DNA of 64,000 nt from Hyphochytrium catenoides (GCA_900088475.1 FLMG01004655.1:5424-69423), one strand, 5' to 3'. Numbered from the stretch's first letter, positions 1-64,000 are shown. Notes: generated by a model not told the origin, from the sequence alone. Made by a program: numbers and translations.

Positions 1-125
1 CAATCGTCACTTAGCCGTCGTTTAGTCTTGATAACTATGATATGCTTGCCGGATGCTTGGATTCTCTCTGCATGGCCCTCTGTCCTTGAACTATTGCCCC
101 TTAACCTACTCTTTGTACTCACTCC

Positions 126-1499
126 ATGCTTCCCAGGTCAGTAATCGAAAGACGTTATAAAGATTTGACGTCATTTGCACGAGATCTGGAGTCCATCTTT
201 CGATGTGGCCTCCAGTACTACTCTGAGGGATCAATATTTCACCTTCACACCCTGAGGCTACAAATTCAGGCTCATACTCTTGTGAAGACGCATTTACCTG
301 GCGTCGGTCCCGATTTTGAGCTCATGATGTCTCGCCAACGAGGCAACTACTCCGATCACGCCCACTTTGATGGTAAGCTCCTTTCTCTCGCTGAAGATGG
401 CCTGGCCTAATCCGTGGTTAGTTAAAGCAGGAGGGGACATGCAAGTTGATGAACTGGATTACTACAGATCTTTGGCTCTGTCTAGGGCTTCACAGCTCGC
501 TCAAACACTGGAGGCCATAAGTTATCGAGTTCAAGCTGAGGCCACATCGCTTGATCTGGATAAGCGAAAAAGATTGATCGTACGGAGCGAAAGAAAGAGT
601 CTTAGCCATGAAGCCTTCAAGGTAGCCTCACCCCTCCTTCCTGTCATTCTCTTCAAGACTTTTCCATAACGTGGTGTTCCTTTGACAGCGACAGACCGAG
701 TCCATTAGTCATGTTGCGAAAAAGCATACAGCTGTTCTGGTGTCAGAGAAGGCAATAGTGAGGAATGAGAACAAGCCTGTGCAATACAAGGCGGCCACAG
801 GAAGTAGTGCGCATGCGCATTCTGATAGTCCCAGAGTCCATCTCAATCGGCGGCCAGAAGTTTTGAATTGCCGAAGAGCAGCGTATATGAAGGAAAGCGA
901 AGCTGCACATCTTCTAGACTTGGATAAGGTGACATCTCCTTCATGGAAGGGTCGACGCCTGAATGTCGGAACCTCCAGTATTCAGGTGAGACCTTCAGTA
1001 TTTAACCTATCTTGTGGCATCCGTAGGCTCACGGATGGTGTCCTCTTAGGGGTTGGGGTTGTTTACTCTGGAAGATATCCCTGCCAACACATGTATCATT
1101 GAGTACGAAGGTGAAAAACTTCCCTTTGATATCGCGGCGAAGCGTGAACTTCATTATCGGAAGCAGGGCCTGAATGACTACATTTTGAAGATAAAGGACA
1201 ATGCCTTCCTGGATGCAACCTATAAGGTGGCGTCAAACCTAAGTTTGGTAGCCTTGTTTATGTCAAGCTGACTGATGTCACTGTAGGGGAATATCTCGCG
1301 TTTCATCAACCACTCTTGCGCTCCCAATGCTGACGCCAAGGTAATCCGATGCCCCGACAAGATAGAAAGGATCATTTTCGTCAGCAACCAGTTCATTCCC
1401 ATGCGGACCGAGATCACTAGCAACTATAACTTCCCGAGAATGGAGAACAGTATGCTCTGCCGCTGCGGCAGCGCCAGATGCCGGCACTTTTTGAAGTGA
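126..1499 (+). CDS. SET1/trithorax-type histone lysine methyltransferase with an upstream bromodomain-like segment (multi-exon; 5' end probably upstream of the window)
   Basis: Spliced SET domain GLGLFTLEDIPANTCIIEYEGEK...LDATYK|GNISRFINHSCAPN...TEITSNYNF (intron 1227-1286), post-SET CRCGSARCR, stop TGA 1497-1499. The first exon resembles the C-terminal half of a bromodomain (RYKDLTSFARDLESIFRCGLQYY). Confidence 0.85.
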
Positions 1500-2753
1500 C
1501 TGTGCACACATATTTACGGGTCCGTGTGACCCATCCTTGAGAGGGTGATTGGCTTGGAACACTTAGATTGCAGCAGCCAGTCTCCCTATGTTAAACCCAC
1601 TAAAAATTGTATGTGTCCCTCCTAAACTCATCATCGCTTATGCACTTGCGCGCTCTTTTCACGAGTCCTTCCAGCGGCCATCAGGGTAGCCTGTTATCAA
1701 GTAGTTTCCGCGACATACATAGCTCATTTATCATGGAGCTACCGACTCCAGTGGGCCGACCGACGGTGACAATAATACTCCAAGGCAAATCGTAGAGGTT
1801 CATCCAGATCTACGAGGGCGAATCAGGATGCGCGGGCTTGTCCTAGCGTTCAATGGGCTGCGCACCTCACTTACCAGGCATGGCAGACTTCACCAACATC
1901 CATACCCGGTAAGCCACGCCCTAACGTTTCTGGCAGATGCCACTGAAGAAAGGAGCGCTTTGGAGTGGTATGTCAATCCAGGGTTTCCCTAGTAGTGCTA
2001 CTGGTAGGAAGGCGATTATAGTCCACGTTTCAGAGTCCGGTGAAAGGAAGTTGCCACGTCGGAGCTATTTATCACTATAAGCGCTAAAAACATGAGCGTG
2101 GTCTGCTCTTCTAACAAAACACGTTTCTGCTCTTACGGCCCAGAAAGCGCAAGCTGCCAGGGTCCGATGAGGTTGCCACTGCCATTCAAAGACAACGCCG
2201 GAATGTGGTGGCAGTCATAAGGGAGGTGACCCCTTCCGGCTGCCCACATACAGTTCCCCACTTTCCTGAGCGATTACCTTTGAAAGACCTTCTTTCTAAC
2301 CGATTCCGCCTCGACATGTCAACGCATTCCATAGTGGGATTCACCTCTACAGACTAAGCGGCTAAGATAGCGCAGACCTGGCTAGGAACAAAGGCTAGGA
2401 ATCACCTGTTGGGAGAGAAGAGAGATTGCTACTTGTAAGATCTTCTCTTCATCTACCTTCCAGCCTCTGGGGTAGCTCTGAACCGCTTACAAAATGGGAA
2501 ATATTGGAAAATCAGCGGACATGCGGGCAGACGCATCATGCAGATTGTTGCAGATGCTTTGCTCGCCAACGACAAGACCTTCATGAGAGACTATGTTCAG
2601 TGCGTCTACCTCGTGGCAATCCTCAGATTAGAGCTCTCCTACTTTGCAGGCGTGACGCTATGCTTGGAAGGTCGATATAGGAAGCCAAGCTTCCGTGCAG
2701 TCTCCGGGAGAGGTTACGGGAATGAAGGAAACACCTCCTTTACCTATTAGGAC

Positions 2754-3518
2754 TATGTACCCTTCGCCCCTACCGAAGTCTGTTATGCCAGTGCGCTCAA
2801 TCTCTGAGGACCAGACTACCTTGCGAAACACCATTCGAGGATTGCAAAGCTATGTAGAGTCCGTCTTGAAGGTGATTGTGCTACCAAGGCAGCGGCTGCA
2901 AGGAACCTGGGATTTGATGGGGATCCTTTTTCTAACACAACGTGTTACAGGTGCGGTTATCTGAGGCTCTGGAGAACCGCGACGCAATCGCTAAGGAGCT
3001 GGACGAATATGAGGTCGTCGGAGCGTATTTGACAGAGGCAAAGAGAAGTCATAGGCACTCACAGCAGCAACAACCAAAATTGTCGTCAGACGAGGGGCTC
3101 TTAAGCCCGTACCCACAACGAAATGAGGGCTCACTTCAATCTTTAATAGACCTCGGAGAAGGCTTCTATGTCACAGCTATGGTATGGAAGGGACATCGGA
3201 TCTAATTGAAGCTGCTAGAAGGTATCTAACCGCTGACCTAACTGGCTTAAGGTGGAAGAACCGCTGACGCTGACCGTAAGCATCGGGCTGGGTATATCAA
3301 TTCAGTTAAATGCGGACGAAGCCGCGAAGTACTTGGAGAAGAAGACTGCTTTACTCCAAAGGTAGATATCACTTCTACTTTGGTAACATCCTGAGGATAG
3401 AGCTAACCTTTTCGCTAGAACTCTTGAGAATCGTCAAAAGGTTTGTGAGGGCATCGCGAAGGATATCAGGGACACAGTGAGACTTATCAACGAAGCTACG
3501 AACGAGCTGCAGGTATAG
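2754..3518 (+). CDS. Prefoldin alpha-type subunit, UXT-like (multi-exon)
   Basis: Spliced product: coiled coil (YVESVLK|VRLSEALENRDAIAKELDEY), then LIDLGEGFYVTAM|VEEPLTLTVSIGLGISIQLNADEAAKYLEKK, the prefoldin-alpha beta-hairpin signature, then a C-terminal coiled coil. Stop TAG 3516-3518. Start uncertain. Confidence 0.75.
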
Positions 3519-3581
3519 TAGGTACAATTCTGGTATGTAGATTCCGTGATCTTGACAAGCACTCTGCAGGTTTGAACAACT

Positions 3582-4870
3582 TTATCCGGCAACAAAATAC
3601 TCTGGGACGCTTGTCCTTCCATTATAGCCGTCGCCCCAACAGACAAGTTCGCCGTCCTCAGTGACCCCACAGGCATGGTAGTTTCCTACACTGATCTGTG
3701 TGAAGGCATGGTCTGTAGGAACTCGATGTAGGATACCGCTTCGGGACCCCCAGCATACAACCTTCTTTTCTTCAAGCTATGTAGACAACGCACAAGTCAG
3801 TGCCACCGAAGCGTGTCGTCAAGTGTGACTTGCTTCATACCGAAATACCGCATGAAGTGTCATGCCCTGTGCTAATCTGGGAGAACTTTATACGGGGTGG
3901 TCGTCGCTTATTCTCCACCTGTTTGCCCCAGCAGTGCGCGTACCCTTCGAAGTCTAATGCGCAAGCATGTCTATCATACGAAGTGGTCACTTGAGTAAAC
4001 TGCTTGTCAGTTGGAGCCAAGGATTGTCCCTGTTGGCAGGTATGAGATGCGGATAAGTCCACGCCGCCGCACAGATGTGCGTGCACCTTTCCCACCTTCT
4101 TGTTGCCTCCCCAGCACACGACAGCTCCATCAAGGCGCAAAGCACAGCTATTGTCCTATAGGAAGACTAGATTAGTTTACTTTATAACATGAGGTAATGG
4201 GACTCTAATGCTGCTAACCTGGCCGCTGGAAACCTGGATGTATTCTCCCGGTGGCGCTTGTGTTTGTCCATCGTAATTTCTACCTGTTGACGTACATAGC
4301 ATCAGAGACGTATAACCACAACTCAAGGGAGAGAGCTTTGCTTACCCCAACAATGAATGGAATGGTCTTTCTTTATACCGCAAGCGTGATATGTTCCAAC
4401 GCTTACTTGCAGAAAAAGCCCGGTTGGGCTCCGAGCGACATCCTCGTGCCCCCAACATGTCACAGTCTCATCAATAGCAACGCCACAGCTGTGCAGCATA
4501 CCTGCGGAAATCTGCACGAAATCTCCCTGCAAGAAGTGGCATGCAGCTTAACTATACAGCATCTAGTGACAGATACCTAAGGCTATTTGCTTACTGTTAT
4601 CTTTTCATGTACTAGTTGGCCAGTTGAGTTCATGCCCCAGCACCGAACTTTGCCGCCAATTGGCGTCGCTGGGCTGGCTTCAATGGCACATGTATGACCA
4701 TACCCACAAGAGACTGAAATCTCATCAACATCACCCTGAAAGCCAGCAGGCGGAATCGACTCAAACTCTATTTCAGTAACGTCTGGGAAGAAGCCGCTGC
4801 CTCCAAAAGCAATTGCATAGAACTGTGCCTGAACCAAGAAGCCTATGGCAACTGCCTTTAGTGCAGCCAT
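3582..4870 (-). CDS. RCC1/BLIP-II-like beta-propeller repeat protein with N-terminal signal peptide (multi-exon)
   Basis: Repeated QISAGxxHSCG...VxCWG units (SCGYGHTCAI..RCWG, QISAGMLHSCGV..TCWG, QVSVGTYHACGI..HCWG, QVTTSYDRHACAL..HCWG, QISVGNYHACGV..VCWG). Hydrophobic start MAALKAVAIGFLVQAQFYAIAFG. Stop at 3582-3584. Confidence 0.8.
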
Positions 4871-5760
4871 AGCGAGGCAGCGCCAATGGAAGAAAGGCAC
4901 CAAAGTGGCGCCGAAAGATGATAGGGTACAGTTCTCAAGCTCAATCAAGATTCCTGATTGCCTAGAGGTCGTAGATGCAAGCTTGTCCGACGTGAGTCAT
5001 AGCTTGTAACGCGAGCAAGCTGATGAGCAGCATCAGCACGCTGAGCTGATGACTGATGAGCGTCGTTTCTTCTTTGACCCTTCGTTTGGGGAGCGTTCAG
5101 AGCCCATGGTGGCGTTAGGAAGTGACGGATGTCGTTTTGATCATGTCTGAAACATTCCATAGAGAGCAATCGATTGAAGCTTTCATATGGATAAACTCTA
5201 TAGCCTTCCTCAGAGCAATTTTGATACTTCCGTTGAGGAAGTTAACTGAAAGCTTGATCTCTTCGACAAGTTGAAGGAGGTGCTGTTCTACAAGTACCAA
5301 GTCTTCATCAAGGGATCTTGGTAGGAGAAATGTTATGGTGAACGATGGCCCGATTGACTCTCACGCTGGGCCTCGTAGAGCTCAGAGCCTACCGCATGGG
5401 ACCAATGCTTGTACAAATGTTCTTGGCCGTCAATGCCAACAAGGACGATCTACATGTGGCGGAACAAGGACGATCTTTATTTGAGGTACAAGAAACTGCT
5501 TGAGGGTAGAGAGACATCAAGAGACTTCCATTATGAACTACAAGCAGCTTCTCTCCATGGAAGCGTAAGATGCCACATGACGGCCTCCAAGAGATCTCCT
5601 TTCGGCTTCGAATGTTACATCGACCCCACTGACGCCAGCTGCCTGCCATTGCTTAAGCATGGGTAATGAGCTAGTAGATGATCTGCCCAAGATGAGGGTG
5701 TTTGAAGAAAATTGAAACAATGACTCTTCAGAGAGTCACAGACGTCCGCAGATGCAGCCC

Positions 5761-7439
5761 TTACGCCAAGTGAGGCACAAGGGGGTACAACACTGACAGT
5801 AGAGCCACCGTCAGAAGAGCAAAGAATATAACCGTGGAGAAGTTATCCAGAACCGTCCGCAAAAAACCTAAAGCAGCTATAAACGGGAGAGTCACATGAA
5901 TTAGCGACGTCTATACACTGCCGGGTCTGAGGTGAACCTACCAAGACCTTTCCCTAGCGCAGATTGGTTCCCAATCAGACTGGAAGAAAAGGAATCGTCC
6001 TGCTTCGAGGCATGTTAGCTCCAGAAAGGTACGGTCACGAAGATAGTGGTCACCTTGTGGTATCTTCCGCTCCATGCGCCGAACAATAGGTGCACGAGGA
6101 GACTGACCAGGGCCACGAGCAATATCAATGGGGGTGCGGCGATAAATAGATCCACCAAAGTGCCCTCAGAATCCACATTGTAGACGGGTTTCCCTAGCTG
6201 ATTGAAGACTCAGAAGATGTATCTAAAAGAAGATTGCCACGAGAGACAATCTTACCGTCTTGGCAGTATAGACCACATCTAAAAGTTGAACATCGAGCTG
6301 CATGTCGGAAGAATATCAGGCAGTGGCTGAGCATTCCTAACTCTGTTTTAGGTTACCCTTTCTCGTTGTGCCTTCGTCCGGATCGCTTCCATCGGGATCC
6401 CTTGATCCATCATTCTAAAGTAAGTCTCATAAGCAGGGTCGTTTAGTAAGCCTAGAGTATAACGTGAGACCCTGAGTCACCAGAACGAAACAGCACCAAC
6501 TAATCACCTTCAAGCTGCTGCCTGCCACGGAAGAGTAAGGTTCCTAGACAACTTTGTCAGCGGCGAAAAGTACAGTTGGACGTCGTCCACGAACTTGTGG
6601 GATGATGAGTACCTATGGATATGCCCAGAGCTATAAGCAGCAGTGTAAGCACTTGTCCTCGAAGGTAGTTTAGCCTTTTCAAAGCGACTTGTGCAGATAG
6701 TCGCGACGGAGCAACCGCCGCTGGGTGGCCTGAGGGTAGGACTTTTAGCTTCTGATTATTTTAGGTGGCTGTCGTTATGTCCTTGGATAATGTATATCTC
6801 ACCTCTGCTTTGCGCAAGAGTTTCTGCATCCTTACTGAACTTGGTTTGACCTTTAGAGGTGGTATCCGGAGAGACAGTTAGTATGAACTGCAAGCAAGTA
6901 TCTTGCATTCTACGAGACCTTTCGAACTCTCGATAGAAGCTTGTGGCTGCTCCGGTGACTCTTGACCTCCATTATGCCGGTTCTTTCGTCTGATAGCTGC
7001 TTCCCTTCTTCGATTGACTGGGTCGTACTGTGCCGTTCTGTCCCCTGTCCCATGCTAAGCAACATGCATTAGTCCTTTTAGCATTCGGTTGACATCTCTT
7101 GTGATCTACTAGCTCCTTACACTTTCAGTAGCCTTCGATATGGCTTCCTCGCGACGAGGTACTTCTGCCGGGCCAGAACCTGGCTGTTCAGAGGAGGTCA
7201 TAGTCGCTTCTAACTCTGTAATGCTGTTATAAGTTGGGCGAACGCTGGAGAAAGAATCAAACGGCCTCCTTACGTTTCATGGAGCTTCTAGCAGCAGATC
7301 TATAGATAGCTTCAGACGGTGGTGATGAGGGTGCTTCTCCTAGCACCTTTTGCATTCTAGTCTCACTTTGCTCCAATATGCGCTTTCGCCTTGCTGCGGC
7401 ACGCCTTGCGGCATCTGACATCTGCTCGTCGCCTGGCAT
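5761..7439 (-). CDS. GET2/CAML-like tail-anchored-protein insertase subunit (multi-exon)
   Basis: Basic N-terminal helix AARRAAARRKRILEQSETRMQKVLG matches the CAML/GET2 N-terminal motif. It is followed by a low-complexity linker and three TM segments (QVLTLLLIALGISIG; LFIAAPPLILLVALVSLLVHLLFG; RTVLDNFSTVIFFALLTVALLSVLY). Stop at 5761-5763. Confidence 0.65.
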
Positions 7440-8056
7440 ATTCTAAAGCCTTTGAAAGACAGGTGATCTCTGCAAGCTCAAAGAGGTTAGTCGTCTGCAG
7501 TGTATCTCTCCTGACACTTTACTTGGATCTTCTATCAGAATGACAAGCCGCGGGAGTTCATCCTCCCACTGCAGCTGCCGACACCGTCGAGATCCTCTGC
7601 TTCTCTTGACAAGAAGTGGGAAAAGGAGGAAAAGATGTTATCACAGACCGAGACCAAGTCACAGAAGAAGCCAGAAGCAGGGAACCGAAAATAAAGAGAT
7701 AGTTCTATCATTCTCAAGTTCCCGGGGTGATCGATCACAAATCACAGATGGGGTAGGGATTTAGTTATCACATACTTCTACAGATATCTGGATGACGAGA
7801 TGAAGAGTAAAGCGTGAAGAGGTTTTGTATAGTTCTAGGCCTTCTACGTAACAACCGCCGCCTTCTGAATAATGAGCAAACAGGAGCGAGGCTTGGATCT
7901 GGGAGGAGCTGGCTGAGCTCTTGGCTGGCTCTGTGGATAGAGATTGCAGTGGAGGTCTGGGTCTGGATATTGATTCCATGAGTGGCAGGCACAGCCAGAT
8001 CGAGCCACAGCCACAACGCAACAGAGGAGTCGCTCTTGGAAGGAAGCACTTGTAGG

Positions 8057-9488
8057 ATGACTCGATTGTATTATGTCGGCATTGACCTTGGAGGAACCAA
8101 CGCCAAGGCTGGAGTGGTATCTGACGATGGAAAGCTACTCGCTAAAAAGGAAAAAGTCTTAACTAACCTGGAACCGGAAGAGGTGGTTGTCGACCTTGTT
8201 AGCTGCGCTACGGACGCGCTGGCAGAGGTAGATTCTTAGTTCCCATCGTGCCGATAGTGCTTCTCACGCCAGCCACCTAAACCGTAGGCGGGTACAGACT
8301 GGAGCCAGGTTGAACGAATTGGCGTGGGATCACCGGGGGCCATCGAAGACGGGAAAGTAATCTCGGCAGCTAACTTTCCTACATGGAGAGATGTACCCTT
8401 AGCAGCGCTAATTTCTGACAAAGCTAAGAAAGTGACGGTAAGGGTTGTCCCGGTCAGGCATCTTAGTGCGGACGTACTAACGCGTCGAACTTTTGGGTAC
8501 ATTCTTAGACAGTCCTCACCAACGACGCCACAGCTGCAGCAGCGGGGGAACAGTGGATAACTGGAGCTTCCAACCTGGTGATTATAAGTAAAAAAGTCAT
8601 CTCATCGACCTGAGGCAGGGTGCAATATGCAGTTGAGCTGATTAGCGGTGTAAGCTTTAGGCACCGGCGTCGGCTGTGGAGTTATTGTAGACGGCAAACC
8701 AGTCCATGGCGCATCTGATCTCATTGAGGCTGGCCACATGGTGAACATATATCGAGGCTATGGCATGGAAAAAGACTTATTGAGACCACCTAGATTGTTC
8801 AACCCAGGGGAGAGGTCTGTGGCTGTAGTCAACGAGGCTGTCTGGAGGCCTATGCATCAGCGCGCAGCATCGCAAAGAGAGCGGCCAGAATTGCTACAAA
8901 TGAAGGTATGGAGGGCACCTCGGGTCAGGTAGCAAGCACTGATTTTGGCCCGACGCAGGCATACGCAGCACACTAGCAGGCCGCAAGAATCTCAGCAGTA
9001 AAGACGTGTTCGAAGCAGCAGAGGCTGGAGATGTTGCTGCACGAGCAGTAATAGAAGAGGTGTGTCATCTAACAGTTAGGGCCAGAAACAAGTGGATGGC
9101 GAACTAACTACTGGTGTCCCCGTAGGCTTTCGATTATTTGGGAATAGCTTGCGTTAACATCTGCCGGCTCATTGATCCTGAGGTACTGTGCAGCAAACTT
9201 CACAGGTGTCATTTCGCCATAACTCACCATGACACTTGCAGAGAATCGTTCTTGCCGGCGGGGTAAGCAAGGCGGGGCAGTTCTTGGTAGACGGAGTACG
9301 AAGTGCCTTTCATACCCACACTTGGACGAAGCTTCCAAATAAGGTGATAACCCACTATACCGACCTTTGACTGGGGTCTTACGCTCTCCATAAAGGTAAC
9401 AATTACCACATCTGTTCTTGGTGAGGATGCGGGAATTGTAGGCGCAGCAGCAGTAGCCAGACACTCCATGGAAGCAGCCAGAACCTAA
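8057..9488 (+). CDS. ROK-family sugar kinase (glucokinase / N-acetylhexosamine kinase-like), multi-exon
   Basis: ATP-binding YVGIDLGGTNAK, IGVGSPG, NDATAAAAGE, LGTGVGCG, EAGHM, zinc motif CGCSQRGCLEAYAS, C-terminal LGEDAGIVGAA. Stop TAA 9486-9488. Confidence 0.9.
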
Positions 9489-9497
9489 CCTGGCCAA

Positions 9498-10605
9498 TCA
9501 GGCTAGATGGGCTTCGATGTTCTCTTTGTTTTTGATGACTAGATAGCGGCTAACTGGAGGGAGCGCCTGTAGCTTAATGCTATCCAGAACCCAATCTGGT
9601 GATAGTTGCTTTAGTCATCAACATTAGCCCTTGGACCAGCATTGTCTTTATTGGTTATACCTGGGTGAATGACCTTTACCGAGCGGTGCTTCTGCCAATG
9701 ACTGACATGTTAGGCTACTGCTACAGTAATGGTTGTGCCAAGAGCTAAGGGCACCTACCTTCATAATATCCTGAGTTTTACTGCCGCAGAGGTTGATGGC
9801 GATTATATGGGTTGTACTAGATAGTGAGTACAAAGGACTATGGAGTTCCCTTCAGTTTCCTCACGTATGGCGTCGTTTTAGGGAATCGCACCTGACAAAC
9901 CCTCCGTTCAACTGGATAAGCTTGGATAGATGGAACCTGCACTGGACGATGTTAGCTGTCTACAAATGCACACTGAAGCGCGAGCAGAGCGCTGGGACTT
10001 ACGCTGAAATAGAGTCCGTTCGTCCATTGATATAGAATGAGCATCCCTGGCATGTGAGGGCCTTAGGTCAGACGGACCAGTCCGAACCAACATTTCACTT
10101 TCGAGGTACTACCATCGTCATACCTTGAAGAGCCCAGTGTTAGCCGCGAGTGCTTGCTTACTTACTGAACAGGTAGAATCTGTTAGGCGACACGTGGTTG
10201 AATTGTCAATGGCCTTCAGCCTTACATTTTGCAAGCCTTTGTGCCCAATAGCCTCTTTCAGACAGTACGCCCTCAACAGCGTCAGTGTTTGCTTCAACGA
10301 TTCGCTTTCGATCTAGATTAAATAGATATTGCTGCCTCTAAAGTGAGGATGTTTGTCCGGTGTTTGTTCACGTCATGGGCCATGCTCTACCTTCGTTTCC
10401 ACCTTTGCCTTCTTTGATTCCTTGCATGTTACCTCTGAGGACTTTTTCAGGTCGAAAAATGAAGTTATAGCTTGCTGCTTTCCTTGATCGTTGCTTGTGG
10501 CCAGAGGCCGCTTGCGCTTTGATAGTCTGGGAGGAAGAATGCACAGACACTCAGCAAGCCGCCCACAAGCCGGCGAAGTGCATAGTCCTGCTCGTACCCG
10601 CTCAT
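9498..10605 (-). CDS. Small protein with PCNA-interacting PIP box and a single REV1-type BRCT domain (multi-exon)
   Basis: Spliced N-terminus MSG|LSKRKRP...KQQAITSFF. BRCT assembled from short exons: GCSFYINGRTDSISA|FHLSKLIQLNGGFV|SPLYSLSSTTHIIAINL..K|KHRSVKVIHP|DWVLDSIKLQALPPVSRY. Stop at 9498-9500. Middle exons not fully resolved. Confidence 0.7.
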
Positions 10606-11105
10606 TATTGCCGCGTTTTTCTTGTTTGTGGTCTCGATATGGACGATGCAATGGCAGCCGATGATGACGGGGTAACAGTAGCCTATCGTAGACTCGTGGT
10701 TGAAGAGATATAGAGGCATTCCAGGCCCACGTAACCAATCTCTTCTGCTGCTTTGGGACTTACCAGCACCGGTACTAATTCCTCAGGTCCGCGTCGCTTT
10801 GTCTGCAATCTGCAGGCACCAAGAACTAGTTCTATTGAGGATGAGCTGAGACCAGAGGACCTGACATCCCAACCGGCATCTTCATCGTTTGGCTTCGTTA
10901 CAGAACTAAACAGAAGCAAGCAGGGGAAAGCAGGGACTGTTTGCTTTTTGTTTTTATCATTTCATCAATCATTGCCGTTAGCAGCTAACCCACGGAAGAG
11001 TTCATGATGAATTTCTTCCTCTTCGTGCAGACACTAAAGATTCTAGCGTTATTTATGCTTGATAGCTGAACAGCAGCCAACTGATTGATGTTGAGTACGG
11101 CTTCT

Positions 11106-14100
11106 TCAGGGCAAGCAGGCATGAGGAGGTGGTGGCATGTCAAGACGTCCTGCCGGGTAGCCATAAGAAGGGAAAGCGAAGTGCGCTCGTCTGCCAGTGG
11201 CACCATTTCGAACATGAGTGGAATTGCTTGTGCTAGCTTGCCTTAGTATTGCGCTTCCACCGGCGAAAGTAGTGTTCCCTCTAGGTGGCAATGGAAGGAG
11301 AGAAATGGGTGGTTAGAGAGATGGCCGCTATTCAAAGTGGGCACTGTCCCAGCAGCCCACTCATAAGGTTCTTCCAATACCTGAGTGTTGCGCCACTTAT
11401 ATAGGATGGATGAGACAGCCCATAGGGCCTCATACGGATTCTTATATGAATGCAGTCTCTCAAAGACTTGAGGACCAAACTCTGACAGAGTAGAGACAGC
11501 CCATTGATGCACCGGTCTTCCCGAGGGGGAAGAAGGCTCAGCCCCCGCTTGCTTGGAAAGCGGGCTGCCCCGTTTTCTGTCTGATGAGGCTAAACCAGGC
11601 TTGGCGCGATTGTACTTCTTTCTGAAGATACGAGCGCTAACCTTGGCTTGGTGGGGAAGCCTTCACAAGAATGACCCATTACTCTTGACTGGACTATGCT
11701 TCTTTGGCACCACATTAAAGATTCATAAGCTTACCAATAAATGACAAAGCAGCCATTTAACAGTCCGAGTAGACAGAGCGCGATGAACTGACTTACGTTC
11801 CCAATGGAGAAGAACAGGATTGAGAGAATAACCTAGATTCCAAGTGATCATCAGCGGATGAGCAGGTCCTAAACAACGGCATATCCCTACCTCGTAAGCT
11901 AGTAGTGTCAGCGTCACAATGTGTAGCGCTGTCTCTACAATGGTCCCGCGCCCAGCAGTGTATGGCTTGATATAGAGGAAGTTGTATTTATCGGTATAAT
12001 ACTTCAGACAGAAATATATTGCACCGAATGGCGTGATGACAGGCGTGAGACAAGATCCCGCGAGCACTAGAGCGAAAATGCTGCCACCAAAGTCAGGACA
12101 TGACGCAAGATGTGCAGCCTAACATGGTGAGGGCCACTGACCATAGCGCATTGGCATAATCCCAGCCATAGAAATGTGGCCAGGGCTCTGCTGCCTCTTC
12201 TTTCTCTTTCTTAGTGATTGCCCGGGCTTCTAGCCTAGAGGGTGAACAAAGAATGGTCAAATATAATCGCGAGGATGCACTGGAGAGTACATTCCATACC
12301 ATGGCTGCCAAATGAGTCTTTGTCCTAGTCTTGTAAGACTGATAGCATTTCCCAAAAAGGCGCTGCAAAGAGGAGATGTAAGGACCCTAATTGACTCAAA
12401 GCATCAAGGAACACATGGTTTGAACATAAAAGTATCGTTTTTAGTCTTCCTGTGAGCCAAGAGCTCGTCGAGAGCAAGAGAAAGTGAAAGTGACCCATAC
12501 TAGCCTTTGACAGACAAAGGTAACGAAGTAAGAGCCTGCAAAGCTCGCCAGGAAGTTGGCTACGTAGGTGCCGTGCATCTTGTCATAAATATTTTTATCC
12601 AACAGAAGGACCACACTAGAGGCGCCAATGCTGTATAGAATGAAAGTGCTCTGCGTTGCAGTACGCCCGTTAGATGGTTGGAGCCTTTTTTTGAGCTGAT
12701 AGGCAGAAACAAGCCTCACACAAAGGATGGACGAACTGACCAGAAACTGATACGTGAAGCCGTGCTTCATGATGCTAACCATCTTCCTTGATTCGGTTTG
12801 ATGAGGCTGGGCCCGGCCAATGTAGTAGATCATCAGCATGATCAAATAGTTGGTCAAGACCTGTTTCAGAACGGTCCATCAGTACTGCATGAGCACCTAG
12901 CGACGCTGTGTCGTACATAGATGGGATAGCACTAAACATGCTAACACTCGGGAGAACCAGAACGAGCACCACATGGTCAAAAAGCGAGAGAGGAGTAGGT
13001 ACACGCATAACTTACATTCAAAAGTGATGGGGCGTACTGGATAAAAAAAGACGCGACATAGGTATTCTGTCGCTTGACATAATCAAATATCGGCCCGTTT
13101 TTCGACAGACCAATATATACAAGCATGGCGCCCGGTGTAGATAGAACCAGCATCACCAGCAGATTTATAAGATTCAGCACCAAGAACTTGACTGTCCGGC
13201 GTGTGGAGAAATCATCCAACGTCTAGAAGAGAAGGGAATCAAGAGTCAAGCTCATCCCCTACTAAGGTCCATGCTATACTTCCTCTCTCCGTGGTGCTAT
13301 ACTATTTAGCATTTCGAGGCTCACCATATTCTTCCAGTCAATGTCCTCAGGTTCTGGAGCAGGCAAAGCCATCATGATTGTGAGGTCTACCTCCTTGCGT
13401 TGAGCAAGTTCGCGTAGCAGCTGCAGCATATCATCCCGAAGGTCATAGGAAACTACCTCGGTGGAAAGACATCACACCACAGTCAGTATAGCTAAAGTAT
13501 GCTGAAGAATACGTTAATAAGAGGCATAGTATAAGAACTGATGCCGCATAGTGGCAGCAACTCAGAGATGAGGGGAGAGGATATAGGCCACAACCTACCA
13601 GGATCAACAACCTCCATCTCAGGTACCGCCTCGACTGGCCTATTTCCAGTGGCCTTCTCCAAATCCCGCTCCTGGCCTTTGAGCATGTCAAACTTTGTTC
13701 TGAGCTTCGTCAAGGCCTTCTGAGTTTGCAGACGGGAGTCCTCGTCGTCTTCATAACTTGTCTCCCCGCAGCACTTGAAGAGGGGTCTGAGACAGGCCTC
13801 GGCGCGGAGAAAAGCACGGTCGAGACACTTGAACTTGGGCAGATTACGTAGGAAAACGGCTTGGGTTTCCGGCTGTCAGTAGCATATGATTAGGCGGTCC
13901 ACTACATGGTAGGATGGATGGACAAGACTAAGCGCAGCAATAGGACCTCCTGAAGGGAAATACAATGATATACCAAAACTGAAGGTTTTACGAAGTCACT
14001 TCCAATCGGCGCAGGGGTCATAAGGTTTTACTCACATTTTTGAACACGACAAAGGCTCGTCCTGAACTATGTCTCTCTCGAAGAAGAGCGTTTCCTACCT

Positions 14101-16427
14101 ACAAGATTATTGAATCATCTCACAACGGGTATCACTGGTAGCGATCAACGTTTACATACCTCCTGCAGCTCAGCAATTTCTTCCTTTAGGCGGACGATTC
14201 TCTGCCTCCTTCGCAATGCATACCGACTTATGAAGTCATCCTCCTCTTGGTCGGCGGCATTAGTAGAGATGTTGATACCAGATATCTGGGAGGTCTCGGT
14301 TATGACCTCACCCTGCTGTCTCGCTCCTTCTCGTGAGGTAGGGCTATCGTGCACCTCCGGTCGCTTTTTGAAGGTGGTGATAGTCTCAGGAAGGCGATAT
14401 GCAAGTCGGTCTAGAATTGAGTTTCGTCTTACGGCGCAAGGGAAACATGATAGGTAGCTCTGATAAGTCTCTAATGGATGAGGGCAACAAGAGTTCCCAG
14501 GAAACCAGCGGGAGCAAAAGGGAACTCTTCCTGTCGCATGGCAGTCACACTTGAGTTACTACTTCGATTAAGGTGGTGGGAGACGTAACAGAACACGGAG
14601 AAGTAAGATCCACATAAGAGAGAGCCAGAGAATGTGCACGATAAATCAAGATAGAACATAACTTACCCTCAGTCTCAAGCTGAATCAGTGCTTCAAGGCG
14701 GCCTAACTCTCGCTCCTTCCTCATTCTCAGGTCAACAATTTTGTAGAATTCTTGAAGATCATGGACTATCACGACCTCTTCAATACACTGCACAGGTGTG
14801 AAAGACCACGGGAGCTCACATGAGATAACCACAGCGACGCGAGAGACCTTGGTGTTTCTAACTCTGACCAAACATGTAGGCCCAACGTACCCCTGGGAAA
14901 AGGCTGTCCATAACCTCGAACAGCTGCGCGTCTGTCATACTGCGCGGAAAGCCACCTCTGAGAAAAACGGTTCGCTGGCCCAAAAGAGCAGGCGAACCAG
15001 CTTGCATGGAATGGAGGGTGGTGAATTGTCTAAGATAGAATGACCTGTTAGTCTTGTGCACTATCCGCTACCCGCCCCTGGCAATGGTGTGCCATTTTGA
15101 CTAATGTCGCTGTTCACCATAATCCCCTTCAACGAAAGCACCTTTCCTTTCCTCAGCTGTATCTATAGGTCTGTTCATTCCATCCCATACGGTAGGGTAC
15201 CTGTGCACGAATCTCATGACCAGGAATGCTGTTACGTAAATAAATAGCACATGTATCCACAGTATATCACTGTCCTTGGGCACATTCACGATTGTTGTTC
15301 GTCGGAATGGATCAGCAAACTCGGTGCCGTAGTAGGTGTAGTTCTAAAAGGGGAGATCGCAGCGTAAGCAGAAATGAAAAATCAGCCAGGAGATGGAGCC
15401 AGAGAGCTAGTGCAAGGATACTTCTAAGGCTCCTCGAAAGGGCAGCTGGGCTATCCTAGTTCCTACCAGTGGCAAGATAATCCCCACGGAGAGGATACTA
15501 AGGGCGGCGAATAGCAGAGCGGCATCTCGATGGAACCGAAGTTCCATCGCGGCGTCGACGCCGCATAGACCCTGAACAAATTTGTCATCCGGCTCCAACT
15601 TTAGGAAGCGCCGAACCCTTTCATACAGCCTGCGATCCCAGATTGCAGGATCTCTATTGACTAGCGACTCATCCTTGATCCGAAAATGTAGCCGCTCAAA
15701 CAGATTCTCCTTGTGCTCACTGTAAAACGGCAGCTTGAACTTCACAGCTCTTCTGATAACGAACCAGGCAAGACAGAGGACGAAGATCGCAACATTGATG
15801 CCCACACCAAACAGAAGGCCCTCAAAGCCCATCTCGGCGTCGTAGTCTACAATGACAAAGGCTCCAGAGGGTTTCACCTCATACTTGAAAAGAACTATAG
15901 AGAGAGTTAGATAGCTTCTTCTCGAGAACATTCTGCGACAGTAAGAGACCCACCTTCTGGCGGCGCCTCATAGCGAATGGGATAAATGCCCTCTTTGGAG
16001 GCCATTAGAATGAAGGACTGGGATACTTCTCCTGCCACAATCTTGATGGGGTTGGGAAAAATAAGCAAACTTTCTTCTTCCGAAAGGACCTTCACGACAC
16101 GACCCGAGAGAATCGTAAGAGCCTGACAGACTTTCATGTGTGGAATGGACTTACCGTGATGTTAAGAGTAATATCTCTAGGTGATGGTGGCCAAACAGTA
16201 AGGTTCATGACGGCGGACCGATTGGCTCGTGTCACGGGGTAAACTGATGGCATGCTAATCAGCCCTAGAGTTGATCTATTCGCCAGAAGCGAGCGGGTGA
16301 CCCCGTGCCCAAGACTAAGATCTGTCAGGCTCCCGCGAAGTCCCACACGTAACATAAATACCACCATGGCGCTCAAGAGTAATAGAACGTCTAGTCTTCG
16401 TAGCTGAACAGCCACCCAAGTCCTCAT
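11106..16427 (-). CDS. OSCA/TMEM63 (CSC1-like) mechanosensitive cation channel with N-terminal extension (multi-exon)
   Basis: TM0 GLLFGVGINVAIFVLCLAWFVIRR, CGVDAAMELRF, IILPL, RTTIVNVPKDSDILWIHV, RTVFLRG, SGRAFVVF, APEPEDIDWKN, PVITPFGAIYFCLKYYTDKYNFLY. All are OSCA/TMEM63 hallmarks. Confidence 0.88.
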
Positions 16428-17522
16428 CGTGCAACTCCACAAGGTTTAAGACAGGAGGAAATACCTGCGTGGCGCCTGCCACAAATTTTTTCGCTAAGCG
16501 GTTGTCAGCTCATCCTCGTCTCCCTCGCAACCTGCTGATGCGTCTTACTAAACCATCTGGCACATGTCTTCCAATTGCCAAGTAAAGGCCAACTCTATTC
16601 TGCCTCCTGCCTGTTCTCCTTGGTGCTCTCGTGCGCCGCCCCTAACAGACGACAGACACAAAGGAACGATATCGTTATCATGGCATCATCGCTCTCAAGC
16701 TTCTCTCTCGTCTCTCGCGCATAACCCAGAGTGAATGCATAGTAGAATTCTACTTAGTTAATAACATAGTCCTGATGAGGCCGTTCCTGTGTTCCAGGTG
16801 GAATACCTTCCGCTAACGCCTATCTAGCGGGAGAAGTGCCGTTTTGGTGTTTTCACGCTGCCTCCAGAGTCCAGGAGGCAAGCAAGCAGGCCGCGACTTG
16901 TGAAGGAAGTACGAAGCAGTAGCTGATCAGGCATCACAGCTTACAGCGCTCTCAAAAGAACTATCTAGGTGATTATTATTATACACCTTGGAACTCTCTG
17001 TTGACGGCCAACAACTAAAGGTAAAGTAGGTGATAAACGTTAGGATGCGAATCTAATGCATGGGTTTCGATAGAGCTTCCTTCAGTGCTCTCTTCTTCAC
17101 ACAGCAGGAGCTCTCAGGGAAGAGTGAGTTCTGCTTTCGCAGCGGCGCGCTGTTTGCCGCTAAGTTCTGGATAAGTCAACGAGCAGTCGGCTTTTTCCGT
17201 TCCATCCGCCTCTCGACAGCTCGAAGAGCCTTACAAGACAGTCAATACCTCCAGAAAGTGCTATGAAGATGAAAAGAGGGTGATCAAGAGACGCCATTGC
17301 AAGAGAGAAATGAACTAGCAGGTAACCGCCCTGATCAATAGGATGGAAAGGTTAGGTGGAGCTCCTTTGCGACAAGCTACACGAGCAGGATAGCACGCAG
17401 ATCTCCCCCGACTTCAGCCCTATTGAAAATGGGAGGTCTAAAGCCAAGAGCTGAGGCGATGCCGTGATGATAAAGCGTAAGTCTTTCGTTTATTCGTTCC
17501 TTGCGACTTTTAGGCGTCCTAG

Positions 17523-20500
17523 TTAAGCATCTGCCCAGCCTTCGGCGTTATGCAGTCTCACGTCTGCATCCATATTCGGAGAGTTCTTGATAGCAAAAAC
17601 AAGCTTCTCTTTTAGAACTTCCTTGTTGGAGTAGGCTGGCAGGCTGAGAGAGAAGAAGCAGGTCTAGAAGAAAAAGGTGGTCAGGGGAAGTCATTCCTGC
17701 TAGATTGACCGTAACTCACCTGGGCATGGGGGAGGTACTTGTCAGGATGCTCTCGAGCACCTTGCTCATGTGCAGCTTGAATCTTGAAGTTCATGGGAAA
17801 GTCCTTCGCAGAATTGGGCATGCGACTCCGCGCCCAGACAAAGCGCAAGAAGAGAGTTCGCTCCTCTGAGGTCATATCCCTAAGCACCTGCCAGAAGTTT
17901 TTCACGTGCTTGGCTTGTGGATCCACTTCCTCATATTCTGTGCATTGTTCCAAGAGGTCCACGTCCACCTCTCGCCTACCGCATAGCAAGTCTTCCAGCT
18001 CCCTGTCAGTGAATAGGGGAAAGAGCTCCAGAGGAAGCACTGCCGCAAGACCTAGGTCGAGTCATGAAGTTTAATAAAAGAGAGGGCGCTCAACCTTCCG
18101 CAAGACCAGGATTACCTTCCGAGAGGGCCATCAGCTGTGACGCGCTTTCCTTTAATCGCTTTAGCTCAGAGAGTCTAGTGAACTCCAACAGGTTGACTCG
18201 GGATACTGGCATTGTATCTCCCTTTGGCACTAGAGCTACTTCTCTGCCATCGCTTAGTGTAGTTGTCATAAAGTGTTCCAGCGCAGGCTGAATTGGCTCG
18301 CCCATTCTAAGCATGCGCTCCAAGCGCTCCCAACTGTTTACAGCTACGACGTCAATCGCCTGATTGAGACAATTAGTAAAGCCTGATTAGTTATTGGAAA
18401 GTTCACACAGAACCCACCCGCAAATCTTCTCGATCAACAGAGAGGCCTGCCAAGGCTTTCCAAACAATTGAGGGCAGATCCAGCCCCATCTGAAGCCCGT
18501 GTCGCACGGCGGTGCCCATTAGCTTGCCTAGAAACCTATGCAACTCAAGAGCAACCGCGCCATTCACGGCTGTTGAGGTACCGCAGGACGGGTTCAAAAT
18601 GAATTTATCCTGATTTTGACCCACAGCGCCTCTCCGGTTTGGGCAAGGAATCAGGAGCGGGAGGAGAGTCTGCTCGCCTTTACCTAGCTCCACACTATCA
18701 AGCTGCAGCTCATCCACAACCTGTCGAAGATGTTACTAGCTGCGCCACACCTAGTTTTCTGGAAACTGACAGAAGCCTACCTGCTCAAAAACTGCTCGAT
18801 ATGGACCACCGTAGTCGTTGACCCCTTCTCCTAAGAACTTAACTTTGAAGGCACGCTTCTGTCCTCCATGCCCTTTCCCACAATATGCACGACGAAAGAA
18901 ACTATCGTTCCACGATCTCATCTCCCTATAAAGTTGGCCAAAGACAGAACGGCGGAGTCTGTCGCTTGCCTATTCATCATGTCAGTGACCTCTATACGCC
19001 ACTCCTCTAAGATAGAACTAGGGAAACGAAGCCACAGATAGGTACGTGGCGCAAATGCGGTTAGAGAGCACAACACCAACCTGAGGCAGGGTCGCCAGCT
19101 TGGAAGCTTGGGCTTGGATTCTATTTATGCGGATCACACGAATTTCGCGCGGGTCTTCGTATTCATCAGACGGTAACGGTGTATTCGTTGTTGTTGCCCG
19201 CAAAAACCTACGCAAGAAGTCAGTAAGCAAGTGACGTCGACCAGATTATTGAAGCAACCCCTACCAGTCCCAGAAGGAGCGCTTGGTGCTTGTAAAGACC
19301 AGAGTGCGCAGTGATCGCAAGCGTCGGCCAGCACTAACCCGACGCCATGTCCAGCTGACTGTGTCTGTGAGTTGGTGGCAGTGGTCAATGAAGTACAGGA
19401 ACAGATAACGGACTCAAGAGGGAGGCTCTGGCAATCAAATGGCAGTATAGGGCTTACCTTCTTTCGCGGGCTTTATGAGTCCAACAAGGCTGTCGGGAAT
19501 CTCCACCTTGATGTAAGGGAGAACACGTGCTAACTTGCTGTTGAAAGCCCGCAGAACGGCACAACGAGACCTTAGCTGGTAGCCCTTCATATCCCGCAAC
19601 AGCCGCATCTCCCCAAAATAGTCATGTACACTATACACAGGTGGGCAAACAACCATGAGCCAGGTCAGTCTAACCATGCTCAACCACCACACTGACCTAA
19701 CAGCTGGGGATGTAGCAGCTTCTTCGGAGGACACGACATGGCTAAATCGCAAGTTGGGAGCATCCACTCCCTTAGCTGCACTGAGAGTGTTCAGGCATTG
19801 GACGAGCTGTGAGTCTGCCTCAACTGTCCAGCAGCTCTCAGTTACCGCAGCCACAAACTTCTCAAAGGACAAAGCGAGTTCCCTCTCGACTTCACTTTCA
19901 ACCAGAACTTGGCTGGATTCTGAATAGCAATAGTGGCGTTAGCATTGTCGTCCCTTTCCTCATGTATTCATTCCAAGTCAGACTTCCACTATAGGAGCGT
20001 AATCTCCAACATCGGTAGATCGACTATCGCATAAACCTAAGTTATAGTCCCATGCTCCATAGCTTGCCTCTTTCTCTTTTACACAATGTGCCCAGTGATC
20101 TACCTCTTTAATCAAAACAAACTCTGCCCTTACCTGCCATATCTTCTACGTCTGCCATTGGTTGATCGTCGTCAGCTACATTGGACGTAGCTTTATTCAT
20201 ATCTTTGCCATTTCTTTTCAGCAGTTGTACTTCGATCAACTCGTGAGGTGTCCAGTACCAAGCCCACAATCGGCCCTCTTCCGCACCCTCATGACCCTGC
20301 GTCTCTGTCCGATACCAAAGATGGTCTGCATAAACACCCAAGACTACAGCCTCCTCAGGTTGATCCAGCTCTCGGCCTCCGCTAGTGCTAACTTTTACCC
20401 GATCCCCTGCGTACAGGGGAAGGACAAGCCCTGCATTCCTAGCAATGTCATCGCATGATGCCTTGGAGGTGTCAAAGTCAACAACAAGCCCTCGCGGCCT

Positions 20501-23500
20501 GATGGGGTAACGATGCCACCTCTCTTCCTTCCATCTTTTATAGTTCTCCCAGGCGTCTCGCAGAAAATGTCGCGGCAGATCTGGCTTTTTGATACCGATC
20601 CTTGGTCCCAAGACCTCAAAAGAAGCATCTGATTCGCCGCAGGTCCAAAAGTAGAGTAGGGCATCTACTTCGCTAAGATCGCTAAGGATCCTGCGGGAGG
20701 GGACTCCAGGTGAAGAGACGAACTTATTGTTAAGAGATATCTTGTCTCCCGCCTTCCGCAGACCAATGGCGGGATAGAGCGTCCTATACAGGCCGCGGTC
20801 CCCGTGAAGGTTGTCAAACGCTACCCCAAGATCAGAGACAATGTGCTCACCGTACTTTATACCTATGTGAGACAGATAAAGAGGAGGCATCTCAGTTCTA
20901 CACTACGGGGAAAGATTGATAACAGTGGTGAGATTGAAAGGTCGATGAAGTGCGAATCAACCAGACTCTCAATCAGAAAGCATTGACTGATAGAGACTAG
21001 AAAGCGAACAGACTGAAGTGACTATGTACATACCATCCATGAAAAATGCTAGCTTTCCTCGCTCCATATCCAATCTGACCCCAATAGTGTCGCCGGCATT
21101 GAAATGATCTCCGTAGATTCGCTCCGTTGAATTGTGATAGGTTGCTCTAAAGTTCACAAAACCCCATCCATGCCACCGATTGAGACGGTTGGACAAAGCC
21201 GCATGAGTTCCTGGCGGCCCTGGCTTCTCACAGACCCCAATGAAGACACTCCCAAACTCTGCCTGCTCCACCTTTACTTCCCAGTAATGCACACCACGAG
21301 AGAAGCCTACTGTGCCTAAGACCATTGATCGGGTATCTCCGCTTACGCATGTCGCAGTGCTACCATCTTCGGTCACTGATATGCTGCTTGCGCAGCAGTC
21401 CCTGTCCAAAGCAAAAAGCTTGTTCTTTTCAATGAAAATAGTCCCTGTTTCACAAGCTCGTTAGTCTGCCGCGGCTTCTGGTCCAGTGTGGAGTAAGACT
21501 TCAGACTCATGTGACGATAGCAGTACAAGCGCCGAACGACAAAAATGAGATCTCCAACGAGTTGTAGTTGAACCTAATCGCTAAGAGACCATAGAGACAT
21601 AAAGCGGACTAAAAGACAAGTCAATAAAAACGAAAAGATTAGCATCCTCGCGCGCATTCTAGAACTTGCATTACCGTGGACTTCCCGTAATCTCCCTTTA
21701 TGGAGCACGTTATGTCTAAAATCGCCTTTCATAAGGTCGAGCTTGCCATCCACAGATGAGAATCTGTAGGCGGTGCCAGGTTGCCAATTCTCAGAGCCAA
21801 ATCTTGCTGTCCAACCCATATCTGCATCTCCCTGTACTAACTGCAGCTCTCTGAACCAGAATGAGCCATGGACTCGATCTCTCTTTCCCACAATAGAGGC
21901 GACAGCTCCATAGTCTGGCCACTCGATGACTCCGCGGATGGTTTCTGACCCTTCCTCATCTGGTAATGCTTGGGATATCCTGATGATGATTCCCAGGTGA
22001 AGTTCGATACCGAAACCACCATGATCCTTTACTGTGGCTTTGGGGGTGGGGTATCGATAGGTGACAACCCCATTCTCGACCTCTACATGGGTGAGGTCGT
22101 AATATCCATCCGCGCCCCATCGATAGGTATATAGGGAGTCATTCGGCCACCGAACGCTGAGTCCCTCGCCTTCAACACCGCTCCAAGGACTAACGCTCTC
22201 CACAACGCCTACATTCCCTTCCCCTCCGTCTTGCTCTTTCCACTTCCAGTCGGGCCCTCGAACGACTTTCCTGCCTGGGACGACAGGAGGCACAGCAGGG
22301 TGCCGCTCAGAACCATCCTTCTCGTTTTGAACTACATGTTGTACGACTCTTCCGCTCCACAGCTCTGAGCCAGTATCTGAGAGGACACCACACTCTGGTC
22401 CGTAATACCATTGAGTGTCGGAATTGTCTTTGATGCCAAGGCGGGCTGCGGCGACCTGCGTGAAAGAGTAACTAAAATGACTATGTCTGTGCACCTTACA
22501 CCATCAGGTCCACCCTTTACCTTGCTACTATCCTCCGAAGCAAGATCACCTGTATCAATCACGAGAACTTCGGCTTGGTCCCCAACAAGCTCATCGTCGT
22601 CTACATAGTTGGGATTCGAAGAATGGCCCCCATCTTATACCATAAAGGATTCGAGTGTTACAGACTTTACCAAAATATTGTGTGTGGGTACGATAATTAC
22701 CTCTTTCAGCCCCTCCGCTGCGCAAATCAAGCTTGCTGTCTGCGTTGTCATTTGAGTCGCGATTTCCAATGGAGAAAACGATAGATGATCCCTTTGAAGG
22801 ATTTCCCATGTCCAGCTGCATCGCTTGGACAGTAATATCGCCGTAATCCTCCTCCTCCTCTTCCTCGTCCTCATCTTCCTCAAGATCTTGAACTTCATCA
22901 TTGCCTAACCCATCGCCTATCAACACTTTAGGGACCGTCCATACCTGAAATCCAGTACGTTCAGTAGCAAACTTACCATCACCCTCAGTGGAAATTACTC
23001 TCTCCTCTCTTTCGGTGGAGTCTGTTACTGGAGCTAAACCACTAGGAACTTGCTCTGCTCTCTGGACAACCTCTTCAGCCACAATTCTGCTATTGTGATC
23101 CGATGAAGAGCCTCCACGGACAAGGTCGCTAGGCGTCACTGGGCTTTCTACAGCTTCATCACTCTTTGCTGGTGCCAATCGACTCTTCCTTTCCTCAGCC
23201 TCAGCCTTCTCAATTTTATACCTTTTCCAATCCTCAGTATAAATCTCCCGGATGTAGTCCTCAGCAGCAGCTGCTGCTGTCATCATAGATAATCTCCGCT
23301 TACTCTGATCGTCATACTCAAGGCTAATGAAGGAGGCAGCGAGGCGAAGCACTGAAACAAACTCCAGCAAGCTCTGCAAATATCTTGATGATATAGGAAT
23401 GCCCTTCCGCTCCTTATCTATGCGGTCAGCAGCCATCGAGCATAGCCTTGATATCGGCAACATGGTGAGGTATTCCTTCAAGACTGCAGGAGGAGTCTGC

Positions 23501-26500
23501 AATAATTTCTGTTAGTGTTCAAGCCCATGTATGTTAGGAGAGGGAAGCAAATGCGGTGAATAGAACCAGAATCACCTCACATATACTCCAGGCCTTAACT
23601 CACCGCGAGAGCACCGTTCGGAAGAACATCATGCAGCACTGCTGCAAGGACCGCCATGCCTTTTTCCTTAAGTGCCATTGAAGGCGAGTGCAGAGACGTA
23701 GCCCATGCAGAGAATATAGTAAGAGGAATCAAATGTGGGGCGGCTGGAGATAACGATGATGCTCCAACTTCACGAGAAAGCTCCATAAGCAATCCCGTCA
23801 ACTTCTCCGCAAGCGATACGTTAGGGTGAGAAAGCGCTTCTCCGTCATTCCAAGAAGCTCCAGCTTCAACGCTGATTTGCATTAATGCAGATGTGACAGA
23901 TGCTTCGCTACTATCCCAAGGTATTCCCGCATACCTTCTTTGTGACGCATTCGCAACCTACGGCCGTCAGCAGTATATTAGGCACCGAGGACTACGTTTA
24001 ATGAAAGTAACCATACAAGAAGACCTACCTCCTCAGCCACGCTGGCGAGAAGCTGCCTCATAAAGTTGTCCTGGACCTTGCCGGTTTGGGTATTTATTAG
24101 AGCTGCCTTGATAACTGGACATAGTGCTTGCAACGTTACACTCTTTTGATATGTAGCCACGCTGATGGCATTTCCCTCTTCCATCCTGGCTCTCTCTTCT
24201 TCACTTAGGCTAGGGCTCAGCCGCTTCGAATGCTGAGCTCCAACCGTAGCCACCAGCTTGATGAGGCGAACAAACGACTGTTGATCTGAACCTGACGCCT
24301 CAGAGAGTGAAGGCTGCTCGCAGCCAATCGCAGCTAAAGAAAATGGCCCAAGTAACTCTTCTGGCCAAAACGCAAGCAGGTTAACCAGAGTGCGCCTAGC
24401 GTAAAGCACTGAAAGTGAAATCGTGGCCTGTAAAAGATCATCTGCCAACCCTGCCGGACGGTCCTCCTGATTCCCTGTTCGCGTGCCGATTAGAGGCCCC
24501 AGGGCACTTCTGGTCGTCCCTGAGGAAGACCGTCCACTTCCAGTTTCTTTGCCAAAATACCGTGACTCCCATACATAGTTCTCTTCACCAACTGATTCTT
24601 CCAAACAATCAATAATCTCAGAATCCTTATAAGTCTTAATATTTCTCGGAACCCGGTTCTGCGGCAAGAGAGCGTCCATGATCTAATGGGGACGCGTCAT
24701 AGCAGAAGATTAGGCGCAAGAAAGAGAAGGGCAATAATTGGTGCAAGTGGGAATCACATCCCCAAGTAAGCTAGCTCAGGGGGACATACTCACCGGTCTA
24801 AATCCTGGTGGTGGGCCATATTTGAAGGCCGGGGCGTGGAAAAGTCCTCCTCCAAGGTTAAACCGAACTGTCTCTCTGCGATTGAAGCTTGCACAAGGAT
24901 AGAGGCCCCCAGTAAACTCAATACCTCGGAAGGCGACACCCATCCCAACGCTCTTTGTCTTTCCGTTGAGGGCGAACATTAAAATCCCGGCGTCCACGTC
25001 AGCGGCACAACCTACCACGTCTCCCACTTTCCACTACAAGGGGAGAGGATTTGATGAGCAACGAAGGAGCGCCGTCTATTAGCCCAAGAAGCTATTCACG
25101 CAGGAGATACCTTTGCCCCCCAGGCGGAGGAAGACCCATGCCACTTCATCTGGCGCCAGCCGTCATAGGCCCAAGAGTGTGGCCCATCTCCAACACCATC
25201 ACCTCTGTCAGCAGCTCCTTGGAAGCCCGTGTCTGCCCAACCGATTTGGATGCAGCCACTAGTTAATAGTGTGGCCTGCAGTGGATCAGCATCAGCAATG
25301 AGATCAACAAATCACTTGCAAGTCGGCATCTGCCACACACCTCGTAATACCATTTGCCCGTCGTAAGGACCGCGCTCCTGGCCCCAACACTTGCGAAGCC
25401 ACCGCCTGAGAGACCCTCGACTGTGAGCGTATCAGAAATAGACGCTTGTCCGCTGACAGCGATCAGAGGGTTAGGGCCGTGGTAAACCATCTCCTCATTG
25501 AACGAGCTTGGTAAGGCTGACAGGTCATCCTTCAGAGCTGCCTCTCGCGCCAGCTTCTCCTCCTGATCCTTCCTATCCTCCGCCTCGAGAGATTCCCCAT
25601 TTGAGAGGATCCAAGTCAGCGCAAGGTCCACATTGTTCCTGTTAGCGGCCAAGGCTTTCTTGCACCAGGTTACGGGGAAGCCCATTTCCACCAATTGGTC
25701 TAAGAGGGGGTTTCGCTTCTCTGTTGACCTTGCCAATTCGGCAGAAGCCTTTGCAGCAGTGCTTCTGGCATCGTTGTGTGCATTGACAAGCCTTTCCATG
25801 TCTCCGCCATGCTCAAAGCAGAAGTTGATGGCTCTCTCAACATCGTTTCCGCAGGTGGCAAGGGCAACCTCACACCAATCGCGAGGAAAACCCATCTCCA
25901 TCATCTGATGGCATAAAGGAGAGGGCTCAGGCCTCTGACCAGAAGAACCAGCTGATTCGCTTAGTGCACTCGATGGCCGTGAAGAGGTTGAAGACGGCTC
26001 TCGTTTATGCGAAATTGCGTCCAACCGCCGTCTTCGGCTATCGTGCCACTTCGCCCAGAGGTGGAGCCATTTATCTTCTAATTCGTTCGCATCACCGATG
26101 CTTGACACGTTGTGGCCGGTCACTGCAACTCGAAGAAGCTCCTTTAGAGTATCAAGAGCTATTTTTCGCTGCTCTGATGAAGTCCCGGAGAAATGTTGTC
26201 CGGACACAAATGCTGCTGCTAGCTCCGGTGCCTTGACTAGCTCTGCTGCCGTCCTAAAAAAAGCAATGCAGTGGATCCATTAGGAAGTAGCTCTCCAATT
26301 GTCCAATAGAGAGTGAAGAAAGTAAACGGATGCAAAACCCACCTAAACGAAGTGAGGAAAGTGAACGCGTGGAGTATCCCTGCTTCGTCGTCCATTTCTT
26401 TCGCAATATTTTTCAGTTCAGTTGTTATGTTTGTCAAGGAACTCGCGTTGTTCAAGTCTCCACCCGATCCTGGATCATCATCAAGCGTCATGTCTGTGGG

Positions 26501-29500
26501 ACTCTCCTCCTCGTCAACAACCTCTTCCTCTTCTCCCGCAGACTCCAGTGTTAATACTTCCCTGACTTCTACAAGCTGCCTAAGGCCCCTCAACAAAAGA
26601 CCGAAATTGGTGCCAAAAAATGATCTAAGGACATCCTGAGAGACAAACTTTGCTTCTGGAATGATCTCTGGTACAGGCGTCAAATCATCAACAGGGAGCC
26701 TCACAGGCCTCGTCGGCTGCGGAGATGGTGAGAGGCGTGATCCTTTCCCTCCTCCAGGCCCTTCTTTTTGATCGGATCCCATCATACTGCTACTAATAAC
26801 TACTTCTGCCGTGCTCTTGGACGGATCGTACGACACCAAAATCCCTCTTGCCCCCCTCCAGGCAGTCTCTTGAAAGTTGCCTATTGTGGACCGTTAGCGA
26901 GCAGTAAACCGATCTGGCTTGAACAATGACTAACCTGAGCGCGGGACCAAGCAAACAGCTCCTCCTACCCGCAAGCCTTCGATATATCCACCTAATACCC
27001 AAAGGGCAGATATAGCCTTGCGCATATTTGAATAAAAGTCAAACCACTGAGGAGCCCCTGTCTTTAGAATATGATGTGCAGTTCTTCGAGCTTCATCTAC
27101 ATCTGTCTTTTCAGCTGCAGACCGAAGATTGGCGCTGATCAACTTTTGAAAGCTGCGGTCATCCGGATGATATTGGTACAAAAAGGAGCTTTCTAGTGCA
27201 CCTTGACAAGCAGCATTGACATGCCGCGTCCAAGTCTCAGAGATTTGGAGGGAACGAAGCAAACTTACTGCTTCCGCAGCCAAGGCACTTGAATTCTTGA
27301 AGTGCGGTGTGCGTCCGGCATCTGGTTGGTTGACGGTGTGGATGATTGCCCCTGCGATCCCAAGCTCCCCTGGTAACTGGGAAAACGACTGTACTGCTTT
27401 CCTCATGAGCGCATCGCAGACAGAGTTTGGAAGCAATCGGCCAACTGCACCCAAAAGGAAGCTCATGAGAGACTGCGCGGGTGGTGTTTGGCCGCCCTCT
27501 CCATCTGAATTTGCTTCTTCATAGAGTTCATCCTCACTTTCATCTTCCACGTACGTGAAGTCCTTGGTCAATTGAAGGCTTGAGGTCAAAGAATCAGGAT
27601 CGATGGATGGGAGCAGGCGTTTCAAAATGCGGAGGACCTTTCGCTGGATTTGGGGTGTACCACCATCTACCAACGCCACTAGGAGCCTCAACCAGCGGGA
27701 GGACGACAGGTGACTACGACATACGCCTGCCCCGCTAACAGAAAACAACAGGGAGCAGATTTGGTAGCAGTACTGTCCAGCCTCACCAGCACCATCCGCC
27801 AACGATATCTCTGTACCATGAGAGCTCTCGACTGGATCCTTTCGGTGGGCAGCAGTACTGCGAGACATGAGGGCTTCCTGACGCAGACTGTGCAGAGAGT
27901 TACGAAGCTCTGTGTATAGCATGTCAAACACCGACTTCCCGAGGGTTTCAGGGCCAGAAGGCTTCCTCGAAAGAGGGATGGCACTTAAAGATATCGTAAC
28001 AGGCAGGGGATCAGAGACTTCGCTTAGCCCAGCCTCTTCGTTTCCAGACCCGGCCGACTCACCTACGCTAGCAACTTGCGCTGCCAGAAGATGAACTACT
28101 TTTAGCGCGGCTTGGACGATCCTTTTCTTAGCATCAACAGCGAAGCCCATGGCCTCAGGTCCGTCTCCGATACGGCTCTTGTTAGAGACGTCCACGTCAT
28201 TCTTCCTAAGCTCATGTTTCTCAGCTGACCTGGACTCGTCTAATACCGTTTGTAGAATACGGAAGATGCCTATTCTTGAGAGGAAGGCGTGATCATCGGG
28301 CTTTATGACGATACCCCAACTGTCCAAAAGGGCTAACTGCAGGTCAGTATCGCCAGCCCAGGTCGCCTTGGACAAGATTGATGCGAGGAGTGAGTATACT
28401 GCCTCAAAAGCCCCACGGATATCGGAAAGGATATGTCTACCACTTCCTCCCAATCCATTTAGATAGTAGCCCTCCTCCAGCTGTCCGATGTTATGATTTG
28501 ATGAAGTCTTCAGACGGAGGAATAGAGGCGCGGAAGGGCTAAAATCTACGTCCATCTGGGCACCACGTAATGCTGGAGCCACCCACTGTACTAGGGCTGC
28601 CACTGAACCTGAGTTCTGCAGGCCGCCATCAGCACTGCTGGTCGCGAAGCCACTGTAAGGTGTGTGTCGTCCATCTCCTAATAATGCTCTGATGGATTGG
28701 AGCCCATAGGCTCGGAGAAGAGCTCGAGTAGAGTTGGCTAGCATTAAAGCCTGCAGTTTGTGTATCCTCAGAGGAGCTTCAAGGAATCTAGAGATGAGGA
28801 GTACAGTGCTAGAAAAGGCCCTCTCTGCCACCGCTCTAGTGTCCGTTTTTCTAGTAATTGAAGAGTGCTCAAATGGGTCGCGAATTGGTCCAAGCTGCTC
28901 TCCTATTTCAGCAAGAGATATGGCTGCGAGCAGCTCAGGATTAGGGCGCAACGTCAACAAGAACTTCGCCTTGCGTAAGACCACGTTGGCCATTGTCCCG
29001 TAGGTGGACCCCGTCTGGTTCTTAGCCCGGATAGCCCATTCGACCACTCTTTGAGCAGCTCTCCAAGCATGGGTAAGGCGGTCATCAGGTCTAATCTCAG
29101 CCTCCTTACTTGCAATGCCAAGATCAATTTGTTGTGCAGGAGCCGCTGCCTGGCACTGCGCCAAACCGAGAGAGACACAACCACAGTGAACCAAAATAGC
29201 AGCACATACAGCTCTTCTTGCAGTTTTCATTATTTCGCCGCCGATTCGGCTGAACGCAGACTCTCCGATGTGCTTTAGCACCCACTTGTCAACCTTGGCT
29301 GGCTTCCCATGCCCTTCGATGAGTTCATTGAGAAAACCGATTTCTGACATGTCAGCATTCTCCATACCGGAACCCTGCATTAAAAAAGTGGAGCCAAATG
29401 AAGGCATGACGGATCGTATCCAGTCCCTCGGCTTTTGCAATTTGCTTTCCTCCAGATCCCTTCCCCAACTTTGTAGGTTCCACTCAGAAGCAACATCACA

Positions 29501-32500
29501 TAGGTGATCTAGAATCGTCGATACTGGCAGTCCGCCACTAAGAAGGGGGCCTTCTACCCATTCGGTATAGATTGTTGCATTCGCTTCTTTCGAACCTGCT
29601 AGCTCAGCGTCAGCTTGCTCTTCAAGAGAAGAATTACCTTGGTTGGGCTGGTTAGAACTAGGGAGCTGTGTATGGTAAAAAGATTCGTTCCCTAGAAGTC
29701 CCGCATTGCCCAGAATTAAAGCATAGCAAAATTTTCCCATGGCCGTCGCCGCGACTTGCTCGAGAAGGAGGAGCCGTCGGACCGCATGACCCAGCGACTG
29801 CAATGGTGAGTCTTCGGCCACCGCAGATCGAATTCCCACGATGCTGCCAGTTGTCTTAGACTTGGTGTCCTCATACGTCCCGTTGAACGCCTTGTTGTCT
29901 GCACGAATTCGCCCCTCAATAAAACAAGTCCCACCCTGCCGCCAGGTTTCAAGGAAACGAATCTTTCTTCCGCGCACAGCCCCTTTCAAAGTTACTGCTG
30001 AAAAGGCGCCTTTACTCTTCCCACTCACCTCACCACTATCACCCTGTTCCAGTTGCAGCATGTATTGCTGAGCTGGAATACTACCTGCTGCCATACTTTT
30101 TAGCTCCCATTCCCCAGAGACATCTACGGCTATCTCTAGAGGTGTTAAGGACTCCGCTCCTAATGCCCTACCATTGGAACCCTTTGGCGAAGACTGAAGG
30201 ACTCCGTGCACTCGTCGATTGAGGCTGTCCAGCCGCTTGATTAGCGTGGAGAGCCGGGGAACAAGCTCTAGTTGGAAAATAGGAGAGATATCTGAAAGCT
30301 TACGGATGCTTGCAATTCCACTAAGTAGTGGTGGTAGGAGGTAACCCAACACTGGATAATTTGCTAGAATCTTAGGACTCTCAGTCTTGTTAAGGGACTG
30401 CAACACGCCACTGTGGCCGGCGGTCCCCCCAGTTTTCAATGCTTCTTGAATACGTCTTTGAAAGGCGCTCATATTTGCTTCGGATAGCATTTCCAAGCAA
30501 GCGTCTATCAATTGGTGAGCGTAACCAATCGCGGGACCAAGCACTATTGGGGGCAAGCTTGCTCCGTTGCAGTGTTGTTCTTGAATTCCTGTCATTGCTG
30601 TCTTGCTCTTTAGACCATGCTCCGCCGACACGACTGGAAGTATCGCCACCTGGTCATCCTTCTGGTAGAGCCCAACCGCAGGGTATAGGGTCCCGACCTG
30701 CGTCAGTCCATCGAAAGCCACACCCCATGAGTTGTCGTCAATACCAAATGATAGAGCACCAGTGTCGGTATTAAGCTGAACTTTCACGACACTTCCGGTA
30801 CTGAAGCCTTCACCATAGTCCCCTCGGACCTTGCTCCTGTTGTGCCATAGGGCTCGAGTACCAATTAGCCCCCAACCTTGACGATCACCCCCCACGTAAG
30901 TGCTCACGGATGCCTCCTTTGTGGCGACGCCAAGAAATATATGACCCTTCTCACACTTATCCAATCGGACGGCCCACTCGTGAATACCTGTGCCAGGAGG
31001 ACAACCTGTGGCCACCATCACGGTACCCCACTGTTTAGCTGCATGCTGCTTCGCCGTCCGATTGTTGTCGGACAAGGTTATCGTCTCAGCACAGCGCGAT
31101 TCGTCAAACTCTAAAGTGGGTGGGTCGTCACCTGCGTTTCCTCCAAGAGTTTGGACCATTAAGTCTTGAATAGATCTGAGCAGCAAAGCACGGGGCATTT
31201 GGTCGCATGGATGAACTACCAGCTCCAACGTCTTCCTTAGGAAGCCAGTCCCTTCCCACTGCTCCACAGTAACTAACCGTAGCAAAAGTGTCATAATGCG
31301 TGGCAGGAAGAACAGGTTTTCCTCTCTTTCATCATTTGTAGTATGGGCGATTGTCCACCACGATTCGTAAAGAGCATCCACCCGGTGGATGCCATGCGGT
31401 AGCGAATCAACAGTGGTCTCATGCAGGCTGAGCCCATGTTCCTCGAGCCAGGCCACTGACGCGACTTCGTTCAGATAGGAGATCACTGCTTCTTGCGACA
31501 GCTTTCCAGAAGAGACCCCTTCCACCACCTCCTCTGGAGTCCAGCGAAGACGGTGGTATCGAGACCTTCCCAGAAAAGACCTTGAATCAGCTGACGTTGC
31601 TTCAGCTCCTGCCAAATGCTCCTTTTTTGACGGACTCATCTCAAGCCTTTCAATCTCATCGCCTAATACGGCTGGTAGAGCCGGCACGAAATGGTTGGCC
31701 ATGTCTGGAAGGGAAAGTCTAGCGCAAAGCAAGTCCAGCTGGCTGTTCAACAACTTCGCTCTATCCAAAGAAAGTCGCTGAGTGTCCATTACTTGTTTGA
31801 GCAGCTTCACCAGAAGCCTCATCCGTTCCGTGTGGGTAGGATAGAAATGCGGGATTGCTTTAACCCATACTGCCAAGGCTATGTAACCTGAGTGGCAGGT
31901 ATACTCTGTGGCCAAATCCAAAGCTGACAGCTTTTCAAATTGGTTAGGGACCTCCCTCTTCGTAGGGAGTGATGGACTAATAGTTGAGTTATCCATTGTT
32001 CTCAAGATATGCTCTCGAAGTTTGTGTATTACTGGATTGCTACTACCTTCGTGGCTCTGCCCGGCAACCGCATGCCCCAAGCCAACCGAAGCGGGCTGGA
32101 GACTCGCCACCTCAACATGGAAGAGGTTGCCGTGGAGGATTCGCAGCAGACTGACATAAGCGCAGGCTCGAGTCAGACTCCACGTAGGCGAAGTCACAGC
32201 GTCATCCAACTCCATGGCGACACTTGAGCTATTATTCAAGTTTCCAGGATCGAGCTTAGTAAGGAGATACTGGATGATGAGAAAGGTAAGGGGATGTGGA
32301 TGGATAGCATCGGGAGGTTGGCTAGGGTCCGAAGCACCCTGAAGCCAGCCGTTGATGTAAGCAGTCGCCTGTTTGTCCGCTTTTACAAGTAGGGAGGTCA
32401 GCACGGCATAGGCTGGAACAAAGGGCCCACCATCGCTTCCCTTAAGGTAGCCAACGGCATCAATTTCTTCTGCCGAGAACGGCTCTCCCGGTTCCCTTTC

Positions 32501-34697
32501 TAGGTCAGGAGGGGCCAGATCTGATTCTTGGCTGCTTGCCCTGGCCGGCTGGTCATCAACCTCCTCCTGTGCTGTGGAAAGAGAGAGGGCAATAGCTTGG
32601 GCCATTAGAGCCTCCTCATCGAGTTCAGCATCAGGCCCTCCTTCCATGCTGCCTAGAGCACTTCTGGTCCAAGGGGCGACGGCAGATAGAGAACTGTCTT
32701 CTTCCCCAACTTGTCTGGATTCGTCAGCATCCTGTGAAGAGTCCATCCTATGAGCGGAAATTTGCATTCCGTCTCTCACAGAACCCAACTCAGCTTTTAA
32801 CGGCTCTCCATGGCCCTCTACACCTTCTTCGAGTTCCATAGATGAGAGAGACTGGGTGCCCTTCAATGTCATCAAGTTAGGTTCATCCTCAGCTAGGAGA
32901 CCACTACACAAACTACTCACCATTTGAGACAAAGCGTTCCTGCGAGTGCTGTCCTCACTAGCGACTGCCTCTTCTTGTCGGCTACCGGATGTGCGAGCGG
33001 GTGGAGCGACGGACTGGGAAGTCCCTAAATCACCGTTTGCCTGGCCGGCCTTTCCGACCAAAGCAACCGGTAGTGACTGGAACACGCCCTCAGAGTCAGG
33101 AAGATGTGAAGCGCTAGCAAGTAGCATCTTCACAGCAAGTAGAATCGCATGCAGACTCCCGTCCTCGGCTGCCCGAGCAATGAATCTCCCTACATGCAGT
33201 TGGAATTCGTCCGCTGATAATGGAGGTGCTGCTCACGATGTTAATAAAAATACTTGCATCTCATCAGCATTCGGCTAAAGCTTACCTGTGTAATCAGGGA
33301 TAAGTGGAGCCACAACCCTCTCAACTTGCTCCTTTTCTTTTTTCCTTTTCTTTCTCTTATCCTTCCCCTTAGGACCCGACACTTGCTCGGGGCGTCCGCT
33401 CCCACCTGCTACTAAAGGATGGCTCAATATGGCTCTGTATAGTAGCGGTTCTGTGTCGCGGATTTGCTGGAGCATTGGGATGAAGACGCGCTGGTCGACG
33501 GCACCTGCCAGCAGGTCTTCTGACGATGGCTCCCCACCACCCAAGGCGTCTCGGGCCAAGGTTTCAGTCCCGCTCTCATCGCTTCCATGATCGTTACCTG
33601 AAGCAATAGCTTAGCAAAATATCCACGGCCAAACGGAGAAATAGCAGTCGCACAACCTTCTGTCGTGTCTTCTGTCTCAGCTTCTTTATTAGCTACTTTG
33701 TCCCGTCCCTCTTTCTCCTCTCGCTTGCTTGTGGACTCAACCCTTCGCTCTAGAAAGAATCTAGTCAGCTCTTCTACTTTCCTCCTCCGCACAACATCCT
33801 TTCGCTCCTCGGTCGCCTTTATGTCCTTCTTCGCCTGCATCAAAGAGTGATCATTCACTGCCATTATTTAGATTCAAAACTGTGCTGAATAATAGCAAAC
33901 CTTGACCGGATCAACGGGCTTTCTTCTCACGGGCGGCTCTGGCCTCCCTTCTAGAGAGAGCTGCACTAACCCTTCCCGTGTTATGAGATCATTACGTTCA
34001 GCACACAGAGCGCTTAGCTCCTCCTTCATAGACAACGTCAGACCAGATCTGTTGAAAGTAGGACTGTACCTTAGAGGACTTACCAACAGCTGCTGTGAGC
34101 GCAACTCCGAAGCATACTTATCCTGAGCATCCTCAAGTTCATGGAGGACGCTAGGACGTCGGATGCTGCTCCCTCTGGCGCCCAGCATCTGTGGCAACAC
34201 CCAATGCACAAGGCTTGGGACTTCGCTATTGTAACATAAGTCTTCCTTGAGGTTAATTCTTTGACGACGGTGACTCTACGGTTCCGGTACGCAATCTCTC
34301 TGTCGGGTAGCTTCTGATGCTTGCAGGGGTGAAGTATGATTGAAGGTTAGCCTATCTCGACTCAGCCGCGTAGCGCCAGGGTCAGATGAGGACCTCTGAC
34401 TGAAACTTGCTGCATGTGATGGTCACTTATGCTCTACCGCCTCAAGTATGAGGATGCACCGATGCACCACACGCCAAGAACAGAATATCGACCTGAGTCT
34501 CTACCATGATGCGAATTCTCTGAAATCTTCGTCTGCGGATCCCTTTCTTTGAGCTTCCTTGTAACTTGTGCGCTCTTTCCCATCTTGGATATTCCAAGAA
34601 ATTCGTCATTCTCATCCTCTCTCTTTGAAATTCCAATATTTGTGCAACCGTTCCATGTATTATTATTACTACTATTGCCGTTCCCAGCTAAGCGCAT
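17523..34697 (-). CDS. Giant HECT-domain E3 ubiquitin ligase (HERC/HECTD4-like; UIM, 3x SPRY, 2x UBA, MIB/HERC2 domain, C-terminal HECT), multi-exon
   Basis: HECT C-lobe FWQVLRDMTSEERTLFLRFVWARSR...LPHAQ|TCFFSLSLPAY with catalytic Cys, stop 17523-17525. SPRY domains at ~30650-31110, ~24780-25400 and ~20700-21420. UBA pair MMEMGFPRDWC / LVEMGFPVTWC at ~25600-25920. MIB/HERC2 KVVRGPDWKWKEQDGGEG at ~22090-22280. UIM DEEALMAQAIALSL at ~32580-32620. Start codon uncertain (34697 or slightly downstream). Confidence 0.9.
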
Positions 34698-35520
34698 ACA
34701 GTCCCTATTATTACAGCGATGGCTATTTTAGTAGTTGAAGTCTTCCAAGGGGCATTTTTCAGACGATGCGGACCACGATTAATTAAGCCTTTATAAGGCC
34801 AACGAGGATTGTCAAACAGATGAAAAGTCTCATGAGGATTCAGCACCAAGCCTGGCTCTTTGCTGTTGCCGAGTTGCGGTCCTGCTTGCCAAATAGAGCC
34901 TGGTGTCGCCTCTTGCCATGAATGTACCAGCAATTCTTTCACCCGATAGAAGCGAATACATGTGCGAACCCTTTGCTCAAAACTTGATAACAGGGTCAGG
35001 AACTAAGTTGTGGTCTGAGACAACTGATAATTGCTGTGCTCTATTGACGAGGAGTGGTGGTTCAGAGAGTAGGCGGCAGCAGGTTGGAGAAAGAAAGGAG
35101 ACAATGTGCGAACAGTCTAGCAAGGCGGGTCTTATATCCATAATTAAGCCTGAAGGACCAGATATCTTGCACCTTGAAGAGTTGTATCTGCAGGGGTAAG
35201 TCACCTATTTACTCAGCGAGACTGCATATCTTTAGAACACTGCTCCTCCTATGAAGAAGGCTAGTTGGAGAATCCGATGCAGCTCCTATGCCTCAGGATC
35301 ATCCCGGAAGAGATTTTGACGTAAGCAAGCTACCCTTTAGCAGCGCTCTCCGGCTTGAGTTTGCGAATGTAGGAGAGCCATTCATATTTAACTTGGAGCA
35401 GGCGACCTTTCTTTGTTAACGCCTGCTGCTATTAGGCCTTCTATGAGCATCTGAGGCGGTATCAAGAAGACAACCGAAACGCAAGCTTTAAGGAGGGCGG
35501 AAGTCCTGTTCAAAGGCTAG

Positions 35521-38500
35521 CTATCCCTCCGGAAGTGGAGCAGGGGCTTCCCACTGAGACTCCCCAGTAATACTGTTGTAGTAGTAGACCTTTCCACTGT
35601 CTCCATCAATGGCTTCCATCCAGTTTGGTGGTAGTACTCTACCGCTTCCCTCGCTGCCCTGTGGGTCAGTAGTGGAATGGTTCAAACCTGCCTTTGCAGA
35701 GTGCTCACTGGAAGCCAATGAACTTATCAAGCCTTCGCAGTGCTTGAAGCCAATATCCCGAGCCAGCGCAAAAGCGGAAAGGCCCAACTTGTTCTGAGTG
35801 TCCTTCATGCCAGTGCCCATGTTGATAAGGGCTTGTACACACGCAGCATAGCCTCTCTGTGCTGCAATATGCAATGGACTATCCCCATTCTCGTCAACCA
35901 GGTGGACGGATTCTGGAGCCGTCTCAAGCAGGTACAAACACATATCTTCTTCACCCCTCTCGCAAGCATAGTGCAAGGGAGTTCTCGCTGCATGATCAGG
36001 CGTAATAAGATCTGCACCGTGCTGGGCAAGTAATTCGAGGATGCGTCTGGAGACAGCCATGTGTGCCGGGGTCATCCCGGCGTAGTTACAGACTCCCACC
36101 TTGGCCTCGCTACTCAAAAGGAAGTCAACAACTTCAAAGGCATCATTCGCGGCGGCTACGTGTAGAGCCGTATCTCCTGCATATAATCTTAGGGCTTAAA
36201 GTGCTATCAATTGGAAGAAGGGATAGGCTCGCACCTCTATTATCTCCGACATCAATCCACTGAGGCGCAAAACTGAGTAAAAGGGCAAGGCATTGCAACT
36301 GGTTGGTTGCTGCCGCATAATACAAAGGAGTCCGCCCGTACTGGTCCATAGTGAAGACGTCGAACCAGTCGGTAAAATACTCTAAGCATTCAAAGTGCCC
36401 GGCACTGGCAGCGGCGTGTGCGGAGGTTGCGAATTCTGAATTCATGCAGCTTGTGCAGGGAATTGCACCAGCGACAGCCTCTGGACTCCACAGGGAAAGA
36501 ACGCACCTTGGATAAAAGAGAGACAAAGATTGGTCACAAACACAGGGAGGGGGCTACAATCAATCCCAAAACTGTGGAAAAAGGCCATCAGGATATTGAG
36601 GTACCACAAGGAGAGGATAAATAGAAGCATGGGGGGTAAGTAGGCCTCACCCCATGTATCCTGTGCCACCCCACTCCTTCGGCGTCATGGTGAGCGTCAG
36701 CAGCTTCCATTGTCCCTCTTCCCATCGCTGCACGGTCACCTTGATGGGTTTATTCATGTTCAACTCCACCTCCTCAAGAACGGCCTTCAGGTCATTGTGA
36801 TTCTCATGGCTGACTGATCCGAAAGTCGTCAAGTAGTCGTAGGCTCGTAACCCGGCAGCTTCTGCTGGAGAATCGGGGGATACGGCATCAATAACTGAAA
36901 ATGGGTAGGGTAGCTGGCCTGTGCTCGAGGTTGTACCAGACCGGGGTCCGTAGGTGGCAAGACTAGAAGCCTCTTGTAGATAGGTAACGTCCTCTGTTCC
37001 GCCTTCATAGTCGGAGGGTGACCAGGGCGTAATACTGCAACCCAGCAGTCCAGAACCTGACCAAGCGTGAGGAACTAGAGGCAGAGTCATTGTGATCCAT
37101 TCGTTTGCCATCCACCGTTGTAGAGTGACGAGAATCTCCCTGCCTTCGTTCTCCTTCACTTCTGTCAGTATACTCTTGAGGTTCTCCTGACAAGAGGAGG
37201 CCGTTACACTGCCAAACGACAGAATATAGTCTCCGACAAACAGACCTGCATCAGACGCAGGAGATCCCTCAGCGATTGAGTCCACTGCTGCAAAGGGCTG
37301 CATAGGTTCTTCTTCTGGCCCCGAAACTCCGTTAGTGGCGTATTCCTCTTCCTGAGCTTGGATAAGAGACAGCTCACAGCCGATCAGACCCTTGCCGCTC
37401 CATTTTTTGGGTTTAATTACTAATCGAAGAAGTGAACTTTCCCAGCCCTGAAAGCGCTGGACCCAGATACCCAGTTCTTGTCCCTCCGTAAGCCTTATGA
37501 GCTCCACAATTGGAGTCATGGAGTCTTTACAAGTTGTCTCATTGAGCGAGCCGATTTGAATGACCAAATCGCCAGGGGCAAGGCCAGCTTCTTCAGCAGG
37601 AGAAGATGGATGGACGACGTCAATTGTGGCGAAAGGAGAATGCGGTGGGCAATCCTGTACGCCATCATCTACAACATGACTTACAGAGAGCCTTCCAGTT
37701 GGTAAAGGTGCAGAAACCTCAACAGGCGGGCCATCTTCTTGAACTGCCACCAAAGAGCAACCTATTAACCCTTCTCCCGCCCAAGGAGCGGGAGTTAGCT
37801 GAAGCTTCACAATTTGCGAGTCATCTCCTCCGTCCGTTTTGCGGACAATATGGACTGTGATTTCTTGATTCTCTACGCTCTTAAGATATTCTTGGACCTC
37901 GGTCTCCGAAAAGGGTTTACCGCCTGGTTCTATAGATAGGGTTCCAAGGCAGAGCACAGAGTCGCCGTCTTGGAGTCCTGCCTGAGCAGCAGGAGAATTC
38001 ACGAGCACGTTTTGAACTCTTAACCAAAGAGGTATCGGGAGATCTTTGGAATCCTTTCCAAAGGACCCTTGCTCCTTGACCGTTATGGCGAGACCTCGGT
38101 CTGTGCTGGCGGTCCTTTCGATTGGTGAGACGACTTGAGTTGTTTGTTCGCAAGGGGCTTCTTTGTCCTTTTGCGGCACGGTAGTACATTGCTGTTGGCA
38201 AACCGAAGTAGAGCCAGACACCTGGTCATCTTCAATAGTCTTCGAGTTCACAGACTCAGAAATTGACCGTTGACCTTCATCCTCAGGAGAGCCCGTTCTC
38301 CCCTCCTTAGCTACGGTATCAAGATTGGAAGCCTGATCTGATTTGTCCGCCGCACTCGTCTCACTCTTTATGGTGGAGCTTACAGGCTCCGCCGATGAGA
38401 CTACTTCGCCTTGTTGTTGTCCAGGGTTGACAAGACGATTATCGGCACTCTGAGAAAGAGAAATCGCGGCTTGAATCTCCTTCAATTTGCTATCCACCGC

Positions 38501-41500
38501 ACGAAATTCTATGTAGAGCGGTCTTATTTTGGCCTTCTCTTCCGTGGTAGGTTTACGCTTGTGTTGAAACTCAAATGTGGAGCACCAACCACTTATTTCA
38601 GCTTTGAGCGCGTTGTGGCGATGCTGATAGTGCGTCAGTGCCTGCTGTAGCTCCTCAAATGGTACCCTTTCAGGAGAGCTCTGTTTGCCAAGACCTATAG
38701 AGAGAGTACCACAATGGATGTCATGTCAAGTATCAGGCGGACATCTTTCTGTTGGCCATGCTCGCGTTCTACTTCCTCTAACCCTCATGAAGTTCCACTT
38801 ACTCTCTGACTTTACTGCTGTTTGCTCTTTCTGGCTTAATAAGTTGATGGTCTTATCAAGAGCATCAAACAACCTAAACAGCGGCTGAAGCGTCTTCTTT
38901 TCTGTCAGGTCTATAAGCGACAGGGAAGTTTGAAGGGTGTTAGCTAAGTAGGCCAATCTGAAAGGAGCTACGGGCCGAAGGCTATTTGGTACAGAACGTA
39001 GACCATCCCTGTAAACTTCTTGACGGGCGTCAAGAACGTACGGTTAGGGGTTGTGGCGGGTAGTGGCACTACCGTGGAGTGTTAGCCGTCCAGAACCAAA
39101 AACGTGACGCCCGACGGGCTACAACGCAGCGACGCAGTACCTGGATCCTTGCCACTCCTCGTCTTGCATGTCTCCATCCATTTCTTTATGATGAGCTTAA
39201 CCTCTCGCTTGTACTTCACAAATTTGTCTCGAGCTTCAGCGTCCTTATACTTCTCTGGGTGCGCTTGGCAATCATTCACTCGGCGTACAATTTTCTCCAC
39301 TACGGCCAAATGGTCCATAGGTATATGCGACTAGAGACGGAGGCGGATAAATTACGTTTAGAAACTCAGATAGAGACAGATTGTGGCAAAGAAAGAACGT
39401 TTTAGGGCAGAGTAACGCAATAGAAGCCTACACTTCTAGTGTGGATAGGTACAACCTTCAAACAATGTAGAGTTCGTTCCAGAGATACGATCTCTTCTCC
39501 TTGTTGTGTGGGGCCAGCGGGTTGCTCTATAGTTGCCATTCTGGTCTTAAGTTTCAGATGGTACTCCTCTAAAAGGTGGAACCGCACAAAGTGTTGCTTT
39601 ATCTCCTTCTTATCTTCAGTAGTAGGGTCTCTTCCATGTGTCTCCTTGAAGTTTGTGATCCATTCCTTTACCTTGCTCTTGATTGCAGCTTTATCAGCGA
39701 CACAACGCTGCTCTTCATCCCTCAACTTCTCGGCTGAAAAATTGCATAGATCAGCTGGTGTCCCCAAGCTCTCTTTCTGAATGGCATTTCTTCTTTTGGG
39801 AGATGGCGGGGCCAGGGCAGAAGCCTGGGTGGTCGGTGCTTGAGTAGAGTTCTCTGATCGTCCTTCTATCTTCACAGCAATTGGGTTTGGTGGCTGCTGT
39901 TTGAAAGTGGGCGCTGATGATGACAAACCAAGCGCTGGAGCTGTTTCCAGATTAGCTGGGTCAGGCGAAGGCACACTCGCGACTGGTATTGGGGAGAGCG
40001 TGCTGTCGCAAGCGGCTCCCGCTTGAATTATCTCTGCTTGAGGTATCTCTTCACATTTTTTCGACCGGGGGCCAGTGTCGTTGGCCTCAACGATTGCGAG
40101 CTCTTCAGTGGCCAGCTGCTCTGATCTCCTAGCAACCTCTTGAATTCTCTCTTCCAGATCCTTGTACTGGCGATAAATAGCGGAAATCGCCTCCTTGTCC
40201 GTACGATCTGGGTCCCTCCCTACAAAGGATTTCCGGCAATTTGTCAGTTCGGTTGAGAGAACAGCCCTTTCAACCTTGACCAGATCATCTACCCCAAGAA
40301 GTACCTTCTCGAGCTCGAAAAGCGACAACCCAATCCGATATGGTGGACTTAATAGCCTTCTTCAGCTTCAATAACCTGCGGAGCTCAACCCCAAGCTGGG
40401 GTCGACTCATCTTGCTAAGGTCTTGAAACTGGCCCTGAAGAGTAACATCCAGACATTGTAACTGCGGTGTTTGAATAGAGTTTCCTTTTCCATCTCCAGA
40501 AAGGGAGGTTTCTGAAAAGGGGGCTTCCTTATCCCTCTCATTCGCTGTGTCTGCCATTTTGACCTGATGGTTAGGTGTGGGAGGACCGGATTTAATCGGC
40601 GACGGTGGCTTCAAAGGAGAAGATGGTCTTATTGGGGAGGCTGGTCTCTGTTCAGTTGGCTGGGGACCAGGTTGCCGCTGCTGCAGCACTTTAAGTGCTT
40701 TTTCCTCTATCCGAAACTGCTTCAATGCCACCTGCTGCTCGTCATTCGTCTGGCTTCCCGATCCCTGCTGGTCTCTACGATGATGTCGGGGATTGGTGGC
40801 GTAAACCATGGTTAGCTTGTAAAGCTCCATGTTGGGGCTTCGTATCCTGTGCACGTACCGAATGTGGCGAATCCTGCTCTGCTTCTCTTCCTGTAGCCTT
40901 TTCATCTCCAACTTCTTCCGCTTTAGTTCTTCCAGCTCTTTCGCTTTCTGTTCCCTGAAGGAGTGAAGGATATAGCTCAACGTGCTTCCCTCTTCCCTGT
41001 GTACAGACCGTAATAATCACACCTTTTGCGCTTTGCGGATTCCTCTTCCAACAATTCCTGCTCTCTTTCCCACTCTTGGATTTTCCGTTCCTGTTCTGCG
41101 ATTGCAGCTAACCGGACAGACTCGGTTTTCAAAAACTGGCGATACTCATCTGTACTTAGAGTAAGTACGGTCTCATGGGTTACACTATGTCCAGTTCCAG
41201 GAGAGGTGAAGCAGTTACCTGACAGCCTATCTTCCCTCATCATCCTCACTTCGTCCTCTTTCCTACGAATCTCCTCTCTGAGAACTGATCGCTCCAGCTC
41301 TCTTGCCTGGCAAATGAGAGTCAATCCCACAGTCAGGGGTATCCGAGCCTAAAGTGGGGTAGTGTACCTCTTGCTCTAGCCGCTCCGCCTCCTTTCTCTT
41401 TCTCTCCTCTGCCTCAAGCATCGCTTGCCGCCGCTGTTCCAGCTCTTTTTTATGCTTTTGCACCCTCTCTTCTGACTCGCGAGCTTGCCTCTCTTTCTCA

Positions 41501-42425
41501 AGTCTATAGAGAAAGCCTTTAGCTTCATAGAAAATTGTGGACAACTTGAGAGTAGGCTTGCCTTATCTGCTCCTGAATTCGCCTCTTCCTCTCTTCCTTT
41601 TCGACCTCTTTCTGGTTGTCTTTCTCTGCAGCCAGGACTTTCCTCATTCTGTCTTCTTCTTGCTCCATGCGGAGTCTTTCTTCTCGCTGACGAAGCCGAC
41701 GTTCACCCTCGGCTGCACAAAATAAATCTATTGAGAGACGGATATTGATCTGTGTTACCATAAGCAGTGCTGACGTTTGTAGGTGTAGTCCTCAGCTTCC
41801 ATGGTCTTTACTTCCATTCGGCGCCTCAGTTCTTCAATGCGAATATCTCGCTGCCTCTTATTCTCCGCGGCGACGCTGATATCACGGTCCTTCTGCATCC
41901 TCGAGACATGCTACATTCCAAGCGACTAGGGGTGAATGGACGAATACTTAGAGCATTTTCACTTTCACTGATACGCCAACCTGTAGCATGCTGAATCTGT
42001 CCGTAGGCATGCGAATCTTCTGTGCAGCAGATGAGCTGGTAGGCATTCCTTGCCCTGCGGTTGTAGAGAGAAAGAGGTCAGTCTCTGATAAGGCGGAGAA
42101 GACTGATAGTGGAGAGACCCCCGCACCACTAGCAAACACTGTGGGTGCACTAGGAGTCTGGCCTTCCCGAGAACCGGAAGCTCTGTTGAGTGAGACAAGA
42201 GCCAATTTTGGGAGTGTTAGACCACACGCTGCGATCAACACTTTTATAAAAATATCGTCGAGGATTTTACCGCAGGTCGCCATTGTTGTCGGCCTCAGGA
42301 TTCGTCTGGCTAGAGTTGATCTTTATCTCTCTGTACTGTGGTTTGCTGTCGGTCAAGGAGAGGTGTGGTTCTCTTTCGTGTTCGGAGGTGAACTCCTTCC
42401 GCCCAATCTGGATGGCTGTGGGCAT
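35521..42425 (-). CDS. Multidomain scaffold: coiled coil + 4x FAM13-like helical repeats + 4x PSMD9/Nas2-type PDZ + ankyrin repeats + WW (multi-exon)
   Basis: In-frame splice joins link the FAM13-like repeats, PDZ cluster and ankyrin part (e.g. GKDP|DLTEKK, ...YMG|CVLSL). PDZ units PF..V..V...SPA..AGL..GD...FG...LTP..W.G.GLLGC occur four times. Ankyrin motifs GRTPLYYAA, GMTPAHMA, RTPLHYAC, GDSPLHIAA. WW motif LPPNWMEAIDGDSGKVYYYNSITGESQWEAP. Start uncertain. Confidence 0.75.
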
Positions 42426-43165
42426 CCTTGGGTCAAAATAAGCTGCACACTATTCCCTTGTCCACAGGCCAGCCCTGCGATGACATCCAGGTGCTAGCTA
42501 CCAAGCCGGCGACAGATCATCCCACCAAAGGATCTGAAGACCCACACCTTAGATTAACTCTCAGCACACATGCCGACATTATGCTATACCTAATTCTCAG
42601 CGTTGTACAATAAAAGACAGCGCCTGCTTGAGAAGAGAACAGCATTTCGATGACAGTCTCGTGAGGATCTCATCATCAGGCTCTGCGATCAACTTCACAT
42701 GCCGAAAAGCTCATAAGAGGCAAGGAAGGAAGGGCTACGAGCTCAGAGCTCGGGGCAGAGGAGGAGGAAGAGAACGAAGACAAGGGCGTTACGGGATCAC
42801 CGGCCGTTAGCGGCCTCTCAACGAAATGTCTTCATGGTTATCATAGTCCTGCTTGCTGTACAGACTGGGAAGCTGAAGCTGCACTAAGAGCGCAAAGAGA
42901 CGACTTCTTCTCTTGCCTGACTGGCTGTCCTGCAGCGAAGCGAATAAACTCTCTTGCAAGTGCACACGGATCCCACATGCTCATCTTATGGCACCAAATC
43001 TGCTATCACCACCGTTGCAAACATCTCTTACCGCTATCTACCCGTTTGGTTTCGACACCGGTGGCTCCTCATACGGTTGGACTCCGGAAACACGAACACC
43101 CTGTCACTCTGGGAGGACTATCTTTTATATAAGAAGTTCTTAGCAGCACTGCAGTCTTTAGCTCA

Positions 43166-46100
43166 TCACTTAGTCCTCCGTTCACCTTCTCCCCCCTGGC
43201 CATCTACATTCTCAGCTTGATTTACTCCAGCCAGCTCCAATACATAATCAGGAATGTCAGGTCGCTGTTTGACAGACGTGTCCAGTACACTCTCGCAATA
43301 TCGCCTCAGGCTATGTCGCAGCTCTTCTCCTCCTTCCTCAAGTAGTTCAGATAGCTGCATTGGAACACATTTGGTTTTAGCCGCTTTATCTGTACGTTGC
43401 TCCACCCTTCCCGACCCACCTTGTCTACAGGTAGCTTTGTAAGTGCGATGCACCCCAGTGGCTGGATCATCTGCAGGATCTAAGTTAGATTGAGCTTACG
43501 GAATGCTTAAATAGCGAGCTTGAGAGAACTCTACGAAATGCTGAAGTACCAGCGAGAGGAGATCGACATCTTGCAAGTGTTGCCCGTAAAGTATACCTGA
43601 AAGCACTTTTTGACTCCAGTCCACAACTCTACGCTTTGCTCCCATACTTGACTGTCCACTAGCTGTGATAGAGCTTGTGCGGCGAAGTTCTAAGCAAGAC
43701 ATCATCAGCTGAACTCAAGACGAACCAAAAAGGTGGACATGCAAACCTTCAGCTTTGGCATGATACTAATCGCAGCCATGACCGTACTCAGAGTCATTCT
43801 AGGAATCGGATTCAGACCAAGCATTTCCTTGATGGCGGCTTCAATAACGTGCCTGCGTGACAAGCGCCCATAACCGTCAAGAGACTGTAGATGCACGCAC
43901 CTCCCATGCTCTCGGCTTTCCCCCATACCTGTTAAATACGTGAGGATGGTCAAAGCAGACTTTTCTAGCCTCTACGACATCACGTAAAGGGGCTTCTATT
44001 CGATGGAGTAGCACAAGGAGCTCCGCAGCCGACAGAGACCCGTTTTGATCCACCAAACGTGAAAAGCCGACCCAAACAATATCAGGCGACAAGGCTATCA
44101 CCGAAGGCAGTATCCTTTCAAGCTGAAGAAATAGTGGGAAACATCATTGACGCTGCCATCGGGGCCTTGGGGGGTCACGACTACCTACCTCTTCCATCTC
44201 GAAAGCATGGAGCACTGGCACCAGCAACCTCAGTTTAGTCGGGTCTTCCATGTATCTTTCTCTCAGAAGATCAACCTGTTAAGGTGTGGCCCCACTGTTT
44301 AGAACCAAGCTGTGGTCGGAAAATCAAGTAGTAGGGCGCACCATCTTCTGTTCTGGCTTTCGGCCGGACTGGGAAAGAATCTCCACGATCCTGAACACCA
44401 TGGGCAACCCCTCTTCAGCGAAATGTATCACTCGTTTTAGCACATCTGCGGCTCCGTACGCCTTATCTAAAGTACGTATGAGCCGCTCTATCTCCTTAAC
44501 GAAAGCTGCTTGAACTATTTCATTGGTCTTTGTGTAAACCTGCACTCAGATGATAAGGCTGAGAATCTTTGTTTTAAAGCTGAGTAGCCTTACCTCGGCC
44601 AGCCCCGTCAATAAATCGACATTTTTTGTGCAGACTGCCAGGTAGAGGTCTAGTCTAGCTTTTACCTCCTCATGGGTCGTCGGCATACCGTCATATAGTC
44701 TACTGGGTGAGCAGGCATCTAAACTTTCTCGATAAGCAAGAGCTTCGCTCTGCAAAACCTGAACTCCATTCTTTACCATTCCAGATTCCACTGAAGGTCA
44801 AACCTTAGTTTAAACCAAGCATGTCGGCTGTCGTCATAATCGAAAAGGCATACCTTCAACCTCGGATATCATGACGCTCTTCGGCTCGGAAGGCGTTTGG
44901 TCTGGAGGTAATGCAATGGACGTAATCGCTCCTCCCTCCACCATGGAGCTCAGAAGCGCGACAGCGGCACGTTCAATGCTTGGGACAATCTCACTTTTCT
45001 TGAACAGCTGATTAGCGATACAGCGGATCGACTTCTCACGCACTTCCTCAGCTGGAGCAGATGCGTAGAGTAACAACAAGCGAAGAGCTGCATCGCTTGC
45101 AAGGGGCCGCTGGAAGACTATATCCCTCAACGTCAAAATACCGAGATTAGTACCTTCTGGGTCTTCAACATACTCCTTCACCACCTCAAAGACTCCGGGT
45201 ATAACCTGAGGCAGCTGACTGATGATATCTCTAAACAGCTTCTTATCTGCTGCTTGCGACGGATCTAAGGTGCCCTTCAGCTTGCGCAAGAATCTGTTGA
45301 GCACCCTGCTGTACCTATCTAGCGTTGCTGACGGGCCTTCCGAAGATTGAATGACAAGATGTCGACTCTGATTTGCAAACTCTTGATAGAGCAGAGAGAG
45401 CGCTAATTTGTACCGTCCATGGGCATCTGCAACAATATGCGTAATAAGCTTGTCTGTGACAGGTGAAATCCAAGTTGTGCTAAGCGCTGGATCTTTGGAG
45501 CTTTCTATATCAGCTGAGTCAATTGAAGCCAGCCATTCATTGCATGCCATACGAGAGATGACAGCGTCGCGAAGGGCTGAACGCCCACCGACGATGGCTC
45601 CCTTCTCTGTCCGTCCCCTACAAATCCGGTGAAAAGCCCATTGGGCCATCTTCTTACAAACTTCAGGCTTCATTTCATTCGGCACCTTAACGACTACCTG
45701 GTTGTCATTATTCAAACCCACCATGCCCTNNNNNNNNNGAGAGAGCTTGTCTCAACCGACTCGCAACCATCTGTGCCTCCTGAGACGATAAGTCGGAGAA
45801 GTTTGTGAGACGTTACAGCGACTGTTAGACCTTGCCTTAAGTATACCTGAGGGGAGAAGATGAAGGTACTCTCAGAAGGGGGCGCGGTCCTCAGCCGAGG
45901 GTCCCTTGGACGGCCGTCACTTCCAGGCTCTGCGGACCCAATAGTTTCCAGAATTTGCTCTACTGGACGAGGACGAGTGTGACGGAGGCGGTCTTCGGGT
46001 GGTGGGCCAGGAATGTTGTGCATGTTGGCAAGAATAAGGTCTATCACACCGTCCAACGGTAGGGTCCTGATGTCTTGGTCAATACGAAGGGTGTTCGGTG

Positions 46101-47290
46101 AGGGCGGGTATGCCATGGAAGCGGGGTCCAGTCTCTGCCGCTTGCTAGCACGTTCGTCAATAATGATGCGCTCAGCGTAACCCGACATCCGTAGAGCATA
46201 GTGTTTAGCTCTCTCAGCTTGGTCATTGACCCCGTGTTCCCGAAGAATGGCAACTAGCAGCTCAGCGTGTTCCAGCATCGCTGGAGAGCGCAAAAGCTTC
46301 AAGAGGTAGCATCTGGTGGATAAAGCTAAGCTCTTCTGTTGAGAAGGTGACAGCTTTGTAAAGTCACGAAGTCGTTTGAGAACCTCACCCAACACCGGGC
46401 ATAATCGAGGTGCTGTGTAGGGCCTATGTGCAGCTATCAAACTAACCGAGTTAACGGCAATGTTGAGCTGGCGATGACTAAATGAGATCCTATGACCTCC
46501 ACCTGTTGAGGGCCCAACAAGGTAACGATGAAAAGGGGCAAGTAAATTCTCCGTCACAGTCCAAGGGCCTAACAGTCGCAGGACATCTTCAATATTGCTT
46601 ACCTGATGCGGTCAGATCGCCGAGAAACTTCAACAAATCTTCTCCTTCTCGCTTCAACGCAACACGGTCAATAACAGCGTTTGACAGCGGTATGTCTGCA
46701 ACGGTGAACTGATCGGGAATGGGCTTAGCTCTGGCCCTAGGGCCACGCGCAACTCGTGTGGGTTCGGAATAAATCAGGATTAACATGCAGTAGAGTTTTA
46801 CGGCATGGCATCGCACAACCTCGTGGTCAGAGTGTATGTAGTTAAGAAGCTTTTGCTTGACAAGTTGCAGACGCTCCCATAAGTCTTTTGCTGGAATGCT
46901 CATCCCGACGCTCATCGCTAAACTGGACGCTGGGCCCTGATGAGCTGCTACCATCTTCACAGCTCGCTTATAGAGAGCATTATTGATCTGAAAAACCTTC
47001 AAGATAACTCCCTCATTTTCATCCTCGCTCAAATGAATCATAGAGTCGAGCAATGATGGTAAATAGATTGTATCCCGGCGAACCGCATCCTCCAGGAACC
47101 CCAAAACCAAGCGTTTGATAGCCGGATAGCCATCTTCGAATTGGAACTCCAACACTCCAGGAACGGCGTAAGGTAGCAACGAAGAATCACGGGTAAGAGC
47201 AATATCACGGACTGCCTCAAGGTACCGGAGTTTATCAGCTTCCAAGGGGTTTACTCTGGCGCTAACAAGGTTCTGGTTGATGACCTCCAT
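43166..47290 (-). CDS. SYMPK: Symplekin/Pta1, mRNA 3'-end processing scaffold (multi-exon, contains an N gap)
   Basis: N-terminal HEAT region KLRYLEAVRDIALTRDSSLL...VLEFQ...IKRLVLGFLEDA. Middle LGILTLRDIVFQRP...EVREKSIR. C-terminal LSAAELLVLLHRI and NFAAQALSQLVDSQVWEQSVELWTGVKKC typical of symplekin. The last exon/stop is uncertain. Confidence 0.85.
45730..45738. other. Assembly gap (9 N) inside symplekin coding sequence
   Basis: Run of N in the sequence. Confidence 0.99.
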
Positions 47291-47785
47291 CGTCCCCAAA
47301 TGGGGGCTGCTCTAGAGCTAGCTGTCAGGAGCGGCTACTACAGCCTCGGATTGGACCGCCAGGCGCCACCAACTAAGTCAAGAGCCAATAATCCATACCC
47401 ATGGCGTCTCCGCCTACGACGTAGCAAGAGGTGACTGCGGCATCCTTGACGTTCAATGTGCAGAGTGTGCGGATATAACGATGATTAGAGGACGAAGAAG
47501 CGTCAGGTCCTTCAGATCAACAGATCCAGATCTTGAGAATGTGCCGGTGCTCACGCTTTTCTCGTGTCTGCTGGTGCTTGCTCTTGCCAGGTCTTGGTGC
47601 TATCCATCAGTGACCCAAATGGGCTACCCAGCTAACAATATTGTGTTGAGTGAGTACCCTAATGGGCGGTCCAAAGCATAACACTGATGAGAGCAATTTG
47701 TTCATGGGTTTCAAGATGTTCTCATCAGAGACCAAGGATGAATGATGTCGCAGACTGAGCTCTCTTCGGCGGACGTGACCCTGGT

Positions 47786-47808
47786 CCTTCACCTTCACCT
47801 TCACCTTC
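47786..47808 (+). repeat. (CCTTCA)n short hexamer repeat in the divergent symplekin / CS-gene intergenic region
   Basis: ccttcaccttcaccttcaccttc read directly. Confidence 0.7.
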
Positions 47809-47978
47809 GCCATGTAGTTCTACATCGCTGCTGACACTAAAGTTTCCCAGAGGTTGCAGACAGCTAGTACCTTGAAGGCTTGAGCATAACCCAGTGAGAG
47901 TCCGTCTATTCCGGTGTACAAGGGAAGCTGGTCCCGCAGACAACAGCTGCTATCCAGACTCAAGTTGTGAAAACCGCC

Positions 47979-48842
47979 ATGTCCGTGACTGATTATTTGA
48001 AGTGGGACAGATTTGCTCGCGAGATTGATGAGACCGAGGAGGATGAGGAAAACAAGCGCAAGGCTGCCAAGGTAACCAAGCTTGAAGGGCCCAGTCGTGT
48101 CACATTCGGAAAGAGTGTGGGCCAGGACACCATCGCCATCAGCCCCGCCTTAGAGCAGTCCTCAGTGGGAACTGCCACAACATCTACAGGGAACATTTCA
48201 AAGACCCATCCCCAGGCCGACCCTTCGAAGAGCTCAATCACAAGAGACCCACTTTATCGCGAACCTCGGGCAGACTTATGTAAGAATGGTGGCGTAACTG
48301 ACTCCTATGTCTGGTCCCAAACTCGCGAAGAGGTTATTGCAAACGTTTTCCTACCGGCAGACACCAAAGCAAAGGACATCAACATAGCAGTGGACGAGGC
48401 GAACGGTACTCAGCAGCTAAAAGTGGCCATAACGGATGATGAAGGGCAGAAGAGGATTCTCTTGGATGGAGAGCTTGGTAACACTGTAGAGATTGATGAG
48501 GAGGGCGAGATGGACTGGGAATTGGTTAGCGAGCGTTTGCCATTGGTATGCCTTGATAAGGCTGCCTCGATAGGACTGACTCTCAGTCCAGAGAAGCCCT
48601 ATCGACTGCTCCGGCTGACACTTAAGAAGAAGCCGCATCTTGGTAACATGACAGTTTGGTGGCGGAGCTTCATCAAGGGGCATCAAGAGCTCGACATGGC
48701 TAAGGACATCGAGAGGACCAAAAGTAGCCTAGATCGCCAAATTGAACTCCAAAAAACGTGGGACGAAGCGCATCGCTTATTCAGAGAGAGAGTCCGGGAT
48801 AGGAAACCTCAAATGATTGACTTAATTGATGAGGAATCATAG
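47979..48842 (+). CDS. CS (p23/NudC-like) domain co-chaperone, intronless
   Basis: NGGVTDSYVWSQTREEVIANVFLPADTKAKDINI...LLDGEL..TVEIDE...DWEL...LRLTLKKK...WWRSFIKG is a NudC-type CS domain. N-terminal motif TDYLKWDRF. Confidence 0.8.
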   Translation: MSVTDYLKWDRFAREIDETEEDEENKRKAAKVTKLEGPSRVTFGKSVGQDTIAISPALEQSSVGTATTSTGNISKTHPQADPSKSSITRDPLYREPRADLCKNGGVTDSYVWSQTREEVIANVFLPADTKAKDINIAVDEANGTQQLKVAITDDEGQKRILLDGELGNTVEIDEEGEMDWELVSERLPLVCLDKAASIGLTLSPEKPYRLLRLTLKKKPHLGNMTVWWRSFIKGHQELDMAKDIERTKSSLDRQIELQKTWDEAHRLFRERVRDRKPQMIDLIDEES

Positions 48843-48927
48843 ATCTGTAAGACTTCCCTCTCCTAGGACCCAAAGGACGCATGTGTTGATTTTCGCTAGT
48901 CCACGACTGATGCTTGCAATGGCTTCC

Positions 48928-50158
48928 CTAAGTCAGATCCACGTTGTCTCCGCCAGCAGACTTCAGAGCTTCCTTGACTTTCAGCAATAACCTGGGGAAC
49001 AACAGAGGGTTAACCGTCAAGCACGGGGTCTTCTCATCGCAGCGAAGCACTTGTACGTCGCTATGGGCTTACGTGGTTTTCCAGGAGTCCAGCTTTGAAA
49101 TGTTGTCATAGTTGAAGACAGTATCGGTGAACGCATCGACGTCAAACTCTTCATACGCCTTCGCCAAATCTTCTAAAAACTTCCCTTCGCGGCTTCCCGC
49201 GAAGGTGTAATCTAGGTCTTTGTACTTCTGCAGCGCAGACTGAACCGCAACTAGATCTTTTGCTGCCAGGTGGCAGAGTCCCGCGTTCAGGAAGTGCCCC
49301 TTGGCGTTGAACTTTAGTAAATTGTTGTCNNNNNNNNNNNNNNNNNNNNNNNNNNNNNCAAGCCTAACCTCAGTACTTTGTGGCGCATCAGATTCATTGG
49401 GACAGCAGCTTACCTCTCCGGTGTAGTAGTCCGCGGCCTTTTGGTATGCCTCTATCGCCTCATCGTAGTTTTGATCCTGCTCATACTGCTCCGCAATCTG
49501 TTTCTGGAGCTACATTGGCCACGCATAGCTTTGACTTTAAGAACGAAAAGGGCATTGAATAGGGTGTTTGGTCCAAACCTTCGCCGCAGTGCTAAATCGT
49601 CCCATTTCCAAGAAAGCTGCAATCGCCTGGTGTAGCATGTCCACTCCCTCTACCAGCAAAAGAGGGGTTACCCCGTCTTACAAGGATAAACGCAGGACTT
49701 CTACTTACTGCCGGGGTCCACCTTCAGATAGCAGTTGCCTGCTTCCATCAAGAAGTTGGCTGCTTCATGGGCACTATTCAGCTTAGTCTGTGGCACGATG
49801 GTCAGTCATCAAAAAGTTAGGATACCAAGCTATGATCGTGACCTGGCAATCGGCACAGCGCTTGAAGGCATCTCCAGCTTCAGCCCCTGATTACGATAGG
49901 GTGAATTTATCGTCTATCACTTACGAAATGGCTTTAGCCTACATTGCTTTGCGATCTTAAACTGATTCCCTGCCTTCTGGAACAGCTCACAAGCGTCCTC
50001 ATACTTCGTGCTAGAACCGAAGATTGTAAACTTCTTCAGAGTTTTCTCCGCCTGACACAGTGACATCGATTGTTATCCACTTCTGACAGATAAGGACCAA
50101 AAGTCCAGCGCTCAGACGTTACCTGATGGAGAAGTTCCTCCGCACGGTCGGATGACAT
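48928..50158 (-). CDS. SEC17: Alpha-soluble NSF attachment protein (alpha-SNAP/Sec17), multi-exon, interrupted by an N gap
   Basis: MSSDRAEELLHQ|AEKTLKKFTIFGSSTKYEDACELFQKAGNQFKIAK..., MGRFSTAAK, AYQKAADYY, DNNLLKFNAKGHFLNAGLCHLA, FAGSREGKFL, YDNISKLDSWKT, C-terminus DNVDLT*. Confidence 0.93.
49330..49358. other. Assembly gap (29 N) inside the alpha-SNAP gene
   Basis: Run of N in the sequence. Confidence 0.99.
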
Positions 50159-53126
50159 GCTCCCTACAGCAACTGCCAAATCGTAATCACTTCACTCACG
50201 TTCAGAGGGTCCAGATTATGTGCTAAGCTGCTGTTTGCACCGTCCACGGATTGTCAACAATGCCGTGAGGAGAAGACTCTTTCTCCGGAGCGTTTAGTAC
50301 TTGTACCTGTAGGATGAGGACATGAACTCCGAGCTGAAGCACTTCTCCTTCGTAAGGCAAAGGGCGTTGCCCTGCAATACAACTGTTCTTGATTAGACCA
50401 TATTCAGAGAAAGCTGAAAGGGATCGGACGAACTATGTTAGCAGAAGCCTGTACGCCTCTTTCCCCTTCCAGTTCCAGACAAGAACATGCCGAAACGCTT
50501 TGCACTGTACTCTGTATACTACTGTGTACAGCTTATGACTGTTCCAGAACATGACGATACTATAAAGAGATCTGCACGCTCTCGTCTGTGATAACCGTTA
50601 ACGAATAGATGGACAAGTACTCAAACGTACAAGCTTACCTACATCAACAACAAGCTTTAATGAATTATAGGAGGCGGAGAACCTCCGAAATACAGCAAGA
50701 GAGTCATCATCACAATCCATGATGGGGAAAAAGTGGATGATGATAATAGGACGACAAGGCAGACTAATCATGAGATGCCGAGTCTCCTCTTTCTATTCCT
50801 GAGCTGAAGAATTCAAGGCTTAGTTCTTGTGTCTTCTCTTCATAGGTTTATTTACTACCCGTCTGTCTACGACGACCCATTCTTTCTTTTTCCCTTACTA
50901 TTTCTCTTCTCTGTATATTTCGAAGTAATCATCAGGTCAGAAGAGGATACACAGCATTGTCCTACTGCTACAGGACAATGGTACAAGGCAGTAACGATTG
51001 GAGGTCCGTCATGCCATGAAGAGAAGAAGAATAGTGGCGAGACTACAGCCGTAGTAGTTGGTGGTAGCAGCAGCGATGCATTCGTACTACTGATGTCTGA
51101 TTCTTTCTACCCTCATAGATTCTCCCCCCTTCTTCGCTAGTAGTGTTGTTAGCTTCTCCTTTGTTGTTAGCTTTCGGCCGCAACTTAAGTGTTGAGTAGT
51201 TGGAAGTCTATGTCCCGATCAGCGACCTTCTCGTGAAAAGGGAGGGAGTCTATGATGGGCAGAACTTGTGGTTGTTGGAAGTAGATATTATCAAACACCA
51301 CAGAAGAGTTGGCTTGGAAGTTCATATAATAGTAGGTGGTGCAGCAGGAGAATATTAAGAAAAGGACGAACATACTCCTGTTGTCACTTGTGCATTTCCG
51401 TTCTGCTTCAGCACGAAGCACGAAAGAAAGTAGAGTTAGACAACAAAGACGCCGCCGTAATTGGTGGTCAATGGAGTAATAGTGCTGACGGTTCCTGGTC
51501 GACGAGTAACACTATTTTCAGGCTACTGCGTTCCTTTTTCCATACTTAACAAAAACGTTCATTATTAGTCCCCGTCTTTCGCAGCTAATGATATTCTTCT
51601 AACAATATACCTATCGGTGGGTATGTTGTTGCTGGTGGTGCCTACTATCGGTGTGTTGCTCCGCCGCAAGCGGCAACAACAAATAGCACCACTATGGGAA
51701 CTAGTATGACCAACAAAGAAGGAGAGGCCGGTTTCATTATCTCCTGACGGCTCGAAGGAAGAAGTCATCAAAACCTGAGGCGAGGTTGACTGATAGTCGA
51801 CGGCGGAAGGAAAAGGAACCAAGAGGAAAAACAAGGATATAATGTCCACCTTCATCATCACTGGAGGCCCCACCACCCATACAGCCGTCCTCTCAAATCA
51901 TAGACTAACCATAGAAGAACTACTACCTGTAAGCACCCAAATAAAGATGATCAGAAGATGAAACCCAAGAAACACTACAGCTGGCCACAGTACTGGGGGA
52001 GTTCTGCAACAACACATTTGTCATGCTGAACTTTCGAATCTATCTCGGAGAAGCCTTGAATCCTACAGCTGTACTTCTGTACAGAGTTTTGTCAGATTCG
52101 TATTTTTACCCTTCTTAGTCCTCCTACTAAATTCTGTGCTTAGTATCCTCGAGTCCTAATATTAGTTCCTAGGAAGTCAGCTGAAAGCTTTGGCGTGAGC
52201 AGCTAAGCCGTCCTGTCTGGGCCTACAGCCCCGCTTGTCTTTGTCAAGGAGGACGACCGGCAGTGTTCTTTTTGCCACACAAAGTCGTCCTTGACTTCTT
52301 ATTGGCGATCCTCGTTTGACGAGAGGAACTGCGAGACAGAGACGCCCGTTTTGGGTCTAGTGTCTGTGTGCTGGTTCGGCGGAGGCAACAGCGGGCAGGG
52401 TCTCCTCTATCTCAAGCACAACTCCGAGCGAAGGGGCGCTATCCAAAAGGTGACGACATCCTACTACCTTTCCTGTGGCTCTGAAGAGCGGTTCGTCAGT
52501 GAGTGCAAAGCCTTTGGGCATCTCTCGTTCTCGTCTGGGAGGATGCCCAATATTGCATTTTCAGACCACAAGGATTTCTAAGCTGTGGAACTTGTCGTAA
52601 GAGTGGGGAAGCTTCGAAACCACTGGACTTGTAAGCACCTTAGTAACAATTGCCCTTCTTGCTGCCCCTTTTAACAGTCTGGAAAATAAGAAGAGCACTG
52701 CTGCTTCGTGGGTTTAGGACAAGCTGGTGCTGCTATTTTCATCCGAGGATGATATTAATGGCCGCATTCCTGGCCTTATTGGCCGCGGAAAAGCCACGTC
52801 AAGCGATAGAATCGCTATTTGCCGAGATATCGGTCAGTGCTAAAGATGCAGTTACCGTCGTCAAGTTGCTTTTTTCAGGCATGAAATGACTGCTTTTTGT
52901 CAATGTTGTTCTGGCACCGTCTCTTACACATTTATCGACACATGATAAACTAACTGGTGACTCTCGCCTCATCCCACTGCTTTTTCGTTCTCTTGCATCT
53001 CATCTGAAGATTTTCCTGTACGACAGTTTTTGGTAAGTGAACTAGAGGGGAAGCCAACAAAGCTCAAAAAGAGCACACTGACTAACACCGCTTAATATTC
53101 ACCTCCACACGGCTTGCCTCCATATC

Positions 53127-55520
53127 ATGGCGCTTCTTCTATGCAGGCCTCTGCTGGGAATTGTTGGCTTTCTGTCGATCCATTCTCTCGTCGCGATTCT
53201 GATAGACCATAAAGCGATGTTTCAAATGTTCATCAACTTTGGACCTCCGGAGGAGCAGGTGTATACAGTATACTTCATCTATCTCAGAAATCACTACCAG
53301 TATGTTGTCGCTTACATGACTCTCTCTCTCTCTCTCTGCCTTACGCCTCCCCTTCGTAAAGGATCTACTTCACAAGTCTTCTATACGCACCACACTGTTT
53401 CGCTGTGCCAACTGGATTATCTCCTGGATTTTCGTGGGGTCCCTCGTTTCTGTTGTGAACAGTGGCAATCACGCTGCCCTTATGATTATATCGGGACCCA
53501 CTATAAGCCTGAGCTATAAGCAGAACAGCCACCTTTCTTCGGCTAGGGCGGACGTCATAATATGCTTTCTTACCATGGTGCGTCAATGGTTCAAAAGATC
53601 AAACTGGGTTGATGAACACGCATTGCTTTCAAAAGTAATCATTATTTCCGTCCATTACCTCTCACTGCTTCTTTCACAGTCATACCTTTTGGGGCTATTC
53701 TCCATGAACACGCTAGCTCGGGCCCTGCAGAGCAGACAGGTGAGTTTTCTTATTCATGGCATTCAAAACTGACACGGAAATAACTTCTATCTCGCCCATG
53801 AGACAGCCCAGACCTCGAGCACTGGTTGGTATTCCATCCGCGTATGTCGTCGTCCTTTGCAGTATTATTGCGAACTTGGACGGGCCGGTCCATCTTAAGG
53901 CTGGAGTCATCTTCCTGACACTCTCGATCCTTACTACGTGCTACATGCATGTTCTCCTTAATACGAAGACAAAGGGCCCTCAAGCTACTCTTCAGGTGAG
54001 AAAGCTTACTGGACTTGGCAACAACAGCAACCTTTGGCACTCACTACTGCTGATGGTGAAGCAGAAAAGGCACTTGAACTTGTCCTACTCGGACCTTAAC
54101 TCTAGTAGATGCCCGGCTAACCCTACAAGCCGGGTTTACATAGTGAAAGGAGATGTGATGCCTGCAGACCTCTCCACCTGGCAAAGTATCTGTTTCACGT
54201 CCCAGAAGCTAGTAGACATGGTTCTGAACATGCCCTACCAGCTAACGAAAGACACGATCTCCCAAACAGCCGTTAGTGCTGTGGTTTTGGTTTGCTCCTT
54301 GAAGGTTAGTACAACGCTAGTAGTAGGAACGCCGGTTGGAATATCTGAGACGTCCCTACCATTTCTATCAGGCCGCGATTCCCATGTCTGGCTCTCTTCT
54401 GATGGGATCTCTCACCGCGTTCGCAATTAATACGCTGCGAAAGAGCATGACAGGAACGGAGCCTAAGCCGAATCTGAGTTCTGCAATGGAAGCTAGAAGG
54501 CTAGCAACCTACCCGCCGCCTTATCCTAATGGATGGTACAAGCTTGCGGACTCGGCCGATATCAAGCCTCAGGAGCTCAAGCGGGTGATTGCTTTTGAAC
54601 GCAAGTTCGTGATTTTCCGAGGCGAGAACGGGATCGTATCAGTTATCGATGCGTACTGCCCGCATTTAGGAGCTGATATTAGCGCCGGAGGGAAAGTGAT
54701 TGGAAACTCCATTGAATGTCCCTTTCATCAGTGGCAGTTTGGGCAGGATGGCCGCTGTACAAAGATTCCATATTCAGGCTCTATTCCCACGTCGGCGACA
54801 GTGAAGATGTGGCCTTCTATTGAGTACTACGGTAACATTTGCGTCTACTTTGACGCCGAGAAGAGGAAAAGTCCGCCGTACTACCCTCCATTTATCCCAG
54901 ATTTGGATGGTGGTCATTTCGTCTACCGTGGACAGCTGGACAGACGCATCAACATGCACTTGATGGAGTTCGTAGAAAACTCTGCTGACTTCATGCACTT
55001 CGACCCCTTGCATGGCGCCATGCATTTGCCCTTCACATCCATTCCCATTCCGGGTGTAAAGATCAAACACGAGGCTGGATGGAAACCCGATGACAAGGAC
55101 AGGCATATCGCTTATTTTTTTGATAAAGCAGAGCTCTGTGTTAACGGCAAGGTAGTTCCAAGGACCAAGGCTGAGGCTATGATCACTTTGATCGGCCCCG
55201 CCGGGTTGACCTACTTCAACTTCAAGACGCCACTGGGCAAGATCGTGCTCTTTCACACACATACCCCCATTGCACCTTCCCAGCAACGAGTATCATTCCG
55301 CTGGTACGCTGATAAAGCCGTTCCTCGCTTTCTGGTTTGGTACGTGGTTGGAAACTGGATAAGTCAGTGGCAGATGGATCTGATGGTCTGGGAGAACAAA
55401 AGGTATACTCTCAAACCCACATTGGCTAAGGGGGATGGGCCGATGTTTCAGATGCGACGCTGGTTCAAACAGTTCTACTCTGAGAGTAGTGAAACCATTC
55501 ATAAGCAACTGGATTGGTAG
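53127..55520 (+). CDS. Neverland/DAF-36-type Rieske [2Fe-2S] oxygenase (cholesterol 7-desaturase-like) with a predicted multi-pass N-terminal membrane extension
   Basis: YPPPYPNGWY, Rieske motif DAYCPHLGA...ECPFHQWQF (CxH...CxxH), mononuclear Fe site ENSADFMHFDPLH, QWQMDLMVWENK, GDGPMFQMRRWFKQFYSE and terminal LDW*. These match Neverland/DAF-36. Upstream exons from 53127 join in frame via intron 54272-54371 (hand-predicted). The catalytic part is far more certain than the extension. Confidence 0.85.
53320..53337 (+). repeat. (CT)9 microsatellite in the first intron of the Rieske desaturase gene
   Basis: Read directly. Confidence 0.85.
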
Positions 55521-55644
55521 TCCGAAAGATGGAGATCACATGTGGTGTTAGTAGCAAAGGTCACACTTCTGCTTTACATAATATGTGTAGATAGTAGGAG
55601 GGAGAGCACCGCTGCATGGCACTATTTAGCAGAGCCTATCCTTT

Positions 55645-55704
55645 TTTAATGAAAACAATGGGTGAAAACCTGACTTTAATGAAAACAATGGGTGAAAACC
55701 TGAC
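55645..55704 (+). repeat. Perfect 30-bp tandem duplication (TTTAATGAAAACAATGGGTGAAAACCTGAC x2)
   Basis: Two identical adjacent copies at 55645-55674 and 55675-55704, read directly. Confidence 0.95.
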
Positions 55705-57995
55705 ACCGCCAACCTTCATCACTGTAGTCTCGTAGCGGCGTGAGCAGTACGGCACCAGCGCCAATGGATGAAAAAAGTGATTGCTGCTGTATACTTCTAA
55801 TGCCCGGAAAGAGATGCCAACAATACATGCTGCTCTCCTTCCGGTCACGTAACTTAGATCTGCCAATGCTTGTTGATGATCACTGTAGAACATACTACTC
55901 GGCCTCCACTACTAACTCACCTTCAACCAAAGCCATCACTTCCAAAGAGTAGAGCTCCTCCTTGTTTTCTGATTGTCGCCACATCTTCTCATGTTGTCAC
56001 CAGCAAGGTGTGAGGTTTGCTGTGCTGTATAGTTAAACACATATAGTAGAAATAGGGTTTCCTCTGACGTTATTTCTAGTTCTACTGTTATCGATCTTGA
56101 CAAAGAAAAAGTTTTAATCAGAGCGAAACAGTACTACTAACGACTGCCAGGGTATAAGATTTGAAGAAGAACTACTTCATAGTCTAGGAGTTCTATTACA
56201 TCTGCAAGAGGCAAGCAAAAACAAGAAGTCCATCTTTCCCAAATTGACCGGGGGCTAATAAGATCCCTCCAAGATACCCCTTAGCTGTTGTCGCTGGCTG
56301 AACAGCCAGTAGTCCAACCAAAGCGTTCAGCAAAGGCATCCTCGATGCCACCATCATGGACGTGTCATCATCAGCGGTGGTAACCCTGCCGATGGTATCT
56401 CACGCTAAAGGCTTGAAGGTATAACTTGTTGAGCCCGACAACGCTTTCCATGCTGTCGAAGAAGCTTCTACTCTGCAACAAGTGCCTTCTTTCTACTGCT
56501 AGCTCGCTGACCAGCAGATAATACTCTTCGTCTCCATGAGGTGAGGGGATGCTGCTAGAAAAGTACTACTATAGCAATCATCGACAGTCCTACTTGCTGT
56601 TGTGAGTTCCAAAGTAGAGTTCTTCTGGGTCCAGAGGACGAAAGAAATAGAAGAAGAAGACAAGGAATGGATACAACAATACAGGGAGTGTCTTCTCTGT
56701 ACTATTGTTGTTGCCACTACAGCACTGTTTATCGAAGGCTCTGGGGCAGGCATGGGGGTCGTTGGCCTAGACCCTTGCTCTCCGTTTTTCAATAGTAGTT
56801 GCATCATGATGGGATCGCAGCAGGAGTAAATACAAGGTCTTCTAGTAGGACGACAGTGGCGTCTTCAACAATCTCTGAGTTACACTAAGTAAGGGTCGGC
56901 GTCGGCTTCTATCATCATTCATGACAAAGCGCCATCACTGCTGGCAGACATCGTAATGTTGTCCGCGACCTCCGCCCTATTAATATTGTAAATTGGCTTC
57001 GCTATGCTGCTTCTCCTTCTTGACACACCAATGGTCTCACTAGCTACGGCCGCTTGTGCTTTCTTCCTCTTCTTCTTTCCTACTGTGGGTTCCTTCCTCC
57101 TATTCTCCAGAACGGTCTTCAAGTACCTTCATGGGGTTGAAATGAACTGCTCAACAAGCACTCTTTCACCTTTATCCGTCATCATACCCGCCCACAGATC
57201 AGTCCATAGACAACCAGTTCTTTTGTTCAAGTCCTTATTGCAAAGGAGAGCAACGAGATATCATTAGATGATAGGACATAGAATATCTCACAGGCGCCAG
57301 CACAAACACAGTTACCAGCATCTTCTACTTCTGATGGCGTCCATACTAATTCTAGGAAGTTGTTGTTGATGATAAATCAATAGCACGCTAGGGAAGAACA
57401 CATATCTCAGCAACACCAAGTGAGCTACCCAGACCAAGTCCTTCCGACGACAGACTCCACGTGCAGGCCGCTTTATCAAAACATCCCTCCCTCTTATCTA
57501 TCCCACTCGTCCCACATGGTTCCGCTTATCATTCCTCCTTTTCATAATCTATAATAGAAACCTCCATCCAGTAGAAAGCTGATCACCCATATAGATCTTT
57601 CCAATGACGACGATCTCTTTAAGGGCTGCTTGGCGGGCTAAAGCTTGCGCCTCTAGTAGCACTACCGTTTTTTCCATATTACTGCTTTCCTTTCTTCCCT
57701 TCTTTTGGTTTCTCCTATGGTTCTCCCTCTTATTCGTTCCCTGTTATTCCACTCTATCACTTGCAGCCATCCTTCTCTCGCTTCAGCGATGGGACCGTTC
57801 TCTCACTTGCCTTCTCGAATGTGATGATGGTCTCGGCACGTCATCTTCTATTCTCCTCCTCCCTCGTCCTCCTCCTCCCTCCTCCTTCTATCATCGTTAT
57901 TGCTGGGGATTCCACTTTGATTCCTTCTTTCTTGATAACGAGTTTGGAGAAGAGTGAGCAGAAGAAAGGCTAAGGCTTTCTAGCTCTTGTTGTCT

Positions 57996-58043
57996 CTTCT
58001 TCTTCTTCTTCTTCTTCTTCTTCTTCTTCTTCTTCTTCTTCTT
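57996..58043 (+). repeat. (CTT)16 microsatellite
   Basis: Read directly. It explains the spurious poly-Lys ORF 57897..58091. Confidence 0.95.
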
Positions 58044-58536
58044 CTCAGAAGTTGTAGGTAAGTTCTTATTACACATCCAAGAAAAAATCATGAAAAGTGA
58101 GTAGTCAACCCATTAATAAATAAACAGCGCGTAGCCTAGCCGTTAGCGACCGTTAGGAATGAAGTCCAGAGAGGAATCAGATCATCAAGTTTGCTGTTCG
58201 CATCCTCATTGTCGCTTGCCGCTTTCCGCTTGCGCTCTCCTCTACTTACGTCCGTTTTGTTAGTGTCGCATCGGCACTTCTATGCAAGAGGAGCTGTGTA
58301 CGAAAGAGACACTTGGCAATCGCGGCGAAGAGCCTTTAGTTGAGAGGTGCCAGTCTCGAAGGCACCAGTGGTGGTGCTGGTTCCTTTCCTTTGTTAGCTA
58401 ATTGGATAGCTCCTATTTCAGTATTACGAATTCTAACTAACTCTCGATTGGACACCCGGTGACTGGACCAGGAGCCTTCCTATCTGGCCACAGAAGCGGC
58501 TGCCGCTATTCTTGCGAAAGGCAAAGGCGCTGAAGC

Positions 58537-61500
58537 ATGAAAGGAGGAAGAAAAGCTGATGGTCCACCCCCGCAGCGTGATCGCTCACAGCGCGGCAAAG
58601 GCCGCTGTGCAGGTGCAGTCGCTAAGGGGTCAGAAAGAAAACACTTTTCGAATCTTCCCAATAGCCAAGCGGGGGCTCATGCATTCAAGGATGCCCGGAT
58701 CAATCTTGATACTGAGACGAAGAACATGGTCATGAACATTATCCACGAGCTTCAGGCCTTGAATGCTGGTGAAGAAGCAGCCACTGCACGAGGTGAGGAT
58801 CCTATGTTTTCCTTCGTGTCTGTCTCAGGGGGTGATGATGCTTATTGGCTCCTAAAGGTCAAAGGATTGCTGACCAGAAGAACAAAGTGAAACAATCGGA
58901 TAGCAAGAGTTCAGACTATGAAAAAGGAAAGTCTACACCAGTGCCATTTCATTTGGATGAGGAAGCCCGCCAAAGGTAAAGTGACCCATCTCACAACTTC
59001 CAGCCGACTGGGCATTCCTTAGGGTTTCATTACTAGGTACAAGGCTATTAGACATGAAGAGAAAGAACAAGCTCGGAATATGAAGCTTCTCAAGACTTTG
59101 ACGGAGAGTGACCGCAAGAGTGCAAAGACTGCAATTACATCAAGGCCACGCAAAGCCGAAGGAGAGCAGCAAGTTGATAATGAAGTGCCGCTAAAGCAGA
59201 AAGTGAGCTGAACAAGAATGGTTGAACCCTTCCTGGCACTAACGCAACATGAACCGTAATAGGTCCGTCTTACCTTGACTGTAGAAGGTAAGTCGGGGGA
59301 GATGAAGACGATCGTGATGTCTAGGACAGCTAAGCTAGATGATATCCTGAAGGTAGGCTTAGCAGGGCGAGCGTCTACTTCCGCAAAACCTGACATCTTT
59401 GTTTTGGCGCAGACTGCTAAAAGCAAGTTCAACCTTAAGAAAAAACCTCAGTTCATCTATTTGGCAGCCACCAAGGAGAGAATCTCCAGTCTGAGTGCCA
59501 TCCTGGATGATACGGTGCTACTGCTGGCTAATAGTGAGCTTCCATCGCTAGCTCAAGAAGAGAAAGTTGAGGACAGGGAAGACAAGAGTAAGTCTTTAGC
59601 GCCTCGAAAGCTAGGTATGGTTGCACTAAGGTTATTACATCTCTTCAACTTAGTGAAACCTGAAGTCTACCTCACCCCTACCCCGGCCCAAGATGCGGCT
59701 GATCATGAAGGTCGATAAACTTACTAGTGTTGTACAACTGGTTTACCTCTTTTGAAAGGCCCAAAGTTCTCAAGCAGGTTAAGGACCTCTATAATTCCCG
59801 GACGTCAGATGTAGCTCTCGTCAAATTAAATGAGACGGAAGTGGCATTGGAGTCTTCGCGTCTCCTCAACCATCAAAGGGAGATAGAGATTAATGATCCT
59901 GGTGGAAGGTTGAAAAAGCGACGCCAGCTACCCATAGCTGCCTTGAAGCGGGATATCCTTGACCGAGTTCAGGCGAATCAGGTGTCAGCAACATCTGATA
60001 ATGAAAGCTATCCTTTACTCGGAACTCTCACATCCTGCATCGTTCACCCACTTTTGAAGGGCAATCTCCTGCTTCCTATGTTTAGTTTGGTTGAAATCAT
60101 TCTCAAAATGTTGTTATAGCGATTTCTTTGGTAGAGGCTAACATTGTCCTCACCAAAGGTTATTGTTTTATGCGGAAGCACGGGATGTGGAAAAACCACG
60201 CAGGTCCCCCAATTTTTGTTGGAACAGTGGGTCGAGCGCAATGCCGGAGGAAAGTGCAACATTTTGGTTACGCAACCTCGGAGGTAGGAAGCACGTGGCA
60301 CTGCGATTCTCAATATCTTTGCACAGAATATGGTCCTTATGTTCCCGCTAGGATAAGTGCAGTATCTGTGGCAGAAAGAGTAGCCTATGAGCGCTCAGAA
60401 AGGATAGGCAGCACCGTCGGATATCAAATTCGACTGGAAAGCAGAGTTTCTGCCCAGTCAAGGCTGAAGTTCTGTACCATAGGTAGACACAATGGCGATC
60501 ATCAGTAGCTTTGTCTTTATATCAATAGCTGGAAGGACGGTATGAGCTACCGCTTCTTCTAGAGTCACAGCATACCCTAGGGGCTGTTGCTGTTGCACTC
60601 ACAGGACAGGAGATGGGCTTGTGGTCATCCGCGAAATTGCCATTCCGATCGCTGCTAACCTTTCTGCTAATCCAATACTGTAGGGGTGTTACTGAGACAC
60701 TTACAAAATGACCGGAACCTGACCAACCTGACACACCTTATCATCGATGAAGTCCATGAGCGAGAACTACTTTCCGATTTTTTACTAATCATTCTAAAGG
60801 TATGGCGTTTTTAGCTCTCCAGGCATCACTTTTCCCCAATGAGAATTGTTAGCTTAGCCTAGCAGCGGTGTTACATCTGAATCCTTCAGTATCAACATAG
60901 CACACCAGGAAAAGCCTGCCCTGATGTGTATCCTATCCCTCAGAGACTCCTGGTTCATCGTCCAGATCTGAAGCTGATCCTCATGAGTGCTACAATCAAT
61001 GCAGAACTATTTTCAAAGTACTTTGGGGAATGCCCGGTTGTCGAGGTGCCGGGAAGATACTATGACGTAAGAGATGTGTTTCTAGAAGAAATTCTTCGTC
61101 TCTGCCCGCGCTATCGCCTCTCTTTGGAGCAAGAAAGAAGGAGAATGACACTTGGCCCACGTTTGACAAGGTATGACATAATATGTTTGCATACGATAAA
61201 CACTAATGTCGGAGTGAAAGGCGACCAGAGGAGGAAGAAGGAGTCACGGCGCGAGCAGACGAGCGCCGCCATCAGTGGATTAGCAGCTTGGGAAGCAGCT
61301 GTGACAGCAGGGTGAAAGATATACTCTCCCGTATTAACGAGGAGAAAGTGAATTTCCCTCTAATTGAGCACATACTCTACTATATTGATGGAGTCGAGAC
61401 CTCCAGTCAGGTGGCCACTCGCTCCAAGGGTTCTGTGCTGATCTTCTTGCCAGGTTCGAACGTGCTCGACCAGACCAATATGACCTCTGCCTAACCCCTG

Positions 61501-63991
61501 TATCACATACGTCCTTGCGTGTCATGATCACATCGACAGGCATGGCTGAGATTCAGGCTTTGTGTGAGTATCTTCGGCAAACTCAAGGCAGCCGCACACG
61601 ATATCTTATCGTGCCCCTACACAGCTCTGTCGAGATGAGTCAGCAAAAGAAGGCTTTCGATAACCCCCCGCCTGGTGTCAGGAAGGTTGGCACTTATGGA
61701 GTTTGTGGTTATTTGTAACAACTTGTTAACTTGTCTTATGCCGCTTCCAGCTCCGCTGCTGCAATATGGGGCATAGATGTAACCCAGAGCCTTCTTCTTC
61801 TCTGACTTCTTTGCGACTCCAACGTATGACTGACTTATGCTTTTGGGGGTAGGTTGTGATAGCTACCAATATTGCAGAGACGTCTATTACAATCGACGAC
61901 GTCTCCTACGTCATTGACAGCGGTAAGGTGAAGCAGCTACGACATGACAGCAGGACAGCTATGAACCTGCTAGAAGAGATCTGGGTCAGTGCCGCCAGTA
62001 GCCAACAAAGGCGAGGAAGGGCGGGCCGAACTGGCCCAGGCATTTGCTTCAGGCTGTACAGCTCATGGCAGTTCAGGGAGTTCAAGGTGAGGGGTATTGA
62101 GAGTGTCGGAAGGCGTGTTTGGTTGTTTGTTTGGATCTCTGTTCGGAATTGCGCCGTGCGTTTGTGTTCATGTCCAGCCAATCCACTAATACTTCTCTCC
62201 TTGAGAAGTTTTAACTTTTCTTTCTGCCCTTCTTTGGAATCAATAAGTCTCAGATCCTAACTCCTGATCTCTAATAGCCGTATAGCGTGCCGGAGATGCT
62301 TCGTGTATCCCTTGAGAATATTATCCTTCAAATCAAGATGCTTGAGCTCGGCAATGCTCAGCAGCTGCTTGAAGAAGCGCTGGAGCCTCCATCCCGAGGA
62401 GAAATTGACAAGGCAACCAGAGCACTGCAGGCTCTTAATGCATTGACGTCTGATATGGAACTGACGCCGCTCGGTTTCCACTTGGGTCTACTCCCGGTAG
62501 GTGCCGCACTGCTTTGTTTTTGTCCTATCTCCCTTGATCAATTCCCTTATATGGGCCCTCAGATCCAGTTAACTTGCTCACAGAACTATGATGTGGTACC
62601 GGGAACCCTGGCCATCTGCTTTACTCCTACAGCACCTACTGTCCATTTTAATTAGTGGGCTCGCAACTGTTGTCTCATTTCTCCAGGTCGAAGCCAGACT
62701 GGGAAAGATGATGATTCTAGCGTCCATTTTCGGATGTGTGGATCCCATCCTGGTTATAGCCGCTTCGCTCAGTTCCAAGAGTCCATTTCTGGCGCCCATG
62801 GATAAGCTGGTGAGTGCCAATGATAGACGTAATGGAGTTGATATCTTCGAGAAAGGTGCAAGCGGGGATACGAGACTAGTCATAAGGAAAATGAAAGTTT
62901 ACCGGACCTAACGCTCCGCCCGTTCTTCTTGCAGCAGGAAGCAAACGAAGCAAAAATGCGTTTTGCTGTCTCGGGGTCGGACCACTTGACTATGTACAAT
63001 GCCTACAGAAAGTGGAAAGCTATATATGAGAGGGGAGAGAAGGGCGCCAATGACTTCTGCAGAGAGAATTTTCTCTCTCGCAATTCTCTGCTTATGATCC
63101 AAGGAATGAGGAACCAGTTCGAACGTCTGCTGGGCATCATTGGATTTGCCGGCGAGGAGGGCCAGCTGAATCGAAACTCTGAGAACAAATCACTGCTCAC
63201 TTGCATCATAGCAGCTGGACTTTACCCACATGTGGTGAAGAAGGTCTTTCAAGAGAGATCTTTACTCTTCTCGCGGACGGAAAGGGTAGCCATCCATCCT
63301 AGCTCAATCAATGCTAGAGTGCAGAGTAGCAAAAAAGGGCCCCAATGGTTAGTTTATCTGGAGAAGGTAAGACCTGCTGTCAATCACGGGTACCTTCTGA
63401 ACTGAGTGGCGCACCCCGACCTTTTCCTCCGATACCCTCTTTGTGTCAAGGCTTCCAGCTCTAGCCGTCTGCCCTACAGCCTGGTTAGACAGGGCTCTCT
63501 TGTTCCGCCTCTCATATAACTCTTCGTGTAGGTCAAGACTAGTCAAGTCTTCGTGCGGGAATCTACCTTCGTCTCTCCCCTGGCTTTTCTCCTCTTCTGC
63601 GGCGAACTTATTGTAGACCATGGCCAGCAGCGACTAGCCGTTGATGACTTTGTTCAGTTCAAAGCTCCACCTAATGTTGGTACGTGTCCTAGCAGGAAAG
63701 CAAGACCTGTTGCTCTGTCGAGTCTTCAGCGGGTCTGGCTATAGGATTTCATGGCCAACTCTGACGAGCCGTCTAGCTTAGTAATGTGTTTGACCATTCT
63801 GACGAGGCGACATCCTTGCAGGAATCCTATTCAAGCTTTTCAGACACCAGCTGGACGCACTTTTGACCAAGAAGATTCGTAATCCTGTGCAGAACATCAG
63901 CGATGACCCAGCTGCAGCAGTTGTGATTAAAGGCTTGCTTCAGCTGCTGGGTTCAGAAACCCTCACAGAGGAGGAGATTGACGACATCTGA
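58537..63991 (+). CDS. DEAH-box RNA helicase of the DHX36/DHX57/DHX29 group (multi-exon)
   Basis: [27 protein letters not shown]|[75 protein letters not shown]2 ([12 protein letters not shown]), OB-fold (IHPSSIN). Stop TGA 63989-63991. Confidence 0.92.
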
Positions 63992-64000
63992 GGGTTGTGG

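Follow-up and report, generated by a model that had tools for sequence, protein, structure and literature searches.

A conserved multi-helix membrane module predicted in front of a Neverland-type sterol 7-desaturase in Hyphochytrium catenoides and a few other microbial eukaryotes

A stretch of 64,000 nucleotides of Hyphochytrium catenoides DNA, below called the window, contains at positions 53127-55520 of the plus strand a series of open stretches that, joined via canonical GT-AG sites, fit one predicted gene of six exons encoding a protein of 650 amino acids. The gene probably encodes a membrane-bound Rieske sterol C7-desaturase that carries a conserved module, tentatively one for anchoring or sterol access. 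The kind of enzyme is known; its fusion with the module, in a few microbial eukaryotes, is a newly recognised variant, and the window gene is one member of a small fusion family already visible in databases. Neverland/DAF-36, the family to which the enzyme belongs, catalyses the entry step to the steroid hormones of insects and nematodes and forms provitamin D3, 7-dehydrocholesterol, from cholesterol. A conserved module of 270 residues found in several protist lineages could provide a natural handle on the mechanism by which a Neverland-type Rieske enzyme is anchored and withdraws sterol from the membrane.

All exons lie on the plus strand. The five introns have lengths of 103, 102, 67, 69 and 100 nt in order; all have GT-AG ends and all fall between codons. 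Exon 1 (53127..53258, aa 1-44) starts at the first ATG past an in-frame stop and encodes helix 1 and the motif L-I-D-x3-M-x2-M-F (D27, M34, F35). Its donor CAG/GTGTAT at 53258 outscores the alternatives at 53267, 53303 and 53306. Exon 2 (53362..53577, aa 45-116) encodes helix 2 with N-W-x2-S (N61, W62, S65) and helix 3 in its first half. Intron 1 may end at either of two in-frame acceptors, with exon 2 starting from 53362 or from 53377. Exon 3 (53680..53739, aa 117-136) contributes the rest of helix 3 with the motif S-Y-L-x-G-x-F (Y118, L119, F123). Exon 4 (53807..53995, aa 137-199), situated within a 224-codon open frame at 53756-54430, encodes helices 4 and 5; its segments I-P-S-A-Y and N-L-D match the family columns V-P-P-x-Y-Y and N/H-L/S-D/T. 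Exon 5 (54065..54271, aa 200-268) encodes a hydrophilic loop and then a weakened copy (Q246, D250, P256) of the family motif R-Q-x2-Y-D-x2-V-Y-x2-P. Finally, exon 6 (54372..55520, aa 269-650 and the stop codon), preceded by the acceptor TATCAG/GCC, encodes the anchor helix at aa 269-287 and the Rieske and KshA_C-type domains.

The splice at intron 2 (53578-53679, GTGCGT...CAG) is supported by homology, because the score of the N-terminal part against the family profile falls from 60.8 bits with the intron removed to 40.9 bits with the intron kept. Taken alone, exon 1 reaches 14.3 bits and exon 2 reaches 21.2 bits against the family profile built without the window. Intron 4 (53996-54064) is 69 nt long, in frame and stop-free, and lies in a variable loop; homology does not decide its removal. 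The Rieske ORF occupies 54336-55520, and shorter open stretches in other frames lie upstream of it. The open frame 53756-54430 overlaps this ORF and can be joined to it only via the 100-nt intron 54272-54371. Here the initial annotation, which had placed the splice QTA/AAIPM across this interval, proved correct to the base: the intron opens with its donor GT at 54272 and closes with its acceptor AG at 54371, and the frame enters the Rieske ORF. It had also described upstream exons of 200-250 aa with several hydrophobic helices, spliced in frame. The helices and the in-frame splicing stand; the length is slightly greater, about 268 aa.

Codon usage trained on the other ORFs of the window identifies the correct frame in the long exons and does not separate exons from introns. 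No long ORFs were found on either strand in the flanks at 49-53 kb and 55.5-58.5 kb, and the minus strand beneath the gene contains short ORFs only. An extension of the 5' end by two exons, 52749-52832 and 53010-53032, spliced to 53147 was considered and rejected, as it gains only about 5 bits. These two candidate exons have good splice signals and a by-eye likeness to the first helix of the family; a six-frame scan of the window with a profile of the first helix did not pick out this region. Taken together, gene structure and homology predict a single transcript covering 53127-55520.

The terminal ORF has Pfam matches to the Rieske domain (PF00355, 4.7e-21) and to KshA_C (PF19298, 1.2e-21). 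An intact Rieske and mononuclear-iron oxygenase with the Neverland/DAF-36 signature had been proposed from the start, and every motif quoted then is present in the sequence: PPPYPNGWY at aa 316-324, ENSADFMHFDPLH at aa 470-482, DLMVWENK within aa 602-611 as the third metal motif, GDGP at aa 622-625, and the terminal LDW at aa 648-650. The [2Fe-2S] ligands C364-x-H366-x17-C384-x2-H387 (54657..54728) were assigned from the sequence and align with the KshA ligands; in context they read C364-P-H366, 17 residues, C384-P-F-H387. The mononuclear iron motif E470-x3-D474-x2-H477-x4-H482 (54975..55013) was likewise assigned from the sequence and aligns with the KshA motif. In the segment Q-M-D-L-M-V-W-E-N-K (55371..55400), D604 aligns with the Asp of KshA Q-D-V-E-I-W-K. 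We take this Asp to be an iron ligand of KshA and hence D604 to be the third iron ligand of the window protein. The membrane anchor is represented by the helix at aa 269-287, 30 residues before Y-P-P-P-Y-P-N-G-W-Y. The Neverland family is defined by the Rieske motif C-x-H-x16-17-C-x2-H and the non-haem iron motif E/D-x3-D-x2-H-x4-H (PMC7609953), and both are present in the window protein. The known chemistry of the family would suffice to account for the catalytic half.

The assignment to the Neverland/DAF-36 type rather than the KshA type agrees with the comparisons made here. The identity to eukaryotic proteins named cholesterol 7-desaturase is 45-55%, and these proteins fall in the same clade as the window protein. 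KshA is a more distant match (3e-36, the best solved relative being 4qdc), and in a search of the ESM Atlas by features the nearest clusters are arthropod nvd (0.96). The possibility that the window encodes a KshA-type 3-ketosteroid 9-alpha-hydroxylase was rejected, given this distance to KshA, the membrane part of the window protein and its position in the eukaryote-type branch. In the maximum likelihood tree, which comprises 46 sequences and contains neither KshA nor functionally characterised Nvd or DAF-36 proteins, the window falls in a eukaryote-type clade (95/93). This clade includes a rotifer protein and two Naegleria proteins named cholesterol 7-desaturase. The clade is separate from the bacterial outgroup, a set defined only by the same 95/93 branch, which consists of eight homologues, two of them with NCBI names of Myxococcales or Myxococcota. 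Inside the clade, the moderately supported (87/78) sister of the window is a group formed by the relative P0132 and a ten-member group of long forms.

By homology, the window enzyme would be a sterol C7-desaturase belonging to the Neverland/DAF-36 family. One alternative is that the catalytic domain performs another oxygenation of a sterol or lipid and that the name has been carried over from animals. The identity to animal-type sequences is just about 45%, many bacterial members of the family are of unknown function, and the window branch is long (0.77 changes per column). However, all metal ligands and terminal family motifs are kept, the protein lies inside the eukaryotic clade together with animal and Naegleria sequences, and C7-desaturase activity has been reported for animal, Tetrahymena and Capsaspora members of the family (PMC4967820). 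A reaction other than C7-desaturation is thus considered unlikely.

The upstream exons encode the part of the protein that is new. A Kyte-Doolittle scan of the 650-aa model finds hydrophobic helices at approximately aa 8-26, 59-77, 107-125, 142-160, 169-187 and 269-287. The last of these corresponds to the usual anchor of the family, and five helices precede it. Since the window copy of the sixth family helix is degenerate and only weakly hydrophobic, more than one count of membrane passes fits the model, and the catalytic domain may accordingly lie on either side of the membrane. A profile was constructed exclusively from the N-terminal extensions of other organisms; the window was excluded, and the final 45 residues ahead of the Rieske domain were trimmed off. 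Against this profile the spliced N-terminus of the window scores 49.5 bits, compared with at most 9.0 bits in 1000 shuffles and 0.2 bits for the reversed sequence. The 60.8 bits obtained with the larger family profile, also made without the window, cover profile positions 44-198. The pairwise match of the upstream part to P0132 has an E-value of 9e-12. When the full model is compared with the contig of P0132 (L007; a relative of 683 aa), a single tblastn stretch covers aa 9-644 with 36% identity (5e-147); with the contig of P0006 (L001), a single stretch covers aa 13-643, again with 36% identity. The upstream exons are thus predicted coding sequence, homologous above chance to the N-terminal extensions of other organisms. 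The claim that the desaturase is fused to an extra multi-pass membrane part is borne out by the spliced model; in most homologues the N-terminus is short and has one or two helices.

The module family has a small number of strongly conserved columns. Firstly, helix 1 closes with an Asp, after which comes M-F. Secondly, N-W-x2-S occurs at the start of helix 2 and S-x2-Y-L-x2-F-F in helix 3. Finally, P-P precedes helix 4 and the block Q-x2-Y-D-x2-V-Y-x2-P precedes helix 6. The window retains D27, M34, F35, N61, W62, S65, Y118, L119, F123, P146, Q246, D250 and P256. No column of conserved His or Cys is present in the alignment of the module family.

An exhaustive HMMER profile search with the module in 1.84 billion representative proteins (E up to 0.001) yielded 23 matches, 15 of them at E <= 1e-10. 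In every match long enough to show the downstream region a Rieske domain follows, mostly together with KshA_C, so that among matches of this length the module occurs only in front of this type of enzyme. The short matches P0122 and P0124 are first exons, and Rieske exons follow on their contigs. In contigs L004, L005 and L006 the module ORF is followed by Rieske-coding exons within a few hundred bases; the module directly upstream of a Neverland-type Rieske domain is seen on these genomic contigs and on L002. P0130 is a single uninterrupted ORF of 702 aa in a 37.5-kb metagenome contig, with eukaryotic neighbours (a USP9X-like protease, a COMM-domain protein and Rpb5). P0006, P0008 and P0132 fill contigs of approximately 2 kb, which is the size of a transcript. 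Thus the fusion is not peculiar to the window genome, as might have been assumed at the outset: the architecture is conserved in at least 23 protein clusters including one from Corallochytrium. The latter, P0030 of Corallochytrium limacisporum (Clim_evm5s108, EukProt name), is the only named carrier. Its source organism is unicellular and closely related to animals.

In a set of 430 proteins homologous to the Rieske part, N-termini are mostly 10-90 residues long, and several proteins of 520-650 aa have multi-helix N-termini. The N-termini of homologues other than the carriers all score below 8 bits against the module profile. P0027 and P0046, which have long hydrophobic N-termini, were considered as carriers and rejected, as they do not match the module profile. 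When the P0006 and P0132 modules were used as queries, word-index searching recovered just these queries, the module being too divergent for this tool, and a feature search of the ESM Atlas with the P0006 module gave no usable match. No description of a polytopic N-terminal module in the Neverland family was found in the literature searched, outside which the original Neverland and Des7 papers lie.

These data bear on the possibility that the locus makes two products: a desaturase translated from M273 (54384) with a single anchor, and upstream exons that form a separate gene or a minor isoform from an alternative promoter. Indeed, the Met at 54384 opens a protein of 378 aa with the typical single-anchor layout seen in animals. 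However, the upstream frame meets no stop before it reaches into the Rieske ORF, and the two are connected in frame by a canonical intron of 100 nt. Moreover, in the relatives the fusion reads as one ORF or as one transcript-sized contig, and no module lacking a Rieske part was seen among the matches long enough to show the downstream region. Two products are therefore decidedly unlikely, and one gene with one fused product is the reading followed below.

Searches for known domains and folds gave little information on the module. Six relatives and three window exons produced no Pfam match to the module at E up to 10. The AlphaFold2 model of the closest relative, P0132 (aa 1-349), based on an alignment of 32 rows, 6 of them fragments of window exons, is all-helical, with mean pLDDT 75.5 and pTM 0.69. 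A Foldseek search of the PDB with the module of this model gave a best E-value of 0.28, to GPCR bundles with TM-scores of about 0.23. In a fold search of the ESM Atlas with the same module every TM-score was below 0.4. Alignment with VIA-align against 48,161 chains had a best Z of 9.1, to designed helical proteins, and was rated uninformative for helical bundles. Thus modelling the N-terminal part alone and running Foldseek, a check proposed in the initial annotation, matched no known fold with the module of the relative P0132. Two known domain types were considered and rejected. For EXPERA (EBP, TMEM97) there is no Pfam match at E up to 10 and no EBP or TMEM97 chain among the fold matches listed. 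For the sterol-sensing domain there is no Pfam match, and no NPC1, Patched, SCAP or HMGCR chain occurs among the best structural matches. A search of the PDB found no structure of a membrane-bound member of the Neverland family. As an unnamed domain that lacks a Pfam entry and gave no structural match, the module would extend the inventory of parts involved in sterol handling.

The following mode of action may be suggested. The C-terminal 330 residues form a complete catalytic unit, in which electrons supplied by an external partner would enter at the Rieske cluster and be handed on to the mononuclear iron. The latter, judging by homology, would desaturate a delta-5 sterol at C7-C8. The first 270 residues or so form a polytopic module, all-helical and conserved, which most likely extends the usual single anchor as a part embedded in the membrane. 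This module could hold the enzyme, probably a trimer, flat on an endomembrane and form or guard the route of the sterol from the bilayer to the active site. Polar residues are invariant in the family, namely the Asp of helix 1, the Asn-Trp of helix 2, the Ser and Tyr of helix 3 and the Tyr-Asp before helix 6. Such residues inside the helices speak more for a specific site of binding or packing than for a passive anchor. Anchoring of the oligomer combined with sterol access from the bilayer is accordingly put forward only tentatively as the role of the module; the evidence for it is the conservation pattern together with the position of the module.

The main alternative for the role of the module is sterol regulation. 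Here it would be a regulatory sterol sensor or stability domain, similar to the sterol-sensing domains of HMG-CoA reductase or SCAP, tuning the level or location of the enzyme to the sterol content of the membrane and feeding it no substrate. The placement of a polytopic domain of about five helices before a sterol enzyme is consistent with such a sensor, as is the conservation of polar residues inside those helices. On the other hand, the module has no match to the Pfam sterol-sensing domain even at E up to 10, and its best structural matches contain none of NPC1, Patched, SCAP and HMGCR; this counts against membership in that family, not against an analogous role. Both the sensor and the tuning of the enzyme that it implies are rather unlikely.

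One more possibility, included among the initial suggestions, is that the module supplies or docks electrons, as a built-in redox partner or as a platform for cytochrome b5 or a reductase. Rieske oxygenases do require an external electron donor. However, no His or Cys is conserved in the module, which leaves it without conserved metal or haem ligands, and it matches no cofactor-binding family, so a redox role is disfavoured. No b561, ferric-reductase or b5-like fold was matched either, which limits a built-in cofactor, not the docking of a partner. Electron supply or docking is considered very improbable, and anchoring with sterol access is retained as the preferred role.

In the enzyme tree the module carriers occupy at least four branches: (i) the window with the long forms, (ii) P0004 with P0008, (iii) P0030 and (iv) P0067. 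Proteins having short N-termini lie in between. Forcing all carriers together costs 49.5 log-likelihood units, and the hypothesis of one clade made up of carriers alone is rejected (AU p = 0.002), with the reservation that the carrier group tested was named after a quick tree had been seen and that some of the short neighbours are probably truncated at the 5' end. Taken at face value, the branch pattern would indicate that the module is old and was lost several times, or else that it was transferred more than once. It is conceivable, though doubtful, that the module is an old membrane domain of the ancestral eukaryotic Neverland-type enzyme, a device for sterol extraction or gating, which was reduced in animals, Naegleria and slime moulds. 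If the module is indeed ancestral, these three lineages would later have cut it down to a single anchor. The existence of the module family suggests that the short form of animals may have arisen by reduction.

Compared with known systems, the window protein is closest in its catalytic half to Neverland, DAF-36 and Des7 of Tetrahymena. It shares with them the Rieske and KshA_C-type domains, both metal motifs, an anchor directly before the Rieske domain, the terminal motifs G-D-G-P...F-Y-S-E...L-D-W and the position in the same eukaryotic clade. It differs from them by about 270 extra N-terminal residues with five additional hydrophobic helices; the compared sequences from animals, Naegleria and Physarum have 45-85 residues and one helix before the Rieske domain.

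The closest solved structure is that of KshA (PDB 2zyl, 4qdc; 3e-36), the oxygenase subunit of 3-ketosteroid 9-alpha-hydroxylase. The two-domain layout and the positions of the metal ligands are shared. However, the alignment is partial (4qdc aa 40-214 and 329-369), and KshA is actinobacterial and has no N-terminal membrane part. KshA acts as a hydroxylase and has its own reductase, KshB. The likeness of the module to the EXPERA proteins (the sterol isomerase EBP and TMEM97) is in the general idea only, that of a small polytopic helical domain related to sterols.

The full architecture of module, anchor and Rieske oxygenase is shared with P0132, P0126, P0130, P0006 and the Corallochytrium protein P0030. 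The common motifs of the module are D in helix 1, M-F, N-W-x2-S, S-x2-Y-L-x2-F-F, P-P and Q-x2-Y-D...P. In contrast to these long forms, the window protein lacks the first short helix of the family and the approximately 30 residues following it, its sixth helix is degenerate, and its gene has five introns, whereas that of P0130 has none.

Of the 109 homologues closest to the window enzyme, about 70 have a short N-terminus. The named ones among these are mostly bacterial (Myxococcota, Dadabacteria, Proteobacteria), with 41-49% identity to the window enzyme, and several carry the JGI annotation name cholesterol 7-desaturase. Two Rieske-part homologues outside the module family, P0027 and P0046, have long, alanine-rich N-termini with multiple helices, which do not match the profile of the family N-terminal extensions. 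The Rieske enzyme may have gained different membrane extensions on more than one occasion.

The short-form fusion genes on two unrelated environmental contigs, L004 and L006, have a common divergent neighbour, encoded on the minus strand and containing an Nrf1_DNA-bind domain (positions 905-1756 of L004 and 81-836 of L006). The source organisms of these contigs are probably related, with the gene order conserved.

The pyrimidine tract of intron 1 in the Hyphochytrium gene is a (CT)9 run at 53320-53337. About 125 nt downstream of the stop codon there is a perfect direct duplication of 30 nt (two copies with 100% match, 55645-55704), presumably within the 3' untranslated region. Elsewhere in the window, consecutive X residues in the protein translated from the minus-strand ORF 45712-46557 show that the assembly has a gap, a run of N, near 45.7 kb (approximately 45712-45730).

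Finally, the 5' end of the fusion gene possibly extends further upstream, through candidate exons at 52749-52832 and 53010-53032, as suggested by an ATG-started open stretch and splice donors. The 23-nt micro-exon could bridge the route to position 53147, and the donors GTCAGT and GTAAGT are good. This extension raises the score by no more than about 5 bits, and the region was not detected with a profile made specifically for the first helix. The N-terminus encoded by the candidate stretch, M-I-L-M-A-A-F-L-A-L-L-A-A-E-K, resembles the first short helix of the family, for example M-F-R-L-L-S-I-A-I-L-L-F-A-I-E-K in the family member P0136.
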